This document shows, one piece after another, positions 1 through 64,000 of a stretch of DNA of 64,000 bases. Each line of letters starts with the position of its first letter. The first letter of the stretch is position 1. The position numbers were made by a program, and so were the translations under genes. A model generated the notes under the pieces. It had not been told where the DNA came from. It saw nothing but the letters and a program-made list of their open reading frames with translations, and did not search any database. The DNA comes from Lepidodermella squamata (Eukaryota > Animalia > Gastrotricha): positions 310,001-374,000 of the forward strand of contig JBLDXI010000023.1 in NCBI GenBank assembly GCA_047495785.1, written 5' to 3'.

Positions 1-2043
1 GATATTGTCGAGGCCGCGCGCAACCATGGTATCTCTGATGACGCAGCTCTCGCTGAAGTTGAATGTGTTGACGTCGACGCTAATGTAGACGACCAGGTAG
101 CTGGCATGAAACCGAAATCCTTGAAGAAGGCACGGTCAGATTCGAGACCTTATATTTTAAGAGTTTGGCCGCACGTTGCCATGGATAAAAGTAGTGAGGA
201 GTACTGTCGTATTCAACTGCTATTATTTAAGCCTTTTCGTGTTGAGACTAGCGTCATGAATGGCTTTCCTAATCATGTTGAAGCTTTTGCTAGTTTCCTA
301 GCTGAGCAACATATGTTCGATCCTAATTGTGAAGCAGGTCATCAGGCGTTAGATCTTGAAGGGCAAATATTTCAATCAAGTCTGCCGTCGTCTGTTGCAC
401 CTGATAGCCAGGAAATTGTTCGGCAAAATCAAAGACTTCGCTTCATGAGCATGGTAGTAGCAGCAACAGGGCCTGGAAATTCAATATCTTCGGCGGGTTT
501 TCATACCGATCGACTTGGTGAACGATTAGATGACGTTGTTAACGATTGGTTAGAACCTGGGCGTTTTTATGGTTCAAACTTGGTTGATCAAATGGTCGCG
601 TTTATCGATGTCGAAAAAAAGAAGTCCAAAGTTACTGACTCTGATGATGAAAGTGGCGAAATCTCTGATTCAAACGAGCAACAGTCACAGCTTGTAATTC
701 ATCCTAATGTAATGTTGGACGAGATAAATTATGGTGTTGATATTGATCGTCTGACGCCTGATCAGCGGCGTTTCGTCGACTACGTGTTAAACCATGCGAA
801 GAAATCTATTTTAGATGGTGAAGCTTTGTCACCGCTTCGTCTTATTTGCTGTGGGAAAGCTGGGTCTGGCAAGAGTTTTGCCATGAATATATTGGTCAGT
901 GCAATAACGCGCATGGCTGTTGATGCTCGATGCTCTAAACCCAATTTTCCTGTTGTCCAAAGAACGGCTCCAACTGGTTGCGCAGCGAAATTGATCCATG
1001 GTCAGACTATCCACAATTTTATTGGTATAGTTGGCAATGAGAATTGGAACTCATCAAAAGGCCTTACCCATCTTAGCGATAGCCGGGCGACAAGTTTGAA
1101 ACGAAAATACGCCAACACACGTTATATTCTCCTTGACGAGATGTCTATGCTTGGCTGTCGTGGTATATATGCAGTTCATGACAGGCTAACTCAAATATTC
1201 GGTACAGATAAGGCATCTATTTTTGCGAACATCTCCTTCATTTTGATGGGCGATTTTGGGCAAATTGCTCCAATTGGTGACAACCCGCTTTATTTGGGCA
1301 ATTCCTGTGACCAGCGAAGCATAGCTGGCCACGAAATTTACCTGTCGTTCAAAGCGGCTGTAGTTTTGGAATCTGATATGCGTCAGTCGGGTTATAATAT
1401 CGAGCAAATTCGCTTTCGTCAATTATTGAGCAACATCCGTGAGAACGCTACAACAGATGAAGACGTCAACTTGATTAAATCTCGCCATTTGAACAATCTA
1501 CCGGCAGAAGAACGCTCACGTTTTGATCACGCTATTCGTCTATTTTACAGCCGTAAAGAGGTCGATGCATTTAATTGGACATGTTTGCGATCAAGTGGCT
1601 GTTCAGTAGCTAGGATGGATGCCATTTGCCACGGTGAAGGCTCGAGCAATCGCGCTGCTGATAAAGCGAGTAACCTTGAGAAAACAATTTTTTTGTCCAA
1701 AGGTAGTCGCGTTATGCTAAATTCCAATGTGTGGACTGATGCTGGTTTGGTGAATGGCAGTTTTGGTATTATTATTGATATTATTTACCAAGCGATACGT
1801 GGGGCTGAGCAAATTTCTGGCCCGCCTTCGTTGCCAGTTGCTGTTCTTGTTGAATTTGACGATTATGATGGCCCAGCAATGACGTTGCCTGTTGGAAGAC
1901 TTGGCGAAACTGAGGTAAACCAACGTTTCAATCGCGTTGTACCTATCGTTCCTATCAAGCGCACTTTTAAAATTGGCAACAATCCGGCTCAACTTGAACG
2001 GACTCAAATTCCATTACAGGTTTTTATTTATACAATCAACTGA
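1..2043 (+). CDS. PIF1-family SF1B DNA helicase of Helitron/Helentron RepHel type; partial
   Basis: The frame is open from base 1. Motifs: Walker A GKAGSGKS, APTGCAA, GQTIH, Walker B LLDEMSM, GDFGQIAP, MRQ, GLVNGS and QIPL. The upstream EEYCRIQLLLFKPFR resembles the segment preceding the helicase in RepHel proteins. Similarity stops at QIPLQ (possible GT donor near 2020); the expected AxTxHKxQG motif was not found downstream. Confidence 0.85.
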   Translation, partial: DIVEAARNHGISDDAALAEVECVDVDANVDDQVAGMKPKSLKKARSDSRPYILRVWPHVAMDKSSEEYCRIQLLLFKPFRVETSVMNGFPNHVEAFASFLAEQHMFDPNCEAGHQALDLEGQIFQSSLPSSVAPDSQEIVRQNQRLRFMSMVVAATGPGNSISSAGFHTDRLGERLDDVVNDWLEPGRFYGSNLVDQMVAFIDVEKKKSKVTDSDDESGEISDSNEQQSQLVIHPNVMLDEINYGVDIDRLTPDQRRFVDYVLNHAKKSILDGEALSPLRLICCGKAGSGKSFAMNILVSAITRMAVDARCSKPNFPVVQRTAPTGCAAKLIHGQTIHNFIGIVGNENWNSSKGLTHLSDSRATSLKRKYANTRYILLDEMSMLGCRGIYAVHDRLTQIFGTDKASIFANISFILMGDFGQIAPIGDNPLYLGNSCDQRSIAGHEIYLSFKAAVVLESDMRQSGYNIEQIRFRQLLSNIRENATTDEDVNLIKSRHLNNLPAEERSRFDHAIRLFYSRKEVDAFNWTCLRSSGCSVARMDAICHGEGSSNRAADKASNLEKTIFLSKGSRVMLNSNVWTDAGLVNGSFGIIIDIIYQAIRGAEQISGPPSLPVAVLVEFDDYDGPAMTLPVGRLGETEVNQRFNRVVPIVPIKRTFKIGNNPAQLERTQIPLQVFIYTIN

Positions 2044-3509
2044 AAGTGATCGGTACGGCTTACAATTATATAACGTGTCTATTTCTGGAAATTTATTTCG
2101 CACATTATATTAGGTGTTTACTATTCACTCATAATTGACGATTGATTACGGATTACCGATTGACGCGGATCCGAAAGTGTCAACACCAGCTCTTCAAACA
2201 GAAGTGGTACCTACATTGATTCGATCAAGCAAAAACGATGACAGATTGATGGAAGGTAGAAGCTAGTCATCAGTGTAAAACATAGGTAGTTGTTTCTATT
2301 ATTGATCATCAATCTCGCTCACTCTCATTTGGCTTGCCAGTCGCTCTACAAATTAAGTTCACCATCCCTCGATAAAGATCTATGCTGCAATAAAAGGACG
2401 ATCAACCTGCTGACTGAAGACTTATCGCAAGATGCTAGCGACACGCTGAGAGGTTTTTCTCATTTATTGAAGAAACCATGGCTATTACTGAAAATTTCTC
2501 TTCTTCATCAGATTATGGAAATCGGCATAGTTTTGGTGACTTGTGACTATACACACCTCGGTGATAAGGTGCGACGAAAAATTACGACGGCATACCGACT
2601 CAGACAAACATTTGAAAAACCTGATGTAATCCAATCTAATTCAAGCTGTTCATTGAATAATGGAATAATTTTCAATAAAATGAACAATCGTATGCTTTAA
2701 TTACTGGCTGGTACTTATTTTGCGTTGACCGAGCCGTGAAATTGTTAAAATCAATGTTTACAACACAGAGAATACATTTTATTATTTATCACATGTCATA
2801 CAATTGATTGAGACAAGAAACAAGACTTTAGGAATTAATTGTTAGTTATCACTTCTGGCATCTGATAGGAGAAACGTACAGGGTCTGGCAGAAGTTTAGA
2901 ATAAATCTTGATAGATTTCCGGATCTTGGAATTCGCGATTCAACGTTGTAATACCCCGATTAGAGGATTTCACTCAGAATCTTAGTTAGCAACACGAGTG
3001 CCGGAGACAAGGAGGATTTGCGTTGTAAGTCTAAAATTTCCTGGATGATCCCTCTGTTCCTGTCAAGTCAAGAGAAAGCTACAAACAGAGGACATAAGAT
3101 TCGGGGGGTTGGGGGGCGCGGCCCCCAGTCAAGAATAATGTTGTGAAATGCCTGATTGTTACAGGCCCCCATTTCAAAAAGGATCATACTTTTAACTACA
3201 CTAAATTCACTTCTTTTCCCATTAAATTCCTTCTTTTTACATTTAAAACATTTTCTGCCATTATCCACTCTTTTTCCACATTATAAATACTCTTTTTTCC
3301 ATTAAATTCAAATTAAATCCGATGGTCCCTGTGGCGAGAAGAACAAGGCTAGTAGCTCTACTGGCAGGTGAAAGACACAACCCGATAGGAGGCAGTTGGG
3401 GAAGACGATGATGATAGCTTCGATAACGGCCTTCTCGAAATCGACCATCCAGGTGATAGGCGACAACGTTGGACACACTGATCGTTACTGTTGTTCAATA
3501 TCCATTTAT

Positions 3510-3670
3510 AAAGATTAAGCTGCCCAATTCGCCCCATAACACCTGCCCCATACCTGGGGCGAATTGAGATACATGAATTTTCGGAATCAGGACCCTTGGA
3601 AACGTGTAAATATGCAATAAAATCAGGGGGTAATTTTTTTTCACTGCCCAACTCGCCCCAAATGACGGTA
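3510..3670. repeat. Partial MITE-like end (TGCCCAAYTCGCCCCA repeats, ...GACGG|TA terminus)
   Basis: Two direct copies and one inverted copy of the motif, ending ATGACGG-TA like a Tc1/mariner-pogo end. No partner end was seen. Confidence 0.35.
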
Positions 3671-3829
3671 ATCTCTTGTTGAGAACGACAGCGTTTTTAC
3701 CTGAAATTCCATCTCTTAATGCCAAGGGTGTTTGTTATCAAATGAGCACCGCCAGGATCGTAGCCGAAAAAAGCGAGAGAACAACCATACAATAGAACAA
3801 TATTGTCAGTGTATTTTTGGGCATGTCTA

Positions 3830-4195
3830 ATTCCGCCGGGCTCGGGCTCCGGCATGATACCCGAGACCCGAGCGAAAAGAGCGACGGTCGCCCGCACGGT
3901 TGTCGAGGTCCACATTATGGCCAGATTCAGAGGTTCCTCACTAGGACAGCCCAAGTACGGCGACAACCCAACGTTTCCCACCGAGCTCGGGCCGACACCT
4001 CGACTGGCACGTGTGCAGTCAAGCTTGTCAAGCAGTCAAGCGAGATTTGGTAAAATTCGTTGAATTTACCGTGTTTCATACAGGCGCGTTCTAGGTAAGC
4101 CCGAGCGCGGAATGGCAAAGCGCCGTTGTCCGACCGCACACGGGCCGGCCAAAACGCATACGGGCCGAAATCGGGCTTGGGATAGGGCCCCTACA
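3830..4195. mobile_element. Right terminus of a TGT...ACA element related to 13843-19802
   Basis: 3960-4195 aligns by eye with the reverse complement of 13843-14050 and with 19740-19802. It ends GGGCCCCTACA, versus GGGCCCCAACA at 19802. Confidence 0.7.
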
Positions 4196-5069
4196 CCAAA
4201 CAGCGTTGAATAACTCGGATTTAAGCTTGTTTACATCCCTTTCAAGGTGACGGGTAGCGCGGGTGACAAGCAAAAAGCAGCGTTTTTCAATGTGAATGAA
4301 GAAGCAATATATGACGCGATTGTTATTCGACGACGCTAACAATATGACTTGCTCGATTCTTAGAAACATAAAAGCAGTCCCCAGCGGAAAACGTTTGCGC
4401 AGCGCCGGACTCTCCATGTTTTCATTGCTGCAACTAGACGTGCATGCCATAAGCTCTGACGGTATCGAGAAAATACCGAAATTGGCACACCTCTTGAGGT
4501 GCGCCCAAGCATACATCACCATGAACAAGTCGCCTAATAGTAAATGTAGTCGTTGAACGTTAAAGCAAGGGGTATGCAGAGATGCTTCGCGACTCGATTA
4601 TCGATACCACGCAGCGTTGTCGTGCTTCTCTGGCGTGTTCCCCTAAAGGTTAATAGATTAAAGACCAGGAATCATGAGCTGCTGCATGTTTGGACGGGAT
4701 TCTGAATCATGCACCCCCAGATCGAAACGAGGAAATTTATTTCGAAAAAGGGATTAGAAAAAGTATCAACCACCGATGTAGCGCCAAAACAAGCTGATCA
4801 AAGACCAAACAAGCGATGAAGCATAAGGAATTTATTTAGAGCACATTGGTCAGATATTTTGTCAGTACGGTTTTTACGCGCACTGTGAGAATTGGGGGCC
4901 GCGCACATCTTATGGATGATAAGCAATAGGCGAATGCACTAAGACAATTGAATTCATTGAGAAAATGAGGAAAGAGCATTTTCTTTAATAAGCGCAATAG
5001 CAGCACATTGCGTATCGATATCTGCGTATCGATTTTCGAATTCTAAGATTTCTTAAATAATAATTTACC

Positions 5070-5920
5070 ATGGCCCAACTCAATCTGGAGACGGCGGAAC
5101 AATTTGCGACGCTAAACCAGCTGATCGATGACGTGGCTGATCTCGAACTACGAGATAAAATTCGTAGGTCGGTGGCGATCATCCAAAACGGAGTGCTGGT
5201 GGGCATTTTCGCCAAACAAGCTCGAGACGACAAGGAGATGTTGGAGCACTTGGCCGAAAAAATCGCCAACGAAGATTTACTCGTCATTTCTGGACTTCCA
5301 GAGAAAAACTGGCAAGAGGAGGTGAAAAAGCTGTTGCCGATAAACCTCCCTAAGTGGACAATCCAGGAACGCAAGGCTGATGGGTCGGTTGTCATCGAGC
5401 TGATCGAGGACGCAAGGCAAGCCAAACAGCGAATCTTTGCGGAGGCTAGAAAGTGGAGGTCGCCACTTAGGGCCTCGAACCCAGCAACTGGCCACATCCG
5501 CGAGGTGGGCGAGCTCCTCGAAAAGGAGAAGAAGGTCCTGGAGGAACAAGGTTTCCAAGGACTCGAAATACGAGGGGCGAACCTCGTACAAGGCAGAAAG
5601 ATCTGACGAGATATTTCTCTCGTGGGAACAGGCTAGTAGCCAAGCATGCGCCTATGGAGGACTTCAAGCCGGAAGAAAAGCCAGTTGGACCACAGTGCTT
5701 TGGCTGTTTTGAGTACGGACACATGCGATATCAATGCCCGAACCAAAACAACGGAAATGGCTACTACCGAAACAACTTCAACGGTTTCGACAACAACTAC
5801 CAGCAACGTCGTCCCGGGGGAAACAACTTCCGTGACGAATACCACGGCAACCGTAACAATTATAACGGCAACAACTACAACGGCAACAACTATGGCTATG
5901 GCCGCCGGCCCAACTGGTAG
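5070..5920 (+). pseudogene. LINE ORF1/gag-like region with CCHC zinc knuckle, frameshifted
   Basis: The helical N-terminal ORF 5070-5606 shifts frame into 5654-5920. That ORF has CFGCFEYGHMRYQC (CX2CX4HX4C) and an N/G/Y-rich low-complexity tract. Confidence 0.75.
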
Positions 5921-5989
5921 GCCGGGCACCACCCACTCCCAACGCTCAACAGATTCGAACTATTAGCTGACTATGATGACTTTCGATCA

Positions 5990-8900
5990 GTGACCTGTGA
6001 TGAAGATGATGAGGACAATGGAGAGGGCGAAGGCAGCATGAAAAATGGCAAGAAACTACCTATAAAACGGCTAAAACGTAAGAGTAAAACAACCTTGCGC
6101 CAATCATCAAAAATTAAGGACGATAATGTTTTCAAAATTTGTACTATCAACACTACTACGCTAAATAGGAAAGAAGAGGAAACAAATTCTGAACTTCGTC
6201 TATATGACGCAGTGGCTTTGCAAGAGCACTGCAAAAAAGGCCAAGGCCGTATAAATCTTAGGCATGGCACGATTTATTATAGTGGCGTAAATGATGGTAA
6301 GGCACAATCAGGGGCCGCACTATATGTTAGACGATGCAAATATATACATGTCATCGAGGTCAAATATATCAATGAACGTATTATATCGGCTAGGCTTAAA
6401 GTAAATCGCGATATGTTTAACATTATTTCCGTCTACGCACCAGCAAATAATTGCACCAAAACCATAGATAAATAAAAAAGAGAGATCTGACACGCTAGTA
6501 CATTTATGTGTGCCGAAATGATTCATCAAGAGTTTTTGCTTCTTGGTCGCGTGACCTGAAAATCACTTGTCAACATCATTATAAAAAATACGGCATAATC
6601 TACGCAAGTGACAAGTGATTTCGGGTGGCTACTTCACCTCAATTTATCTCAAAACACACCCCCTTCGATTTTCTCCGAACTAATTTTATTTTGAAGTATC
6701 AAACTCGAGCGACATCTACATTTTTTCCGAATTCGCGGCCGGCCTTCCGTTAATTTTCTAGAATTTTTCAAATCTTCCTAATTTCAGCAATCAATTTAAT
6801 AGCGCTAGGTTTTTTTTGTTGGTGTGAATCATAATTATTGCAAGTGACGCCGTGATTCATCAGGCGATTTTTTGCAAAAAGCTCGAAAAAGCAATAATAA
6901 TCACTGTGCGGAAACGTGCTTTTTTAAAAAAATGTCAACGAAAAACCATTCCCTGGCCGGAAATTCCGATTTAACAAGGGTTGAGTTGAAGGTGAGATCT
7001 ACATGCCCTATTTTTTTCGAGAAAATCGAAGGGGGTGTGTTTTGAGATAAATTGAGGTGAAGTAGCCACCCGAAATCACTTGTCACTTGCGTAGATTATG
7101 CCGTATTTTTTATAATGATGTTGACAAGTGATTTTCAGGTCACGCGACCAAGAAGCAAAAACTCTTGATGAATCATTTCGGCACACATAAATGTACTAGC
7201 GTGTCAGATCTCTCTTTTTTATTTATCTATGACCAAAACATTAGACGCCTTTCTTCAAGTACTGCAACAAGAATATGCGCGTTTGAACTCAAAAACAGGC
7301 ACTACAATTGTAATGGGAGATTTGAACGGCCGGATTATGAGTGCACAAAAATCAAAAACTGTAGGCCCTTATGGTGATAACATTAGAAATGATAAAGGAG
7401 ATTTATGGATTGAATTTGCAAACAGCAACAATCTGTGTTTTATTAATACGTTTTTCCCCAACATTGGGTACACATGGCAAAGGGGCAACGGAAAAACCCT
7501 TCGTAGATCCTTCTTAGACTACATCTTGGTCGATAAAAGCGAAAAAGATAAATTTGATGTTTGCGACGTTCAGGAAGAACCCATACTCGAATCAGATCAT
7601 AGGCTAGTTCGTGGTGTTATTAAGTGCCCAAACTTTCAACGGAAAAAGGTTGACATTAAAAAATCAATTAAACATCATTTGCTTAGGAATGAGGAAAACA
7701 GTTCCAAGTTTAATGAAATTTTAGCTAGCAACATCGCATATGAAAACGAAAACCCTGTCTCAATAGAAGAGAAGTGGGTGAACACTAAATCTAACCTACT
7801 GGATGCTGCCAGATCCTCCTGCGGTGAACGAAAAGTAGGCAAAATTAGCGAAAAACCGCCACATAGACCGAGAGAATTATACAATAGCTAGAAATGAGAA
7901 AAATCAGGCCCTTGAACGCTTGAAAATTATTAAGGATCAAACTGAATTTTCTGAATTGGACAAATTACTTGAAAATCCGACTGATTATGATAATATCAAA
8001 AAATTCTGGCTGGAAATAAAAAAATTGAGGGGAGAAAATAGAGAGAAAAGCGAACCCAATCCTCTTGAAAAAGAAGACGGCTCACTTACCAGCGGAATTG
8101 ACGAAATATTAGAAGTTATGAAAAAGTATTTCATTGATCTTCTACAAGGACTTGAAAAGGAACCCAATAACCCCGACGATTAAATTCTATTAGATAAAAA
8201 TCCAAATTTAACGGAAATTACTCTCACCGAAATTAAAAATGCCATCGACCACATGAAAAACGGTAAAGCCCCGGGTATAGATGAAGTAAGACCCGAAATG
8301 ATCAAAGCTCTGAGCGAGGCCAATATTGAATGGCTCAGGGAAATTTTGAATCGAGCTTGGATAGATAAGAGGGTCCCAGAAGAATGGTCAACGGCTATAA
8401 TTACCCCAATTTATAAAAATAAAGGTGAGAAATCAAAATGCCAAAATTACAGAGGCATCAGCCTCTTAAGTGTTGTAGGAAAACTCTATGCCATTATTCT
8501 CGAACGAAAATTGAGAGCATTAATTGGGTCAAAAATTTCTAAACTGCAATTTGGTTTTCAACCCCTCAAGGGCACCAGAGACTGCATTTACGTTCTCCGA
8601 CAAATTATTGAGAAAATTATATTCTTTAAGAAGGAACTCCACCTAGTCTTCATCGATCTCGAAAAAGCCTATGATCTGGTGGACAGGGAAAAAGTATGGG
8701 CCGCCCTCCAAAATATGGGTGTAGAACCCAGCTTAATTGAAGCTATTCAAAGTCTATATAAAGTAAATAAAGTTGCTGTTAGAGTCGATTCTGAGCTCTC
8801 AGATTTCTTCTATGTTACCAGGGGACTAAGACAGGGTTGCCCGTTGTCTCCTTTGCTATTCATAGCGACCTTCAACAAAATTTGCGAAAAAATATCTGCT

Positions 8901-9960
8901 GAAAAATTAGGCTTTCCTATTAGCGAGACCGCAAACAGCGAGACCGCTATGAGCGAGACTGATTTCCTAAATTTACTAGCGTTTGCTGACGACGGAACAC
9001 TTTTAGGCATGAACCACGACGAAATTTCACGACTACTTCACATTTTCGATTTGGCTTGCACCGAATTAGGTCTGAAAATTAACGCGGCAAAAACTCAATA
9101 TATGATCATTTCTAGAGACGAGTCAGCCACTCAAAATTACGAATTGGAATTGAACGGGAAAAAACTTGAAAAAGTGACCAAATTTAAATATTTAGGGAGC
9201 ATTATTACCAGTGACGGCAAAATCGATGAGGAACTAAACTACAGAATTTCTAAGGCAGGCAGTGTTTTCGGCGCCATGAATAAATTCATGTGCAACAAAA
9301 GTCAGGTTTCCATAGCTACAAAACTTAAGGTACTGACATGTGTTATAATACCTACCATCATTTACGCCTGCGTATCGTGGAACATATCGATAGCCCAAGA
9401 AAATAGACTAAACACTATAGAATATCGATGGCTTCGATCTATAGTATAGGTGTCCACCTAATGGACTATATTCCAAATATAGACATTCGACTTGCGTTAT
9501 GCGGAGGTCTCATTGAAGTGAGCCGCATTGTTGAAAAACAAAGGCTAAGGTATCTAGGGCACATAATTAGGTCACGTGACTATGACGTAGAAGGACTAAT
9601 ACACAAAATATATATTTGGACGCCTCCGCTTGGGTGGTTTGCACCCAGAGGTAGACCTCGAACCAGATGGATCAACGGAGTGCATAGAAGCCTAATTAAA
9701 GTAGGTCTTACTAAGGAAATTCGCCGGAAAAAGAAAACCAATAAGAACAATAAGGTCAAGGATAAGAAAAATAAAGCCACTTAGAAACGAGAAAATAGAA
9801 AAAATCCCGGCGAAAAGGATTTTGAGATCAAAATTATTCCCGGTGTCCAACTAGCGGAATCGGTTTCTTTTGAAAAAGATGAATGGCGCATGGTTGTTAA
9901 CTCGATTGAAAATTACGAATTCTATACAAAAAGCAGAATCCTCGACTGTGGGGGTGGGTG
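5990..9960 (+). pseudogene. LINE APE endonuclease plus reverse transcriptase, disrupted
   Basis: APE motifs: LQE, SVYAP, GDLN, DYIL, SDH. RT motifs: KAPGID, NYRGISL, QFGF, DLEKAYD, GLRQGCPLSP, FADD, FKYLGS. Lesions: MITE insertion at 6463, and stops or frameshifts near 7890, 8181, 9447 and 9782. Confidence 0.92.
6463..7231. mobile_element. Non-autonomous DNA transposon (MITE), P-element-like ends
   Basis: TIRs of 213 bp (6463-6675 and 7019-7231) that look identical by eye. Termini CATAGATA...TATCTATG. 8-bp TSD ACCAAAAC at 6455-6462 and 7232-7239. Removing it restores the APE frame (NNCTKT/LDAF). Confidence 0.93.
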
Positions 9961-11226
9961 AGGATCATTCTTCGCCTGCCTTCGCCCTCTTCAAAACCGG
10001 AAACGGTACACGACGCTCAGTCCCGAAGAGGATAAATAAAAACATTATTATTATTATTATAGCAGCACATCGCGTTGTCGTCGGTCAGTCCTGACAAATT
10101 TTTCGGTCGATCACTCGTGTCTCAGCGGCGAATTATGACGCCGCAAATGCCCGGTGCACGCGAATCCGCACGGCGATACATACATTGCTCTCTTTGCGAT
10201 ATAGTTTTGGCAGATATCCGATATCCGTATTCACGATATAATATGAAATTGTCCGTATGTTTTTCCAATTTTGTGCTGAGAGTCTTTTGTTTGAGCGTAG
10301 GGTTTTCTATAAGTATTAGCGCCATCCCCAGGTGATACGTGATGGTGGACCACAGGTAACTAACGTAGAACCCGTTGACACGGCGTCCATGCGTGACATC
10401 CGTCGTTCTGAGCGAATACTGGGTATTGAGGCATGGAAGAATGTGTCAGTCGAGCTATGCTGATTTGTCTCATTTCTACCATAGCCTTTACCAAGCACTG
10501 CAGCGTATGGGCAGCGGCATCGTGTTCTTCTCCCCTTCCGGTTTCCCGCTAAAGTGTGCGTTGGCCATAATGCCTCAAAGGTTAAAGCCGCGCCTTTTGA
10601 GAGAGATATCCTGGGGTCGATCCCCCGATATTTGATCACCCCGACTGGGTAAGGCAGTCAGTACAGTTTAAAACACGAGATATGGATGCATTGCCGCAAT
10701 CGCACGTTCAAGTTAGCGATTGTGCGCGGGGCGCGTCGAAGTTCCACGGTGACTTTTCCACGGCGCATGAGCATAGCGAGATTAGTAAGATCGCAGTCGA
10801 GAGCCAATAGAGAGTGGCGCTGGCGTGGACGGAGTTTTTTAAGTTATTTCAAAAGAGAAAATCAGACACAATCAATATTCCGCCGTTACCTCCATTTATT
10901 TCCTATTCGAACAGTTCACCGTCGTTTTACCGGTGATCTACTTTCAGTTTGCCTCAAAAGTCCAAAAAACCTTGAAACCTCACACTCCTCTAGGGAAAAG
11001 CAGGTAACGTTATTTTTCCACGGTGAAACTTGTTCAATTTCCTATTGGAACAGTTGCTCAAATTTGCAGAACTTTTCACCGTCGTTTCACCGTTGATCTG
11101 CTCGCAGTTTACCGTGAAACTGCCAGATATATAGGAAATCGCACACTTCAACCCACTCCAAAGCTAAAAGGAAGAATGCGCTACAATAATTTCGACGGCA
11201 TTGTTAATCTTTATCCTCGAGGATAA

Positions 11227-12944
11227 AAGGAGAAGGTTCAATACGTTGTGCGAAGCACGGCGGATATCGCGGCTGAAGGCGAGTACCGACAACGCGGCGG
11301 AACGCGATCAAACTCGGCCATCACCTCCGTCAAAGTCATCGATCTGACGGGCAAGGAGGTCGAGCGATGCCTCGACTCGGACGAAGCAGGGCTCACCTAC
11401 TTCGACGTGCCGGAGTTGCGGCACAATCTGAGACTGCTGGTCGGCCAGGCTGAAGACGACGTGATCGACAATTTGAAAACGAGGGATCGAGAAAGGGACC
11501 AAATCGCCGTGTTGGAGCACGATAAACAACGATTGGACCAGGTTTTAATCGAAGAGGAGAGACAAACCGCTCAGTTACAACAAATCGTGACCCTGGTCAA
11601 TAAACTGGACGATGCGACGTCGTTGGATGACGCGATTTCTCTCATTTCCGACCTGCGGATCGATTTCGAGAACGAATACGTCATGTATGGCCTCGAGCGG
11701 CTGTTGCACCCGGTTTCAGAGCCACTGCTCAAAAATTCGCTATCAACCTGGGACCCGCTTGATCGCAGCCAGAAATCGTTGAATTACGACTCATTGGCTA
11801 AATTGAAACGAGCTTTCAGTGAATGTGATAATTTGCCAGCGTTCGATTCGCTGATTTGGGAACTTTGGGTGCCGCCGGTTCGCCAGGCCATCATCAACCG
11901 GTGGAACCCGCGTGACCCCGACATTCTAGTCGATTTATTCGAACTGTGGCAGCCGATCCTACCGACTTGGATCTGGGATAACATTAGCGATCAGTTTTTG
12001 ATGCCGAGAATTTTGGCCGAGGCTGAAAATTGGAACCCAGTCACCGATGCGTTGCCCATCCATCAGTGGATCCACCCGTGGCTCGGGTAGTTGGGCGACA
12101 AATTAGAGCCGGTCTACGTTCCGATTCGTCAGAAAATCGCAGCAGCTCTCGCGAATTGGCACCCCTCGGATCCTTCCGCGAGAATCCTGCTCCAATCTTG
12201 GTTGCGAGTTTGGTCCGACGGCCACATGCGGTCGTTCGTTCTGCAACATATCGGGCCGAAACTGACTCGGCTGATGCAAGACTTCGTGATAAACCCCTGC
12301 CAGCAGCAGTTGGACGCCTGGAAATGGGTGTTTGATTGGCTGGAAATGATGCCTCATCCGTTTTTTGTCACCCTACTCGATAAGCATTTCTTCCCGAAAT
12401 GGCTGCAATGTTTAGCGGCTTGGCTCGATGCGAGTAATACCGATTACCAGGAGGTTACGAAGTGGTACCTGGGATGGAAAAGCAGCATCCCCGTTGCGTT
12501 GGTTGAAGAGCCGAATATCAAGGATAAATTAGGCCTGGCTTTGACTATGATGAATCAGGCGATTACCGGCGGCAGGGCAGAGTCGGTTTTGGCTGCGGCG
12601 TCCTACCCGCCTCAAATGCCGTATCAGCAACCGCCAATGCCTGCGTACGCCCCGCCCCCGCCTCCTCCTCCGCCGCCGAGTGTACCCCTCAGTTTCAAAG
12701 AAATCATCGAACGACGGGTTTGTTCCGCTAATTTCTCGCGTCATTTCGTGCTTCAAATTTTAATTATTTTTTTTAGGCTGAAGCTTGTGGCTTGGTTTTC
12801 ATGCCTGCACAGCGGAGTCTTGGCACTCAGCAAATGTATCAACTAGGCCGAGTGATTCTCTATATCGATCGAAATGTCGTGTTTGTGTCGTCGAACGGCG
12901 CTTGGAAACCGGTGTCTCTTGAAGAACTGTTTTCACTAGCCTGA
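11227..12944 (+). pseudogene. TFIP11: Tuftelin-interacting protein 11 (spliceosome disassembly factor), 5'-truncated with in-frame TAG
   Basis: Motifs: VKVIDLTG, PELRHNL, PIHQWIHPWL, WHPSDPSA, INPCQQQLD, HFFPKW, EVTKWYLGWK. A GT-AG intron at 12718-12776 joins the last exon AEACGLVFMP...ILYIDRNVVFV...WKPVSL* (12777-12944). TAG at 12088-12090, in-frame TAA at 11224, and no G-patch upstream. AATAAA at 13024. Confidence 0.85.
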
Positions 12945-13842
12945 TGGCTTCTGTACTGAGAAGTCTTGTTGCTTTTACGAAAGAGAATGAGCAAAGCTCT
13001 ATCACGTTTTATATTCGTTATTGAATAAAATACGTTCTTTCAAGCCTATTTTTGAATTTTTTATTGCGCGTCAATCTCAAATCTCAAGCAAGGCCTTGAA
13101 TCCTATCGAAGTTGCGGTTACAGCTAAGCACTCTTAGCCATATCACGGCTTGTGTCTTAACGGCATGTCTCCGGCATTAATCACGGCAAAATTACTCAAG
13201 GCGTGACGGACAACGGATAACAACGGCAAATTTTGAAATATTCCGTCATCAACGCATCGCGAAAGAGAATTTGATGCGTGACGTGTAGCGAGTAACCACG
13301 GCTCAATGCCGTTTCTCTCTCAATGCCGTCACCCCTGCTTGATGCGTGATTTTTCTTTAACCGTGATAAGGGTGATAGAGGTGAGCTTAAGCTGCTTTTC
13401 GTCATTGGGCTAATGAAACCCGCTAAGTACCTGGGAAACATTTTTGGGACGACTTGATCTGTCAGTTTTTAGAATTTTCCTATTATTCAACAGCGGAAAC
13501 TCAGATAAACTTCCCGCTGGGACCTCGCCGCAATCGCATTTAAGTGATCACTAATCTCGAATCGAGCATCCGGGCTTGAAGCCTAAAGTCCAGAAAGATG
13601 AATGATCGGCAGAAAGTTATGCAGTCAAAGCGTCCGAGGGAATCGCGCGATTCAATAATTCAACGTATTCCTTATCGGCCAGAGAACACCGGGCCAGCTG
13701 ATAGCCGCCAAGCCTAGTCAAAGATTATTCAACGAGGTTGAGGCCGGTTAATGTCTCATTGAAAAGCTTGGAATGTGTCTGATTCGGGCAAAATGTATAC
13801 CAAAATGTTCCCCAGCATTCATAACCTTATTCTTCGTAGTTT

Positions 13843-16800
13843 TGTTGGGGCCCGAGTCCGAATTCTGCCCGTCCGCGTTCGGGCCGGCCCGTACGTAGAC
13901 GGGTAAGAACGATTTGCCGCTCCGCGCTCGGGTCGCTTTAAAACATGCCCGTATGCGACGTTTACTGTGAATTTAACAAATTCGGAAGAATCTCGCTTCA
14001 CCGCACACGGGACGGCTAAGGTGTCGACCCGAGCACGGCGGAGAACAATAGCAACCAGCGCTATTGTTCAGCGCCGCACTCGGGCCGCCGGGCTCGGGCA
14101 TCTGGAATCGAGCCGTCGGGCGTGGGTAGCCGGGCTTGGGTCATCCTACAACAACGCCCGACCCGATAACTGTATCAAGTCCCGGCACGAACCCGGCGTC
14201 CCGGGTACGGCGCGCGCAAGCAACAGTAGCACTGGTTCCCATTGTTCTCCGCCGTGCTCGGGCCAACACCTTGGCCGGCCTGTGTGCGGTGAAGCGTCTG
14301 AAGATTCTTTCGAATTTGTTAAGTTTACAGTAAACGTTGCATACGAGCACGTTGTAGACTGGCCCCAGCGCGGAGTGGTAAACGATCCGCGCGCCCCATA
14401 TTCTTCCAAATGGAGATGCGCGCGCATTACCGCTTTCTCTATAGCTATGTACGGCTGTATTAATAATAGTAATAGCATTTGGCGCACATCTGGCTTGCGC
14501 GTATTGTATACAAGCCATGTTTGAGTCAGAACTAAATCAGCATTAGCTGTTCGCAGTTAAATGTGACAGTTCATTCGATTCCTTTCTCTGAAAACACTGT
14601 GTGATGGACCAATCGACCAGTTAAGGCGTAGAATACCTGCGAATAATTGCTTCTGTTTAATTCAAATACCTAGCCAAATTTGCACACCAAACGGCCTCAG
14701 CTGACCAAAGCAATCTTTCGGAGCTGCGATTTCGAAAAATAAATTCCAATTTAATGAACTTTATTGTAATAACAAAACGCATTTTGATAGCTCAGCATAA
14801 TCAGTTTTGCGAGTTAGGAATGCAAAAGAATGAGTATAAAGAAGTCAAGTTTGTTTGTTTCGTTGAGTTAGGATTCTCAGGAAGTTTTCAGGTATTCTTA
14901 GAGCTTAGGAACTCTACCCGGTTGATGAAGGCAGATTTTAGTTCTGCATGGACAGGAAGCCTGGTTGAATGCAGGTACAAGGTCGAAAGTTTGCTGAACT
15001 ATGGGCAACGGCTCGGCGTATGAAGCAATCGAATATTAGACAAGAATCAAAGCTGGGTTTTGTTTTGATTTCGGCTTCGTTAAACGAATCCAGCTTATCT
15101 CTTGCCAAGGTATAATAGATGTGGAAAGCGATTGCCTGAATCAACAGCGGTTATGGAACGAACTGCTGAAGCTGAGCAATTCACAGATAACTGACCGGGC
15201 TTGTAGATCGTACTGCAGAGGTAAAACCATGATTTGCAGCCTTACAGGTAAGGTACCAAGCGATGGGGTGACTTGTTGGACAAGAAGATTCGCAGCCGAT
15301 AGCCGCTGCTGAACCGGCTGGACGTACTACGGCGCTGCGTGTTGAGGGGTGTCAGAGCGGGTTTGAAGCTGAAAACAGCTTGTTGTTGAATGGACTGGGT
15401 GACCTGGTGAGAAACCTGCGATCCTGAAAGGACTTGAAGTCAGCGACCAAATCTACCAAAGGAGTAGGGTGCGAAGTACAGCGTGTAATCGAGTGGTCAT
15501 GGCGTCTCACTGGCTGCGAAGAGGCACGGGTTCAATTCCCAGAACTGCACAACGTCAATTATGCATAGCGTCTGCTTTCTTCTGCGGTTCTGGGACAGTA
15601 AATCAAGCTGCCATGAAGAGTCATGTGGCCAACTGGAGCCAAGGATACAATCCTCTGATAATTCCTGCCAGGCAGTTCCTCCGAGACCGCGGCACCTTCC
15701 TCCCGGTAGGACGCCATTCATCAGCAATCAAGAGATGCGAAAGCCTGGGGACCATGGATCAATCAGCAATAACCCTTTGATTTCTTCGGCTGGGCGCTAG
15801 AAAACATTTTAGCTCCCGGATCCTACTTCGCACACTGCAAGGGAGGCATTCTTAAGCTTCTACCTCTTGAGCTTGCGTTGAGTTCCGGACACAGGCATCC
15901 CGCAAGCGGCAGTCTCACGGGCCCTTCCGCAGTTTCGGAATCAGTGTGAGCAGGTGGAGGGAGAAGCAGCACCGGCACGAGTAGTAATCGGGTTTCATCG
16001 GTGGCGTTGACGAACTTTGCAGCAACTCGCATCTTAGAACCATGCAGACACAATAGCGATATAGGGAAAAAGACGGTGAGCGAATGAAGGAGTAGAAAAA
16101 AACGAGTCGAATCAGCTCGGCCAATGTGTGGGACGATGAAGGAAATCGTTAGGTGAACGGTCGCTAAACCTTTCCAAGCCCATGATTCCGGCGAGAAACT
16201 TTTCAAATAGTTTCAGATACATAATTGAGTTTCCAGATTCAGAAAATTAGGATTTCATTAATCAAAAGGTCACAGCGCAGTGTAAGGCAATCATAACTGC
16301 GCTTACGGCTTGTCCTGTCTTTGATCCAAGTAGTCCGCTAGGTGCCAAGCCAATATCACGATGTAATTAACATCGACGGCAATCCCTCAGCTTATTGCTA
16401 TCTCCAACATTGATCGGTCATGACTAAGCCGAAACAGCATTCTTTGAAATTAAGATTCCGCCAAGTTTTTGAATATCATCAAAATTCTTCAATATTCTAT
16501 ACAGACAAAGAAAGTAAAGTAATTGCTAGAAAATATGTACCATTGATTTCAAAGATAATTACCCTGACTCTTGATTCTAAATGAAATAAATAAAGTTGTT
16601 CCTAAATCGTGGATTCAATTACGTGACATAGAGGCAGTTAGCCGGGTTCGTAGTTGGGAGAAACAATTGAAGGACATCGCCGTTTCAATATCCGATCAGG
16701 ATTTCCCATTGTCTCCCAGAATCGAAGAGAGTTCTAAATTGAATCGCAGCTAACTCAAGTTTTCCTACAACGGATTCCGGAAAATAAACTCGAAAAACTG

Positions 16801-19800
16801 TTCGATTTTGAGCGGGCTAATTTACAAAGAGCGGGTAACAAAGAGTAGTTAAGATGGATAACTGAAAAGCTTCAAGATTCCAGGCAGGTCTGACCAAGTT
16901 CTAACTGATTGCTATAAGAGAACTAAGAGAGCTTGCGAAGAAGTAGCGAGTATTTTAGTTCCCATTTTTCCTGAAGGTAACATCCTGCTCGGCGAAGCAC
17001 TTCGAAAATGGCCAAATGCAGCCCATACAGGCCAAATAATACAGTACAAAAAAGGTCATTTCGTGGCTATTAGGTATAGAAATGTTCCGAACACAGTAGT
17101 AGTGGTTCATTGAAAAATGGCGGCGAAACCTTGGAAAAAGGTTCCCAAGTACTCACGGCGGCCCCTGCACGCAGTCGACGTAGTGTTTGCAGAGTTTATA
17201 ACGCATGATAAGTTTACATATTGCAGGGTGGGACCTATGCAGATTGTCGAATTTTTTCGACCGATGAATAGCAGCTAAAATTGCTGAGATACTGCTTACT
17301 TGTAGAAGTGAGCTCTCATCAACTTCGGGTCTAACCTGAATTTTATATGTTCCATGTTTCGATATTGTAAAGAAAACTAAACTTTGTGAGGTTGTTCGAA
17401 ACCACAGCCCTTCTGGCCATAAAATTAGTCAAGTCCCAAGTTTGTAATTAAGAGATAGATAATTAAAGAAGCGGAGCTGCTTGCTCTATGTGAGACAGGC
17501 TACGAACTCTCGGAATCTGATGAAAATATTCATAAATATTGAGGCCCCAGAAGCTGCCCTCGCTTGCGCATCAAAGCTTCTAAACAAATAATAGGGCCAA
17601 CTTAGGCTCTCTAACTGTTCTCTAACTAAGGATCCATAAAATTCTATCGATTTCCAAGTTGAGATGTATTCAAGTCTCCAGTTGGAAAGATTCTTTACTG
17701 GAGATTGCGTAGCCCTTGCCAAATCACATCTAATAGGACATTATTTGTATACGATTGATGGGTTCGAGTGTCCTATGATTATCCGCTGACCACTGACCAG
17801 TATTCCTTGATTAAATGATGGTAATGAATGCAAGCCATTTGTGAAACAGACGCATACCCATTCCCAAAAAGATTCAGTGATTTCTATGAAGGTGTCCTAT
17901 AAGGCATAGTTACTGTGTCATATTAGTCAAAACGACTGGTAGCCGTAGAGTCAGGAATACCTTGAATACCAAAATATGAAGCAGGGCCGATATCTACAAT
18001 GGGCAGACAAAAGCTTTTCGTCATTTATCGATGACGAGAGCAGCATAATTGAAGCTGATATGTAACAACGCGGTTCAATATTTCGTGCTCATTAATTCCA
18101 AGCTAGAATCTCTGGAACTCAATATTCTTCATGAAATGGAATTATAAGGTAGAAACGAAATATAGTATGTGTGGACGGTAGTTTTCGAATACTATTTCGA
18201 AATTTGTTCGCGCGTTCTCAAAAACTTGAAGAAAGAGGATTGTTTCCTAATTATTTTCAAAGGTGGATGTTGGTGAGAGATCATTATTTCGCAGGATCCT
18301 TTCTAAACTATATGATTAGCAAAGTCTCAGGTTTGTAATTACAGAGTGGATATTTGTACTTGAACAAGTACGCGTTTTTGCCCACTCGAACTTTAAAAGG
18401 GATTCCCATAGATTCCCAGAGATCTGTATGGGGATTCCATTGGCGTTCTATGGGATTCAAATTCGAAAACTTTGTTAAAAATCTTCTACGTTTAAAACTG
18501 AGTAAGACTTATACTTCATTAGGTTAAAAAGAGCAATTTAGCCTTGTCGTCTTTCATGCGAAAAATGTCGCTTTTTGTTTGATTAAATAATTAGATCTGA
18601 ATCGGAAGCCTCATGACATTTCGAAAGGTTCCACTTCATCGCCCCAATATTCAAGTCTAAAATACCTCAATTCATTCAAAATGAAATGTTGCTATCAGCC
18701 CAACAGATGCTGCCCATATTTCGCAAGATATTATGGTTTATGAAACCTAAAACATTCCTAACTTGAGATCGAACTATAGATGGAAATAAATCTAATATAA
18801 TTCAAGGCTATGACAAGGGAAAATTGTGAGCGGATCATGGCTTCCTATTTCCTATATCTGCTTTCCTACAACCGAATGCCGAATGTATTCCAATAATTAT
18901 TCGATGCAGATATAGAGAAAGCTTCATTTCTTCCGATCAAATCGATCGCCATGCTTTATGCTACATTTTTGGTATTTTTTCAAAAAATCACCGAGTATAA
19001 ACTCAAAAATGAGAAAAAGATTACTTTAATAGTAAAACCTAATCCTTTCGTAACTTTTTCGCTTTTTGCTGGAAAGAATGGGCAAAATAATTTAGAAAGG
19101 CCGAAAAAAATAATAACGTTCATTTCCGTGAATTTAATCAATGATTTTTATGATGAAACATTGAAATTTACACGGCAGGATAGAGCTTATTGCGCTGAAT
19201 CTGAAAATATATAAATCCCCTAAATCGCAATCGAAATGGGCCTAAAATGTGACAACAACATTTCTTTTGCCTAGGATAGCAAGCCTAAGGAGGTAAAAAT
19301 GGGGTGGGTTTAGGTAAAAGATGAAGAAAAGGCATGAAAAGGATGCGTCTGCTGGGATGAAAATGTTGATTATGAGCAGCAGCTTCGTGGCTTGCGCGCA
19401 TCTGGAGCCATTTACGCCGTAAACAACGCGCCCGCGCCGGTAACGCAAGTACTGTGCAGTAAATTCTTTGCAATAATGTGGCTGATGAATCACGCGCACT
19501 TTATATAAGAGAAGTACTGCGGCGGAACTAATTACCGAAATTTCATCGCGATTCGCGTGTTAGTCGACATTTGAACACATCTCGGCGATAGCAAAGCGCA
19601 AAACACACCGATACCTGTTTTCAGCTCGAAAAAATGTTATTCATAGCCCAAGCTATGTCCGAAATATTAAAAGGAATAAAATGATTTCAGCTCGACGTCA
19701 GATAGAAGAATATGGGGCGCGCGGATCGTAAAGTGCTGTTACCCGGTCGCATACGGGCCGGCCCGAACGCGTACGAGCCAAAATCGGGCTCGGGCCCCAA

Positions 19801-19802
19801 CA
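13843..19802. mobile_element. 5.96-kb TIR element with TGT...ACA ends and 4-bp TSD (Ginger-like signature), decayed cargo
   Basis: Left end TGTTGGGGCCCGAG, right end CTCGGGCCCCAACA. Imperfect TIR of about 70-100 bp. GTTT flanks both ends (13839-13842 and 19803-19806). No intact ORF inside. Confidence 0.8.
13935..14360. repeat. Imperfect fold-back (arms about 165 bp) inside the left terminus
   Basis: 13935-14100 is the reverse complement of about 14180-14360, e.g. CCGAGCACGGCGGAGAACAAT / ATTGTTCTCCGCCGTGCTCGG. Confidence 0.85.
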
Positions 19803-20476
19803 GTTTCACTGATTTCAATTTGAATCTGAGTGGGCACTTCCGTTTAGAAAAGAAGACAACCTGGAGATGTTGGGAAACCCTGGGAACTTGACCTTGAGAT
19901 TTTCTACTGCGGCTACTAATTTTATTTCATTAATATAAATGCAAAATTTTATTTCAATAAGGATTTTTCTATGTATTTTGTATCTAAAGTATTATATTGT
20001 AGAAATTCGAAATTTGAATTTGCAAATCATTTTTGACTGCCGCTGACTTGCTGCGGTTTGTGGTTCACAGGTGAGAAGTGTCAAGTGCCAAGTGCCAAGT
20101 GTCACCTTTAGGTGTTGTGCGCCAAAAGCCAAAAGCTCAAACGAGAACTTTGAATTCACTAATATTCCATGCCCATTTTCTATTTTTTCAATGTTGCTAC
20201 CAATGAAGGAGATTGAATTGAGCTTCTTCTAACCTTGAATCTTAGATTCTTCACCGTCCGATTGGCATTAGACTCATTGGACTCAAGATTCATGCGTCAC
20301 AAAAAAGCTCTTTAGGAGATTCTTTACTATCTATTCAATGCATATCTTCATCAAATACTTCTTCGCCTTGTTTTGCCCGTAATGGGACTGAAGCGTTTTT
20401 GAGATCCTGGAAGACTTAGAGTCAACAGATTATCGGGCCAGATGTTTATTGTTTATTTTTGTACTAGATAGTTAAC

Positions 20477-23400
20477 ATGTATATTGTGGTGGGCACTCCG
20501 CACGTCTACCGCGTGCAGATTCCACCGTTTTTCAAGGGTTACGACCGGCGAGCTCTGCGAAATCTTCATGGCGCGCAAGACAACGCCAGCGGCGGTCAGT
20601 CGGACGCTAGTCTCGAACCCTACTTTCTAACTGGTGTTATCGCTAACCGCGAACGAAACTTATTCCTTCTTTGGTCGAAATCGTCCTTCTATTTATGGAA
20701 CTGCCGACCAGCTGTACAGATCTTCGCCTTTTCGCGATCACCTGAAAGCGTTTCAGAGTACGGCGAAAATGTGAAAATCATGTGGAAATCTGATTCTAGC
20801 GCAATCGCTGTCGCGGTAAGAATTTTGCATGATTGAGAAATTGAAGATTATAATGTATTGCTATTTAGACTGATAAGAGCTACATTTTGTTTTTCAACAT
20901 CGAGTTGGAGCGATCTTCAGGTGGTTTCCTCTCCGGATGGACCGGTCAGAAACGCGTTGACAAGTCGCAACTCGACGAAGACTTCTTACCCTGGACCAGT
21001 ATCGTCGCCTTACAAATCACACCGTCTTTCCAGATCAAAACCGACGGCGTCGTCGAAGATTTCTGCTGCATTCGCGATGAGTTATTAGTCGCGTTATCAA
21101 CCGGCGCAATTCAACGCATTTCCTGGTCTGAAGGCCTGGTTAACTTCGCCTTTTCCTTCAATATTAACGACGTGGCGTTCGGTTTAGAGTTACAACACTT
21201 CCGAGGTTCGGTGTTGAGCCCATCCTCGCAACACACGATACCGAAAACGTTCGTAAAAGCGATCACCTACAGCTCAATGTTGGCTGGTTTTGTTATTACG
21301 TTAGCTGACGGTCGTGCTGGGTTTATCACTAGCCCAACTCTGAGATTTGAGCCGAATAAGCTGCAAGCAGTGTGGGCTAGAGAGATAATAGAAGCAACGG
21401 GGATTCAAAACGTGAATAACCACTATAGACTGCTGTGTTTCGGCTTGGTCTCAGGCCGGGTCGCAATTTACTGTATCGGCGAGTTGACTGGGGCGCTGGA
21501 ACTGGTTCAAAATATGGAAGTAACCCCGGTCGACTGCCCAGACGCCCATGTGAGATGCGGGCCAGTCTCAGCCATGGCCTGGTCGCCCGATGAACGAGTT
21601 CTAGCCGTTGCGTGGCAGAACGAGGGTGTCGGGGTGTATTCAGTATTCGGCTCACTGCTCTTTCTATCGTTAACTTCACTGCCTAATCTCGCTTTAGATC
21701 AAAAATTGTTGATTCAATCCTTGGATTGGAGCCCTGAAGGCTACAGATTGTGGCTGGTTAACCGTAAATTTGACCTGAATTTCGCGACGTTGGGTTTCGC
21801 GAAATCGGCCCTGACGCGCAATTCGTGTGAATCGAATCACTTACATGTACTGCTTCAAAGCGACGATTCGTTGTACGTAGGCCTCGTCGATCGGCTTCAC
21901 GTGCCTGCGAATTCGTCGAACGAGTCGAATTCGAACTCGACAGACGACTGCGGACCAGCCATGGCACTGAGTGTCGTCCCAATCGCGCCTGGAATGGCGT
22001 ATTTGAGCGACAACTGGCCGATTTCTTACAGCTGTGTCTCAGAGACCGGCGATTGGCTGGCGGTTGCAGGCCGCACTGGCCTGGCGTGTTTTTCGCTGAA
22101 ACGCCGTCAGTGGAAGTTGTTTGGTAACATCTCGCAGGAGCGGGATTTTGTTGTTTCCGGCGGACTGGTGCTGTGGCGAGATTTTGTGCTGGCGCTCTGT
22201 TACAACGTGGCGGCGAAACGCGATGAGTTGCGGTGCTACCCGCTGGCTGGCCGGTTAGATACGGCCCTGGCGACGGTGCAACGGCTGGAAACGGCCGCGC
22301 TATTGCTCAATTGTGTGCAGGTAAGCTTAAAGATGAAATTATTCTTGTATTTAGATTACTGAACATTTTGTTAAAATTGTGCGATGGTTTCTCGAAATGA
22401 GTCGGACCTTGTAGATCGGAGTCTAGTTTTTGGAAATTCAAAGAAATTGTTGTTAACATGTGGCTTAACTTCATGCCGTTCAGATTTTATTTCGAGAAGT
22501 ATTTCGCTTTATTTTACTCTCGGATTTTAGCGAATTTTACACTTCTTCTCAACAATTTACGGAAGAAACTGCTCTTCTTCGGTTAAATTAACGAAAATTG
22601 AATGAACAAAATAATGGCGCGGTGAAATTTTTGAATTCTTTTATTTTTATTATTGAAGTCAGCCTTGATTCAAAAAATATTATTTCGGTCTAAGGTTTTT
22701 AAGATTATTTCTGACCGATCTGAAAATTTCAGCGATTTTTACATTATTGTTTGCGATTTTAAACATTTTTGTCTAAAGTTTGAAAATTAGCGGGTAACTT
22801 CAGACCCCAATTTGCGTCGGATTTTAAAAATATGAAAAATGACGTTCTCCTCTTTTTCACTCGTTTCCAAATTGCCAAATTTTTCCGAAATACAATCATA
22901 ATAGGGAACTACATTACGATTTAGAAAAACCGAACTTTTGATAATTTGATTAAATTAGTGGATAAATTTGGAGTTCGATATGGCTAAAAATCCATTTTGC
23001 TATATCAATTTTTACTACAAAACTCGAGTGTCGTTGGGTATATCAACTTGGGAGAATCTTACGCTGGTGCCAAATTTCATTTAATTCAATACCTAACCAT
23101 TTTATTCTTTATTTAACTGGTTAGGCTTGAAGGCTGGGTCTTTAAATTGGGGATTTCGAACTGATTGGAATAATTTAGTAATGATTTCACGATTTCCCAT
23201 CTAACTTTTCGATTTTATTTAATTGTCTCCTTTATTATTTCAGGATTTGTTGATAATTTTCGGCGTCGATGCAGTGGTGACCGTGCTGGCACTGCGAAAA
23301 CGCGGCGCCGCCGTCGATCGCCAACGCCTCGTCGAGCTCAACATCGGGCAGTTCGTCGCGCATCCGCTCACGGTCACGCACATCGCCCTGACGACGCTCA

Positions 23401-26400
23401 GCACCGACGTCGTCCTCCTCATGTCCGCAAACGCGGCCTCGAAATCGTCAGACCAACAGCAACAGAACCAACAGGCGGCGAATTCACTGCTAGTAACTGC
23501 AGCTGGGCGGGTGTTACTGCTGCAGGCTGACCGGGCAGTTGCCCAGGGCGTCGTGTTTTCGACCCCCGTCCGCGTGGCCGAGCACGTTGAGCAGTTGTGG
23601 CTGATGGCGCACGACCCGGTCGCCGGCAACGCGGCCCTGGCGGAGACCATTTGGCTGTACTGCGGCCGGCATGGCGCCAACGTGTGGCTGCCGTTGACGA
23701 GCAGCGGCCAGCAGCCGTCGGCGAGGGCCTTCCTCTCACGCCGAGTCATGTTACAGGTACAGAAAACTAGAATTATCGAGTAAAAGATTTGTGTCAAGTC
23801 CAGTTTTAATTTATTGATTATCGCCCGATTTAAAATGCGATTTTTCGAATTTTTTAATTTTTTTTAATTTCATCTGATGGTTATTTTTGAATTTTTTTTC
23901 CCTTTTTCCTCTGTAATTTTATTGAAAATACTTGTGTGATCGCCGATTTGTATGGTTATTATAGTCTGATAAATGGTCAGACGTGGTTTTCTGAAAAAGT
24001 TGCCATGGAATTTTGGATTTAATAGCGAGTGATTATAGCAATGTGATTTCCTCGAATAGCTCCAATGAAGGTTTCGATTTTCCGATTCATTTACCAATTT
24101 ATGCCAACCCGTCACATCACAATATCATTAGGCCACAATTACTGGTACCAATTTGAACTTGTGAATATTGTTGAATTATGCTCGAGCTTTTCAACCTCGA
24201 ACTGTCCTCTTTGATGAAAAAAGTCGCAAAATGTTTTCAACAGTTTTTATTGGAACGAGATCGTTTGTTATCAATAAGTGCATCATCATCAGTCGAATTG
24301 AGATTGGCTTCGCGCAAAAAGCTCTTCTCTTCCTCCTCAGGCGAGCATTTCACGCCGAATTCAGTCGTTAAAGCGTCGACAGCTTCGGCTTGATCGTTGC
24401 GTTTTTTGAGTAGGCAAATTGTGAGACATGAAACAGGCTGTACATTGCCGTCTGATTTCCTGTGGCTATACCCGAATTTTTCAATCAGTGGAACGAATTC
24501 GTTGTCGAATTTAACGTCGTAGAGATGCGAATAATCTGTATTTGTGATCAAAAGGCTATTGCTATTGAAGTCGATGAAATTATGCAGTTTGTATTGCGGC
24601 GTGAAATAATCACTGGCTGCGATCGTGAAGAAAATGCCGTCGAGTTTCGGGTTATGCGAGCTTACTTTCACGGTTGCTTTGACGAAATTGAACAGAAGCC
24701 GCGGTGTGTTGCTTTTGTATGGGGTGTTGCGAAAATATGGCGACCACGGGCAGTGGAAGAATATGTAGCCCTCCTTCCAATATGTCTCTGAAATTTCGAT
24801 GATAAATAAGTTGAATATGAGCTATTATAATAGAAAATATTATAGGATAACATTTTATCTTAATACCCGAATTTTCCAATTTTTAAAAAATGAAAAATAT
24901 TTATAATCAGAAAAAATCGGATTTTAAAATTTTAAAATTGCACTCACTTATTTCTGCTCATGTTATGCCACCTACCTAAATGATCAATATTTGTTGCGTC
25001 GATCTGGTATTCCCATGGCCGGTTGCTATCTTTGAGCGCTGCCATCTTTCGAATTCTAGGCAGAATTTCCCCGGGATTTCCGAATTTAGCGCTCGCCATC
25101 GTCGTGATCATAGTTAGAAGCGTGTCTTTGTAGTCGATGTCGTATTCGCCGCTCAATTCCGTCGCCACGATGTCTTCCCAGCCGCCTCGAGCCGCTGCGG
25201 TTCCGGTTGAAAATTCGAATCGGCCCTCGCCGACGAAAAGAACCGGCTTCCGTTTGGCTATCAGCCGGTCCTCAACTGTGCCGTTCGATAGCGAAATTCG
25301 GCTTCTGTAACTATTATCGTCAACTTTCAGCCAGATTTCGCCCTTGGGAAATGACATTCTACTCTAAAAAGTTGGCTCGAAAAATTGAAATGTTAATAAA
25401 TCTAATCGATGATCTGTTAAAATGGATGCTATTGAGAAATATCTTGCAAATGCGATCCGGGTAATAGTCGGGTAATTAGTGCGCCGGTGGCCGTTGTAAA
25501 CGGGCCGTTCAAGTACCCCATGGACGTGCGAACGTGACAATAATTGAGCACGGACTCGGTGAGCGGGCGCACTATACCGTCTTTTAGTGTCACCGCCACG
25601 CTATCGTTGCGCTGAAAATCAAAACATCAACTGCGCTCATCTGCGGTTAATTCCAATTTCAGCCGGAAAAGATTTTCGCATCATTTTGAATTTTGAAAGA
25701 AATCGATCTTGATGATTAATATGCGCAAATAAATTTTGAAAAAAGCATATACTTGTTATTCAAATTTGAGCAATATGATAATTCACACAAATCATCAAAA
25801 ATTAAGGAAAACGTCGGAAATGAGTAGAATTGTGAGTTCGTTTATTTCGAAGTGTCAAAGAATGAGCATGCAGAAGTAACAGAAAAGAACATAGCTTTGT
25901 CAAACAGATTTTCTTAAGCATTTGGGTCTAACTCCTTGGCTTTCGTCAGAATCCGATTCAGACCGTCGATTATTTAATTCGCGCAGAGGATTCTTTGGTT
26001 CGTCGTCAGATGACGAGAGTTTTTCGTCGAATTCAGACGATAACAGATCGACATCTGGGTCCTCGATACTCGCTGCCCCGCTATTAACCTGCTTAAGTAT
26101 ACAAATTGTCAGAATTGAGGTGCGAAGTTCCCCGCCGCTTGATTTGCGGTGCGTATAGCCGTATTGCGCGATTCGTGGAACGAACCATTCGTCGAATTTG
26201 ACGACGAAATGCTGAGCGAGTTCTGCGTCAACAAGTCGCAGGTTAACGCTGTCTTTGTTGAAAATCAAAAAATTGTCGAGGCCATAACGCGGCGCGAAAT
26301 AATCGCTATTCGCTATGGAGAGAAATATGCCTTCACGCCTCGAGTTCCTGTAACATTTTTCAGCACTGGTGTTAACAAAGCGTTTAACTAGACGGGCTGT

Positions 26401-29400
26401 TCCATCAGCGTCCCACATGAGTGGATCGTATGGCACCCACGGGCAGTTGAAGAAAATGTAGCCGTTGGTCCAATATTTTTCTGAAAAGACGAATACAAGT
26501 GGGATGAATTATGAATTTTTGGCAAATATTTATATATATATTTATAGGGCGCTAATCTTGGGCACATTTTATTTTGAGCTAATGTGAAAAACCTGAAATT
26601 TAGAATTAATGTGAAAATGATTTTAAATGTCCACGTTTAATCTTGAAATTTTATTTCCTAATTTTCGCCTATTTTAATTGGTAGAAATCTTATTTATCCT
26701 TGTTTGAGAACAATTAGGAAACCTAGTTTTCTGAAAATTTGAAAGGTTAAAAAGTCCAATGCCAGGTGCCAGGTGCTATATTTTCCCGTTAACTGGTCTC
26801 CCAAAATTGTTTTGAATTATTTTTAAGCTCAACTATACTTGGTTACCTAAATGTTCTGGATTAGTGGCATCGATGCCGAAGTGCCATGTCGGTTTTCCAT
26901 TGCTCAACGCGGCCATGTCGCGAATCCTGGCTAAAATGAGCCTAGGGTCTTTGGGCTGTTCCCGCGGGCGTAAATTCTCATTAGTCGCCGCCATTTTCGC
27001 GATCATCTGCAGTCGAGTCTCGTTGTAGTCGACCTGCTCATGCGTGACAAACTCAGTCGCGACAATTCCGTCCCAGCCCCCGCGGGCAGCGGCTACGCCG
27101 GTGCAGAATTCGAACCGGCCTTCGCCGACAAAGAACACCGGTTGCCGCTGGTTAATCAAAAGAATTTCAACAAGGCCATTCGAGAGGTCGAACTGTTTCA
27201 CACTTGATGCATCTTTGGTGGTTAATATCGAGGTCGTATGTCGAACATGTTGAAAGCTTGCCATGAATATTTTTTCTTCCGACCTGTAAGGATCCTAGCT
27301 CATAATTCAAAGAAAAATTAATCGATAATCGAACATTTTTCTTAGTACTCATTTATTTGGCTATTTGGGTTAGTTTTCGAATGTAAACGTGGAAAAGGAG
27401 CAGCTTTAGGGCTTATTGAAAGGGAAATCAAGAGAGAAAATAGTGGATAAATTCATGTTTGAGTTGTATCGAAAACATGCAGACTAATGGCGGCCTGATT
27501 TTATGACCCGATTAACAGTGTAAAACCGTTGACCGTTTGCCGGCGGCATTGCGTAACGCATCGCAAGCGTTTTTACGTTGTTCCTTGTGATAAAATTTCG
27601 GCACCAGCCGCGTTTGTTGCGTAACGATTAACGATCCAGCGTGCGCGCCCTTGCGGGGATCGCACCTTGATACGTCAAAATGGGGCAATTTATTTAGCTG
27701 TTGGTCTCTTGTTGAAAATAGTTGCACGCCATGAATTTTAAAGCTCCTAATAGATCGAGTGGAAATAAGTCTATAGAGTCTCTCGACAGTTGCTATTCGT
27801 TCGGGTGTTCGTTGCGTAACTGCGCCCACTGTGGTACGTCAAAACGAGGTAATTAAAACATTGGCATCACTAAAAAACCTCTGGCTGGCTAAGTAGACGT
27901 GGTTGGTAATTAGCTCTTTGGTATGAGGAACAGCTGTTTTTTTTATTTTTGGAAAAAGTAGGAGGTTCTATGGGGGTATACTCGCGAGCATTTTAGAGGA
28001 TATATAGCCACAGTTCTTTTGACAGTTATCGCTCTACATGACTAATTATGCTGGAAAATGGCAGTTTATGAGCGGGCGCGCCTACATGGCGTAAGCGTAA
28101 TGAAGCTATAAAAAATGTTCCCCGGCCTTGAAACAGAAATGTTTGACTCAGGTGTTGCTGCGCGTGAACTACCATGGGACAGCTTTTCGTTTAGAAATGT
28201 GCCATCACCTTACTCATCAGATGTGGCTATTTGTGGCTATTTGATAAAATTAGGCGCGAAATTCGCGAGGCTGATAATTCTCGTGTACATATTTTGGAAA
28301 TTTTTGAATTTTTACAATTTTTGCAAATACGTCGAAGATGGTGAAATGTATGAAATAACATGAGCTTATTAGCGTATTAACGTAGCATGGATAATGATAA
28401 TAATATTATATTAATTGATTCGAAGGAAATTGAATACATAGTAAAGCGTAATTTATGTACATTTTTCTGAAACGTGAAAAAATCGTATAGCGATTCAAAT
28501 GAACAAATGAACAAATGAACAAATGAAAATGTTTTATTTTACGTCCACCTTCGGCTAAAAGTGATGGTAATATATATACAAGCCTTACCGTGAGGGTTTA
28601 GGGGACGGCTGACGACGAGAGATCAGCTTCAGGAACAGTCGCGAACAATCTGCTTTTTCCCATGAATTCATAATTTTCTATACTGTTACATAGTAGCTGC
28701 CATTCTTCCCGGTCTCTAGCTGTTACTTCCGCCAATTCTAAATCTGCAATTTTGTGAATTTCGATGCGTCGCATCAATAAGGTTGATTTACTCGTCGTTG
28801 ATTTACTCGCCCTCGTTTTTTAGGTTCATTACGATCCCTGATACGTTTTTCATGTATATAAAAAATTCCGATTTTTAGAAGGCTTCTTCGGAGGCAGTCA
28901 GACCATCGGGTTGGCGGCCTGCCGCGAGGCAAGTACCAACTCGGGTCGACTGCTTTCCAATAATACATAATACTCGTGAGACTTTCAGGGTCATATTCGT
29001 CCTGTCGAATTATATGGCCAAAATATTTCAGACGAAATTTTTCAATCAATTTACTCAATTCCATTACGTCGCAGATCAGTCTAATATCAACATTAGGAAT
29101 ATAATCTGTCCTAAACAGACCCATAATTGTTCTAAGCCATCGCATAAAGGTGACATTTAACCTTTGCTCTTGTTGGGTGGTCAGGTTCCAGGTTTCGCAG
29201 GCATAGGTGACGGTAGGAATAACAACGCATTTAAGGACTTTCAATTTCGTAGCTAAGCTCACGTGTTTTCTATTACACATAAGTTTATTGAGGGCACCAA
29301 AGCAGCCGCCAGCTTTCGCTATGCGTGCCTTGATCTCCTCGTCCATTTTCCCGTCAGAAGTGATGATGCTTCCTAAATATTTGAAAGACGTCACTTTTTC

Positions 29401-32400
29401 CAAAAGTTTGCCGTCTAATTCAAGTTGGTAGTTTCTATCCTCACCGATCACCATGTATTGGGTTTTACTAATGCTGATTTTCAGGCCTAGCTCCGTACAT
29501 GCCTTATTGAAAACATCCAATAATAATTTAATTTCTTCATGACTCATACCTATTAAAGTTCCATCATCCGCGAAAGCAATCAGGTTCAAAAATTGTTCAG
29601 TATTAAGCGTTCAGTATAGCGATTCGAACTGTATTTTTTATTCCAATGCATTTTATTCGATTAATGCAGTTGGGACATTTTTATAGTTTCCGAATACAGA
29701 TTGTGAGACATGGTGTGGGTAAAAGTGTCCCATCCGATTTTCTATGTCTATAACCATATGATTCGATGAGCGAAACGTAGGCATCGTCGAATTCGATTTT
29801 GAAATAATTTGAGTAATCGCATCCTCCGATGATCAGGCGGTTGAATTTCCAGCCGAATCGTATAAAGTTCAATAGGCCGTAGTCTGGCGTGAAATATTTG
29901 TCTGTTGATATCGAAATGAGGATTCCACGCAAATTGCAGTTTTGCAGGCATAATTCCAGACTGGTGGCCATAAAATCGTACAAAAGTTGGGCAGTTCTGT
30001 TCTCGTATTGCTCTCCATGTTGATACGCCGACCAGGGGCAGTTGAAAAATAAATACCCTTGTCTCCAGATGTCACCTAAAAAATGTATGAAAAATCGTTG
30101 ATATTACGGAAGAAATAAACATTTTGAATTTTTTACAATTCGACTAGATTTTTTACGAGAAATAAAATCTCAATAAAATAATTAATTGGAAAAATTGCGA
30201 AAAATTCTTTATATTAAAATTCCTTACCTAACTGTCTCGGATTCGTTGCGTCGATACCAAATAACCAGTTGTATCGTTCGCACCTCAGGCCAGTTAGCTC
30301 CCTGATTGTTTGATATTTTTGCCTCGAAGTTCGAAATTCGTCCCGGTTGACGGCATAAATCATCGTCCGTATCGTATCTCTGTAACTGCTCTGCTGATAA
30401 TTTAACTCTGTAGCCAACACGCCGTCCCAGCCGCCGCGGGCTGCTGCCGTGCCGGTGGAAAATTCAAACCGGCCCTCGCCGACAAACACCACGGGTTCGC
30501 AACGGTTGATTAAAAGGTCCTCGACAATGCCACTCCGAATAATGACTCTTCGCCTAGAGCGGCTATTTTGCCCAGTTTTCAGCCAAATTGTATTGCGCCG
30601 GGGCATATAAAATATCTGAGACAATACTTTCAAAAAAATTATTGGAATTTTTTAGATTATAATTCCGATGTAGCTATAATTTTTTCGAATAATTTAGTGG
30701 CTTTTTGCGGGATTTTCACGAGAAAACATAGAAGAAATGAAGATTGAATTGACAACTCAGAAACGTTTGGGGTATCGGAAATATCTAATCACCTTCGAAT
30801 CGGTTAAATTTGATTAATGGCCGCGCGTGTGAATCGGTGCTAAAAGGAACATCACTGTTTATCCCACACATGAGCTCGTATATCATATATTAGGCCCATG
30901 TCATAATTTTGAGATAGAAACAAATGGAAATGGATGAATTATTGGTCCGAAATTTGTCTACGCTACATGAAACAATGAGACGATGCGTGAGAAATTTGAC
31001 TTATTATTAAGTTGTGTTTTATGACAACGGCGGGTCTTAACAGCTATTCGGCTGTAAAAATGTTTCCCCCCTCGGCCATTAAAGTGGCTTGCATCTACAT
31101 CATGGCTATAACTGTGCGTGTGTGTGAACCACCTTGATGCACTCGTTTTTAGAGGCTAATTTCAAGTGCGTGCTCGTCGTCTTGTTCCGTGTTGATATAA
31201 CTGCTAAAATATGCAAGCTCGTTAAGTATTACAGTCGACCAATTTTATGCTTCTAAACGTGAAAAAGTCGAAATATCTTAACCGCCAGCCAGTTTTATTG
31301 CTGATAATTTGATTAATTAGTGAGCTGTGATCTATAATCGATTGCTAAAGCTATTCATCATAGGTGGGCAACTTTGGCAGTAAGCAAACTGTAAGAATTG
31401 GAGACCGACATTCAAATACGAAGCCGAATTTTTCGACATTTTTCACGAAATCAGCGTCGAATTTGAGTTCATATTTGTCGGACAGCATCGGTGCGTTATT
31501 GCGGTCGTAAACTCTCAACTTGTGATTATCGCCGTTTTCGTCGAAATTTATGAAATGATGCAGTTTGTAGTCGGGCAAATTTTCGTCGTCGCATGGAATG
31601 GAGAAAATGATGCCGCTCAAATCCTCGTTTGCTCTGAATAATCTCTCACTTGCGTGAATGAAGTTGTGTAGAGGTCGGGAAAACTCGTGGTGCTCGCCGT
31701 TTAAATCGCCAGGGCTCGGGCAGTTGTAGTAAATGTAGCCATTTTTCCAAAATTGTGCTAAAAATTGAAATTATCATTCGAAATTGTAAAAAATTATTTA
31801 AAATTGCCTTTAAGCCTTGAATTTATAAAAAATATTCGCTCCATTTCAATAAATAAATTTAAGAAAAATTCGCTATAATTCAGGTTTTTAATTCTGATTT
31901 TTTATAATTTTCTTTGGTAGGAGATAATTTAAATTAAAAGTTGAAAAATTGCGGAAGTTTTCGTTTATTCTCACCTAAATGCGCTCCGTCACCGGGCCTG
32001 ATACCGTACACTTTCCTTGCTGTTACGGCTTCTAGCTCATTCACGCGGGGCAACCGGCCGAAATTTGAGTTCAGACGATAGAAATGAGACCATGGCACAG
32101 TGTCCAGCGCCTTTTCGTATGCGCACTCGGTTGATGCCCGCAATCCGCGCCAATTTAGGCGCCATTTAGCGACGGCGTTTGAAAAGTTGAAATCGTTGCT
32201 ATCGCCGACGATGGCGACCGATTGTCGCTGGGTGATGAGCAGATTTTGAACGAAGCCATTCGACAGCGCGATTTGTTGCCGCGGGTGGTTCCGGTCCACG
32301 AGCAACGTTGTGCTGACGTTTTCCATGAAAAAAATCACCTAATTGAACCAAAAAATATTTGCTAAAATTGAGGAAATTCGTTAAATTCAATTTGGGTTGA

Positions 32401-35400
32401 AGAGTTCATTCCACTAAAATAATTGCGGGATTTTGTGGTAAATGGCGTTTTAATCGATCAGCTAAGAATTTATCAAAAATAGAGAAAAGGAAGAGTGCAT
32501 TTTTTTAAATGCGGTAATAGTCCAAAAATGTATCTTTGAACTGGACCGAATGAAAATGTGAAACGTGAAATGGTGTACTTATGCTGCCAATAATTTCATT
32601 AAATTTCTACTATTACGAGTTTTGTAGTCCTTCGCAATCTGCAGAGGTGTGTGTGATTCAATTTCACTGCTGTTGTGCGTGATTGTTGTCTTATTTGCGT
32701 GACTGAGCATGCTGGTACCCTACAATCAAGCCGGCTTTGACACCTCTATATTTAAGAACAATAGCCAAACGTGTGAAAAGAATAGCCGCATCAGACGTGA
32801 TTGCGCTTAACGAGTTGATTTTCCATGATAATTTCTTGCCTTGAGCGGCTTTTAACGCGGCATCTCTCTGCCATGTTAATTCAAACGAACTATCAACGCA
32901 TTCTGTTATTGGAATCTCAAACTCTCAGAAATAGTATAAAATTTATTATGGTACCGAATCGGGGGAAAATGAAAAAAAATCAATTTTTATGGGTAAATTT
33001 CTCAAGTATCTAAATCAGATTTTAATTGTTAAAGTTTATATTTCGCACTGCTCCCTTTATTTAACTGTATTGTTTTTGCAGGTGGAATGTCCGATCTACC
33101 CGTTGACTGCGCTGCTGAGCGTCGCGGCCGTTGTTGGCGCCGCCTCGGAAACGCCGCCGGCCTCGGTTGGTCGAGTTCGGCCGACGCGCTTCGAAGCAAC
33201 GCGAACCAGCCACAGCTACTTGCCGTCTCTACTCCGGCAACTGCTGCGGCGGCATTTGGGTCTGCAGGCCTTGGATGTGTCTCGATCGTGGCGAGGTGAG
33301 AAATCGTCTTTAAATCGATATTTTATTGGTTTTTTTCTGAAGATATTTGTACAAATGTAGCTTGAATTCCTTATTGGAATAAGGATTGCGCGGAAACAAA
33401 AGCGCGGATATTAAAACAGTTTCCTTTTTCAAGGCCATAAAATGATAATTTCGAGGGGCATTTTGGGGCCCATAGGGGCACACGGCGCAATTCAGGTGAG
33501 TGCAAACAATAATGGAGCCTATGACAATAGAGGGCTTGATCTGTGAGCCGGGTACGTCGCAAAATCACCTCCAAGTACTTTACCCTTGTGTGACCCCTTG
33601 CTAAGTGCGCTACAACTATGTCAATTTGACCACTGTTTAAGGCGGATTTTCTCGCGCCCTGTTTTTTTGGTTCCTCCACGAGTAGCCAGGGCGGGGCTTG
33701 TGGTGTAGTGGTATAGCCTCTACATAGCTACGCAAGCCCTAGAGAGCGAGGTTCGATTCCCGGCGACAGCAGTCGTCGCGGGAAAAAATCGAACTGGATG
33801 AGCGTCATCTATCATCCCCTGGCTTTCGGGCCTGCGGTCGACCAAGCCGCTAGAAATTGGTACCGCTTTGCGGGTAATGGGCTGGAATGCTGCGAACACC
33901 TGGCCCCGGATCGAGCATGCATACCTCGGTATGGGTTCCAGTTTACGCTCAGGGCCTAGAAAAGGATACGAGCACCTCAGTATGTTCCGACAGGAACTTG
34001 CTACCCTACGAGTAGCCAGCCATCAAGTACGTCCCGTGGGCTAACTAACGGGTGTTTCCTCGTTCTCGCGTGAATTTGTTGGGAGTCAGTGTACACAGGC
34101 GCGATTGTCTCGGCAATTGCTCTTAACTTAACTGTACTCACTTGTAGGATCGCACTCGGACCTTGGTCCCTATCGCCTTGATGTGAACAATAAAAATAAC
34201 GAAAAAATCAAAGGTTTCATCTGAACGCGATTTTTTACTTTCCCATATTATTAATTAACAATGCAAATTATATTCACTATCACGAAGAAAACAAAATGAT
34301 AAACTAACTCGATTGCAATTTCTCGGGCTTTTTTTCAATATTGCCGTTATCTTCCTGCTATGGAAGTACGATAGCCAATCAATCTGGTATTCGCGGCAAC
34401 GTGCGATATACAGCTTGTGAAGCTCAAGTGTTGTGGATCAGGGTGGCAGCTGAAGTGAGAGGAGAGAAAAAAGCATAACGGCTCGGGCGATTCGCTGACC
34501 TGCGATTCGCAATTTCGCCACTAACAAACTTGAAAAATAAGAGACCAAAATCTGTCTCCGCTAGGGAGTTATTAAAGCTGAAAGTTTTGATTGCGCAATA
34601 GTGTCAAACGGTTTTCTTGCTATAACTTGGTATCCTCAACGCGGATCAATTTGCTGAAGTTCTTGTTTTTTGTAAGCGAATGGTGCTCAATCGAATTATC
34701 GACTCTTTGGAGTCGCTGGACCTTGAATAGAGAAAATCGAATTTTAAGCCATGAACGCGCGTATTTGGGTGAATCGAGAGCTTTATATACATCTGAATTG
34801 ATTTCGTGGAGAGTTCAGGACACACTTAATGGTAGATTTTGTAAATTTAATGTAGATTGACGTTATTTTCTTCGTTTTACTGACGTCTATTTTAATTTTT
34901 ACTAGGTCTTGCCTCGTTTCCACACGTTCTGGAGCTGCTGCTCCATGCGGTAGTCGACGACGAAGCCCTGTCGAAAAACCCACTGCCCGACCCTCTGCTG
35001 CCTCGAGTCGTCGCCTTTCTACGCGCCTTCCCCGAACACGCCCCGGCCGTCGTGGTTCAATGCGCCCGTAAAATGGAGGCCGTCCTGTGGCCGTACCTGT
35101 TCGGCGCCGTCGGAGCGCCGCGCGACCTGTTCGCCGACTGCCTGGAACGCAGCGACCTCGACACGGCCGTGTCCTACCTCATCATCCTGCACACGACCGA
35201 GCAGTCGACGGTTGTCGCGCGCCAACTCACCGCCCAACTGCTGGCGGCTGTTCTCGCGGCGCGACGGTTCTCACTCGCGGCCGATATCCTGCGGTTTTTA
35301 CGATCTATCGGCTCCGCCTGCCTTGATACCTGTAATTTGATTTTATCACCGAATTTTTCCTGATATCTAAGCGATGGAATTATTTTATTTATTAAACTTT

Positions 35401-38400
35401 TTCTCGGCCCTGGGGGTTTAGTATCCCGTGCATATCGGATCGGGGCAAAGTATCTGTTCATGTTGGGCATTTCTTATCGTAGCATTTTATTTTTACATTT
35501 AACATTTCAGCGAGTCTGACAGCGTGCAGGAACTACAACACGGACGTCTCCAGGTAGTTGGGAAAAACATTTATTTTGAGATATCACTATCGATCTGACT
35601 TGGCTTCTAATGATGAAAGATATGCCACGATGATGCTGTCTGTAATTGTTAGAATCAAAATGCGATGAAACAGAGGAAAGGAGAAGAAAAAGGAATGGAT
35701 TCCTCGGAGTTGAGAAAAGTAGGCACCCATCGCTTTGAACAGGAACCCATCGATTGGGGGGATAGGGGATAGGAGCTCATTGGTGGTTGATAGGAGTGTC
35801 CCATTGATTGCGGATAGGCACCCATTGGTGGCGGATAGGAGCTCATCATCGCCTGGACTGAAAAGCATAAAGGTCTGAGATCTGATGTTTTCGAAACAAT
35901 TAGCCGAAACTTACTTTCAAAGAGATTCGTTTTATTCAACTGTTTCTGCGAAACTGCGTGCGCATGTCTCATGTCGCTTGCTTCTTTTCGAGGAAGGTCT
36001 CACATTCCTTTGCGTGCTTCGAGCAAGTGGCGTGCCAGATTTCTGCCGTTCATTGGACGATTCCCTCTCTCTCTCTCTCTCTTCGTTGCATAGCACCTTC
36101 GCCGGCGAATAAATGCAATAGCAGCGGATAAAATAGCAATATAAAGAACTGCCTGCTATGACCCCAGATGTAAGCAGACGGAGACGAAGCAGGGTCAGAC
36201 GTAGGTTAAAGGCCTCGCTCGCATTTTCAGGCTTCGAGCGTGTGGCGTGCCAGATTTCCACCGTTCATTGAACTTTTACAGGAAGGACATTGACGTCTGT
36301 CGCGTTTGCTTTCTTCTTTTTCAAGCTTTTGCGGACGATTCGAAAGACTAATAATACTACTAGAAGTAAACGTTTTTTCAATCAACCATTAGATCATAGT
36401 ATTGCAAAAAACGGCTTGGTTGATTCGATCTGGAAACTGTTCAAGGATTTTAGACTTATTTCTCACCTTCTTCTCAAATAACGACTTCGTCAGTATCAGG
36501 TCAGCAAATCCTAGAAGTGAGTGACAGGCTAGTTCAGACGATTCTTTCTAGGGAAAATTAGGCCGCTGACATTACGAAGTGTCGTCGGTTGCGAGATTGT
36601 TTCATACAGTTTCTGAATGCTTGGCTGAAAAGGATGACATGGTTTCAATCGCATGAAAAACCCACTGGGCGTTCGAGTCAAGAGCGGATTATTGTTTTCG
36701 CATAAAATTGCCTTTTTTGAGCTTACGAATTAGATAAGGTCATTGGTGCAATTTCTTTTTTTAATTGTTGATAAGGCTATGCCATATTTCCTCTCAAAAT
36801 TACTCCACTATGTAAAACTGCTCATTTCCATTTGTGTTCGATTATTTTTAGCCAACGACCCTCAACAACCTCCCGCGTCGCCGTCGCTGCCCGTCGACAT
36901 CGAACTCGCCGACCGCGTCGTCTTCCCGCACCTGCGCCAACTCGTCACCGAACGGCGGTTGCTGGACGCCGGCCGGTTGGCAGCCGCCATCCACGCGGCG
37001 ACTCGCGGTTTCTCGCTCGCCGCGTGGCTGTCGACGGAACGCAACAAAACCGGGCACGACGACCCGAAATACCGGCTGACGGACTTCGTGGGCGCGCTGC
37101 ATCGCCTGCACGCTGAATTCGAGTGGCCGTACCCTGTGCTGGTGCCTACCTCGTCGTCTTCGTTCAGCCACGGTGGCGGCGGGGCTGGCCTTCTTTCGAG
37201 TCGGTTGTTATCCGCGTCTCAGACCAGTCTGCTGCAGACGCAGCAGTCGGTGCAGCATCAGCAGCAAAATCAGCCGGGCGTTGGTGGCGTTGAGCCGAGT
37301 GTGCGCTTCCGCATCGCCCCGCCTGTCGACGATCTGCCGCCGACGGCGAATGGCGACCACGACGACATCGAACTTGTGCCACGCTTCTCAATCGGAAGTG
37401 AGTTGAAGATTTCGACGTTTTCTTGGGAATTTTATTGAAAAATCTGATTGTCATCCATAAATTATGAAATATTAGGATTATTTTAAAAGTTTGAATTTTG
37501 TGATTTTTTGCAATTTTCTCCCGAATTTCGAGTAAGATTATGAGGTATGAGGCTGTTAATCGGCCATTTCGATAATACTAATTTTTAGAATTGCCGACGT
37601 TTTGGTGTAATGAGGGCTGTTAGAATTCGAAAATCTTGAAATCTTAATATTGGCCCAACTTTCAGAAAGTTTCCCCAATAAAACAATCAAAGCTTTATTG
37701 AATTGAAATTTCTCGAAGAGTTTGCGATTCTAGAACTAGAATTTTGAACGTGCCACTTTACGCACTGAATCAATCATCTGAAGTAATTTCCTGAGACTTT
37801 CTCTAGTAATTTCGACAATTTTCCGGTTTTTAATCAAATATTAATGTGACTGTTTTTTCTTTATTACTAGACATTGGCGAGACGGGTAATTTGCACCACG
37901 TGACGTCGCACACGACCGGCGACAACAATTCCGACTCGGGGTCGTTGATGTCGCACAGCGAGTCCCTGCACTCGTACGTGTCGTCGAATTTCGACTCGGC
38001 GGCGGCGAACAACATCGTGGCGCTGCCGCCGCCGAACCACTCGAGCAGCGGCCTTGGCAGCTTCTCGAATAACGGCGGCGGAGCCAACGGAGCGGCGAAC
38101 GGCACCGGGGCGTCGAACGTGCTGGTGATGATGGCGGGCGGGTACCGGCACGAGCCGCACCTGCGCTTCCTGTTCCAGGTGATGGTCGAGGCGGCGTGGT
38201 TCGACTGGGCCCTGCTCATCGCCGTGCTGCTGCGCGACCCCAAGCTCGGCCTCGAGTCCATCCGCAGCATCGTCGCGTTGATGCTGCCAGCCGATGACCA
38301 TCAACAAGCTGATCAGACAGCAGGCAAATCGACCAACAGCCCGGCACCGGCACCGGCTGCTGGTAGTCATAGCAGCGTGAATGCGGCCATTGTGGCGATG

Positions 38401-41198
38401 GTGCGCGATATCTGCCTCGGTTTCGGCCACTTCGTCTCGTGGGCGGCGCAGTCGTGGTGAGTAAAAACTCTTTTGAATACTAATTTTAATCTATTGGCCA
38501 CTTCCGTGGAATGCGATTTTCCTGCTTAAAATTCGGCAACTTGTTGCGGGAAATTTTTCTATATTTTTGTAAAAATTAACAAATTTACGATGGAAAACTC
38601 GTAAAATCCCGACGGTTGCTGGTTCGGTAATTTCCGGTATTTTACCTGGTTGATGCGCCGAAGCAGGAGGGCCGGTTAGGGGCTACATCTGCCTATGATT
38701 AAAAATGACCGAAACTAATTTTCATTGAAAGATTTCAGAAAAAAAGCAAACTTCAGCAAAGTATTAAAAAAATTGAAAAAACCGATCGCGGTGTTTTCCA
38801 TTGAAAAAATTCAGATTTCACCTAATTTTCACCTAATTTTATTTTAATTCAAAAATATTATTAAAACTACAAAAAATACTAATACTAATTTTTAAATTTC
38901 GTTTTTTGACACTTTGTCGCAGGAAACCGCGCTTGAAACTTGGATGTTTGACGGGTTTTGAGTTTCGCGCGGTCATGTGACTAGAGACTAGAGATATTTG
39001 TACGCGTTCTTGTGCACAACGTCAGATGGTATTATCAACTTGTCAGAATTTTCAGAATCGCCACCTGAGCATCCTATCGCTCTCGGACTTTTTTCTATCC
39101 ATCATTTTGACTATTCTGTATTTTCTAAAATTAGTTTCAGCTCTTGGGCGGATTTTTCTTGCCAAATATTTTTAATCCCATTGGCAAGTGACATATTTTA
39201 TTGCATTTTGAATTTTCTAACATTTTTACGGCCATAAGCTGTTATTAATTCGCTTCACCCTTTTTCGTTTTTTGTTCAAGTCAAATATTCGACTCGCTGT
39301 AGAAATGCTGGTCGAATTTTGTCGAAAAATAGGGCTGAAACATGGGATTACTTGCATTACATTTTTACATCAGCTTTCATCGTCCTCTCTACAAAGTTTT
39401 AAACTTAAGCCGGAAATCTACTGGAAATTGTTTAAATCGCACATAATTTTTCTTCAAAAGCGTCTTCGAAAACAAAGAATTTTTTGGAAAAATGATACCT
39501 TAATTATTTTTTGTATTTTATACCCTGGAAAAAAATCATGCGTCAAAATTCTCGTGTGTACATTGCTTACATTGCAAAGCAAAAATTTCGAGAAAATTTG
39601 ACTGAACAATTTGTCGCTACTATATTCTTGAACTTGTATCATCCATCGACTTTCCTTCTAGCTGCTGTTCGATATATAAACTAATCGGCTATTCAAGAGA
39701 GATTTTTCACACATGAAAACTGTGATTTGCAGTCGATTTCTCTTAATAAACTTCGAACTATAAAAAACTGCGAGCCAAGTACAGCGGCTTCAAGGTATCA
39801 TGTATCGGTGAGGATTCAAATTACCAAAAGCAAGTCAATTAGTTGTCCAGATCGTTTTCATTTTAACTTGCACGTGTATCACATGGCCGGTGATGAGCGG
39901 GTTTCGAGTTTCATCGCCAGCGTACAATTGCGATGCGTTTCCGCCGTGTCGCCAACTGAGAACACCGCCGCCATAGCGATGCGATGCGTGTTGTTTACAG
40001 TGCTGCTGATCAAAAAGTGTCAAGGGCGAAGTGTCCGAAATGTGTGGCTAATGCACCGCGGGCTATTTCAATCGACGGCAAAGACAGTAGAGACAGGGAC
40101 GGGCAGGAAATGCTTCGAAATGGCGTTGAGCCTTGGGAAAATGTTATTTCCTCCATTTAGAATTGAGACACTTGGTGACACTTGAGAGCTCAAATGCAAA
40201 AAAATGATTTCAGATGAAAAAATAACTCGGTTAAATATTTTGCTGGATAGAAAATTGATCGCAAAAAATAAAATGTTCTCAATTTTTACCTATTAGTTGG
40301 TATGAAGAACTGACAAATTCTATTTTCGAAATTGATAGGGCACTATCTCTCTAATCCTCTCTAATCGGGTCTATAGCATAAAAGTGCCGATTTCGCTGCT
40401 AGTTTCTTCGCCTGCTTCAAAATTTCAAAAATTCCATTTTTTGGCTCGGCTGCCATTAATCTAGATGAAAAGGAGCAACAATTAATTCGTAAGTTTTCGA
40501 CAAGATAGCTCTCCTTGACCTTTGACCTGACAAAGTGCGAGTTTTTATCTCGGTTTGAACAAAAAAATAATTTCACAATATGAACTTCGCTAAGCACGAA
40601 TATTCAATTCTTTTTTTTTAATTTCTAAAATTATTAAAATTATTAAAAATTTTATATCAGGCCAAGACTTTATTTAAGTATTTTTGGCAACAATTCGTCC
40701 AAAATGGCTTTTCTATAAGTTAATTAGTTGGATTTAAAAGTTTAGAATTTGAAGATGCAAATTCTTAATTTTAATTTATTTGTTTTCAGTCCGGCCTACC
40801 TAGCCTTTGCGCACGTGATGGACCCGCAAATCCGGCGGCTGAGCTTCCTGCTCGCCCAAAGCCCGCCAACTTCGCCGCCGCTGTCCCGCGCCGAGTCGCC
40901 GCGACCCGCCGCCGAAGCGCCCGCCGCCGCCCGAGTCGCCTCAGCCCATCCTCTGCAATCGTCGCCACTGGCTTCGAGCGGCGGCGGCGATCGCAGCGCC
41001 GCGAACCAGGGCTCGCCGGACGACTTTCTGGCCGCCTACTCGTCGCAGCGGTCGTCGAGCCGCGCGACCAGCGACGCGAGCTTCGCCGACTCGTCGACGC
41101 TGGCGTCGGCGGCGGCGGCGGACGCGGACTTCAACGGTGAGGACCACCTGGTGGCGGCCGACACGCCGGCCGGCCAGTCCAACTGCGTCCTGCAGTGA
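20477..41198 (+). CDS. RIC1: RIC1, RAB6A-GEF complex subunit. Exons: 20477-20815, 20869-22320, 23244-23756, 33082-33295, 34906-35331, 36852-37397, 37871-38456, 40790-41198
   Basis: Motifs: NWPI...AVAGRTG...WKLFGNISQE, FLSRRVML, IYPL, FPHVLELLLH, PLPDPLLPRV, CARKMEAVLWPYLF, SYLIIL, LHAEFEWPYP, CPAY. All seven introns are GT-AG with compatible phases. The exon 5 donor is the least certain boundary. Confidence 0.93.
24237..25357 (-). CDS. DUF2431/BMT5-like methyltransferase-fold protein, paralogue A (exons 25357-24976, 24787-24237; 310 aa)
   Basis: Motifs: LFVGEGRFEFS, IVATE, IDATN, YIFFHCPW, FGYSHRKS. A phase-1 GT-AG intron gives a continuous frame. Confidence 0.8.
25900..27264 (-). CDS. DUF2431/BMT5-like paralogue B (exons 27264-26847, 26480-25900; 332 aa)
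   Basis: Motifs: FFVGEGRFEFC, IVATE, GIDATN, YIFFNCPW, YGYTHRKS. Same phase-1 intron position as paralogue A. Confidence 0.8.
28497..29613 (-). mobile_element. 5'-truncated RTE-like LINE of a second family (RT C-terminal half)
   Basis: ORF 28774-29589 has FADD, FKYLGS and RGRPPTRW. 8-bp tandem tail, (AAATGAAC)n on the + strand, at about 28497-28525. TSD GTATAGCGATTC at 28485-28496 and 29614-29625. Confidence 0.92.
29681..30606 (-). CDS. DUF2431/BMT5-like paralogue C (exons 30606-30228, 30075-29681; 257 aa)
   Basis: Motifs: VFVGEGRFEFS, LATE, GIDATN, YLFFNCPW, YGYRHRKS. Same intron position. AATAAA signals lie just downstream on the minus strand. Confidence 0.8.
31351..32326 (-). CDS. Divergent DUF2431/BMT5-like paralogue D (exons 32326-31975, 31757-31351; 252 aa)
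   Basis: Same intron position and intact frame. Motifs are altered to IVGDSNDFNFS, GIRPGD and YIYYNCPS, and the HRKS motif is absent. Confidence 0.7.
33690..34007 (+). mobile_element. tRNA-derived SINE in RIC1 intron 4
   Basis: A box TGGTGTAGTGG and B box GGTTCGATTCC, followed by about 240 bp of non-tRNA body. 12-bp TSD ACGAGTAGCCAG at 33678-33689 and 34008-34019. Confidence 0.88.
35745..35850 (-). repeat. Degenerate ~21-24-bp tandem repeat reading SSYPPPMG-like on the minus strand
   Basis: Repeated GATAGG...CATTG units on the + strand. The minus frame reads MMSSYPPPMGAYPQSMGHSYQPPMSSYPLSPQSMG. Confidence 0.5.
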
Positions 41199-43573
41199 TC
41201 ATTTTCTAAGCAGCGGCTGCTTTCACAATTGTTTCGAATATTATTATTATAATAAACTGGCGCATAATTATTACTGATAATTTATTCCTTTCGCTTTTTT
41301 GTATTATTATGCCTAAAAATCACTAAAATCGTCTAACGATGAAAATAATATGATTTTGCTGTACTCAAAATTCGGTTGTTGAACTTGAACGCAAGGATGA
41401 GAATAATAAATTTCGAGTAAAGGTATGGCCCACTTTTATTATTGGTTGGCGTATTTGTTTTTTCTCCGCGTGTCCCCCTTTTTTCCAGCATCGACCGCAC
41501 AGCTGCACTATACCTACCGGGTTGGAGGCAAAATTTGTTCCCAAATGCGATGATTTATTAATCGCGATTATTGCGCTGTCCAAAATCGATAGAGCGGACC
41601 AAAGTTGATGCGGTAAAATGAGCAAATACCGCATCATTTTAGAGATGAATTCTCCTATTTTTACAACGCTGTCTCGGTTTTCTACGTGTAGATTAGTCGA
41701 TTTTAAATGTTGTTGCTGTAATCGATTCGGAGGATCCAGATTTTCTATGTGCGTTCCGCTTTTCTATTGGCGACTTTTTATTCGAGATTTTCGAGCAAAT
41801 AATGCTGGTCAGACAGACTTTCCAGTAGTTGCAGCAATGTTTTATTTGATCTACGAAATAAACTAGCACCGGCCACGGGTGGGCGCGTCCCGCAATGATT
41901 TCGAATCAATCAAACTGAACTTGAATCACGGTAAAACTTCACGGAAAATTCATAAGACCGGATTTTCAATTTGTTTACAAAATAATTAAATGCCACTGAT
42001 TATTTGACTGCATATACTGGAAAATCACTCCTAAAACCGCCGGAATTAATTACTAATTTTAGAATTATTAATTAACAGCGGACATTTTTTATTAGGTTAA
42101 CGCTAGGTGCGCAGGGTTTTACGACAATTCATCAGTGAACTTTCGAGGAGGAGTGACAAAACACAAAACATTAGTGACTTTTTCAGTCGTTTTTTTCCAT
42201 CTTTTAATGACTTCTTATCATAAGATAGTAGATTCATAAGCAGAGGAATTTTAGCAGTTTTCTCCCGGGCGCATCTAGGCATCAATTTGAAAGTATAACG
42301 GCTTTTATCAGAACAGGAAAATTTAGATGCCAATAATTGAAATTTAATGAATTGTCACATGCTCATTTGTCACTGATATTATTTTGTCCCTGACGAAATG
42401 TTGATCGCCTATGGATTTGTCATCGCATATGCTGAACGTAGGCGTTGATATATAATCAAGTTCCTTTTTCGTTCATTTCGGCCAAACATATGAATTAAGG
42501 TAAATAAAACACTTCCTTAATAATTGTCACTTCAGCTTTTCAAACAATGTTGTTTGCAATACGCGACGGCATCATAATATTGGTGTTCTTTTTTCCAACC
42601 CGGCGTAGAACTCTCAAACGTCATTTTCAAAAAATATTTAGCTCAATGCGGCAAGCTTTATTATTGCCCGTAAAACGTAATAATTATATATAGACAGGGT
42701 GACCTTTACGCTTCGCAGGTGATGATTAGCTTTCAAAAATTCGAAAAAATGTGCGGAATTTTGCATAAAATTCTGCGTTTGTTCAGCTTTCGTTTGACAA
42801 TAAACTCGATGATCGATTTCCAGAAACAAATTACACGCTTTAGATTTAATTTCAAGGCTTGTTTAAAATGAATTTTTCAAAAAAACTCTAAACTTTCACA
42901 AGGCAGAGCTCAATTCTGGCTGTGCATTTCAGCAGAGCATCTACCTGAAGTTCAGGTGAAAAATCGGATTATTTTTGGACATATAGATAGGAAGCATTAT
43001 ATTTTTCTCGAATTTGAAAAAAATCACACGTGAAAACTCATGCGGCAATCACACGCGCTAATGAGTTTTCAAAATTATCCGCTAATTGCCAAAAATCATC
43101 AGGCATGAGTAGGGAAATTCTCAAAATTTGCCTAATTTTTTTTTAAATTCCTAATCCTTTGAGCAGCAATTTTTATTATTTTTTTTCATCCCCTCGTTAC
43201 ATCTCATAGAGCTCTTTGTCCAAAACCCGAGAATTTAACCGCAAATTGTCGGAAAATTCCAATCTCTGGCCCGAAATATGCGTTAGTAACAACAGTGAAA
43301 TATTCATGCGTTAGGCATTCTGATTTCGCCGAAGCGCCGGCTTAGTCGTGATCTCACAATCGCGCACGTGTGCTCGCTTCCTCGAAAGAGACGAAAAAAT
43401 GCGCGCGCGCAAAAAAATCAGTACTCGGAAAACACAGCGCGTAGGCAATTGCGATCAATGAAGCGGCGTGTCTTGTACAGCAGCAGCACCTGACTTGTCC
43501 CTCGACGCTTCCTCACAGCAGCAGCAGGGGTAGTATTACACACACATCAGCGCGCAGCATATTTTACCTAGTC

Positions 43574-43580
43574 TATAAAA
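43574..43580 (+). promoter_or_regulatory. Candidate TATA box upstream of the nuclear receptor
   Basis: TATAAAA in a CTATAAAAG context, following a CpG-rich patch. Motif match only. Confidence 0.2.
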
Positions 43581-46500
43581 GCGGCGGTGATGGGCACAGA
43601 ATATGAAGTTTCACGCTCATCACTTGGGTTAATTTTGCGATTTACAGTTCATTTTTCTACGGCAAGCCTACGCCGAGAGCACTTTATATCGAAGCATTCA
43701 ATGCTAAAACGGCGACAGCGACGAATCGAGACCACCAAGTCTCGCAAATCTCGGCCTGTTTAACCCTGTAAATTTTTTTCCAAAAAATTGGTCCCTCGAA
43801 AAATTAAAAAAATTAATTAATTCCCTAATTTTGGTGACCCAATTTTGCTTATCATTTTCAACTCGGAAATACCTAATTTTAACGATACATATTTGCGCAA
43901 AGAATTGGTCGATTCTGCATTTTTTCCCGCCTTGGTAATGCCAATGGTATGCTACTACTACTATATTACATAGGCGGCAAAAAGTCAACACCGTTATCGC
44001 TCGCGTCGTGTATTATTCCATGAAAAATACATATAATAATAATATTTGTATTATTATTATTACACGGGCGGCTGATAGCAAATAGTGCAAGCCCGCTTTT
44101 TCCGCCGTTATATTAATTAATTTTTCACTTTATCGGATTTTAATAGGGACATGCTATGCCGGTGGCGTGTTTAATTCAGTCTCCTATCTATACTGCTGCC
44201 ACGCCGTGCTTTTAGTACACTATAGGTATAATATATACTGAACCGGTTTATGTAATCTGTGAATTGTCTCAAAATGCGTGCATTTACTTTATCGCGTGGT
44301 CCTAAATTCGTTATACACAAAAAATGGACCCATTTATAATCGACTGGTTATGGACACACATTTTTTCTTCCACTAATTCTGTTCCTCTGTCCTGGCTATT
44401 TAGATCAGCTTAAAAAAATAATCAAATTATCGATTTGTCCTGATTTCTGTTTAAGTCGCTAAAAATAGTTGTAGAAAAAAATTGGAACGAGGACAATTTT
44501 TTAGGCGATTCATTCTGATTTGATAGTTATTAATAACCAATCGCTGTCAACCTCAATTATCGCCCAATCACTTTTGAACAAAAAAAAAGCCGTATCTATG
44601 TAGAAAAAATCGGGTCAATTGGTGCATTTTTAGGTGTCACTACTTCGATTATAACTTGAGTTGTTAATTTCCCGCATTAGCCGGAAACTTGCTCGATTTT
44701 ACTTGTGCGAGAAGCCCGGCTTGATCGAAATGAGATAAGACATCTCGATTTAGCGAAATTGCTCGCCTTTCTACTTTTAGCGTGTATTCCATGATAGAAT
44801 TCCGTTCATCCAGCTCCACCCACCTATTCGGTGAGCAGGTCCCGTGCATTTTCAACGTCCGATAGTAAGGTTATTCAATTATCGATATTGCTAATAATAA
44901 AAGCCGTGCATCTCAGCACGTACATGCATTCTTTTTTTAAATCATTCGCAGCATCTCGGTACTAGCAACATGATGAATTGTTTTGAAATTACTGTACAGA
45001 AAGCGGTGATTTTTTCAATTTTCATGTCAAAAAATCGCCTGTAAATTCCTGTAAAAATTTTAAAGGTCCACTTCCAGGAATTACAGGGAGGCGGTTTAGA
45101 GTAGCAACCTCTTTTATAGGTGCAAAGTCACTGATTTTAGAAAGCAATAAAGCTATATTTCCTCTTATTTTAAGCCCTCAGCCTTGATTTCGGGGCATTT
45201 TTACTCGAAATTGAATGATAAATAATAGATTCCAAACAAATGGGATTTGCACCACTGAAAGCTGAGGTCGATTTGACCGAAAGTAATGCACCTTATTATC
45301 TTGAGATTTTATAAAAATTTTAAATTAAATCGCCTGAAATATATGTAATAATATTGAACAAATGTAGGCTTCAGGAGGACTTCGAGGACATTTAGGGTAT
45401 CCACGTGGCACTCGATTTTTTATATTTCTCTCCTAATAATTTGTGCGTTCGACACGAGAAGACCACTCATGGTATTTTTGATAAAAATAATAAGTCGTGA
45501 AGATGAGCTCGCTATCTGCTCTAGTCCGTTATTGTCCACTTAATATCAGGCCAATTTTCACTGCTAGCTATTGTCCGTTTGGTGTTCTGTGTCTGCGCTC
45601 GCTGTTACGTAATAATTATTATTGGCGTCGTCTCAAAAAATTGGGTCGTTCCCAAACAATCGCGGCGGCGTGCTCTCTTTTTATTATTATTTTATCAGTG
45701 CTGGGGTGAGCAAGTGCGTAATCGAGGGATGATGAATGGACAGACTATCCTCTTGTGTCTGTCTTATTCCAGCGAGGTCACAGCCGCCTGATGATGGGCT
45801 GCTGTAATTGCTCTTGCACGCGTGCGTAACACGACAGTGGCGGCGGCGGGCCGGGTCAGTCGATTTTATTACTGTCGGACAACAAGCCACTCATCATCAT
45901 CTTTCGTATCACCACCACAGGCTCTCATTTTTATCATTTCCCCCCGGCTAGCTAGTATTTTAGATTCTGTCGTGTCACACTTATACGGTTGAATAGGTTT
46001 CTTTTCTCCAAGTCTAGTAAATAGCTCTTTTTGATTGATGTCCCACACGGAAAAATTACTTCTTCTTCTTGGTTCGCAAAATTTAAAAGGAATTTTTCTG
46101 ATGAGTCTCAACTATCAGTTGTTTAAATTTCCGTCGATTGCTGCTTTCACGTGATTAAATTTTTTATCGGAACTCTTTGCGTGATTTTACGACCTATTTT
46201 CAGACACTCATTTTTTGCTGAATATCCACTAGGCATGCTTTTTCACTTCGAATGGAATTTTTCTTAATAAAAAACCCAGAAAATTGCTGAGATTTTTGTT
46301 TTCGATTACATTGTCCCACTCGAGAAAATCAGTTATTTGGCCCAAAAAATTCTGGGACAATTTTGGGACTTCAGTCATACTATTAAGGCGGTTCTTATTG
46401 TTCATGTTCTTCATTATTTAGATTTTTGTGACTAAATAATTTCTGCTCGAAATTGTTGGCAATGGAGCGAATTTCTGGCATCGGACTCCGTCGCATCGCA

Positions 46501-46683
46501 AAACAGCAACGAAGCCTTCAAAGTCGCAAGCTAAAATTGGGCCGAAAATGCTCATTAAAAGTTTGTCATAGCTCGGCTTAATTATTATTGAAATTACTTG
46601 AAATCGCGATAAATATTGTTAGAATTTTCTCAGCTTTTACCTTTATTTTCGAGTGTGTTAGATTGTTTTTTTTAATTTCGCAG

Positions 46684-49600
46684 AAAATACTTAGCCGAAA
46701 AGTTGTTTCTCGAATATCTTGCTGTAAATCATGCCAGGTAATTTTTGTTAAAAGCACGCTGTTGTTGATTTTTATTATCCGGAAATTTTTGTTGCTCAGA
46801 GCTTTTTTCGGCGCCAGCTTCCGCAAGTGACCTGCGTCAACGAGCGAAATGCGTTCGCCGCCGCCGATGAGCAGTGTAGGCGGTGTCAAAAATCACCCTC
46901 GCGAACTGCTTCTTCAAAACAGCCGCCGGATGAGTCTCAAAATTCAGGTATTAAATTAGCATGATGGTGGGTCAAGTTTTGTCAAAAAATTCTCAAATAC
47001 TCATTTATTGCTTTATTGAAAAGCGAAAATTCTCAACTGATGTCGGTGCTGTTTATTTCGCGCGTTTTGCTGCTGCTGATGATTGCGCATCTAAATTAGA
47101 GGCACATGTCATGTCTGGTCACCGCGCGGTCATGTGGCCTGTTTATTTTGAATCACCCCGCTGTAATTTTGAAACGAACGACGTTCGCAAAAACTAATTT
47201 TAACAAATTTTAAGGAAAGCTCGTGCTGGATAAAAATTTCAAAAAGGTTCGACAGTTGAATTAAAAAAATTGAATTTTAAGGAAAATTAAAAAATATTTT
47301 TTATCATAATTGATTATTTATGAAGTTGATTATCAAAATGGTTAAATTTTCATGAAGTGAAAAAATTATTACTACCATAAGGAAAAATGCGACTAAAAAT
47401 CCGAAGAAATTAGGTAATATGAATACCGGAAATAATTTAATCATTTCGGGTTTTTTCGGGTTTTCTCCGGCGATTTTCATATTTTTTGGACAAATTTTTG
47501 AAAGTTACCAAATTCGATTATTTATTTTTTTTCTTTTTTCAATTAGGAGTGGTCTCACCTGTTGGCGCGATGCGTGACAGCAGCAGCAGTTGCGGTTTAG
47601 TGGAGGCGTACCCGAACTCACCGCCGCCGCTCGCGCCCGTCGTCGATCTTTCAACTACACGGCCGAGAATGAACGGCCAGCCAAACCACCAGTACCAACC
47701 ACCGCCGCCGTTGTCTGTGTCGCATCAGGCTAATAGCAACAACTTACTGTCTTTCGCCATCAGTAATAACATGCAACAACGACACAGCGTATCTACAGCA
47801 GCTACTACTGCTAGCTCGTTGAATATGCCTAATAAAATCACGAGTAGTAGTAGTAGTAGCAATCACAGCCATCAGCCGCCAATCAGCAGCAGCAATTTAC
47901 GAATGCCGCCAGCTAGCCAGCCGCAGCAGGATAGCAGGCATTCGACCACGCCGTCGCCACCTCAAAACATATCAGAGGTAAACAACAATTAAACCGATTA
48001 TTTATATATGGAAAAAGCTATGCAATTTTGTCGATATTAAATTGAAACATAATTTACTAAGAAAATTACCTAAAAAATTCAATATTTTTTGTTAACTGTT
48101 AGATCTCACAGCTATTATGATGTGTTTTTTTACTTCGATCGATATCGATTTTACGAATCGGTGATTTTTTCTTGAATTTTCGAGGCCTACTACATCTGTT
48201 GGGCAAAATGAGCATAGTACGGTTCGTAGAATGTGTCCCAAAAATAGCGCAAACTAATGGCGATACACAGGAAAAGCTGAAATATGAGGCGATGTCATCA
48301 TCTCTTCACACATCTCAGTCAAAACAGAATATCTTGCGCAGCGGAACCAAATTTTAGATGCAAGGAAAAGGTCTCATTCACAATTTCACGCAGAATTCGA
48401 AGATGATTTAATTTAAATTATGGCGATCAAGCATGTTATCCTTAAAAGCTTCGAAAATTGGTTTTAGGCCCATTGAAAAATTCCAAATTTTGGTCCCGCT
48501 TGAAGTAAGACCTATTTCAAAGTCCGTCTGATCATCAGCTAGTTAGAAAAAGCGGAGAAATTGGGTTCAGCCGGGTGAAATACCGAACCAGTAACCATCA
48601 TACCCTTGAAATTATCGCAAAATTAACTAATCGTTCAAGAGAGCAATCACTCGAAAAATATAAATGTAAAAAATTCAGCGCTATGAAGTTTTTTAATATA
48701 ATTTTACTATTTTTTGATAAAAAATTCGATTTTTAAATTGTTTTTTTTCAGTTGATGCTGAGCGTGCTGCGAGACGTGAACGTGGCGCTGTCGACGTGGC
48801 GGCCTAGTTTTGTTGAATTTGTCATACTCAAGGCGATGCTGTACTACCGCAACGGTAAGTCATCACTCGTGTTTGAAATTCTTTAACAGCGCAATAATGT
48901 ACACCTATTCGTTTTTGCGATTTTCTAAAAAGACGGCGCGTTTTACAAGTCGCACGACGCGGGCGTGGTGGCGGCGATGCGCAGCCAGCTGACGCGCACG
49001 CTGCACATCTACCTGAGCCGCGCGCACCGCCAGTGGAGCGCCGAAGACACGACCAAGGCCATGCAGCAGTTCTACGCCGTCTACCAGATGCTCACAACGT
49101 AAATAATTATACCTAATAAACCATTCTGAAAAAAATATTTATGAAAAAATTATAAATTGCTGAAAAATACCAATAATTACTTGCATATGATTTGAAAATT
49201 TTCTAGCTCATTCATTGATTCCAGCTCAAATGTCGATAAAGAACAAAAATTTATGTTTTTCTTGTGTTAAAATTTTAAAAAATTCGAATATTTTCCATTT
49301 ACATCGATTTAAATCGAATTTCAATTTACTGACTCAAAATCATCCCTTAGATCAAATCCCCAAAATTTGAAGATTTTTTTTTTAATTTTTTGAATTTCAA
49401 CCGAGAATTTATTAAAATTCGAAAATTCGGAACCAATGTGGCAAATTATTTTTAATTTAAAAAAATTAATGAGCTTTTTCAGTTTTATCGATAAATTTGA
49501 TGTATTTATCGAAATTGATAATCGAACGCTAAAATTATAAAAGCTTGTTCCGTAAAAAACAAATTAGGGCCTGCTGAAAAATAGTCCTGGTACATATATA

Positions 49601-50164
49601 AACTTGAAATTTTGACTTGATGGTCGTAAATTTTAGATTCGAAAAGTCCTGACCTGAGAATAGTTAGGCAAGATATAAGATGTCGCTAGCTTTCCGAGTT
49701 GGAATCTAACTAAGTTGAACTATTTTTTTGAGATGATTATAACCCGTATAGCACCAGAAGCACCAGCTTTGGTTCTATAATTAGACTGAAGCACGCGATT
49801 TTCCGGGTTGTTTACATGTTTTTGCTAACGTCTTGTTTCTAAAAATAGCGTGTCCAAAATGCGAGGCGAAGAGCTGGAACGAGCCGCACGTGCGCACCCT
49901 GACATTTGCGCCTCGGTCATCGGCCTCATGAACGAGCTGATCGACGACGGCGCCGACAACAATGAAAACAATGACCTACTCGAGCAGCAGCAGCAGGACG
50001 GCAAAAGCAATGGCGGCAAATCAGCGGCAGCATCATCCGGCTCAGGTGCTGCGACGTCTTCAATGCCGCTGGTTCCGAATTTGATCCCGAATTCGATTGA
50101 CGCCACGTCAACTTACAGCAGCAGCAGCAGCGATGGTCGAATCGATGAAGCGAACCGGCCGTGA
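46684..50164 (+). CDS. Divergent nuclear hormone receptor. Exons: 46684-46737, 46800-46947, 47547-47977, 48752-48854, 48933-49098, 49849-50164; 5' exon(s) uncertain
   Basis: The spliced sequence CCKSCQ|SFFRR...TC...CRRCQK resembles a DBD. EFVILKAMLYYRN|DG, LHIYL and LMNELID resemble LBD helices 8-12. All junctions are GT-AG and phase compatible. Confidence 0.72.
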
Positions 50165-51499
50165 TGATTTTCTCTGCTCGTCTCTTGTTATATTTCTACG
50201 CTGTATCTACCGGAAGATGGCTCAAAAAAAGAAATGTGAATTATAGCATTATTATAGTCAAGGTGGCAATTTATTTAGCTTGTACAATTAATATTTTTCT
50301 TCTCTCTCCGTGTGAATAAAATGGGTAATTATCTTTTTTCTAATTACCTCAAACTCATTGCTAAAAATAAATTAGAAAAAACTGCTGTATTTTCGCGGAG
50401 GAAAAAATAATAAAAAAATAAGAATTTCGAGTTGCCGTGTTGTCCTCGTTTTGGTGTATTTTCAGCTCGCCGCCAGGGTGCTAAAAAATATTGATTTCAA
50501 CTGGTTGCGTACACGGTCAGGTGCAAATGAGGCGTGACCTTGTGTGATTTTTGCTTGTTGGTTTTTTTCGCAGTGCGCGCGCGCGCCCGTGTTGCGCGTA
50601 ATTAAGCGCAACAGACGCGGCAAGGGCGCAAAACACACACCCGATTTTTTGACGCGCGGCTCAGTCTTCATTATTTGCCTTTCTTTATTGACAAAGATTA
50701 TTCAGAAATTTAGTTTTTCAGGTTTCGAACCTCGAAACTGAGCTGAAGCATTCGGAAACCGAATTTATTGAAGCTTTCTTTTATATTGTTGAATCCTCTC
50801 AGTTTCGAACCCCTGTGATTTCGCTATCAATCTCAATTTCTTTTGAGATTTAAATCCGAATTTTTATAAATAAAATTAAGTAGAAATGCTCATATTCCGT
50901 TTTCTAAGCGGTTTTTCCTGAATTAACTTGAATATTTTTCCAATTTCCCCCGATATATCGAGGGTTCGTGGGTTTCGGTTTTCCGAATCGTCGATATCGA
51001 AAAAATCACTGATTCATAAAATCGATACTTGAAATCGATAACTGCAATGTAGGCTGAACCAGAGCTTGTGTGAGCAGACGATAGAGCAAAATTCGCGTAA
51101 TAATGATCTCTATCATCTATACTTCATAGACAGTGGCTAATTAAGGGGGTTGGTTTCCAATAAATCAGAGAACAATCGTATTTCGAGGTAAAATTGCAAA
51201 TTAGTTGTTGGATTCTCAAATTCAGAGCGTGCTTTTGGGACAACCATCCGGGGGAAAAAATCGACTCACTAAATATTCTAAATTCGCAGATAATCTGAAA
51301 ATGTGATTAACAGAAAATTTAAAAGATCCAAAAATTACCGAAAATTATTCTAAAATTTATTAGGATTTTCAAGATGAGGTATCAAATTTAAAAAAAATTT
51401 GAAACACGTGGTATATTCAAATTTTTTGCAAAAATACCTGAGAAATCACAAAAAATCCTTAAAATTGTCGAAATTCATAGGCTTTCTCATTGTGAAAAT

Positions 51500-53911
51500 A
51501 TGGGTCGATCTGTTGTTGTGATCAGGACCGTGGTCGTGCTCGTACTGACCGCGAGCAGCCTAGCTATGGACATCGAGTGGCAGCAGCAACAGCCTGGCTA
51601 CCACAGCGCGCAGCTGTTCGCCGCCATCGCCTCGCACTCGGCGTCGAAAAGCAACAACCAGGACTGTTCGGGCCCGGTTGCGTCGAAGACGTGCGAGTGC
51701 ACGGACAACGGCAAGCGGGTGACGTGCCGCGCGACGACCATCTACGCGCTGCAGCACGACATCCCGTGCCCGCAGAATATCGAACACTTGACCCTGATCA
51801 ATGTTCAGTTCAACAGCCGGTGCTTGACGCGGGACAATATGACGAGCCTGCCGAACTTGAGAACGCTGACCATTGCTGGGTCCAATCTGGAAATCGTGTC
51901 ACGTGACGTATTTCGGGCTCAACGTCTGCTACAGGTTGGCATTCTACATTTTAAATCCATTTTTCAATTTTTCAAAAAATTTCCAAAATGTCATCGTTGA
52001 GAAATTCTAAGTAAAATCGGGAATCCGAATTTTACATATTTTTTGAAATATTTAAGATGAAATTTTTAATTTTTAAAATTTGAAATTCAAAAGTTTGAAA
52101 CCTGCAATTTTTAAATTTAAAATATTATAAAAGAAAATACTTGAAAAATACGGCTTACCCTAAACTGTCACCCATTTTCAAACCTTTTGGGTTATTCGGA
52201 CCCTAACCCAAACCGCAACCCTCTTAACCTACCGCTAACCCTGGAACTAATTAACCGGAATTAATAGCTCTAGCCGGGACCCTAATACTAATCCTTACCC
52301 TAGCGATATGGATTTAGTTTGGTTTGGTTTGAGCTTTGGATGCCCTGAAGGATAAGCAACAACTCCAACCCTAACCCTAACCCTAACCCTAACCCTAACC
52401 CTAATCCTAACATTAAAACCCTAGCCCTAACCCTAAAATTAGGTTAATATGTACGAGCAGCCATTACGAACAATTAATTATTAAGGTTGAGTATAAATCT
52501 AGTTCTGGAGCCTCAGAATTAGGGTTGGGGACCAAATTTGAGGGCTTGCATATGGCAGCAAGCATTTGAACACACAATTTTCAAGGTATGAGTGCTAGGA
52601 TCTTTTTGATGTTTTCTATAGTGAACAAAGGAATTTTAATACTTTTCTATTTCCAATCAGGTTATCGATTTGCGTGGGAATCTGCGGTTGTCAACCATCG
52701 ACCCTGATGCGTTCGCTAACCTGCCAAATCTCGCCTGCATCGACCTGAGCAACAACGAACGCCTCGGCAATCTTCCGCCAAGCATTTTCACAAAATCACC
52801 CCGCATCGCCTCACTGAACCTCAGCGCAATCGGCCTGACCGAGCTACCTCAACTACCTGCAAACGGGCAATTGAAAACTTTGGACATCTCCCGCAACCAA
52901 ATCGTGTCGCTCACCGCGGATTTGGTCAACCCATTCTGCCGCCTGGAGGCGTTGTACATTGGCGACAACCCGTGGTGCTGTTCACGGAGTTCACGGTGGC
53001 TCAGTATGTTTCTACGCATCATCGGCGATAAATCAGTGGTGCGTGACCAACCGGTGTGCCAGGGCCCGAATGAGCTCTACGGATGGCCGGTGAAATCAGT
53101 ATCGCCAGACCGTATGGAACGCTACAACCACTGCAAGGGCTACAGTGGTGTTGACGACCAGCGAACTTGCAATGAGGTTAGATTTAGAGCTGATTCGTTT
53201 TACATGAATTTTTTCGCTTTTTGTGTTAGATCTACGTCATGTTCCGAAGTGTGATTCCGCAGCTGCCATCGCAGCCTGAAAGCCGTATTTTGTATGACAA
53301 CCGAGGCAGCACTGGGCAGAGTCGAGGCCATCAACATCACCGTCAGAACGCCCAGGATCAACAAGAGTCGGAGCAAAGTAAGGACGCTACTCCATCTTTA
53401 TGACCAAGAAGGTCCCATAAGTTCCAAAGAGGGCCCCTTTGTAAGCGTGGCTTCCCAGATCCAGATTCTCCCTCGTGACATTTTAGCCTCCGAGATTACA
53501 CTGAGCCGTGATAAATCCCCGAAGAACCATTTTCTTGCCTTTGGAACCACCTAAGACCGTTTGACCGTTGTTGAGAGCGAATTTATCATTACAGGCGCTG
53601 AATTCGAGCGTGGCGAAGATGCTAACCGTGAGCAGCAATCTAACGCTCGCAACAACGGCAAATCAAAGCCATTGACAAGCCAAAACGATCAGCAACGCGT
53701 TTGGCAACGCGCTCAGACTACAGTCGAACCAACAGCCGGCGAATCCCGTATCTGCCTAGCTTCAGTTGGCGGCGACTGCACGACCGGCAACATTGTCGTT
53801 GCGGCTGTCACAGCACTTGCAAGCGCTATTTTCATCCTGGTCACTGTCGTCATTGTTCGATGCGTTCGAAGACGCCGAGTCGAGCGTTTCCGCACTCCAT
53901 CCGTATTTTAG
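51500..53911 (+). CDS. Leucine-rich-repeat type-I membrane protein. Exons: 51500-51934, 52661-53176, 53230-53377, 53595-53911
   Basis: Signal peptide, LRRNT (C..CEC...VTC), LxxLxLxxN repeats and LRRCT (NPWCC...PVCQGP). These are followed by a polar stalk, a TM helix, a basic stop-transfer and C-terminal PSVF. Phases are compatible. Confidence 0.85.
52200..52440. repeat. Interstitial telomere-like (CCCTAA)n tract with degenerate flanks
   Basis: About six perfect AACCCT units at 52367-52405, with degenerate copies on either side. Lies in LRR intron 1. Confidence 0.85.
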
Positions 53912-54074
53912 AGTCGGCTAAACTCAGGAAACGGAGAAACTTGAAAATTGAACTCTCACTGCCTCAGATCACTTATATTTTCTTTTTACATAACGATAAA
54001 TTCTTCGAAAATTCCCATTGAATATTCAATTTTAAATTTAATAAATCATGAATCATAATTACTAGTTTTTCATT

Positions 54075-56363
54075 CTATCGACGTAGAATTGGGTAAAGCC
54101 ATGTCAAAGATTCGAAAAGCGAAGAAATAACAGCCAGAAAACTGATCGCGGTTTGTTGAAGTATAGGATATGGCGTTAAAATTATGGCAATCAAAACACC
54201 AGCCGGCAGCAACGCTGCTCCGATGATTGCCGAAGCGCAAGCCGCCAGAAATTCTCGGCAATACTGCTTAACGCTTCGGATATGTTTCAGTTGAAAGGCT
54301 ATCATTAACGCTGTGGCTAATTGCAGCATTAACACGCCTCCGATTGCTGACAGAAGAGCCAAACCCAAGCCACTTATCGAGCATCGAACGAACCACGTTT
54401 CTTCGACTGTATCTGCGGATTCATCATATATCGGCTTCAGGTTTGACTCATTGCCGCAGTGATTATCAGCCAACAAAATCCAAGCTATCAAAAGTCCTAT
54501 GTTAGGAATTGCGAGTAGGATTGTTGCAAGAACCGTTTGTTTGTCAGAGGTCCTGCGATAGCTACTCGAAAATGCGAACTTTCCCGACTTGTTTGACCTT
54601 CTAGAAGCAGCGCTTGCAGCTCTGAAGGATGGAGAACTCGCGTAAGCAGCTGCATGGACGAATTTCCCCAGTCTAGCTCGAATTACGTATAGACGAGCTG
54701 TGATCAAGCCGCAGATTGAGGTCAGGCCCAGACACAAGAGGGAAAACGAGGCGGCGTCTAGCATAACACTTTTTGCGCTTCTATCAATAGCGAATAGGGC
54801 CGAGGCTGAGTTCAGGAACATACATCCTATTAGGCCTGCCGATTTCAGCTTCCTGTAACTCCAGAATGACGCAGGCCTGTCTGCAGCAATTGCGAGTAGC
54901 CCGACAAATTGTGCCAATGATACTAAGCAAATCAAAGCGCAAGCTGCGATGAAAGCCGGGCGATAAACTTTCAGGAAGTTGATTTCCAGTAACGCCTGAT
55001 CTCTAGGGGGCCTGCCCAATATCCAGCTTACCCTCGCAACTGAATGTAGGTACATGCTCGCGAGATCGAATTCGTCCAAACTTGTGTTCAGACTTTGCAG
55101 AGCTAGGTAGACTCCCTGCAACCCACTCGATTCGTTGAATTGCGTAACGACTTGAATATCCCCGAGTAACTGCCCAGTTTTGCTGTAAGATGTCTTGCCG
55201 ACTCTCAGTCCGTCATATTCGTGGGATAACACAACTTCCCTAGCTACTCTGGCAACGATTTCCGGTTGACCTGAGTAGTTTTTCAGGGAAAGGCCGTAAT
55301 CAGCTTTCAGCCGCCGGTCCGTTTCATTCAGCTTCATAGCGACATTCGTCAACACGTCGTGGAGGAAAAACGAACTTATGGCATCATCCGTGGTATAATT
55401 GCCCACTTTGAAGATATGGTCCGCTAATTCCTCAGGGGTATCCCCTAAATCACTTTTCCGCGTGAAGTTCAGCGGTTTTGCTATGTTTCCAACGTAAAAC
55501 GTCTGCCGAGCCTGATCTCGTAAAATCTCGCCCGGGCAGCCAGGCAATGGAGTCATTGCGAAGGCTGTCAAAGTTGTGATGAAAACGTAACGAGGCCCAT
55601 GAATCCCAGCTTTATACGCCTCGCAGAAGAACTTAGGTACCAATATAGTTGTACTTATCGTCAGCACGATAATCCTGAGCCCAGACTGCTTCAGATACGA
55701 GATGAACTCGGGTGTTACCTCATTCATAGCATTGAAGAATGGAACTTCGATTCCGGCTGAAATGGCCTTGCTGTGGAAGAACAGCGCCTGATCGAAATCG
55801 ATGACATTCGTAGTAGTAGAGATCAGCGCGACTCTTCTCCAAAAGCCTACATTCTTTATGAAGCTCAGCATGGCTAGAGCTGCCGTTTTCGAAGTAGTGA
55901 GCGAAAGGAACAAGTTAGGGTACCGTGTTTTATCGGCTAAAAACGAAGCTCCACAGAACGATGCGATCGCAACTAAGTTAACGTGTTGAAGTAGAGGGCC
56001 GATCGCCTTGCAACTCGTCGAAATCGCCGGTCCAGCCATGATCGGAGCTTTGAAAACATCAGGCGGCAGCGGTGATCTGATGTAGTCGATCAAACGAGGC
56101 GCCGCTTGGATGCCGACAATCTCGTCTCGAAGGTCGAATTCGACGATGTAGTCGCTTAGGAGATCGTCTCTTGCGTTGATTTTTTCGCCCACGTATCGAA
56201 ACATTATCATGCCTCCTTCGACTTGTTTCGGGTCCATCATGTACAGAGGGACCAAATACAGGATTTTCAACTTTGATTTTCTAGTGGAGTTCGACTGGCA
56301 GCAAGACAGGCTGATGCAAAGCGCGAACAATATAACGAGCGTGGCAAATTTGCGAGCGATCAT
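54075..56363 (-). CDS. Class C GPCR, GABA-B-like (Venus flytrap + 7TM), intronless
   Basis: A signal peptide follows Met 56363 (the ORF is open to 56438). VFT motifs: INARDDLLSDY, GPAIS, RYPNLF, FFCEAYKAGIHGPRYVF, GRPPRD. Seven hydrophobic segments and no cysteine-rich domain. Confidence 0.88.
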   Translation of the reverse strand: MIARKFATLVILFALCISLSCCQSNSTRKSKLKILYLVPLYMMDPKQVEGGMIMFRYVGEKINARDDLLSDYIVEFDLRDEIVGIQAAPRLIDYIRSPLPPDVFKAPIMAGPAISTSCKAIGPLLQHVNLVAIASFCGASFLADKTRYPNLFLSLTTSKTAALAMLSFIKNVGFWRRVALISTTTNVIDFDQALFFHSKAISAGIEVPFFNAMNEVTPEFISYLKQSGLRIIVLTISTTILVPKFFCEAYKAGIHGPRYVFITTLTAFAMTPLPGCPGEILRDQARQTFYVGNIAKPLNFTRKSDLGDTPEELADHIFKVGNYTTDDAISSFFLHDVLTNVAMKLNETDRRLKADYGLSLKNYSGQPEIVARVAREVVLSHEYDGLRVGKTSYSKTGQLLGDIQVVTQFNESSGLQGVYLALQSLNTSLDEFDLASMYLHSVARVSWILGRPPRDQALLEINFLKVYRPAFIAACALICLVSLAQFVGLLAIAADRPASFWSYRKLKSAGLIGCMFLNSASALFAIDRSAKSVMLDAASFSLLCLGLTSICGLITARLYVIRARLGKFVHAAAYASSPSFRAASAASRRSNKSGKFAFSSSYRRTSDKQTVLATILLAIPNIGLLIAWILLADNHCGNESNLKPIYDESADTVEETWFVRCSISGLGLALLSAIGGVLMLQLATALMIAFQLKHIRSVKQYCREFLAACASAIIGAALLPAGVLIAIILTPYPILQQTAISFLAVISSLFESLTWLYPILRR

Positions 56364-57039
56364 TTTCAAGATTTTCAAGACTAATGAGTTTATGGCGATA
56401 AGATCTGCGCTTATATGTGAGTGGCACTCTAACTGCATGCGGGGTGCGCGATTGCAAAAACGTAACTAGCCGGAAATTCTGAAGTTCAGACGTCGCTCTG
56501 TTAGCTTGTCGCAGTTTTTTTCCGTAGGCCATCCTGTCTAACCGCAGACAAATGCGCCTGCAGGAATGGGCTCTGCTGCAACCACGTAATCCGGTGAAGA
56601 AACTATTGAACCGGCTATTTCGAACGTAACGCGTGTGGTCATTTTTAGTTCCTGCAATCAAAACATGTTTTTTCCGTTCATTATCGCGTTCTAGATAAAG
56701 TAATCTATGCTGCGGTAAATGAATAAACTCTTATTTTCTTCAATTAATCAGTACTTTCAAAGCGGCGAAATTGCTTCTGGAAAGAAAACTGAAAGTCCTG
56801 TTTCGTTCAAGATATTTTTATAAGGAAAAAGCTATGACAGGGAAATGAACTCCAACTACTGCGTAGCAACATGGTAACGTGCCCATTATTATTGAGTTTT
56901 CAATTGAGTTTTCAACGCGAATCTAAAGTTGCAGCTTCACAAGATTTAGACCACACCCAACGCAAGTTCGGAGATTAATCCTTTTCAGGTCATTTTCAGC
57001 GACGGAGAACGAAGATTAGACAAAAGACCTTTTTTGCTA

Positions 57040-57676
57040 GGCCAATACACTGCCAATTTATCTTTGCCATTCTCGACGAGCCATGCCATCGTCGCAGTCG
57101 CAGCTTTTGGTATTGCAATAACAGAATCCTATTCAGCGGAACAATTATTCAGATATATCAGTGAAATCTGCTTGGCTCTTGCCAGTTTTCCACTTGTTGA
57201 AGCATTCACAGTTGTCCGGCGATCTGCATTGAGCGTCACGAGAACAAACAAGGGAGCCAAAAATTCGATGATAAATTTGACAGTGAACAGTGATAAATTC
57301 GATGTTTTAGACGAAAAAATAAGTTTGAGTTGATACTTACGCCTGTCACAAAACAGGCCAGTCCAACCTCTGTTGCATAAACAGAAGTTGATACCAATGC
57401 AGATTCCCTTCGCACAACCAGGACTGCAATTTTTGTCCTAAGATGGTATGAAATATGAAAAAATGTTTACATTGAGTATAACAGGAAACCCAAAAGCCTT
57501 GAGGTTGTTCAGCCCCTTCAATCCATCACGAACCAGACCATAAATTTACTGTGGTTGGTGGCTGTAACTTACCAAGATTGTAGATCCGTAAATCAGAGAT
57601 AATTGCGTTCCCAATGCTGTCATCTGTAAAGTCTCAGTGATTGTCTCAGTGATGAACTGTCCCAGGTTGAAGTAAT
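57040..57676 (-). pseudogene. Decayed multi-EGF-repeat gene fragment
   Basis: Exon 57437-57341 reads DKNCSPGCAKGICIGINFCLCNRGWTGLFCDR, with AG and GTAAGT borders. A second repeat CSRDAQCRSPDNCECFNKW lies near 57190-57250. The upstream exon 57676-57471 has an in-frame TAA at 57546-57548, and more stops follow downstream. Confidence 0.65.
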
Positions 57677-57901
57677 CTGCTGATTTTATTTAAACATAAT
57701 AAATAATTATGGATTCTCATGCTCAGTAATAGACTACGCGTTTCATCATACATAAGTTGACCCGGAAATTTAAGATTGCACGGATAATACTGCAATGTCG
57801 GTGGCGAAAATTGTCTAACGTGTCCTCAAAGGTGCGTGGAACGCATTCCTGCATTTCTTTTACTTTAAAAGAATTCGCACAATATTTAATTATCATCAGA
57901 A

Positions 57902-60163
57902 TCACTCAACATCCGATACTCGCCTTTTTCTTGACCATGCTCTCCAAATACGGACAGAGAAGGGCAACATCCAAGTTGAAGAGATAGCAGCCGAAATGGC
58001 AATCAGGCTCAAAGAAACAGCGGTTCTTTGCTTCAATTGATTGCGACCTGTTAGAAGAGCAATCAGAATCGAACTCGGGTACATCGTAGCCCCAAAAGCT
58101 GCACCGAAGCACATGAGCCAAAACTCTCTAGTTCTTCTCAATCCATTGATTTGTTTAAGTTGATAGCAGAACATGAGGGATGCAAAAATACAAACCCCCT
58201 GTATGGCGGCTGTTGTCGATAGAAGCCCCCAACTCACCGCTGAAAACGACGAGCAATGCACGGCGTAGTTTTCGATTTCGACATCTAGCTTTTCGTTGTA
58301 AATTGGCTCATCAGTGGTCAAACGATTGAAGCATTTGATGTCTTGAGTAGCTAGCCAAGATACAGCTAGAGCGCAGCATCCACTGGTGTAGTAAGCAACA
58401 GCTGCGAAGAGGTGTCGGTCGACATGTTCCCAGCAGTCGGGGCAAAATGAAATCCGATCCTTCAAAAAGCGACTTCCTGCGTAGATAACGCCAACAGAGC
58501 AACTTTTCTTCACTTGGATCGCGCGCAGTAGAATTAAAGGACGGAAACTCACAACTGAGAGAACGATTGGCCCGCCCACTAAGAGCAGGAACATTGAAAC
58601 GAGTGAAATTGACGAAGATGCTGGAACTAGCTCCATCGAAAAAGCTCCAGACGACGAATTGAGAATCAGACATCCGAATAAGCCCAACATTTTAGATAGC
58701 GGAAATTTCTTCGCGCTCTTCCGCAGTCTCAAGTGTAAAAATGCGAACGAAATCTGAATTATAGACAGAATTGTGATAAGAACCCATGTTGTCACGAAAA
58801 TCTCATTGGAAACATGCTGAAATTCAACCCTGATTGTTGGTTTGTCTTTGGGCGGACGGCCAGAAATCCAGTCAATCTCTCTAGTCATTTGAATCTCAAA
58901 ATTGGCAACATCGTAAGCATTCGAGAAGTTCTTCGACGCTTTAGACCTCAACAGACCGGCATATTTCAGGCCAAAAACTGGTCGGTAGATCAAGACGCTT
59001 GACAAATCGCCTTCAAACACTCCAGAAGCACTGTAAGACTTCTCGCCATACCTTAGACCGAAATACCTCAGATTAAGCACGGATTCATTAGCTATTCTGG
59101 CGATGAGTTCTGCGTTGTTAGGGTAATCTCGGAGGCTCAAGCCGTATTTTAACCTCAAACTTGCTTCTGTCGCGTTCAGGGCAAGGACAGCGGCTAATAC
59201 TGTGTCGTGAACGATTGTAGGAGACACGTATGAAACTAGAGTCCGATTAACGGCGTTGTTGAGAAAGTTATAGAGCTGCAGATTCGAAAATCCCAACTCG
59301 CTGAATTGCGTGTAATTTTCCATGTTTGTCACCCCAAAATAGAAAGAATGCCGAACTTGAAGCAGAATGTCCGATAGAGAGCATGTAGTAGTCTGAACCG
59401 CTGTTGAAAATCCCCCTTGCTGCGTCATGAAAACGTAACGTGTCCCCGAAATTCCGGCTCTGTAGGCCTCGCAAAGAAATTTTATGTAGGTCAAAGCGTT
59501 CGAAACACTGACAAAAATTATCCTGAGACCGCTGCGTTTGAAAGATTTGATGTCATCAGCAAAAACGTCACTGGCTATGTTGAACCAAGGCACGGTAAAT
59601 CCTGACGCCAAAGCCCGTTCCTGAAGGAAGAACGCGAGACCATAATCATTGACATTGCCCGAATTCGCCCAGATGCCGAGCTGTGACCAACTGCCCATTT
59701 TACGCATGAAAAGCAAGATTGTCATAGCTGAGGCTTTGTAGGTAGATATGGACAGGTACAGATTCGGATTGGCGGATCTGTCTTCCAAAGATGGAGCCGC
59801 GCATGACTGACTGATAGCTACCGTGGCGACGAAGTTCAACAGTGGCCCAACAGCTTTGCAGCCTGACGAGAAAGCAGGCCCGACGATAATCGGAGATTGT
59901 AGGGTCGAGTTTGCGTTTTTGAATTCGACCAATCGGCGGACAGCTGCAATGCCCAATTCCTCGTCTGCTATTTCCAGCTCAAGGTGGTAGTCGGATAAAA
60001 TATCCGGCCGTAGATTGACTTGGTCGACGACGTATTTCGTGGATAGAATCATAGTTTGGACAGACAGTGGATCGACCTGGCTTATCGGTACTAAACTGAG
60101 TAGCTTGAGTTTGAAGGGTTTCAATGCCACCGCAACCTGGAAAAGGAAGAATATCACTATCAT
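57902..60163 (-). CDS. Class C GPCR, GABA-B-like paralogue 2, intronless
   Basis: Signal peptide, VNLRPDILSDY, GPAFSSGC, FLCEAYRAGISGTRYVF, GRPPKD and 7TM. Confidence 0.88.
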   Translation of the reverse strand: MIVIFFLFQVAVALKPFKLKLLSLVPISQVDPLSVQTMILSTKYVVDQVNLRPDILSDYHLELEIADEELGIAAVRRLVEFKNANSTLQSPIIVGPAFSSGCKAVGPLLNFVATVAISQSCAAPSLEDRSANPNLYLSISTYKASAMTILLFMRKMGSWSQLGIWANSGNVNDYGLAFFLQERALASGFTVPWFNIASDVFADDIKSFKRSGLRIIFVSVSNALTYIKFLCEAYRAGISGTRYVFMTQQGGFSTAVQTTTCSLSDILLQVRHSFYFGVTNMENYTQFSELGFSNLQLYNFLNNAVNRTLVSYVSPTIVHDTVLAAVLALNATEASLRLKYGLSLRDYPNNAELIARIANESVLNLRYFGLRYGEKSYSASGVFEGDLSSVLIYRPVFGLKYAGLLRSKASKNFSNAYDVANFEIQMTREIDWISGRPPKDKPTIRVEFQHVSNEIFVTTWVLITILSIIQISFAFLHLRLRKSAKKFPLSKMLGLFGCLILNSSSGAFSMELVPASSSISLVSMFLLLVGGPIVLSVVSFRPLILLRAIQVKKSCSVGVIYAGSRFLKDRISFCPDCWEHVDRHLFAAVAYYTSGCCALAVSWLATQDIKCFNRLTTDEPIYNEKLDVEIENYAVHCSSFSAVSWGLLSTTAAIQGVCIFASLMFCYQLKQINGLRRTREFWLMCFGAAFGATMYPSSILIALLTGRNQLKQRTAVSLSLIAISAAISSTWMLPFSVRIWRAWSRKRRVSDVE

Positions 60164-61075
60164 TTTTTAAACTTTGAACCGATACGTTTCGCATTTCGTA
60201 GAGTCTTTTCTCAGCGTGGTTAATCGTGGGCGTCAGGCGGCTCGTGCTTCTCAGGAATTCAGAATAATTAATGCAGAAAATTGTCAAAACTCAGGCATAA
60301 TTAGCAAAAAGCACTCAGAAATTAGTGCCTACCTGTTATAAGCGGGAAAGAGTGCGTCGAATTCCTGACGCAAAGCTGTCTTCTATTTTGATTAGGATAA
60401 AGTTATCAATGAGATGGCATTTGCACTCTTAATAATTACTAAGGGTAACAGCACACTTTTTTAGTCTAAAATCCGCTTGGTAATTCTAACTTTTCTAGGT
60501 TGAAATAAAACCGGACCATCTTATTTTGTCTCTCTGTAGCATTTATGTCTATAGGGTTCCAGCGACCAGTGACCACATCGGATTTCTAAAAACTGGGCAA
60601 AGCTATTCAAACTAGGAGAAATTGGAAAAATTACCGAACAGAATTGCTCTCGTGAATTTTTCTATGACGCAGAACGTCATACAATCCAAACAACGAAATT
60701 CGCGATAAAACATGTCATTTCGTCGATTCGGTCGATCACGTCAGCTGTAAGGGAAAACTGTAAGAAAAGGACGAAGAAAGTTTTTAGCAGTGGAGACATG
60801 ATTTTTACCTATAGGTAATCGAAAATCAGAGTTTTTTCAGGCAGGCTTTCCTAACAGTTACCTATATCGATTTGCGCTTTGTGTTATCCATGAAAATTCA
60901 TTAAATTTTACTATAAATAAACAAAACCCCTAGAAACGGCCACTCAACAACTCAACCAACAACAACCAATACCAACTGGCTGGTAGGAGTGCGCGAGCGG
61001 AGGAAACACCAGCGGACCGGAAAATGTGCAAAGAGATGACAACCATTGTGTGACCACTTAAAAGTCCAATCCAAT

Positions 61076-61348
61076 GCGCACGCTGATTGGTCAATCGATC
61101 GTTGCTATGACTCCCGGATGAAACATGTTGGTCGTGCGATCCATAAGATTTTTTGCAACAAGTGTTTTTTGCCGCAGCAATTTACCATCATTAATATGGA
61201 GTTTACGCTCGTGGTCAATGGAAACCGTGCAGAGGGTGTGGCAAGGTCATTTTTGCATAAATATAAAATAATTTATTAGTGGATCGCACGACTAAATTGT
61301 TTCATGCCGGAGTCATTAGCAACGATAAATTGACCAATCAGCGTGCGC
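61076..61348. mobile_element. Fold-back MITE-like element
   Basis: Imperfect inverted repeats of about 68 bp (GCGCACGCTGATTGGTCAAT... / ...ATTGACCAATCAGCGTGCGC). No TSD identified. Confidence 0.65.
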
Positions 61349-61529
61349 GCCAAAGTTCAACTTACCAGCGGTTCCACAATGACTCAGGTACCGGGTAGTA
61401 AGGAGGAGGCTATGTCATAATGCAGTAATGAACAATGAAGAACACGTATGATTTTTCCAATGATGTGAAACGGCATTGTTTCAAGGCTGGTTTTCGACAT
61501 TACGAATTGTAGTATTCACGCACTGTGTA

Positions 61530-62395
61530 CACAGGAAAAAAAAAGGCATGAATTCAGGCTTTTTGCTAACATTAGCGAGCTCACACGCGATCCTTGTAAT
61601 TCGGGCCCTATGCGTATCCTTTTTCATGCTTTTTTTGCAAAGGCATTAAGCGCATGAACGTTTTTTTACAACCCCCGAATTCATGGGTTTTGAATTTTTA
61701 GATGTGTGCATATTTAAATGAGGTAAAAAATAAAGAGCAGAAAAATGACGCATTGGCGGGGATTCGAACCCTAGTCTCTAGAGTTACAGGCGAGGATTCT
61801 TACCACTTTACTACCAATGCTTAGATGAAAACTAATGCTCACATCGCCTAATCTTCCCATTTCTCTGTTGGACTTGTACCTTTTTTAACTTAAAAATTTT
61901 CAGCGACGAAAAACTAGCATTAGGGCCGATGCACCGCGGCTTGTTTAGGAACTAAATGCTCAATTCCAATCTGAACTGTAACTAAGATGCAATCTGGGTT
62001 ATTTAGGATCACTCGACTCTGTCAAATTAACGATAATTGATATCATTTTGATCATCGTGAAGTGTTTTCTGCTCGATCTAATGCTATGAGATATTAAACT
62101 TGATCGAAATTGGGTGGATACCTCGTCTCGATGCTTATTTTATCCCGAAAAGTTCAGTAACTGAAGAATAAATATCAATGCTGTGTGTTATTTCAATTGA
62201 AATATAATGCGCTTTGAAAGGCATGAAAATCAAGCACATGATTTACAAGCCTTCATAAAAAAGCGTGAATTAGGGTCTCAAAAATCCTTGTATTTCATGC
62301 CCCCAAGTTAGGGCTCGATTTTTTTCCCCAAATTCATGTCGCGTGCTGAGATTCATGCCTTAGAAAACTGAATTCATGCCTTTTTTTTTCCTGTG
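61530..62395. mobile_element. MITE with CAC...GTG ends and TA flanks (CMC/EnSpm-like)
   Basis: 28-bp TIR CACAGGAAAAAAAAAGGCATGAATTCAG. TA at 61528-61529 and 62396-62397. Internal GGCATGAA subterminal motifs. Confidence 0.85.
61750..61820 (-). pseudogene. tRNA-Gly-derived pseudo-tRNA inside the MITE
   Basis: Reads GCATTGG...GGTTCGAATCC...CCAATGC, with a perfect 7-bp acceptor stem of tRNA-Gly(GCC) type. The anticodon position reads GTA and the anticodon stem is broken. Confidence 0.7.
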
Positions 62396-62759
62396 TAGCC
62401 ATTGGGCGATACACTTTTCCCGTGTTCACATAGCCATGACCAATTATTATCATTATTTCTGAGCGGTTCAGACAATTTATCTGTTAATTTTTTAATTTGT
62501 TGAAGACTCCGAAAATCAAAATAATTTAGTACAGAGTACAGAGCCAGATTTAGCGAAATCGGCGCTAAATTTGGCTTACAGATCTGGCGCGTGCCGTATT
62601 TTTTTGCTGATGATCAGCGGCGAAAGCAATAAAATCCATTCATTACTATCATTGCGACTACGGCATCACACCTGCCAGTTGTTTTTCTGTTTCGGTAGAC
62701 AAGCAAGCTTTATTCAAATCCAGAAACACTAAAGGTCTACATGGTCACCTGGTGCTGTT

Positions 62760-64000
62760 TCAGCGGCGTAAGAAAGCCGGATACAGCCAAGTAGCTGATT
62801 CTAACATCGAAAATATAAGAGCAGCATAGCTGATAGCTACGTCTTGGTTTATCGGATGATCTGCTAAAATAACAGCGATCAAAATACCAGCTGGTAGCAA
62901 AGCAGCGCCAAATATTGCTGAGATACAAGCAGCAGAAAATTCTCGGCAATTCTTAGCGAGTCCTTTGATATGGTTCAAGTGAAAAGCTGCCATCAACGCC
63001 CCAATCAAAAACAGCAGTTGAATCGCTCCAAGAGCAGCAATCAAAGTAAAACCTTCAAGACTCATGGAACATCGTAAAAGCCAGGTTTCCTCCAACGTAT
63101 CGACAAGCTCAAAGTAAACTGGCTGGACAAAGGACTCCTCTCGGCATTTGATCCCATTTACCGCTAGCCATGCAGCAGAAATTCCGAAGCATGGCAGAAT
63201 AAGTAAACATCCCGCATAAACACTTTTTCGGTCGAATATTTTGCAGTAATTTTGAGGAAGTTGTAAAACAGGCTTCGTCCATATCGAAGTTGTTACCGAG
63301 GAGACGCGAGACCTGTGGGATGGAAATGGAGTCGCTGTAGACTTGCGATTGTCTATCAAACTTTCCCGGATGTTTTTTCGTACGAAAACTCTGATAACAT
63401 TCAAACGTGCTGTTATCAAACTACAAATCACGAGGAGTCCCAAACCAAGGCTAGCGAATGAGGCTGTTTCGATTTGCGTAGTTCTGTCTAACACGAAAAG
63501 CAAGCATGAAACGTTGAGGAGCAAACATCCGAACAGTCCCACTAGCTTCAACTTCCGGTAGTTCCAACAGGATGAAGGTTTGTCGAGTGCAATCGCGACA
63601 ATGCTCGAAATTTGCACTACAGACAACAGGGCATTGAATACGGAAATAATGTAAAAAGCAGGTCGATTGACCCTTAGAAAATTAATGTGAACTAAAGGTC
63701 GATCACGAGGTGGATATCCCAGAATCCAATTTGCTCTCGCAACCTTTTGTAGGGGAAAACTTCGAAGGTCAAATTCGCCGAAAGTTTTGTTCAAGCTCTG
63801 TTTTACCAGATAAATTGCATGCATACCATCTGATTGACTCCACTGGGTAACAGCAAAAATGTCACCTAACAGCTGGCCAGTTTTGCTGTAGGATGTTTTG
63901 CCAACCCTGACACCATCATACTCAAGAGCCAAAATCGCCTCATTCGCAATCTTCACCACAATTTCGGGCTGGCTGCTGTAGTCTCGCAACGACAGGCTGA
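62760..64000 (-). CDS. Class C GPCR paralogue 3 (N-terminus beyond the window)
   Basis: Closely similar to 54075-56363 (EYDGVRVGKTSYSKTGQLLGDI, CREFSAAC, TWLYP). 7TM. Confidence 0.88.
   Translation of the reverse strand, partial: SLSLRDYSSQPEIVVKIANEAILALEYDGVRVGKTSYSKTGQLLGDIFAVTQWSQSDGMHAIYLVKQSLNKTFGEFDLRSFPLQKVARANWILGYPPRDRPLVHINFLRVNRPAFYIISVFNALLSVVQISSIVAIALDKPSSCWNYRKLKLVGLFGCLLLNVSCLLFVLDRTTQIETASFASLGLGLLVICSLITARLNVIRVFVRKNIRESLIDNRKSTATPFPSHRSRVSSVTTSIWTKPVLQLPQNYCKIFDRKSVYAGCLLILPCFGISAAWLAVNGIKCREESFVQPVYFELVDTLEETWLLRCSMSLEGFTLIAALGAIQLLFLIGALMAAFHLNHIKGLAKNCREFSAACISAIFGAALLPAGILIAVILADHPINQDVAISYAALIFSMLESATWLYPAFLRR

Follow-up and report, generated by a model that had tools for sequence, protein, structure and literature searches.

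A tandem array of four putative BMT5-like methyltransferase genes antisense to RIC1 in the gastrotrich Lepidodermella squamata

The window, a stretch of 64,000 nucleotides of contig JBLDXI010000023.1 of the L. squamata assembly, contained four paralogous genes, g1 to g4, on the minus strand (Table 1). As proposed in an earlier reading of the DNA letters alone (the sequence-only reading), each gene consisted of two exons separated by a GT..AG intron at the same codon position. The donors were TTAG/GT in all four genes and the acceptors (T)nCAG or (T)nTAG. Exon 1 measured 382, 418, 379 and 352 nt in g1, g2, g3 and g4, respectively; as each of these lengths is 1 mod 3, the intron is in phase 1, and in the alignment it occupied an identical column in 4/4 genes. 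Pairwise protein identity was 42-46% within g1-g3 and 28-37% for g4 against the other three. The g3 and g4 proteins stopped a few residues past the last strand, and g1 and g2 added low-complexity acidic tails. In agreement with their description as stand-alone proteins without a ferredoxin-fold anticodon-binding domain, Pfam returned no match to FDX-ACB (PF03147) or to another, second domain on any exon of g1-g4. A tblastn search with the four proteins as queries found no fifth copy within the window.

Table 1. Features of the array and its surroundings, in window positions.
Feature	Positions	Strand	Content
RIC1 exon region	20887-22362	plus	PF25440 positions 23-145
RIC1, last upstream exon recognised (second beta-propeller)	23223-23783	plus	PF25440 positions 141-297, E 3.9e-21
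g1			intron 188 nt; protein 310 aa
g1 exon 1	25357-24976	minus	start codon, N-terminal hairpin, motif I VGEGRFEFS, ATE, IDATN
g1 exon 2	24787-24237	minus	FFHCPW, GYSHRKS, LTIC, acidic/serine tail with basic patch at its end
g2			intron 366 nt; protein 332 aa
g2 exon 1	27264-26847	minus	
g2 exon 2	26480-25900	minus	FFNCPW, GYTHRKS, acidic/serine tail
Retrotransposon reverse transcriptase fragment, between g2 and g3	28774-29589	minus	Pfam RVT_1 positions 148-204/205, E 1.3e-7
g3			intron 152 nt; protein 257 aa
g3 exon 1	30606-30228	minus	start taken as the first ATG
g3 exon 2	30075-29681	minus	FFNCPW, GYRHRKS, no C-terminal tail
g4			intron 217 nt; protein 252 aa
g4 exon 1	32326-31975	minus	degenerate motif I (GDSNDFNF) and motif III (IRPGD)
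g4 exon 2	31757-31351	minus	YYNCPS, GFVFE; ORF and splice sites intact
RIC1, first Pfam-recognised downstream exon (C-terminal solenoid)	35052-35363	plus	PF07064 positions 76-162, E 8e-28

Plus-strand exons of RIC1 flanked the array on both sides, which upheld its placement antisense in a RIC1 intron. The 3' end of this host intron probably lies near 33.07 kb, and no hidden RIC1 exons emerged when five small plus-strand ORFs, located within the array or immediately downstream, were scanned against Pfam at lenient settings. The reverse transcriptase fragment between g2 and g3 is an insertion outside the methyltransferase gene family. Its presence could suggest that the array is transposon cargo, or that it was recently transferred from a virus or a bacterium. 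However, no transposon ends, terminal repeats or flanking repeats were found around the array, where DNA repeats were limited to conserved coding motifs, the genes carry spliceosomal introns and their homologues lie on long eukaryote-like contigs. Viral homologues were sought by scanning viral contigs with the FQCPW pattern typical of these homologues, and none of the 13 pattern matches was confirmed as a relative. Such an origin is thus extremely improbable.

The motifs VGEGRFEF(S/C), ATE, (G/Q)IDATN, FF(H/N)CPW and GYxHRKS were present in g1, g2 and g3 only. The counterparts in g4 were VGDSNDFNFS, STE, GIRPGDG, YYNCPS and GFVFECRS, so that the sequence-only reading, in which all four genes shared the motifs, was correct for g1-g3 and overstated for the array. 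The SAM-binding set, comprising the G-E-G loop that follows beta1, an acidic position behind beta2 and D-A-T behind beta3, was likewise found in g1, g2 and g3 but not in g4, whose loop reads G-D-S and carries an extra, inserted residue. The canonical motif IV, F-N-F-P-H, was absent throughout and replaced by FHCPW in g1, FNCPW in g2 and g3 and YNCPS in g4. Among 36 columns that are at least 80% conserved in the subfamily to which the closest homologues belong, 26-27 were kept in g1-g3 and 19 in g4. Because the G-E-G loop and the tryptophan of the catalytic loop are lost and IDAT is degenerate, g4 is most likely catalytically dead, either as a pseudoenzyme or as a slowly decaying copy. Judged from their motifs, g1-g3 are probably active methyltransferases.

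The assignment of the proteins to the BMT5/DUF2431 family of class I methyltransferases stood, mostly on indirect evidence from the Pfam matches of relatives, a profile-profile alignment and the fold of a relative. Compared directly with Pfam PF10354 (BMT5-like, formerly DUF2431), the exon pieces stayed under the gathering cut-off of 24.7 bits; the best piece in the window was g3 exon 1 (15.1 bits, E 0.03), g1 exon 1 reached 12.4 bits and the exon 2 pieces gave chance-level matches only. A feature search of the ESM Atlas with exon 1 of g1 ranked BMT5-like clusters first (0.90, 182/256 features), and the best 10 family-bearing matches all shared family or clan with the top one. A profile of exon 1 retrieved 63 relatives at E<=1e-3 from 1.84 billion representative proteins. 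PF10354 was matched by 33 of the 35 relatives that were scanned (E<=0.01), and when the ten closest were scanned singly, six scored above the cut-off (among them P0003 with 58.8, P0036 with 39.7 and P0006 with 28.7 bits). An HMM built on the spliced g1-g4 proteins aligned over positions 25-238 with P0006, P0036, P0016 and others (76-82 bits, E 2e-16 to 4e-18 at Z=1.84e9), and exon 2 is therefore also homologous to these relatives. Using hhalign, the four spliced proteins were aligned with canonical FNFPH/FNFPF domains, a set of 14 domain copies taken from the matches of the window's own profile, at a probability of 96.1% (E 3e-9, 120 columns covering motifs I-IV). This alignment paired VGEGRFEFS with VGEGDFSFS, IDAT with VDAT and FFNCPW with FNFPH, and thereby reproduced the motif-by-motif parallels to the BMT5 family that had been drawn by eye from the letters. 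With g2 exon 2 as query, a word-index search of proteins yielded 61 candidates, none of which scored, and the profiles of the two exons found nothing meaningful among PDB sequences (best E 0.15, an unrelated BRCT protein).

The fold was investigated on P0006, a relative whose identity to the exon pieces of the window is only 14-33%. Its AF2 model (pLDDT 87, pTM 0.87) had the strand order beta1-beta7 of class I methyltransferases. The best 50 Foldseek matches of the model were overwhelmingly SAM-dependent class I methyltransferases, and VIA-align gave Z 9-10 over about 150 residues with an rmsd of 3.2 Å. The nearest Atlas shapes were three PF10354 clusters, namely BMT5-like, an arthropod OBG-BMT5 fusion and FDXACB1, with a TM by query of 0.52-0.54 versus 0.42-0.46 for generic methyltransferases. 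Exon 1 of g1 alone, folded from an alignment, reached pLDDT 86 and showed a hairpin, beta1, alphaA, beta2, two helices and beta3, elements equal to those of P0006. A Foldseek search with this half alone returned no PDB match at E<=0.001 (E>=0.3), and NAD-Rossmann proteins were matched besides methyltransferases. The expected Rossmann SAM-binding fold was thus recovered for the relative but not by a significant match of the g1 half itself. Taken together, g1-g4 very probably belong to the BMT5-like superfamily and share its fold.

In the tree, g1-g4 formed one clade (SH-aLRT 87), as expected of a lineage-specific group, and g4 alone had a long branch. With the canonical domains as root, the g1-g4 clade fell outside them, as sister to the other FQCPW-type matches. 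FQCPW was nearly invariant in the scanned relatives, which came from several unrelated eukaryote-like contigs, and it characterises an entire eukaryotic subfamily. The replacement of FPH by CPW, taken at first as a peculiarity of the locus, is therefore real in g1-g3 but not specific to them; since many FQCPW members still match PF10354, CPW marks the subfamily and not exclusion from PF10354. That the family is normally low-copy is doubtful, as other relatives carry 2-7 tandem domain copies. Compared with the FQCPW subfamily, the window clade has N or H in place of the catalytic-loop Q of motif IV, has lost the conserved beta5 Gly and lacks the 'DIH...H' segment, which carries two conserved His in the subfamily. 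Because of these changes, its activity or substrate could differ.

The four genes differed from each other by a dS of 1.5-2.6, which is saturated, and a dN of 0.49-0.80. As synonymous sites are saturated while dN stays in this range, the duplicates are old and their ORFs have been kept open. Rapid divergence, as claimed earlier, was not apparent; the copies appear to be under constraint. Owing to the saturation, YN00 gave no dN/dS and one NG86 pair was undefined, and the remaining NG86 ratios of 0.22-0.50 are unreliable at such sites. Among the allelic SNPs in g1 exon 1 (n=7), 5 were synonymous and 2 nonsynonymous, and the indels of the second haplotype were restricted to spacer. Run X1, probably RNA although its nature was guessed, was examined over g1 and g2. 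On g1, its depth covered 25131-25348 in exon 1 and 24259-24803 in exon 2, with nothing in the intron; on g2, it covered 26875-27092 in exon 1 and 25785-26438 in exon 2 and was zero across the intron (26481-26846). The spacer was at zero depth as well, and no splice-junction contig was seen for g1 or g2 in this run.

These observations also bear on the alternative that all four genes are pseudogene relics, or untranslated sequence that is open by chance. The genes themselves were absent from the protein collections searched, which would fit such relics, as would the loss of catalytic motifs and the long branch of g4 and the missing splice-junction reads. On the other hand, the open reading frames (252-332 codons) and the eight splice sites of the four genes have all remained intact despite saturated dS, g1-g3 retain the motif residues, the allelic variants are mostly synonymous or confined to spacer, and X1 depth is confined to exons. 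We therefore consider this alternative very unlikely.

The reading that we favour, with a probability of roughly 0.6, is that of an old, lineage-born tandem array of four stand-alone FQCPW-type BMT5-like class I methyltransferases, antisense in RIC1, of which g1-g3 look intact and g4 is most likely dead. From the fold and motifs of the family, a mechanism can be proposed for g1-g3. SAM would be bound by beta1 and the G-E-G loop jointly with two acidic positions, one in ATE behind beta2 and the other the Asp of IDAT behind beta3, and the (N/H)-C-P-W loop that follows beta4 would present the atom to be methylated. If this loop is analogous to (D/N)-P-P-(Y/F/W) loops, that atom may be a nitrogen of an RNA base, either in the ring or exocyclic. 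The likeliest class of substrate would then be structured RNA, either rRNA or tRNA, as for Bmt5. An RNA substrate is proposed by analogy and tentatively, at somewhat less than even odds.

Alternatively, g1-g3 may be active with the same fold on a substrate other than RNA, for instance a small molecule or the side chain of a protein, with the Q/N-C-P-W loop and the Cys/His pattern reflecting a chemistry different from that of Bmt5. The top solved structures by Z-score were small-molecule O-, N- and C-methyltransferases, motif IV is unlike the canonical FNFPH and the catalytic domain has no accompanying RNA-binding domain. In contrast, the closest Atlas shapes were all PF10354 clusters, TrmB and 16S rRNA A1408 methyltransferases were among the top Foldseek matches, and the acidic/serine tails that end the g1 and g2 proteins would resemble those of nucleolar proteins. 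In addition, the only characterised member of the superfamily, yeast Bmt5, methylates rRNA (PMC3950682). A non-RNA substrate is accordingly rather unlikely. More speculatively, the FQCPW proteins may constitute a separate eukaryotic methyltransferase family rather than rRNA m3U enzymes, with its own catalytic loop and conserved Cys/His set, which the window lineage would have expanded and remodelled (Q to N/H, two His lost, one copy dead) to serve new or tissue-specific substrates. We regard this as unlikely.

Under the favoured reading of an old BMT5-like array, the locus belongs, as a divergent member, to a family that is known but unstudied and is not a new kind of system. It leaves the picture of the BMT5-like family unchanged and gave no sign of a role in defence or of another unusual role. 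Its value lies in the sparse characterisation of the superfamily, in which the FQCPW branch has no characterised enzyme; in the literature, DUF2431 appears, besides the Bmt5 study, in incidental mentions, and FQCPW members have no reported substrate. The locus adds a deep-branching clade that the protein collections searched here lack and of which no piece reaches the Pfam threshold. With three apparently intact copies beside one apparently inactivated, it offers a convenient natural set for the question of the FQCPW-branch substrate.

Among known systems, the closest are the FQCPW-type proteins P0006, P0012, P0016 and P0036, which are likewise stand-alone and about 230-330 aa long; P0012 and P0016 carry the UniRef name '25S rRNA (uridine-N(3))-methyltransferase BMT5-like domain-containing protein'. 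The N-terminal hairpin and the 'LLI' helix are common to these and the window proteins, as are VGEG.F.FS, R..W, I.AT, IDAT, F.CPW, GY.H and TL. HMM alignment extends over most of their length, yet identity is only about 14-33%. The FQCPW-type relatives that were inspected are single intronless ORFs, whereas the window holds a four-gene array with one phase-1 intron per gene. Bmt5 of S. cerevisiae (YIL096C), the 25S rRNA m3U2634 methyltransferase (PMC3950682), shares the Pfam superfamily with the window genes through transitive and profile-profile homology. The two very probably have a Rossmann-like fold for SAM binding in common, and motifs I and III of the canonical domains are retained, but motif IV is FNFPH in the canonical type and F(N/H)CPW in the window. 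The catalytic domains of chordate FDXACB1 and of the arthropod OBG-GTPase/BMT5-like fusion lie near the P0006 model (TM 0.52-0.53 over about 185 residues). FDXACB1 adds FDX-ACB and the arthropod fusion adds GTP1_OBG and MMR_HSR1, while the window proteins consist of the methyltransferase-like domain without a second one.

The four methyltransferase genes (g1-g4) had an identical two-exon layout and occupied 24237-32326 on the minus strand. All donors read TTAG/GT and the acceptors had CAG or TAG after a run of T. The intron fell in one common alignment column and is in phase 1, as the length of exon 1 is 3n+1 in every copy. No fifth copy was found in the 64 kb window by tblastn with the four spliced proteins as queries. 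DNA-level repeats of the array region were confined to conserved coding motifs, with no transposon-end-like sequence among them. The ORF between g2 and g3 is a truncated non-LTR-like retrotransposon insertion. Plus-strand RIC1 matches flanked the array, which is therefore nested in RIC1 in antisense orientation. The host intron's 3' end was inferred near 33.1 kb, at an ORF that resembles the next RIC1 exon; Pfam gave no confirmation of this ORF as a RIC1 exon, and no RIC1 match in five small plus-strand ORFs within or just downstream of the array. A GC-rich-sequence-binding-factor-like gene is located upstream of RIC1, and two neighboring long uninterrupted ORFs elsewhere in the window appear to be tandemly arranged paralogues within one receptor family.

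Features of the array, its host gene and other genes of the window
Feature	Position	Strand	Intron (nt)	Product or profile match
GC-rich-sequence-binding-factor-like gene, two adjoining ORFs	11248-12846	+		GCFC domain, spanned jointly (PF07842 positions 5-166 and 170-275)
RIC1, second beta-propeller	20887-22362	+		PF25440 profile positions 23-145
RIC1, second beta-propeller	23223-23783	+		PF25440 profile positions 141-297
g1	exon 1 25357-24976; exon 2 24787-24237	-	188	310 aa
g2	exon 1 27264-26847; exon 2 26480-25900	-	366	332 aa
Retrotransposon ORF	28774-29589	-		271 aa; C-terminal end of reverse transcriptase (RVT_1 profile positions 148-204)
g3	exon 1 30606-30228; exon 2 30075-29681	-	152	257 aa
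g4	exon 1 32326-31975; exon 2 31757-31351	-	217	252 aa
RIC1, C-terminal solenoid	35052-35363	+		PF07064 positions 76-162
Receptor-family ORF	54075-56438	-		787 aa; ANF_receptor ligand-binding domain
Receptor-family ORF	57902-60163	-		753 aa; ANF_receptor ligand-binding domain

Direct scans against PF10354 (Pfam BMT5-like, formerly DUF2431) were weak because only exon pieces were used as queries; the best score, 15.1 bits for g3 exon 1 (E 0.03), falls short of the 24.7-bit cut-off. A word-index protein search found no relatives and PDB sequence searches found no match. The ESM Atlas feature search with g1 exon 1 ranked BMT5-like clusters first (0.90). An exhaustive HMMER search of 1.84 billion proteins with an exon-1 profile gave 63 hits at E<=1e-3; of these, 6 reached E<=1e-10 and none reached E<=1e-30, so relatives exist and none is close. 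PF10354 was matched by 33 of the 35 single-domain hits, which indirectly supports the DUF2431 kinship proposed in the sequence-only reading. The gathering score was exceeded by six of the ten closest relatives, with 58.8 bits (P0003), 39.7 (P0036), 30.0 (P0021), 28.7 (P0006), 28.3 (P0016) and 25.2 (P0012), and two relatives carry the UniRef name BMT5-like domain protein. An HMM of the four spliced proteins aligned to relatives over positions 25-238 (76-82 bits, E 2e-16 to 4e-18 at full-library size), and exon 2 is therefore homologous too. When the four proteins were compared by hhalign with 14 canonical domain copies (FNFPH or FNFPF), themselves recovered by the window's own profile, the probability was 96.1% (E 3e-9), and the alignment contained exactly the motif-by-motif pairing previously drawn with the Bmt5 family. 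The gene family is real and had been correctly recognized; the locus adds a divergent and lineage-restricted member to a family that is already known but has not been studied.

The fold was modeled on P0006 (282 aa), a proxy among the best full-length matches (alignment A4). The model (pLDDT 87, pTM 0.87) began with a hairpin and a helix at the N terminus and continued as beta1-alphaA-beta2-(two helices)-beta3-alphaC-beta4-alphaD-beta5-...-beta6-beta7, the element order of class I methyltransferases. The top 50 Foldseek matches were overwhelmingly SAM-dependent class I methyltransferases (best E 2e-4), including TrmB, 16S A1408 methyltransferases, NNMT, Hen1 and fibrillarin, and VIA-align gave Z 9-10 over ~150 residues (rmsd 3.2 Å). 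The three nearest shapes in the ESM Atlas were all PF10354 clusters (TM by query 0.52-0.54, compared with 0.42-0.46 for generic methyltransferases), namely fungal BMT5-like proteins, an arthropod OBG-GTPase/BMT5 fusion and chordate FDXACB1. The exon-1 half of g1 alone (pLDDT 86) was predicted to have the same elements as those in the corresponding part of P0006; covering only half a domain, it had no significant PDB match. The predicted structure of P0006 agrees with the class I fold expected earlier. The arthropod Atlas cluster (61 members, automatic name 'putative GTP-binding protein 5') has GTP1_OBG and MMR_HSR1 GTPase domains fused to the BMT5-like domain, and the canonical arthropod domain may be tied to a ribosome-assembly GTPase.

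The motif set described as common to all four genes was present in g1-g3 and replaced in g4, which has VGDSNDFNFS where g1-g3 have VGEGRFEFS, IRPGDG in place of IDATN, CPS instead of CPW, and GFVFECRS at the GYxHRKS position. Among subfamily columns at least 80% conserved (n=36), 26-27 were kept by g1-g3 and 19 by g4. Judged by its motifs, g4 has most likely lost catalytic activity. The relatives lie on unrelated eukaryote-like contigs, and their consensus was VGEGNFTFS ... R..W ... IDAT ... VWFQCPW ... GY.H ... TL.F; C-P-W is therefore a hallmark of the whole subfamily and not, as first thought, an invention of this locus.

In a 46-row tree rooted on canonical domains, g1-g4 formed one clade (SH-aLRT 87), sister to all other FQCPW proteins, and the g4 branch was long (2.2). 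This placement is provisional, as the tree was quick and its branches long. Between paralogues, NG86 gave dN 0.49-0.80 and dS 1.5-2.6 or undefined, with unreliable ratios of 0.22-0.50. Such dS values indicate old copies, and the rapid divergence suggested before is not borne out; reading frames were open and all splice sites intact despite saturated silent sites. The claim of an unusual copy number is not borne out either: other hits contained 2-7 tandem domain copies within one predicted protein, so tandem duplication recurs in the superfamily. P0001 (1921 aa) had 7 such domains, P0002 (1277 aa) 4-5 and P0003 (509 aa) 2; each is either a gene model that merges a tandem array or a genuine multi-domain protein.

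The g1-g2 stretch was present in only two sequencing runs, X1 (RNA by guess) and X2, which contained 97% of sampled words and is probably the source DNA. X1 covered 24150-24803, 25131-25348, 25785-26438 and 26875-27092 at low depth. The four intervals correspond to the exons of g1 and g2 with their 3' flanks, and neither the two introns nor most of the spacer had any coverage, a pattern that fits spliced transcripts if X1 is RNA; no exon-junction contig was seen in X1 over g1-g2. Many short X1 contigs in 24349-27009 had 'opposite strands' joints ~100 nt apart, which appear to be artefacts of assembling overlapping read pairs at low depth rather than a biological signal. A second haplotype, seen in X2 and X1, differed from g1 exon 1 at seven sites, five of them synonymous; both replacements (D13N and R31L) were in the N-terminal leader. 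Across 25163-25836, X2 showed these 7 SNPs plus 13 SNPs and 3 small indels in ~250 nt of the g1-g2 spacer, where all three indels lay. Heterozygosity at the locus is strong in the individual sampled.

Nothing at the locus points to the defence role once suggested. The C-terminal tails of g1 and g2 are acidic and serine-rich and followed by a basic patch; this combination is common in nucleolar proteins, a pattern the two tails appear to match. A metal-binding or catalytic site could be formed by one Cys (QCPW) and three His (GY.H, DIH and the H preceding TL; alignment A3 plus g1-g4, columns 368, 491, 511 and 525) that are conserved in the FQCPW subfamily. Of these residues the window clade retains the Cys and lacks two of the His, as it is without the short segment that carries two conserved His. 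The missing segment is one of three changes peculiar to this clade; the others are N/H instead of Q in motif IV and the loss of a conserved beta5 Gly. By analogy with other class I enzymes, SAM would be held in g1-g3 by the G-E-G loop, the Glu of ATE and the Asp of IDAT, and the (N/H)-C-P-W loop that follows beta4 is similar to (D/N)-P-P-(Y/F/W) loops, which place a nitrogen of a planar substrate in position. In flies and humans a SPOUT enzyme, rather than a BMT5 relative, makes the m3U at the 28S rRNA peptidyl-transferase centre (bioRxiv 10.1101/2024.06.27.600882). Bmt5 is the sole characterized relative; it methylates a 25S rRNA uridine at N3, an activity abolished by mutation of its SAM-binding motif (PMC3950682), and by analogy with this substrate the class acted on by g1-g3 would most likely be structured RNA.
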